From Eukaryota sp. GEM-RC1 (Eukaryota), in contig JAUFOQ010000011.1 in the NCBI GenBank assembly GCA_040285855.1, forward strand, positions 186,001-212,658: a stretch of 26,658 bases of DNA. The letters are read 5' to 3'. Both the position numbers and the translations under genes were made by a program. The notes under the pieces were generated by a model. That model was not told where the DNA came from and did not search any database. It saw only the letters and a list, made by a program, of their open reading frames with translations. This document shows, in pieces, positions 1-26,658 of the stretch. Position 1 is the first letter of the stretch; each line of letters starts with the position of its first letter.

Positions 1-270
1 ACAGACCTGTTATTGCCTAAACCTTCCTCTGTGTAAAACCACAGCAGTCTCGCTAAGAAGAACAACCTATCCGAAAATAAGCTATCCTATTTAGCGACTT
101 AGATCTCGTTCGTTATCGGAATTAACCAGACAAATCACTCCACCAACTAAGAACGGCCATGCGCCACTAACCGTAAGATCATGAAAGAGCTATCAATCTG
201 TCAATCCTTATTACGTCTGGACCTGGTAAGTTTCTCCGTGTTGAGTCAGATTAAGCCGCAGGCTCCACAA

Positions 271-326
<56 letters not shown>

Positions 327-1416
327 GTTACCCAAGAACTTATGGTTTCCCATAAGGTGCTCAGAGGGTCGTATGTTAACGCCTCCAAATCCCTAGTCGG
401 CATAGTTTATGGTTGAGACTACGACGGTGTCTAATCGTCTTCGATCCCCAACTTTCGACCTTGATTAATGAGAACATCTTTGGCAAATGCTTTCGCAGTA
501 GTTAGTCATCCGGCAATCCAAGAATTTCACCTCTGACACCGGAGTACTAATGCCCCAACTGTCCCTTTTAATCATTACTCTAGTCCTCAAAACCAATAAA
601 ACAGAACCAAAGTCCTATTCCATTATTCCATGCTAAGTTATTCAATTGCATAAAGCCTGCTTTGAACACTCTAATTTTTCAAAGTAAACGGTCTAAATTC
701 AATAACCACCGCCGAAGCAAATGATCATTGTCCTTAGACTTAAGAGCTTGCCATCCAACAGGTTAGACCCATCGGACAACAAACTCTGACTTTCAACTAC
801 GGACGATTTAAACGCAGCAATTTTAAGATACACTACTAGAGCTGGAATTACCGCGGCTGCTGGCACCAGACTTGCCCTCTAGTAGCTCCTCGTTAAAGGT
901 TTTAAGTTGTACTCATTCCAATTACGAACTCAAAAGAGCCCAGTATTGTTATTTTTGTCACTACCTCCTCGTGTTGAGATTGGGTAATTTTCGCGCCTGC
1001 TGCCTTCCTTGGATGTGGTAGCCGTTTCTCAGGCTCCTCTCCGGAATCAAACCCTAATTCCCCGTTACCCGTCATAACCACCGTAAGCCACTACCTTACG
1101 GTTTAGTTGATAGGGCAGTGATTTAAGCGATATGTCGCCGTCCGAAGACATGCGATCAGCATAGTTATTATGAATCACCAAAGACCTGTTGCCAGGATTG
1201 GTTTTGTATCTAATAAATGCATCACTGTTGCCAATGATTGAGTGCATGTATTAGCTCTAGATTTACTACGGTTATCCAAGTAGTAAGGCACTATCAAATA
1301 AACTATAACTGATTTATTGAGCCATTCGCAGTTTCGCCGTATAATTGCTTATACTTAGACATGCATGGCTTAATCTTTGAGACAAGCATATGACTACTGG
1401 CAGGATCAACCAGGTA
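1..1416 (-). rRNA. 18S rRNA, 5' part (3' end lies outside the window)
   Basis: Minus strand starts TACCTGGTTGATCCTGCCAGTAG at 1416 and contains the universal SSU motif GTGCCAGCAGCCGCGGTAATTCCAGC. Colinear with 11554-12967. Confidence 0.99.
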
Positions 1417-1938
1417 TCATCAGTGATAGCCAATCATCTTGCGACGACTGACTTCAAAGCTATGACATCCTGTTTTAAATCAACCATCAGATGGTCGATT
1501 CGTGTTGATCATTTGATCTTTTCACATGTCCCAACTAGTAGCCTGATAACCACTAATCGTTCCATATGATGTACCTATAGATAGATTGCATGAACTTCAA
1601 TTCATCTTCTTTCAGTACAGTGGGTGCATTCAAACCTTAATGTTTCCATCTTGGCTTTCGTACAACACCATTTTGTTACCAAAGTAACAGGGTCATTCGA
1701 ACAAAAATCCAATACAACATTGATAAACATTGTAAAAGACCATGTAAGAAGACATGACTTTAGTATACCTAACCGAAATCAGAATTACTCTGACATCTGA
1801 GAGAGGTACACCCTACATATATGCCAAGTTTTTCATTTATATACCCTTTTACCAACAATGACTCGGATGACCATACCTAAATAGCTCAAATCCGCAATAA
1901 AATGGTCCCAAAAACTTTCAAAAATCAGAAAAACTTGT

Positions 1939-2010
1939 AACTTTTCTGGGGGCCAAAAGTTCCGGAACTTTTCTGGTAGGGGCCAAAAAGTTTGGAACTT
2001 TTCTGGGGTC
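1939..2010. repeat. Three short AACTTTTCTGG-containing subrepeats with palindromic junctions; candidate Pol I promoter-proximal element
   Basis: aacttttctgg occurs three times, and aaaagttccggaactttt (1955-1972) is a perfect 18-bp palindrome. Lies about 520-590 bp upstream of 18S. The function is inferred from position only. Confidence 0.7.
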
Positions 2011-4598
2011 ATTTGAGTTGGTTTTTCACGATGAAAACTGGTTGGGGTCTTTTGACTCGACTTGGTATTACGTTTGTAATTGATTATTTGCACTAAATAA
2101 AGGATAGAATTGTATTTTTGTAAAATTTGGAATAGTTGATGGTTATCGATTGATTGATGACCTGGTATGATTGTTGACCGTCATGGGGGTCAAAATGATT
2201 CCGATGGATTTAAGATGTACCAAAGGTATCTTTTGAATGTCGTTGTGTAACTAGTGGTGGTAGTGCAATCACAATCAAATTTAGGTCAAAACGATTTTCT
2301 CCGAGAACAGCTCATGACAGTCAATCATGTTGTACACACCGTCATGAACATCCCTTGCCCATGTTTGTATGAAGTTAGAACGGTGGAACATGTCTAGAGG
2401 CTGTGCACGAGTGTAAAGACTGGTAAAAGTGTCGAAATCGTGATTACTTAGGAGTTGAGCTCCTTTCGATACTTTTAACAATTACCAGCATAATCTATGC
2501 ATACGATAACCTAATAGTACTGTTAACAGCATCAGTTGAATTAGTTTCATCTTAACTCCAGTAGTGTTTGAATATTGGTCAAGTTCAATTGATTCTCATA
2601 CATGACTGTTGATACATTTTGATTTCTTCTTTGATACAGTTATGTCCCATACCAGTGTGCAAATGGCACGCCTACTGGTGCATGATCATATGATTGCATG
2701 AGAAAGTTTTTGTATAAGTATGTGATTTCAACTTACTACTCGTAAACTATCATGTAAAAGGGGACATTGGATTCTCTTAGTATACATTCTGTACAGCTAG
2801 TGTACACACACATTATAGTAACCCAACAGTACTGGATCGCTTCTCAAGTTGACATGGTGAATTAATTATTTTAGTCAAAATTGTTAAATTCTATCTTTCA
2901 GTGGTTACTTTGGAATTGTCTATAACTGTGCAACAGTGTTACTATGGTGGTGTTCATTAGTCATACAACAATCAAAATCATCATGAAGATCGACAAAGAG
3001 CAGTAGTATGGTCAAATTTGAAAATGAACAAAACCACTTCTACAACACTTTAAAGTTGTTTTCACATGCTCACACAAGAGTAGAACCAATATCAATGTCA
3101 AACACCAAAAGTCAATCAAAATTGTATCACAGTCAATCAAACATCATTCACATGAATTACACTCAGTCATATAACTTAAATCCAAAATATCAAAATCAAC
3201 ACCAACTAGTCCAAAAGAAACAATTAAAACAGTATATAACAACATTGGTAGATCGTTTCTACATCAACACAACACTTTTACAAACAATGACTATTACCAC
3301 TGTAATACAATGTAAACTATCAATATTGACCCTAATGGATCAACTCAAGTCTATATATTTTGAAACTTTTCACCTCAACTATAGTGTCAAACTGACCAAG
3401 TATAAAATGTTGACCAAAGTACATGTGAAAATAAAAGTCTTTGAAACTTGGTATATGTTATACCAATGGGTTGTTAACATCGTATAGATGATGTATTTGT
3501 AATATCAGTGACATTGGTTGGTAAAGTGTATGGTCTTTAGTTATTGGTAATTTTGAAGTGTACATGAAAGTTGTCAATTTCCACTTTTAACACCTTAACT
3601 GATGATCTTGAGAAGTTATATATTGGTTTGGAATCAATTTTATCTGAGTCGAATGTTTTCATTTTGACTTGGTAGTACTAGTGTATGAGTATCAAAGTGA
3701 CAAAATGAATGTTATGGATATTGAACAGTTGTACTAGTACTAGTTGTAGTATCACTGTAGTAGTGTTCACAGTGAATATTAGCTGTTGAATTAAATTCTG
3801 TGGTAAAAGTGGTCATTGGTGGATTTTGTTTTGTCAGTCCTTTGATGTCACTTTGGTTTTATTTGTTTTGATTTTATCGCAGTGTGTAGTGGTTTGATAG
3901 TTAACAAGTGTACATATTAAATTAGGTTTGTTCAAGTCAAGTTGTATATGTTTGGTATATAATGAGTATTTTGGTATTAAAATGAGTCACTTGAGCACTA
4001 GTTTTGATTATTACATAGTGGTTTAGTAAGTGTTTTTGTATAGTGTGGTTGATGTAAAATTTAAAATTCAATATGTTTGATTTCTATTTTATTACTTTAA
4101 TGTGTGTAATTGTGTTGTAATTCGTTGAGTTGGAGTTAATCGATATAGTTTTGGATTCTAATAGACAAAGTAATGATACTTATTGGATAGTATCACAATC
4201 AATCAATTTTGATTGGTACCAAGTTTTAAGCCAATATTGGTTTTACTTACTACCATGAGTTTTGTTTACGTGTTTATTCATGAATACTGGATAGTGTAGT
4301 GTGTGTACTGCTGGGTGAAGTTGCACATGGTGAGTATGAAGTTTGTGTATCTGACAGTAGTGGAATTATTAATGTTTATTAAAAGTATTACTAATATTTT
4401 ACAACAGTATTAGTTGAATTTGAATCTTTTGCTTTTGATTATACTAGTGATACTGTATGTGTGTTACTAAATGTAGTACACCTGACTTAATTTAACATTC
4501 ATTTATTATACAGTTGTAATAAGTTTTCAAAATTTTGAACCAAACATCACATAAATCACTACCCAAAGGTATAAAATAACTACCAAATAACAAACAAA

Positions 4599-4717
4599 AG
4601 AATGCAGCACTCAGTGTTCGCTTGTGGTCTCCCACCAAACTACTAACTAAGCCTTTGGCCACTTAACTTCGAATTCGGAATGGGATCCGGTGCTATGGAC
4701 CAAGTATGGCCGCATTC
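4599..4717 (-). rRNA. 5S rRNA
   Basis: Minus strand GAATGCGGCCATAC...CACCGGATCCCATTCCGAATTC(C)GAAGTTAAG...TTAGTAGTTTGGTGGGAGACCACAAGCGAACAC...GCATTC. Terminal helix GAATGC/GCATTC, about 120 nt, followed by a TTTT Pol III terminator. Confidence 0.96.
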
Positions 4718-6059
4718 ATGAGTTATATTGCGATTGTGGGTTTAAGCTTGGTGAGTACTATACTGTTGGTGTGGTAATACTAATACAATTGGTATGTGAT
4801 TTGTACTTTTGTATTGTACAGAGTCATGTTCATAGTAGTAGATAGATTGTGCATAGTGATGTTGTAACTATGATACAATGTTGATACATACTAACAATAT
4901 TGAGAAGTTGAGTCTGAACAATTATCTTGTATATGTGTGACACAGTATTATACTTTTATCAATATGGTATGCACTGGTATGTGGTGTTGTCAATGTTGTG
5001 TGATTCAAAATTTGTCTAGTTTCAAATATTATTATTAAGATGTATGTCTCACAAGTGTGGTGTAGTGATTTGGTATAGTAGTACAGATGTTTTGTCATTA
5101 ACATTTGTGATTTTGCATAGATTTATAAAACTATTGGTACAAGACATTGCTAAATATTTGACATTATTTAAAATTTGTCAAACTCAAGTAACACTGTTTT
5201 ATTCGATTATATGAAATATGAGTACTGTAAGTGGTGATTATGTATAGTGTATAGTATGTGTCATGTATCAGTGTGTGACTTGTACTTACATGTATACTAT
5301 TTGATATTGGTGTACTATTTATGTAATTGTGATTAAGACTGTGATTATCAGATAGATTTAAGTCCATGTTACATTTGATTAACTCTTTGTCATTTGATTT
5401 AGTACTATACTATGTATGTATGTAGTACTATGGTACATGTTTAGCTCTATGTGGATCTCATCTACATCACTATCATTATGATTGTGAATGTGGTGAAGGT
5501 ATGTTGTGAATCACTCTAATCAATTTTGATTGGTTTAGTGATTGTCACTGTGATTAGCTATTACTAGTATTACTAGTAAATCTACACACCAATGACTACT
5601 ATAGTACACTATGACTGTTAGTGTTGGAGATGTACATGACAATTGATCTGATTTTATGAAACTCAATTACTACAATTGATGATTGTCTAGTTGATTACAA
5701 CCACTATACCAACTAATCCATGACTCCATGTTCCAATCAAAATTGATTGAAAAATGTTTTCACTTGGTATGCTGAAACTGCCTAAAATCAGCTCAAAATG
5801 ACCCTCAATCCGTCTCTACGTGATTTTTTGAAAAGTGATTTTGATTGGTATACCAGATCTACTGAGGATCACTCAAAGTGACTGTCAATCAACGAATTTA
5901 CATGATTTTCATTAACAATCAGATTTTGACTCCCATGTAACTCCTGGCCAATCGCACTTCAACACTTCTAAATGCTTGTACGGGTACTGGGCCCTAGTAC
6001 CCTATGTAGTACTCAAGTTCCCAAAAAGGCTCTAAAAATGACCATTTGAAGGCCAATGG

Positions 6060-6146
6060 GATTGCGTTTACAAAATTGTCTCCAACTCGAGCCGCCGCAA
6101 GTACATCACGCGGCTCCCGAGTTACAACAATTTTGTAAACGCAATC
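6060..6146. repeat. Long inverted repeat / hairpin in the IGS
   Basis: gattgcgtttacaaaattgt (6060-6079) is the exact reverse complement of 6127-6146. Inner stems aactcg/cgagtt and gagccgc/gcggctc. Confidence 0.9.
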
Positions 6147-7471
6147 AAGAACTATCTAGACACCATCGTACTAGGGACTTAGTGTAGTACTCAAGACCTC
6201 TGTTACATCGTCAAAGGTACTTCATCTGAGTTCCCCACAAACCCTAAAACATGATGATCCCATTTTACATTTGTCACAAGAAGAAACTTTTATAAAAAGT
6301 TTAAACATTTCCCCAATAGGAGGCTCTGAGGCCAGGTACTAAAAGGGCGACTACTCCTCTATCACCAATGCAGTGCACCTATTATCCAAAGGCACAGGGC
6401 CCTCAAACAATAAACACAACAACACAGCGAACGAAGATGTCTAAGCGGAATTGTCCAAGATCCATTGGTTACCCAACATCTCTCAGACTATCCTCGTGCA
6501 ACCAGTTTTATGGCGTAGAAACACGGCAGATCGATAAATCAATCTACAACTAACCCTATTACAGTCCCAGTACCATGCAGGACTTACTTAAAAATTAGTC
6601 AATGACTTTCACTTAGTATCATTGACTTTGGTAGCATACAGTTGGTCGGTTACTGTTTGTAGTGTATACACAACATGTCTGTGCTTGTACCACTTTATTC
6701 TTCCCATCAAATCCATCACCAATTTCAGCACCTAAGTGCTACTGTGGTGTTGTCTTTTATGGGTAAAGTAGTCGTTGACTTGTCGATATAAAAATAATAA
6801 AGACTCGTCCTTTGACAATGTACTGCTACTACCGACAGTCAATGTCAATTAAACTCAAAAAATCTTAGTCGTTTTACGAAATTATAGTTTTCACTATTGT
6901 CTCCAACTAAGTGTATTCGAGTGTGGTACTGTCGTTTGATCCACGGCACAGACATGAACCATCAAGTACCATGGTTGAGACATGCACTAGTCACTTGACG
7001 TGCATTTGGACTGTCAGTATTAGATACCAACAGTCTTGGCTTATAGATATGATTCCAAAACAGAACCACTACAAACCTTAAGAGTATTAAGACTCTAGTT
7101 ACTACACAGGAGTCTCTACTCTTTTGTGTTATCATTGGTCTTAGTCAATGATACTTCAACCTTAGTCATTACAACCAAGGTCTAACCATCATTTATGCAA
7201 CCAGACCTAAACACACATGCATCTTATATCATCTTAGCATTTTGAATAACCAAGAATGACAAAGACACATAGTCTCAACCATCTCAACCATTAGCTACTT
7301 AGATACATACATACTTATATACAATCTTGAGCAGCTATGATCAGACTCAACTATGACTAACTCATTGTATGTTCACCACACAACGAATCAGCCAACTCTT
7401 GTTGAGTTAGCATTGAACCCCTTCCCAAGTGGTCCAATTAAAGAGAAGAGCATGTTTAACCACGCCTTCTC

Positions 7472-7864
7472 CAGAACTAGGAACATCAGATGAGCCTCAG
7501 TAACTCGTGTCAATACAACACTTGTACACGTACAGCACTGCGTTCCATATCTGAGTCGTCTACTCAGGTTCCACGCACCAGCAAGTCTTCATAGTTTCAA
7601 TGATCAATGACTAGTCTTCGACCAATCACCAATCTCACTAGTGTGATATTGGGGCGATGCAAGCACCACCCTAATCTTTATCGATTAGTTCTGCTGGACA
7701 ATATGTGGATCTTTCTAGGCTGGATACTAACTTAGAGGCGTTCAGTTATAATCCAACATACGTAGCTTCGCAGCAATGCCTTTTCAGACAACCGCATAAA
7801 CCAACTGTATGATGCAAGGGTTCCTCTCGTACTGACTTGCATTACTATTAGATCCACTAACAAT

Positions 7865-7919
<55 letters not shown>

Positions 7920-8020
7920 TTAATGGGTGAACAATCCAACGCTTTGAGAATTCTGCTTCTCAATGATAGGAAGAGCCGACATCGAAGAATCAAAAGCAAC
8001 GTCGCTATGAACGCTTGGCT

Positions 8021-8063
<43 letters not shown>

Positions 8064-8416
8064 ATCTAAAAGATCTTTATAAATAAAGGATCGTTAGGCC
8101 ACAATTTCTTGGTTTGTATTCGTACTGAAAATCAAAATCAAGTGAGCTTTTGCCCTTATACTCTACGTGAGATTTCTGTCCTCACTGAGCTCACCTTAGG
8201 ACACCTCCGTTATTATTTTGGAGATGTGCCGCCCCAGCCAAACTCCCCATCTGATAATGTCCTCAAATCCAATCACACCGAAGTGCTTAGGTCTTGAAAC
8301 AGGTAAACCTGTCTCGGATTAATTGAGTGAGCAAACCAATGTCAAGAGTCAGGGTGTTTCATTGTCGACCGAAGTCTCCCTGTACACTACACCTCCTGAA
8401 TCAGTTCACAATATCA

Positions 8417-8454
<38 letters not shown>

Positions 8455-8460
8455 GATTTA

Positions 8461-8494
<34 letters not shown>

Positions 8495-8518
8495 CTAGTA
8501 GGTAGGGACAGTGCGAAC

Positions 8519-8551
<33 letters not shown>

Positions 8552-8552
8552 G

Positions 8553-8597
<45 letters not shown>

Positions 8598-9499
8598 TGT
8601 TTACCCGTGCTTGATTGAATCTCTTCACAATGACATTCAGAGCACTGAGCAGAAATCACTTTCTGTCATCACCGTTTCCGGCCATCAGAAAGCTTTGTTT
8701 CGATTAAACAGTCGGGTTCGCTTTGTCCGTTACAGTTCTAGGTTGATCTTTAATTGCACAGAAGTTATCCCAACAGGTCCAGCTTTGCCAACAGCCCAGA
8801 GTTGCCTCCAAGCCATCGACTCCACCTTCACTGCCAGGGCCTCCATACAAGACCCTAGAGCCAATCCTTATCCCGAAGTTACGGATCTATTTTGCCGACT
8901 TCCCTTACCTACATTATGCTATTGACCAGAGGCTACACACCTTGGAGACCTGATGCGGTTATCGGTACGGACATTGATGAAGTACTCGCCCCTAGATTTT
9001 CAAGGGCCGTGAAAGATACACCAGACACTACAATTAAGCAGTGCTCTTTCCGCGTTACCTCCATTTCTCCAGCTAAGCTGATTCCATGGACGCTACACAG
9101 TTAATAAGAAAAGATAACTCTTCCTGGGATCCTTCCCGGCATCTCTAAGTTTGATTGTGTTACCACTGCACACCCATCAATGGTGCAGGAATATTAACCT
9201 GCTTCCCTTTCCACGTGATAGGACATAAATGCCCTCTCCTAAGAGTTAACCCGCGTGTTAGGACCGACTAACCCATGGCAGAATACCTTTACCATGGAAC
9301 CCTACTCCACTTCGGTCAACAAGATTCTAACTTGTTTATTTGCTACTACCACCAAGATCTGTACTGGAGGCTGCTCCAGTCCACCTCACGATGAACCTTC
9401 AACGCAACCCCACACCTCCTACACATTGAGGCATCAAATACCTCAATGGACATGTATAGGTGGCATACTTTAGCGCCATCAATTTTCAGGGCTAGTTGA

Positions 9500-9533
<34 letters not shown>

Positions 9534-10371
9534 ATTCCGACTTCCATGGCCACCGTCCTGCTGTCAATATCAACCAACACCTTTTTGGGGTCTAAATGAG
9601 TACACACTTAGGCACCTTAACATGTCTTTGGAGCATCCCACATCGCCAGTTCTGCTTACCAAAATGGCCCACTTAGAACTCATATTCAAACGCCACAATC
9701 ACAAAAGTATTGCAGAGTGTCTTGCCCATTTAAAGTTTGAGAATAGGCTAAGAGCATTGCGCCCCTAGTACCTCTAATCATTAGCTTTACCGGACAAAAC
9801 TAACACGAGCTCCAGCTATCCTGGGGAAACTTCGGGAGGAACCAGCTACTAGCCGCTTCGATGAGTCTTTCGCCCTATACCCAAATTCGACGAGTGATTT
9901 GCACGTCAACATCGCTGCGGACTTCCACCAGAATTTCTCCTGGCTTCATCCTACTCAGGCATAGTTCAGCGGCTTTCGGGTCGTATCCGTACTGCTCATA
10001 CGCGGATCTCTTTACAAGAACCGGTTGGAGTTGCAAGCCGAAGCCATCACTCCATGAAATTACTTTCATTGCGCGTCTCGGGTTTTCCACCCTAACACTC
10101 GCATATATGTTAGACTCCTTGGTCCGTGTTTCAAGACGGGACAGTTGGACCCTTTATATTGGAGTCTCGGCCGAAGCCGTATACCTGCCTCCAGAAGAAT
10201 GTCAATGCCAAGGCTATAACACCACTAACAACCGAAGTCATCAATGGCTACCTTCCTTAACACATTCAAACTCCCAAAGGCACTCCAATTCCGACAACCG
10301 AAGCTGTCTACTGTGGGGGCCAACCGCTTATCCTATTAGTGATTTCAGGTACTTTTAACTCTCTCTTCAGA

Positions 10372-10402
<31 letters not shown>

Positions 10403-10745
10403 GAACTATCGGTCTCCAACTATATTTAGCTTTACGGGAATCTTACCCGCATTTAACGCTGCATTTCCAAACAGCGCGACTCTCGGAACACCAACGGTGA
10501 TTCAGTCATTCGATGTCATGTACGGGATTTTCACCCTCCACGATACCCTTTTCCAAGGGTTTGTACACCGAGGACCAAACGCTGGAGTCCTTAGACCACA
10601 TGTCGTCACAGCCAAAAGGCCATGAAGATTTAGTCTTGAGCTTTTTCCTGTTCGTTCGCCACTACTAAGGAAATCATAGTTATTTTCTTTTCCTCCCTTA
10701 TTGATATGCTTAAGTCCAGGGGTACTCCTACTTGAAATCAGGCCA
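7472..10745 (-). rRNA. 28S (LSU) rRNA, uninterrupted
   Basis: 5' motif ACTTAAGCATATCAATAAG, R2-site region CTCTTAAGGTAGCCAAATGCCTCGTCA, peptidyl-transferase motif GGTTTAGACCGTCGTGAGACAGGTTAG, sarcin-ricin loop AGTACGAGAGGAAC. Ends approximate. Confidence 0.97.
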
Positions 10746-10910
10746 TTTTAATGGTTAGGACCGAGATCCTCAACTACACATCAGTAAATAATCAAGCTAT
10801 TGCAAAGTTGCCTTCAACAACAGTAATGACCATCAACAGTCAGTACAGAAGATGTATTTAAGATCAGAAGATATACTTCAAACCCAATCAACCCGAAGGT
10901 TAAAGTGCAT
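10746..10910 (-). other. ITS2 (~165 bp)
   Basis: Spacer between the 5.8S 3' end and the 28S 5' end. Confidence 0.85.
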
Positions 10911-11073
10911 ACGACACTGATTCAAGTATACCCTAACAACGCCGAAGCATTGAAAGGGTGCCATGTGCGTTCAAAATTTCGATGTTTCACAGGTTCTGCA
11001 ATTCGCATTACGTATCGCATTTCGCTGCGTTCTTCATCGATCTTGGAGCCGAGACATCCATCACTAAGAGTCT
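10911..11073 (-). rRNA. 5.8S rRNA
   Basis: Minus strand contains GATCGATGAAGAACGCAGCGAAATGCGATACGTAATGCGAATTGCAGAA and TTTGAACGCA. Confidence 0.97.
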
Positions 11074-11191
11074 TTTAATTTCAAACACTGTAAACAGCGT
11101 CTAAAAGGTTTTAAATTTTATAATAAATGAATTGGTTCGTTATTAAGGTTAAGTTATAGTGAAGCTCAACTTGCGTCAAGCAACACGTCGA
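11074..11191 (-). other. ITS1 (~118 bp)
   Basis: AT-rich spacer between the 18S 3' end (GGATCATTG) and 5.8S. Confidence 0.87.
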
Positions 11192-11325
11192 CAATGATCC
11201 ATCCGCAGGTTCACCTACGGATACCTTGTTACGACTTCTCCTTCCTCTAAATAGTAAGATTCACCCAATTTTCCCACCAGACCTTGCTTTGCAGCTTGAT
11301 CCAGCGAGTCCAAAGGTTTCACCTC

Positions 11326-11377
<52 letters not shown>

Positions 11378-11823
11378 TTCAGTGCATGCTGATGACATGC
11401 ACTTACAAGTTATTCCTCGTTCAAGACCCATAATTGCAAGGGTCTATCCCAGTCAAGACAGACATTCTCAAGATTACCCAAACTTTTCAGTTAAGGACAA
11501 ACTCGTTGAATCTGCCATTGTAGCGCGTGCGGCCCAGAACATCTAAGGGCATCACAGACCTGTTATTGCCTAAACCTTCCTCTGTGTAAAACCACAGCAG
11601 TCTCGCTAAGAAGAACAACCTATCCGAAAATAAGCTATCCTATTTAGCGACTTAGATCTCGTTCGTTATCGGAATTAACCAGACAAATCACTCCACCAAC
11701 TAAGAACGGCCATGCACCACTAACCGTAAGATCATGAAAGAGCTATCAATCTGTCAATCCTCCCTGTGTCCGGACCTGGTGAGTTTCTCCGTGTTGAGTC
11801 AGATTAAGCCGCAGGCTCCACAA

Positions 11824-11879
<56 letters not shown>

Positions 11880-12967
11880 GTTACCCAAGAACTTATGGTT
11901 TCCCATAAGGTGCTCAGAGGGTCGTATGTTAACGCCTCCAAATCCCTAGTCGGCATAGTTTATGGTTGAGACTACGACGGTGTCTAATCGTCTTCGATCC
12001 CCAACTTTCGACCTTGATTAATGAGAACATCTTTGGCAAATGCTTTCGCAGTAGTTAGTCATCCGGCAATCCAAGAATTTCACCTCTGACACCGGAGTAC
12101 TAATGCCCCAACTGTCCCTTTTAATCATTACTCTAGTCCTCAAAACCAATAAAACAGAACCAAAGTCCTATTCCATTATTCCATGCTAAGTTATTCAATT
12201 GCATAAAGCCTGCTTTGAACACTCTAATTTTTCAAAGTAAACGGTCTAAATTCAATAACCACCGCCGAAGCAAATGATCATTGTCCTTAGACTTAAGAGC
12301 TTGCCATCCAACAGGTTAGACCCATCGGACAACAAACTCTGACTTTCAACTACGGACGATTTAAACGCAGCAATTTTAAGATACACTACTAGAGCTGGAA
12401 TTACCGCGGCTGCTGGCACCAGACTTGCCCTCTAGTAGCTCCTCGTTAAAGGTTTTAAGTTGTACTCATTCCAATTACGAACTCAAAAGAGCCCAGTATT
12501 GTTATTTTTGTCACTACCTCCTCGTGTTGAGATTGGGTAATTTTCGCGCCTGCTGCCTTCCTTGGATGTGGTAGCCGTTTCTCAGGCTCCCTCTCCGGAA
12601 TCAAACCCTAATTCCCCGTTACCCGTCATAACCACCGTAAGCCACTACCTTACGGTTTAGTTGATAGGGCAGTGATTTAAGCGATATGTCGCCGTCCGAA
12701 GACATGCGATCAGCATAGTTATTATGAATCACCAAAGACCTGTTGCCAGGATTGGTTTTGTATCTAATAAATGCATCACTGTTGCCAATGATTGAGTGCA
12801 TGTATTAGCTCTAGAATTACCACGGTTATCCAAGTAGTAAGTACTATCGCATAAATTATCACTGATTTAATGAGCCATTCGCAGTTTCGGAGAAAACTCC
12901 TGAACTTAGACATGCATGGCTTAATCTTTGAGACAAGCATATGCCTACTGGCAGGATCAACCAGGTA
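11192..12967 (-). rRNA. 18S rRNA, complete (~1776 nt, no intron)
   Basis: Runs from TACCTGGTTGATCCTGCCAG to GTAGGTGAACCTGCGGATGGATCATT and includes TTGTACACACCGCCCGTC. Confidence 0.99.
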
Positions 12968-13492
12968 TCATCAGTGATAGCCAATCATCTTGCGACGACT
13001 GACTTCAAAGCTATGACATCCTATTTTAAATCAACCATCAGATGGTCGATTCGTGTTGATCATTTGATCTTTTCACATGTCCCAACTAGTAGCCTGATAA
13101 CCACTAATCGTTCCATATGATGTACCTATAGATAGATTGCATGAACTTCAATTCATCTTCTTTCAGTACAGTGGGTGCATTCAAACCTTAATGTTTCCAT
13201 CTTGGCTTTCGTACAACACCATTTTGTTACCAAAGTAACAGGGGTCATTCGAACAAAATCCAATACAACATTGATAAACATTGTAAAAGAGACCATGTAA
13301 GAAGACATGGCTTTAGTATACCTAACCGAAATCAGAATTACTCTGACATCTGAGAGAGGTACACCCTACATATATGCCAAGTTTTTCATTTATATACCCT
13401 TTTACCAACAATGACTCGGATGACCATACCTAAATAGCTCAAATCCGCAATAAAATGGTCCCAAAAACTTTCAAAAAATCAGAAAAACTTGT

Positions 13493-13565
13493 AACTTTTC
13501 TGGGGCCAAAAGTTCCGGAACTTTTCTGGGGTAGGGGCCAAAAAGTTTGGAACTTTTCTGGGGTC
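13493..13565. repeat. AACTTTTCTGG subrepeats / palindrome, copy 2
   Basis: Same motif cluster as 1939-2010. Confidence 0.7.
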
Positions 13566-16160
13566 ATTTGAGTTGGTTTTTCACGATGAAAACTGGTTGG
13601 GGTCTTTTGACTCGACTTGGTATTACGTTTGTAATTGATTATTTGCACTAAATAAAGGATAGAATTGTATTTTTGTAAAAATTTGGAAATAGTTGATGGT
13701 TATCGATTGATTGATGACCTGGTATGATTGTTGACCGTCATGGGGGTCAAAATGATTCCGATGGATTTAAGATGTACCAAAGGTATCTTTTGAATGTCGT
13801 TGTGTAACTAGTGGTGGTAGTGCAATCACAATCAAATTTAGGTCAAAACGATTTTCTCCGAGAACAGCTCATGACAGTCAATCATGTTGTACACACCGTC
13901 ATGAACATCCCTTGCCCATGTTTGTATGAAGTTAGAACGGTGGAACATGTCTAGAGGCTGTGCACGAGTGTAAAGACTGGTAAAAGTGTCGAAATCGTGA
14001 TTACTTAGGAGTTGAGCTCCTTTCGATACTTTTAACAATTACCAGCATAATCTATGCATACGATAACCTAATAGTACTGTTAACAGCATCAGTTGAATTA
14101 GTTTCATCTTAACTCCAGTAGTGTTTGAATATTGGTCAAGTTCAATTGATTCTCATACATGACTGTTGATACATTTTGATTTCTTCTTTGATACAGTTAT
14201 GTCCCATACCAGTGTGCAAATGGCACGCCTACTGGTGCATGATCATATGATTGCATGAGAAAGTTTTTGTATAAGTATGTGATTTCAACTTACTACTCGT
14301 AAACTATCATGTAAAGGGGACATGGATTCTCTTAGTATACATTCTGTACAGCTAGTGTACACACACATTATAGTAACCCAACAGTACTGGATCGCTTCTC
14401 AAGTTGACATGGTGAATTAATTATTTTAGTCAAAATTGTTAAATTCTATCTTTCAGTGGTTACTTTGGAATTGTCTATAACTGTGCAACAGTGTTACTAT
14501 GGTGGTGTTCATTAGTCATACAACAATCAAAATCATCATGAAGATCGACAAAGAGCAGTAGTATGGTCAAATTTGAAAATGAACAAAACCACTTCTACAA
14601 CACTTTAAAGTTGTTTTCACATGCTCACACAAGAGTAGAACCAATATCAATGTCAAACACCAAAGTCAATCAAAATTGTATCACAGTCAATCAAACATCA
14701 TTCACATGAATTACACTCAGTCATATAACTTAAATCCAAAATATCAAAATCAACACCAACTAGTCCAAAAGAAACAATTAAAACAGTATATAACAACATT
14801 GGTAGATCGTTTCTACATCAACACAACACTTTTACAAACAATGACTATTACCACTGTAATACAATGTAAACTATCAATATTGACCCTAATGGATCAACTC
14901 AAGTCTATATATTTTTGAAACTTTTCACCTCAACTATAGTGTCAAACTGACCAAGTATAAAATGTTGACCAAAGTACATGTGAAAAATAAAAGTCTTTGA
15001 AACTTGGTATATATTATACCAATGTGTGGTTAACATCGTATAGATGATGTATTTGTAATATCAGTGACATTGGTTGGTAAAGTGTATGGTCTTTAGTTAT
15101 TGGTAATTTTGAAGTGTACATGAAAGTTGTCAATTTCCACTTTTAACACCTTAACTGATGATCTTGAGAAGTTATATATTGGTTTGGAATCAATTTTATC
15201 TGAGTCGAATGTTTTCATTTTGACTTGGTAGTACTAGTGTATGAGTATCAAAGTGACAAAATGAATGTTATGGATATTGAACAGTTGTACTAGTACTAGT
15301 TGTAGTATCACTGTAGTAGTGTTCACAGTGAATATTAGCTGTTGAATTAAATTCTGTGGTAAAAGTGGTCATTGGTGGATTTTGTTTTGTCAGTCCTTTG
15401 ATGTCACTTTGGTTTTATTTGTTTTAATTTTATCGCAGTGTGTAGTGGTTTGATAGTTAACAAGTGTACATATTAAATTAGGTTTGTTCAAGTCAAGTTG
15501 TATATGTTTGGTATATAATGAGTATTTTGGTATTAAAAATGAGTCACTTGAACACTAGTTTTGATTATTACATAGTGGTTTAGTAAGTGTTTTTGTATAG
15601 TGTGGTTGATGTAAAAATTTAAAATTCAATATGTTTGATTTCTATTTTTATTACTTTAATGTGTGTAATTGTGTTGTAATTCGTTGAGTTGGAGTTAATC
15701 GATATAGTTTTGGATTCTAATAGACAAAGTAATGATACTTATTGGATAGTATCACAATCAATCAATTTTGATTGGTACCAAGTTTTAAGCCCAATATTGG
15801 TTTTACTTACTACCATGAGTTTTGTTTACGTGTTTATTCATGAATACTGGATAGTGTAGTGTGTGTACTGCTGGGTGAAGTTACACATGGTGAGTATGAA
15901 GTTTGTGTATCTGACAGTAGTGGAATTATTAATGTTTATTTAAAGTATTACTAATATTTTACAACAGTATTAGTTGAATTTGAATCTCTTGCTTTTGATT
16001 ATACTAGTGATACTGTATGTGTGTTACTAAATGTAGTACACCTATGACTTAATTTAACATTCATTTATTATACAGTTGTAATAAGTTTTCAAAATTTTGA
16101 ACCAAACATCACATAAATCACTACCCAAAGGTATAAAATAACTACCAAATAACAAACAAA

Positions 16161-16280
16161 AGAATGCAGCACTCAGTGTTCGCTTGTGGTCTCCCACCAA
16201 ACTACTAACTAAGCCTTTGGCCACTTAACTTCGGAATTCGGAATGGGATCCGGTGCTATGGACCAAGTATGGCCGCATTC
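16161..16280 (-). rRNA. 5S rRNA, copy 2
   Basis: 120 nt, matches 4599-4717 apart from one indel, followed by a T-run on the minus strand. Confidence 0.96.
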
Positions 16281-17636
16281 ATGAGTTATATTGCGATTGT
16301 GGGTTTAAGCTTGGTGAGTACTATACTGTTGGTGTGGTAATACTAATACAATTGGTATGTGATTTGTACTTTTGTATTGTACAGAGTCATGTTCATAGTA
16401 GTAGATAGATTGTGCATAGTGATGTTGTAACTATGATACAATGTTGATACATACTAACAATATTGAGAAGTTGAGTCTGAACAATTATCTTGTATATGTG
16501 TGACACAGTATTATACTTTTATCAATATGTTATACACTAGTATGTGGTGTTGTCAATGTTGTGTGATTCAAAATTTGTCTAGTTTCAAATATTATTATTA
16601 AGATGTATGTCTCACAAGTGTGGTGTAGTGATTTGGTATAGTAGTACAGATGTTTTGTCATTAACATTTGTGATTTTGCATAGATTTATAAAACTATTGG
16701 TACAAGACGGTGCTAAATATTTGACATTATTTAAAATTTGTCAAACTCAAGTAACACTGTTTTATTCGATTATATATGAATATGAGTACTGTAAGTGGTG
16801 ATTATGTATAGTGTATAGTATGTGTCATGTATCAGTGTGTGACTTGTACTTACATGTATAAGTCTATTTGATATTGGTGTACTATTTATGTAATTGTGAT
16901 TAAGACTGTGATTATCAGATAGATTTAAGTCCATCAGTTACATTTGATTAACTCTTTGTCATTTGATTTAGTACTATACTATGTATGTATGTAGTACTAT
17001 GGTACATGTTTAGCTCTATGTGGATCTCATCTACATCACTATCATTATGATTGTGAATGTGGTGAAGGTATGTTGTGAATCACTCTAATCAATTTTGATT
17101 GGTTTAGTGATTGTCACTGTGATTAGCTATTACTAGTATTACTAGTAAATCTACACACCAATGACTACTATAGTACACTATGACTGTTAGTGTTGGAGAT
17201 GTACATGACAATTGATCTGATTTTATGAAACTCAATTACTACAATTGATGATTGTCTAGTTGATTACAACCACTATACCAACTAATCTACGACTCCCATG
17301 TTCCAATCAAAATTGATCGAAAAATGTTTTCACTTGGTATGCTGAAACTGCCTAAAATCAGCTCAAAATGACCCTCAATCCGTCTCTCTACGTGATTTTT
17401 GAAAAGTGATTTTGATTGGTATACCAGATCTACTGAGGATCACCTCAAAGTGACTGTCAATCAACGAATTTACATGATTTTCATTAACAATCAGATTTTG
17501 ACTCCCATGTAACTCCTGGCCAATCGCACTTCAACACTTCTAAATGCTTGTACACGTCATGTACTGGGCCCTAGTACCCTATGTAGTACTCCAAGTTCCC
17601 AAAAAGGCTCTAAAAATGACCATTTGAAGGCCAATG

Positions 17637-17725
17637 GGATTGCGTTTACAAAATTGTCTCCAACTCGAGCCGCCGCAAGTACATCACGCGGCTCCCGAGT
17701 TACAACAATTTTGTAAACGCAATCC
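17637..17725. repeat. IGS long hairpin, copy 2
   Basis: ggattgcgtttacaaaattgt ... acaattttgtaaacgcaatcc, 21-bp perfect arms. Confidence 0.9.
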
Positions 17726-19033
17726 AGAACTAATCTAGACACCATCGTACTAGGGACTTAGTGTAGTACTCAAGACCTCTGTTACATCGTCAAAGGTACT
17801 TCATCTGAGTTCCCCACAAACCCCTAAAACATGATGATCCCATTTTGCATTTGTGCAAGAAGAAACTTTTTATAAAAGTTTAAACATTTCCCCAATAGGA
17901 GGCTCTGAGGCCAGGTACTAAAAGGGCGACTACTCCTCTATCACCAATGCAGTGCACCTATTATCCAAAGGCACAGGGCCCTCAAACAATAAACACAACA
18001 ACACAGCGAACGAAGATGTGTAAAGCCGGAATTGTCCAAGATCCATTGGTTACCCAACATCTCTCAGACTATCCTCGTGCAACCAGTTTTATGGCGTAGA
18101 AACACGGCAGATCGATAAATCAAGCCACAACTAACCCTATTACAGTCCCAGTACCATGCAGGACTTACTTAAAAATTAGTCAATGACTTTCACTTAGTAT
18201 CATTGACTTTGGTAGCATACAGTTGGTCGGTTACTGTTTGTAGTGTATACACAACATGTCTGTGCTTGTACCACTTTATTCTTCCCATCAAATCCATCAC
18301 CAATTTCAGCACCTTAGTGCTACTGTGGTGTTGTCTTTTATGGGTAAAGTAGTCGTTGACTTGTCGATATAAAAATAATAAAGACTCGTCCTTTGACAAT
18401 GTACTGCTACTACCGACAGTCAATGTCAATTAAACTCAAAAATCTTAGTCGTTTTACGAAATTATAGTTTTCACTATTGTCTCCAACTAAGTGTATTCGA
18501 GTGTGGTACTGTCGTTTGATCCACGGCACAGACATGAACCATCAAGTACCATGGTTGAGACATGCACTAGTCACTTGGACGTGCATTTGGACTGTCAGTA
18601 TTAGATACGAACAGTCTTGGCTTATAGATATGATTCCAAAACAGAACCACTACAAACCTTAAGAGTATTAAGACTCTAGTTACTACACAGGAGTCTCTAC
18701 TTCTTTGGTGTGTTATCATTGGTCTTAGTCAATGATACTTCAACCTTAGTCATTACAACCAAGGTCTAACCATCATCTTTTTGTGCAGCCAAGACCTAAA
18801 CACACATGCATCTTATATCATCTTAGCATTTTGAATAACCAAGAATGACAAAGACACATAGTCTCAACCATCTCAACCATTAGCTACTTAGATACATACA
18901 TACTTATATACAATCTTGAGCAACTATGATCGGACTCAACTATGACTAACTCATTGTATGTTCACCACACAACGAATCAGCCAACTCTTGTTGAGTTAGC
19001 ATTGAACCCCTTCCCAAGTGGTCCAATTAAAGA

Positions 19034-19061
19034 GAGAAGGCATGTTTAACCACGCCTTCTC
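19034..19061 (-). other. Hairpin immediately 3' of 28S (candidate 3' ETS processing stem)
   Basis: Minus strand GAGAAGGCGUG-GUUAAA-CAUGCCUUCUC forms an 11-bp stem with one G-U pair. The role is inferred. Confidence 0.5.
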
Positions 19062-19459
19062 CAGAACTAGGAACATCAGATGAGCCTCAGTAACTCGTGT
19101 CAATACAACACTTGTACACGTACAGCACTGCGTTCCATATCTGAGTCGTCTACTCAGGTTCCACGCACCAGCAAGTCTTCATAGTTTCAATGATCAATGA
19201 CTAGTCTTCGACCAATCACCAATCTCACTAGTGTGATATTGGGGCGATGCAAGCACCACCCTAATCTTTATCGATTAGTTCTGCTGGACAATATGTGGAT
19301 CTTTCTAGGCTGGATACTAACTTAGAGGCGTTCAGTTATAATCCAACATACGTAGCTTCGCAGCAATGCCTTTTCAGACAACCGCATAAACCAACTGTAT
19401 GATGCAAGGGTTCCTCTCGTACTGACTTGCATTACTATTAGATCCACTAACAATCAGTA
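19062..19459 (-). pseudogene. 28S rRNA 3' fragment (~400 bp) downstream of the retroelement; upstream 28S absent from this unit
   Basis: Matches 7472-7869. Homology stops after caatcagta, where the intact gene continues gggtaaaac. Confidence 0.95.
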
Positions 19460-19612
19460 TTTATATACGGTATAATTAAACCTAAAGTAAATAAAACTAT
19501 TTGAAACATTTAACTAAATTTGAAATAACATAGTCAAGCTGGATAATTAAAATATACAATTGAATTCAGTAAAACATTTTTCAAATAAAACATTTGGACA
19601 ATAACTGGTCCG

Positions 19613-22600
19613 TCAACCCAGTTGATTATCAGTGACGATGTTCTTATAAGCCAAGTAGTTCCTAATGGAATCTTTGACAACTGTACAATGAAGTTCAGCT
19701 GTCTTGGCTTCCAACTTAAATGTTTTTAAAAATTTTAAAAATTCTGGTGAAAATCCACCAGACGTGAAACAAATAAGTGGTTGAACATTTTCAAATAAAT
19801 GTTGATACTTCTCAATTTTGCTCTTTCAGCATTTCTAACACAAATTGAGAGTTCTTTGTAGGAACCACCCACAATTCTTAAATCATAAGCAGTATTACCA
19901 CTTACAATATCAGGTCTAAGATTATTACCTTCAACCTTGGCTTCAACATTTAAATTTGAATTTTGGGCTATGATTTTAAGTACTTCATCATGCCTCTGGA
20001 TTCTTAGTTTGTTTGTATTACTACAATTAAAGGCATGAAAGGTCCTAGAACCCTTCTCCTTACAAACCAAGCAACGTCCTCTGTTGTCAGCCTCTCAGTT
20101 AAAGGTAAAAGCAAATGAGCTGACAGGTAAATTGAAAAATAATCATTAGAAAAGTATAAATCCTCTTCTCAGGAACACATGTGAGAAGCATCTTGCTTTT
20201 CTGAGTAAACAGTTGATCAATATCATGATCAGCAAGGGATATTGTTGTCTAATAAATTGAAAAGAGTCAATTGATTTCTCTACAAAATTTTTTAGATAGA
20301 AATTTTTGACAACCTTTCATTTCACTGGGACGAACAAAATCTATTCCAGTATCCTTTGAGTATAAAAACTCTTCAACTGAAGATGAAATAGAGTGAACTA
20401 AATCAGCATTGAAATACTCAGGATCATTTAATAAATAATTATTAATCGTCACAAAGACGAAGCCAATGACGAAGTAAAAGCCAAGTGGTTAATCTCAGCA
20501 TAGTTGGTTAAGCCCAACCCACCTTGAGCAATTGGTAAAGAAATTAAAAATTTAAACTCAATTTGACGATCCAATCGTCGTTCTAACTCAGTAGAAATTG
20601 AATTAAAAAATTAAAAAATGATTAGTGGTAACACTTGGCTCACAAGTTCTTGCAAGCCAATTAATTTTAGTATTGATACACTCTTTAATCAACAAGAGTG
20701 CATTTTGAAACGATAAAGATGAAGTTAAGCTAATTGATCTCGCAATCGAACTAACTTTATCACCAATAAACGAATCAATATCGTTACCAACAAACCCACC
20801 AAGAGCTTCACCAGGATTGTTTAAAGTAAGTATCTCACACTTACTTTCATTAATTTTAAGATTAAATTGAAAAACTCTTCAGAAAATAAATTTAAAACAT
20901 TATCCAAGTCTTTTTGACGTTTTGTTAAAACAAAGATGTCATCTAGATATGCAAAACAGCAATATCAGGAAAAGTACTTCGAATTTTACAAATTGTTGGG
21001 TGAATACCCAAAAAAAGATAAGAAGACATTGATCTCCTTGACGCACTCTAGATTGCGAGGAGATAATGAAATTTTGATAGATCTGCTCAGAAGAAATTCC
21101 ATAAGCGAAATTAAAGAATCTATGAAATTTTGAATTTTTTAAAGATGAAATAAATACTGACGGGAGATAGGGCGTTCTCCACGTCAATTTTCAGGCATTT
21201 TGAAAACTGGCCTGATTTTAAAGTCTCATTAATAATATGAATAATGGACTCAGCCCCAGATTCTACCTTAACGCCAAGTTGGCCAGCTAAGGCAAGATCT
21301 GAGCTGTCAATAGTTAAGGCCAAAGCCTTTGAAGTAATTTTATAAAAGAGTTCTGGGACACAAATGGGTCGAATTTTGGTCCCAGCCTCGTTTTGAATTG
21401 GCACTAAACGTGACGAAGTCAACGCTTTGTGCAACTCCCGAGGAACAGAATTACTCAGAACTAAAGTAGATAAGTTAAATAAAAATTTAATAAAATTAGG
21501 TTTTAAAGAATGAGAAATAAGTTCGGTGTTCCAAAGAGAAACACCACCTTCTGAGGTTTTAGAAATCGAAGCAAAGGACGCTTCAACTTCTGCTAGCGTA
21601 ATGCCAGCTGGAACATTATTATTTTTAATAAAAGTTTTTGAGATTCAGGATTCATATCCTTTAACTTATTATAAATCTCATCTGGAGATAAAGAAATAGC
21701 AGTCTGTGGACTAGATAACAGAGCAAAGGCTTTAGATTTTCGTTAGCCTTGATAAGGTAATCCACTTTTTAATTCTGTTTTAAGGTTAAATTTGGGTACA
21801 GAATTAATATCATCAACTACTAATGGAAGAGAAATTTGAGAAAAATTGTTTCAACGAAATGTGGTTAAAACATAAAAGGAAAGGGAAGAACAAAATGTTT
21901 TAAAAGTAGTAACTACATCCAAATTCTTTTAAGTAATAACAACTTGGGTAGCAACAACAGATACATACAAACAGATGTAACATCCATATCAGCATTAAAC
22001 AAAGAATCCAAAATTGAATTAAAATGAAAAGAACCTTTAACACGCCGATATTTAACAAATTTCAATTTGTCCCAAAGCAATTGAAGACTTTAGGAGGAAT
22101 AGGACAAATCTTAACATTGTCATTGATGTTCTTGCACGAAGCAAGATGCATCTTAATACCTTTCCTAGTGACAATCCTAGGACAGTGAGCACATCTCACT
22201 AAATCAAACTGGACAAGGTCTTCTCCAGTGACTGCAAACATATGACAGTCGTTAATATGTGTTATAAACTTGTTTAACACCTTAAAACTTTTATGACAAC
22301 CATGAACAAAACAGTGATACTGATTATCATAGAACAACTTCCTACCCATGTCTACGTCCAAAGTAAACATTTGTGCAGCTTCTGCCTCAGAATCTTCCAT
22401 GTTGACATCTTCTTGAATATTATCAAGACTTGAACTGTTGACATCAGAATTGATTGATTCTCTGTTATCAGAAACATTTGAATCGGTACAAATCTGTTCG
22501 TCTTCCAGATTAATCTCAACAATGTCGTCAGAGTTATCTTGGGACAACTCTGTAGGAGGAGGAGAAGATGGAGGAGGAGGAGAATGAGGAGAAGATGGAG

Positions 22601-23017
22601 AAATAGGAGGAGAAATAGGAGAAATAGGAGGAGAAACTGGGGAAGTTTCCGTCAAAGCAGGAAGTTGCTGGTCATCAACAGAGCTCAAGGCGTTCTCTTG
22701 GGGAATACAGGAGGACATTTAGAACCATTCCGTTCCTTCTGTGTTCTATGCATATCAAACCTTTTACAGATACAACATCACCACATCCGCAGCGAGTGAA
22801 TCCGTTCTCGGAAAGTTGCAAAGAAGTCACATCAGGGTGAAACTTGACAATATGGCGACAGAACGCCTGTCTATCCTTATATAACCTGTCACATCCCAAG
22901 AAACACATAATATGAGAGGTTACTCTAGAATTTATTGGAGAGCTACTCTGCGAACAAGAAACTACCTTTCGAGAAGAAGATTGCTCCTCAACTCCGGTAT
23001 CATTCACATCTTCAGCC
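19613..23017 (-). CDS. Retrotransposon polyprotein (~1100 aa if frameshifts are corrected): zinc fingers, reverse transcriptase, CCHC knuckle, PD-(D/E)xK endonuclease. Broken by several frameshifts in this sequence
   Basis: Motifs in order across frames: CFLGC..H..H, CFVHGC..H..H, CAHC..H..C, RLVPI..KIRPI, QLGVKVESGAESIIH, KIDVENA, VRQGD (~21032-21046), FAYLDDI (~20935-20955), LGGFVG, SLPIAQGGLGL (~20510-20542), CLVC..HAFNC, RHDEV, LRPDI, YDL, K..KY. Stop TGA at 19613-19615. Confidence 0.9.
22554..22643. repeat. Purine-rich (GGA/GGAGAAATA)n low-complexity tract encoding a Ser/Pro linker
   Basis: Minus-strand translation SPVSPPISPISPPISPSSPHSPPPPSSPPP. Confidence 0.85.
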
Positions 23018-25635
23018 TTGTAACTATGATACAATGTTGATACATACTAACAATATTGAGAAGTTGAGTCTGACCAATTATCTTGTATATGTGTGACACA
23101 GTATTACACTTTTATCAATATGTTATACACTAGTATGTGGTGTTGTCAATGTTGTGTGATTCAAAATTTGTCTAGTTTCAAACATTATTATTAAGATGTA
23201 TGTCTCACAAGTGTGGTGTAGTGATTTGGTATAGTAGTACAGATGTTTTGTCATTAACATTTGTGATTTTGCATAGATTTATAAAACTATTGGTACAAGA
23301 CATTGCTAAATATTTGACATTATTTAAAATTTGTCAAACTCAAGTAACACTGTTTTATTCGATTTGATGTGAATATGAGTACTGTAAGTGGTGATTATGT
23401 ATAGTGTATAGTATGTGTCATGTATCAGTGTGTGACTTGTACTTACATGTATAAGTCTATTTGATATTGGTGTACTATTTATGTAATTGTGATTAAGACT
23501 GTGATTATCAGATAGATTTAAGTCCATCAGTTACATTTGATTAACTCTTTGTCATTTGATTTAGTACTATACTATGTATGTATGTAGTACTATGGTACAT
23601 GTTTAGCTCTATGTGGATCTCATCTACATCACTATCATTATGATTGTGAATGTGGTGAAGGTATGTTGTGAATCACTCTAATCAATTTTGATTGGTTTAG
23701 TGATTGTCACTGTGATTAGCTATTACTAGTATTACTAGTAAATCTACACACCAATGACTACTATAGTACACTATGACTGTTAGTGTTGGAGATGTACATG
23801 ACAATTGATCTGATTTTATGAAACTCCAATTACTACAATTGATGATTGTCTAGTTGATTACAACCACTATACCAACTAATCTACGACTCCCATGTTCCAA
23901 TCAAAATTGATCGAAAAATGTTTTCACTTGGTATGCTGAAACTGCCTAAAATCAGCTCAAAATGACCCTCAATCCGTCTCTCTACGTGATTTTTGAAAAG
24001 TGATTTTGATTGGTATACCAGATCTACTGAGGATCACCTCAAAGTGACTGTCAATCAACGAATTTACATGATTTTCATTAACAATCAGATTTTGACTCCC
24101 ATGTAACTCCTGGCCAATCGCACTTCAACACTTCTAAATGCTTGTACACGTCATGTACTGGGCCCTAGTACCTATGTAGTACTCCAAGTTCCCAAAAAGG
24201 CTCTAAAAATGACCATTTGAAGGTGGGTATTACGTTTACAAAATTGTCTCCAACTCGAGCCGCCAAGTACATCACGCGGCTCCTGAGTTACAATTTTGTA
24301 AACGCAATCCAGACTAGTCTAGACACCATCGTACTAGGGACTTAGTGTAGTACTCAAGACCTCTGTTACGACGTCAAAGGTACTTCATCTGAGTTCCCCA
24401 CAAACCCCTAATCCATGATGATCCCAATTTACATTTGTCACAAGAAGAAACTTTCTTTAAAAAGTTTAAACATTTCCCCAGTAGGAGGCTCTGAGGCCAG
24501 GTACTAAAAGGGCGACTACTCCTCTATCACCAATGCAGTGCACCTACCATCCAAAGGCACAGGGCCCTCAAACAATAAACACAACAACACAGCGAACGAA
24601 GATGTCTAGCGGAATTGTCTAAGATCCATTGGTTACCCAACATCTCTCAGACTATCCTCGTGCAACCAGTTTTATGGCGTAGAAACACGGCAGATCGATA
24701 AATCAATCTACAACTAACCCTATTACAGTCCCAGTACCATGCAGGACTTACTTAAAAAATAGTCAATGACTTTCACTTAGTATCATTGACTTTGGTAGCA
24801 TACAGTTGGTCGGTTACTGTTTGTAGTGTATACACAACATGTCTGTGCTTGTACCACTTTATTCTTCCCATCAAATCCATCACCAATTTCAGCACCTTAG
24901 TGCTACTGTGGTGTTGTCTTTATGGGTAAAGTAGTCGTTGACTTGTCGATATAAAAATAATAAAGACTCGTCCTTTGACAATGTACTGCTACTACCGACA
25001 GTCAATGTCAATTAAACTCAAAAATCTTAGTCGTTTTTACGAAATTTATAGTTTTCACTATTGTTTCCTACTAAGTGTATTCGAGGTGTGGTACTGTCGT
25101 TTGATCCACGGCACATACATGAACCATCAAGTACCATGGTTGAGACATGCACTAGTCACTTGGACGTGCATTTGGACTGTCAGTATTAGATACCAACAGT
25201 CTTGGCTTATAGATATGATTCCAAAACAGAACCACTACAAACCTTAAGAGTATTAAGACTCTAGTTACTACACAGTCTCTACTCTTTGGTGTGTTATCAT
25301 TGGTCTTAGTCAATGATACTTCAACCTAGTCATTACAACCAAGGTCTAACCATCATTTATGCAACCAGACCTAAACACACATGCATCTTATATCATCTTA
25401 GCATTTTGAATAACCAAGAATGACAAAGACACATAGTCTCAACCATCTCAACCATTAGCTACTTAGATACATACATACTTATATACAATCTTGAGCAACT
25501 ATGATCGGACTCAACTATGACTAACTCATTGTATGTTCACCACACAACGAATCAGCCAACTCTTGTTGAGTTAGCATTGAACCCCTTCCTAGTGGTCCAA
25601 TTAAAGAGAGAAGACATGTTTAACCACGTCTTCTC
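23018..25635. other. Partial IGS (copy 3), lacking the 5S gene and the promoter-side half
   Basis: Matches 4862-7471 and 16425-19061. Begins ttgtaactatgatacaatg directly after element sequence. Confidence 0.93.
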
Positions 25636-26027
25636 AGAACTAGGAACATCAGATGAGCCTCAGTAACTCGTGTCAATACAACACTTGTACGTACAGCACT
25701 GCGTTCCATATCTGAGTCGTCTACTCAGGTTCCACGCACCAACAAGTCTTCATAGTTTCAATGATCAATGACTAGTCTTCGACCAATCACCAATCTCACT
25801 AGTGTGATATTGGGGCGATGCAAGCACCACCCTAATCTTTTTCGATTAGTTCTGCTGGACAATATGTGGATCTTTCTAGGCTGGATACTAACTTAGAGGC
25901 GTTCAGTTATAATCCAACATACGTAGCTTCGCAGCAATGCCTTTTCAGACAACCATAAACCAACTGTATGATGCAAGGTTCCTCTCGTACTGACTTGCAT
26001 TACTATTAGATCCACTAACAATCAGTA
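25636..26027 (-). pseudogene. 28S rRNA 3' fragment downstream of the second element copy
   Basis: Matches 7472-7869, with the same breakpoint caatcagta|tttat. Confidence 0.93.
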
Positions 26028-26658
26028 TTTATAAACGGTATAATTAAACCTAAAGTAAATAAAACTATTTGAAACATTTAACTAAATTTGAAATAACACA
26101 GTCAAGCTGGTTAATTAAAATATACAATTGAATTCAGTAAAACATTTTTCAAATAAAACGTTTGGATAATAACTGGTCCGTTAACCCAGTTGATTATCAG
26201 TGACGATGTTCTTATAAGCCAAGTAGTTCCTAATGGAATCTTTGACAACTGTACAATGAAGTTCAGCTGTCTTGGCTTCCAACTTAAATGTTTTTAAAAA
26301 TTTTAAAAATTCTGGTGAAAATCCACCAGACGTGAAACAAATAAGTGGTTGAACATTTTCAAATAAATGTTGATACTTCTCAATTTTGCTCTTTTCAGCA
26401 TTTCTAACACAAATTGAGAGTTCTTTGTAGGAACCACCCACAATTCTTAAATCATAAGCAGTATTACCACTTACAATATCAGGTCTAAGATTATTACCTT
26501 CAACCTTGGCTTCAACATTTAAATTTGAATTTTGGGCTATGATTTTAAGTACTTCATCATGCCTCTGATTCTTAGTTTGTTTGTATTACTACAATTAAAG
26601 GCATGAAAGGTCCTAGAACCCTCTCCTTACAAACCAAGCAACGTCCTCTGTTGTCAGC
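26028..26658 (-). mobile_element. Second copy (B) of the retrotransposon, 3' end only (runs off the window)
   Basis: Aligns to 19460-20090 with an identical 28S junction. Confidence 0.93.
26181..26658 (-). CDS. C-terminal CCHC/RLE part of the copy B polyprotein (partial, with indels)
   Basis: RHDEV, LRPDI, AEKSKIEKY ... TDNQLG, then TAA at 26181-26183. Confidence 0.85.

Follow-up and report, generated by a model that had tools for sequence, protein, structure and literature searches.

A probably intact CRE-like retrotransposon at a non-R2 site of a protist 28S rRNA gene

Two copies of a retrotransposon lie side by side in the ribosomal DNA (rDNA) of Eukaryota sp. GEM-RC1, and their position raises the question of whether an element outside R2 specifically targets a single base of the 28S gene. 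The window, i.e. the whole stretch of 26,658 nucleotides of contig JAUFOQ010000011.1 that was analysed, gave a real, probably intact, CRE-like retrotransposon with a restriction-like endonuclease (RLE) at a non-R2 site of this protist 28S gene. That the element specifically targets one skoliomonad 28S base was given a probability of about 0.65; the evidence for it is a pair of junctions that may be related, plus a single indirect clue. By the match to GEM-RC1 gene models, the host, an anaerobic protist, is Skoliomonas sp. GEM-RC or very closely related to it; the accessible part of PMC11316075 describes a free-living metamonad.

Along the minus strand, the order of parts in the window was copy B (last 631 nt), a 28S tail, spacer, copy A and a second 28S tail, and then spacer with 5S, 18S, 5.8S, an intact 28S gene, spacer with 5S, and 18S. 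Copy A (19460..23017; 3558 bp; boundaries by self-BLAST and by tblastn of P0001 and P0002) was in the rRNA orientation. Copy B (26028..26658) was cut by the window end to its 3' 631 nt, and its last 128 residues were those of P0001 and P0002. Remnants of the 28S 3' end lay downstream of copy A (19061..19459) and, together with spacer, between copies B and A (23018..26027; remnant at 25636-26027). By sequence comparison, the intact 28S gene (7471..10745) had both its target (7869/7870) and its R2 motif (8565-8576) empty. The rDNA unit was about 11.56 kb long, and two 5S genes (16161..16280 and 4599-4717) lay inside the rDNA spacer, on the strand shared with 18S and 28S.

In the rRNA sense (minus strand), each copy terminated in ...TATAAA, and TACTGATTGTTAG came immediately after it, the junction being 19459/19460 for copy A and 26027/26028 for copy B; the uninserted 28S gene at 7869/7870 read TTTTACCC^TACTGAT. 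Alignment to the annotated E. coli 23S put the junction at the equivalent of 2616/2617, the last upstream base being 2616. The R2 motif was uninterrupted, and the LSU positions of the two sites (2175 for R2 and 2876 for the element) were 701 nt apart. The first-pass annotation had claimed two copies joined to 28S at the same base, an empty site at 7869/7870, the E. coli 2616/2617 placement and a distance of about 700 bp downstream of the R2 site; the 3' junctions agreed (2/2), and the coordinates, the placement and the distance held. Insertion was thus not at the R2-clade target TTAAGG^TAGCCA, and the site differed from those of R2 and planarian LIN9, LIN24 and LIN26 in a comparison of readable published targets. 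Both visible 3' flanks were 28S and not a spliced-leader or telomeric target of the CRE type, which does not exclude CRE membership because targets vary within the CRE group. The 28S target sequence is presumably conserved in human.

The element protein, encoded on the minus strand, began with a first zinc-finger pair (22756..22905; 43% identity to residues 421-473 of P0192), followed by a Pro/Ser-rich and acidic linker (22370..22718; translation and Pfam) with no RNase H, unlike the relatives P0037 and P0223. A second pair of fingers (CCHH and CCHC-like; 22140..22313) was read from the translation, with the motif found by eye and a weak match to skoliomonad relatives. The reverse transcriptase (RT; 20800..21640; Pfam RVT_1 E 5.5e-24 on P0002) had small deletions relative to P0002 in the frame-break map; QLGV..GAESIIH (about 21240-21281) and AYLDD (about 20938-20952), which the earlier annotation had reported, were both present in translation. 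A CCHC knuckle and nuclease (19616..20073) followed as C-x2-C-x8-H-x3-C-x9-RHD-x14-E-x8-RPD-x8-D, identified from motif match, near-invariant columns and fold match to R2 structures. The stop codon and a 153-nt AT-rich 3' untranslated region (UTR) with three final A and no long poly(A) closed the element (19460..19615). A non-LTR RT followed in one ORF by CCHC and a PD-(D/E)xK-like nuclease is the layout of RLE non-LTR elements (R2 group sensu lato), and the translations gave two pairs of N-terminal C2H2 zinc fingers as in the CRE type. The residues of the CRE-type nuclease motif CCHC-RHD/N..E..R/KPD..D/E were present with spacings below the published ones; the motif is not CRE-diagnostic, because its loose form fits R2 too. 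No Pfam match to a Myb domain was found after the zinc fingers, where the pre-RT region was frame-broken and skipped in the gene model, and weak Pfam and PDB matches above E 0.04 were taken as chance. Folding of the 3' UTR was no better than that of shuffles (z -0.03 and -0.20), and Rfam found no ribozyme in 19300-23400.

The element protein was about 99% identical to Eukaryota sp. GEM-RC1 gene models, and among longer proteins the RT piece matched one only, a gene model of the same organism in a cluster that includes P0001 and P0002. These two had 4 differences in 600, and the near-identical gene models P0001, P0002 and P0035 sat on two large contigs. Compared with P0002, copy A had 16 frame events, of which 14 were short codons, but no more than 2 mismatched residues in 600, each of them at or beside an alignment break. 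With frame events accompanied by so few mismatches, the breaks in copy A look like long-read deletion errors and not decay, and the sequence suggests that the element family is probably intact. Copy A itself was likely 5'-truncated, since the relatives P0192 and P0194 have about 250 more residues ahead of the first finger. The predicted model of P0002 had a mean pLDDT of 78, with the N-terminal 190 residues mostly unreliable; over its whole length it matched R2 proteins best among solved structures (E 2e-18 to 4e-14, 14-16% identity) and LINE-1 more poorly.

RT profile coverage of at least 80% was reached by 187 of 341 proteins and locus ORFs; 88 were hand-picked for a quick tree and 47 for a careful tree (46 of the 187 plus P0223). 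Tree rows were picked by likeness to the query and included no named CRE, Genie, NeSL, R4 or HERO sequence; R2 was represented by three references, P0214 (E 7e-162 to R2Bm) and two loci whose ends lie at the R2 site, L028 and L030; the outgroup label 'APE' came from Pfam for three rows and from tree position for six. Five skoliomonad families formed one RT clade (support 98/95), nested in a 34-row clade (100/100) that also took in a protein of Kwoniella and the loci L006 and L007, and the three R2s fell outside. Loci L006 and L007 adjoined TAACCC repeats, and Kwoniella is close to Cryptococcus, the host of Cnl1; we infer CRE identity for the Kwoniella protein and the TAACCC-flanked loci. Forcing the skoliomonad set together with the three R2s was rejected (p-AU 9e-10), for a grouping that was defined once the first tree was known. 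The RT motif was YLDD in the element vs. YADD or FADD in the three R2s, and P0002 matched the solved R2 proteins at E 1e-5, compared with 1e-162 for the true R2 P0214. The RT tree and the AU test supported the earlier claim of an RLE-type non-LTR element that is not R2. The claim that its RT is nearer to the CRE clade than to R2 stood in that the R2 grouping was rejected and the clade was CRE-like; on a tree of this composition the RT is best described as CRE-like, with strict CRE membership possible. Loci L028, L030, L006 and L007, eukaryotic R2s or telomere-repeat-flanked retrotransposons, had been binned into bacterial metagenome-assembled genomes.

Compared with R2 and the retargeted R8 and R9, the element likewise had RT and RLE in one ORF, lay in 28S in the sense orientation, joined it precisely at the 3' end and had a similar predicted fold; it differed from R2 in a site further 3' and an RT on a separate branch. 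Anopheles RT1 and RT2 (R1 clade) presumably insert near the element site, at a point that lies about 630 nt past the R1 site and roughly 700 nt downstream of that of R2. They have an APE endonuclease, two ORFs and a 17 bp target duplication; their proteins are unrelated to the element, and a shared site would therefore be convergence. Their site may be close to the element site, which may therefore already be described. The CRE group (CRE1/2, SLACS, CZAR, Cnl1, MoTeR and FoTeR), as presented in the available text of PMC12857005, has C2H2 N-terminal fingers, an RT and a C-terminal CCHC-RHD-RPD nuclease, as does the element, whose tree neighbours include the Kwoniella protein and the telomere-repeat-flanked loci. 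CRE group targets are spliced-leader genes and telomeric repeats in the accessible portions of PMC3636483 and PMC7367193, whereas the element target is 28S. Spacings after RHD were 14 and 8 residues in the element vs. 19-33 and 12-14 for the CRE group in the available text, a comparison with published values. The planarian NeSL-clade elements R5/LIN9, LIN24 and LIN26 are RLE elements that, as is likely for the present one, reached 28S independently of R2; in the accessible part of PMC4640811, LIN9, LIN24 and LIN26 are antisense, whereas the element is sense, the LIN9 target is 179 nt upstream of the element site, and LIN24 and LIN26 targets are upstream of the R2 site, with that of the element downstream. 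Utopia, in the same part of PMC4640811, resembles it as a protist RLE element of a multicopy RNA gene with tandem arrays and missing 5' gene fragments, and some Utopia carry RNase H before the RT, as do the Skoliomonas litria relatives; Utopia differs in its target, U2 snRNA, and in belonging to the NeSL clade.

The 5' end of copy A (junction 23017..23018) abutted intergenic spacer and not 28S, a join that the first-pass annotation had missed, and this spacer was intact-unit sequence up to 145 bp upstream of 5S. Relative to an inserted whole unit, about 8.55 kb was absent (size from coordinates 7870-16424), comprising 5S, the second spacer, 18S, 5.8S and the 5' 2.9 kb of 28S. The window, with 631 nt only of copy B, contained no 28S 5' junction and no target duplication. 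As the 5' end of copy A joins spacer, the element, 28S tail and spacer make up a tandem unit of 6.6 kb whose head-to-tail repeats are spaced 6568-6594 bp apart; the two 3' junctions are therefore perhaps not independent and may descend from one insertion. Most simply, the 5' junction of copy A is the scar of an 8.55 kb deletion that arose as the element inserted or later, and that brought two adjacent, inserted rDNA units together. An identical join would result if the RT had jumped templates onto a read-through transcript, or from an assembly error. By eye, no likeness of the spacer breakpoint to the 28S target was evident.

Copies A and B differed by 6 substitutions over 633 aligned columns, all within the last 155 nt (6/155 vs. 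0/478 coding nt; Fisher p 0.0002); five were in the 3' UTR and one was a TGA/TAA swap of the stop codon. The flanking 28S and spacer blocks had 37/3043 differences, and the element 3' end was more diverged (p 0.013-0.016), in tests that, like the Fisher test, were picked after the pattern was seen. Two 3' UTR variants therefore sit on one 28S base, which as a sequence pattern gives modest support to repeated insertion. Overall divergence between the copies (6/633, about 1%) resembled the divergence between spacer copies, which differed at 21-37 of about 3040 positions. The zero synonymous changes in 478 coding nt were unlike the prediction of long independent descent and suggest recombination or polishing mosaics; either recombination or assembly polishing could be the source of the 3' UTR mosaic.

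Sister families gave a further, indirect indication. The first 42 residues of P0184, of a second GEM-RC1 family, were antisense 28S (window 8916-9041, 97.6%; 28S positions 1705-1830) and were followed by RT, the sole such case in 246 proteins checked. This second family is therefore also near 28S, in the opposite orientation. Two S. litria families had RNase H ahead of the RT (P0037 75-209 and P0223 140-280; Pfam PF00075). P0190 had a degenerate-looking stretch at that place, with no Pfam match. Consecutive locus tags (P0190, P0191 and P0192; P0036 with P0189) and a fused gene model indicated that in S. litria two element families lie next to or within one another; locus-tag spacing of relatives was dropped as a clue to chromosome-end location, being ambiguous.

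The same data were weighed against three other explanations. A single insertion by an element of weak or other specificity, with deletion of its 5' flank and amplification of a 6.6 kb piece by unequal crossing-over in the rDNA array, would account for the head-to-tail unit, for there being two junctions only and for an A/B divergence no different from that of spacer copies. It is unlikely, yet the strongest of the competitors; substitutions clustered within 155 nt of the junction beyond the flank rate, the coding sequence was near-intact and P0184 also lay beside 28S. Less probable still is that the tandem array and the spacer junction are an assembly or chimeric-read artefact in a collapsed repeat, with copy B re-rendering the insertion of copy A and the element being real: the dense small deletions in the element and the indels between rDNA copies suggest poorly polished long reads, but the A/B substitutions were non-random, the stop swap included, and the join was clean, the spacer being exact right to the breakpoint. 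An R2-clade element with a shifted 28S target, as in R8 and R9, would share the sense orientation in 28S and the best solved-structure matches, which among the matches were to the sole solved RLE proteins; it is contradicted by the AU test, by YLDD and by the gap in E values between P0002 and P0214, and is very improbable.

Specific targeting of one 28S base by a CRE-like element thus remained the favoured reading. By analogy with R2-group biology, the nuclease would nick the bottom strand at the 2616/2617 equivalent, the freed 3'-OH would prime cDNA synthesis on the 3' UTR of the element RNA, and the N-terminal zinc fingers may recognise flanking DNA; the element may also be co-transcribed by RNA polymerase I, as it is in the rRNA sense. 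Because the retrotransposon branch is separate from that of R2, rDNA targeting likely evolved independently of R2, although two neighbouring copies cannot prove constant insertion there. A wider proposal is tentative and falls somewhat short of even odds: at least five CRE-like families of skoliomonads would have invaded rDNA independently of R2, at differing 28S sites and orientations, some with RNase H and one cutting beside the peptidyl-transferase centre, in a stretch that eukaryotes have in common.

In the accessible parts of the literature examined, rDNA-targeting RLE elements (R2, R4, R5/LIN, R8 and R9) were all from animals, R2 was reported in animals only (PMC5035012), and no R2 had been found in unicellular organisms (PMC13188248). 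The wider proposal, if true, would extend RLE elements that target rDNA to a deep-branching eukaryote outside the animals. With a CRE-like rDNA element in a metamonad, rDNA targeting would have arisen independently once more, which would bear on the question of whether inserting site-specifically into multicopy RNA genes is an ancestral non-LTR habit. R2 proteins are under engineering for gene insertion at one rDNA site, and differently folded DNA-reading fingers with a second conserved 28S site would offer a new starting point. Should specificity fail, the element would still represent a protist retrotransposon family that is new and has inserted once in rDNA.

No description of this element or 28S site was found in the literature searched, the scope of which lay outside Repbase and Fell et al. 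2025; the latter survey contains many CRE elements, according to the available text of PMC13580325, and may bear on novelty. The accessible parts of PMC13188248, PMC13580325, PMC12857005, PMC7367193, PMC3636483, PMC7650587, PMC8869645, PMC3315735, PMC6319322, PMC4300560 and PMC13586686 contained no CRE-type rDNA element and not this site, and that of the host paper (PMC11316075) did not mention rDNA or the element. Among 34 related loci from prokaryote assemblies, rRNA flanks were found in two, both R2, and in none of the CRE-like loci; many of their contigs end at the element edge, and flanked repeat DNA of eukaryotes is scarce in the collections searched. A pattern scan of viral contigs for this 28S junction gave no match, and none of 27 viral stretches matching the related-locus pattern was confirmed. 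The pattern scan of metagenome contigs for non-28S sequence at this site gave five matches and no element junction: two were chance matches in coding DNA and three were LSU genes with short extra sequence. These LSU genes (L002 948-995, L003 1313-1360 and L004 1050-1100) carried additional sequence of about 40 and about 15 bases at the element's 28S site, with TACTG on either side, as in an expansion segment or an insertion footprint. A 216-residue ORF carrying His-Cys motifs also interrupted the LSU gene of L004, near sense position 4500-5150; it is probably the homing endonuclease of a group I intron.
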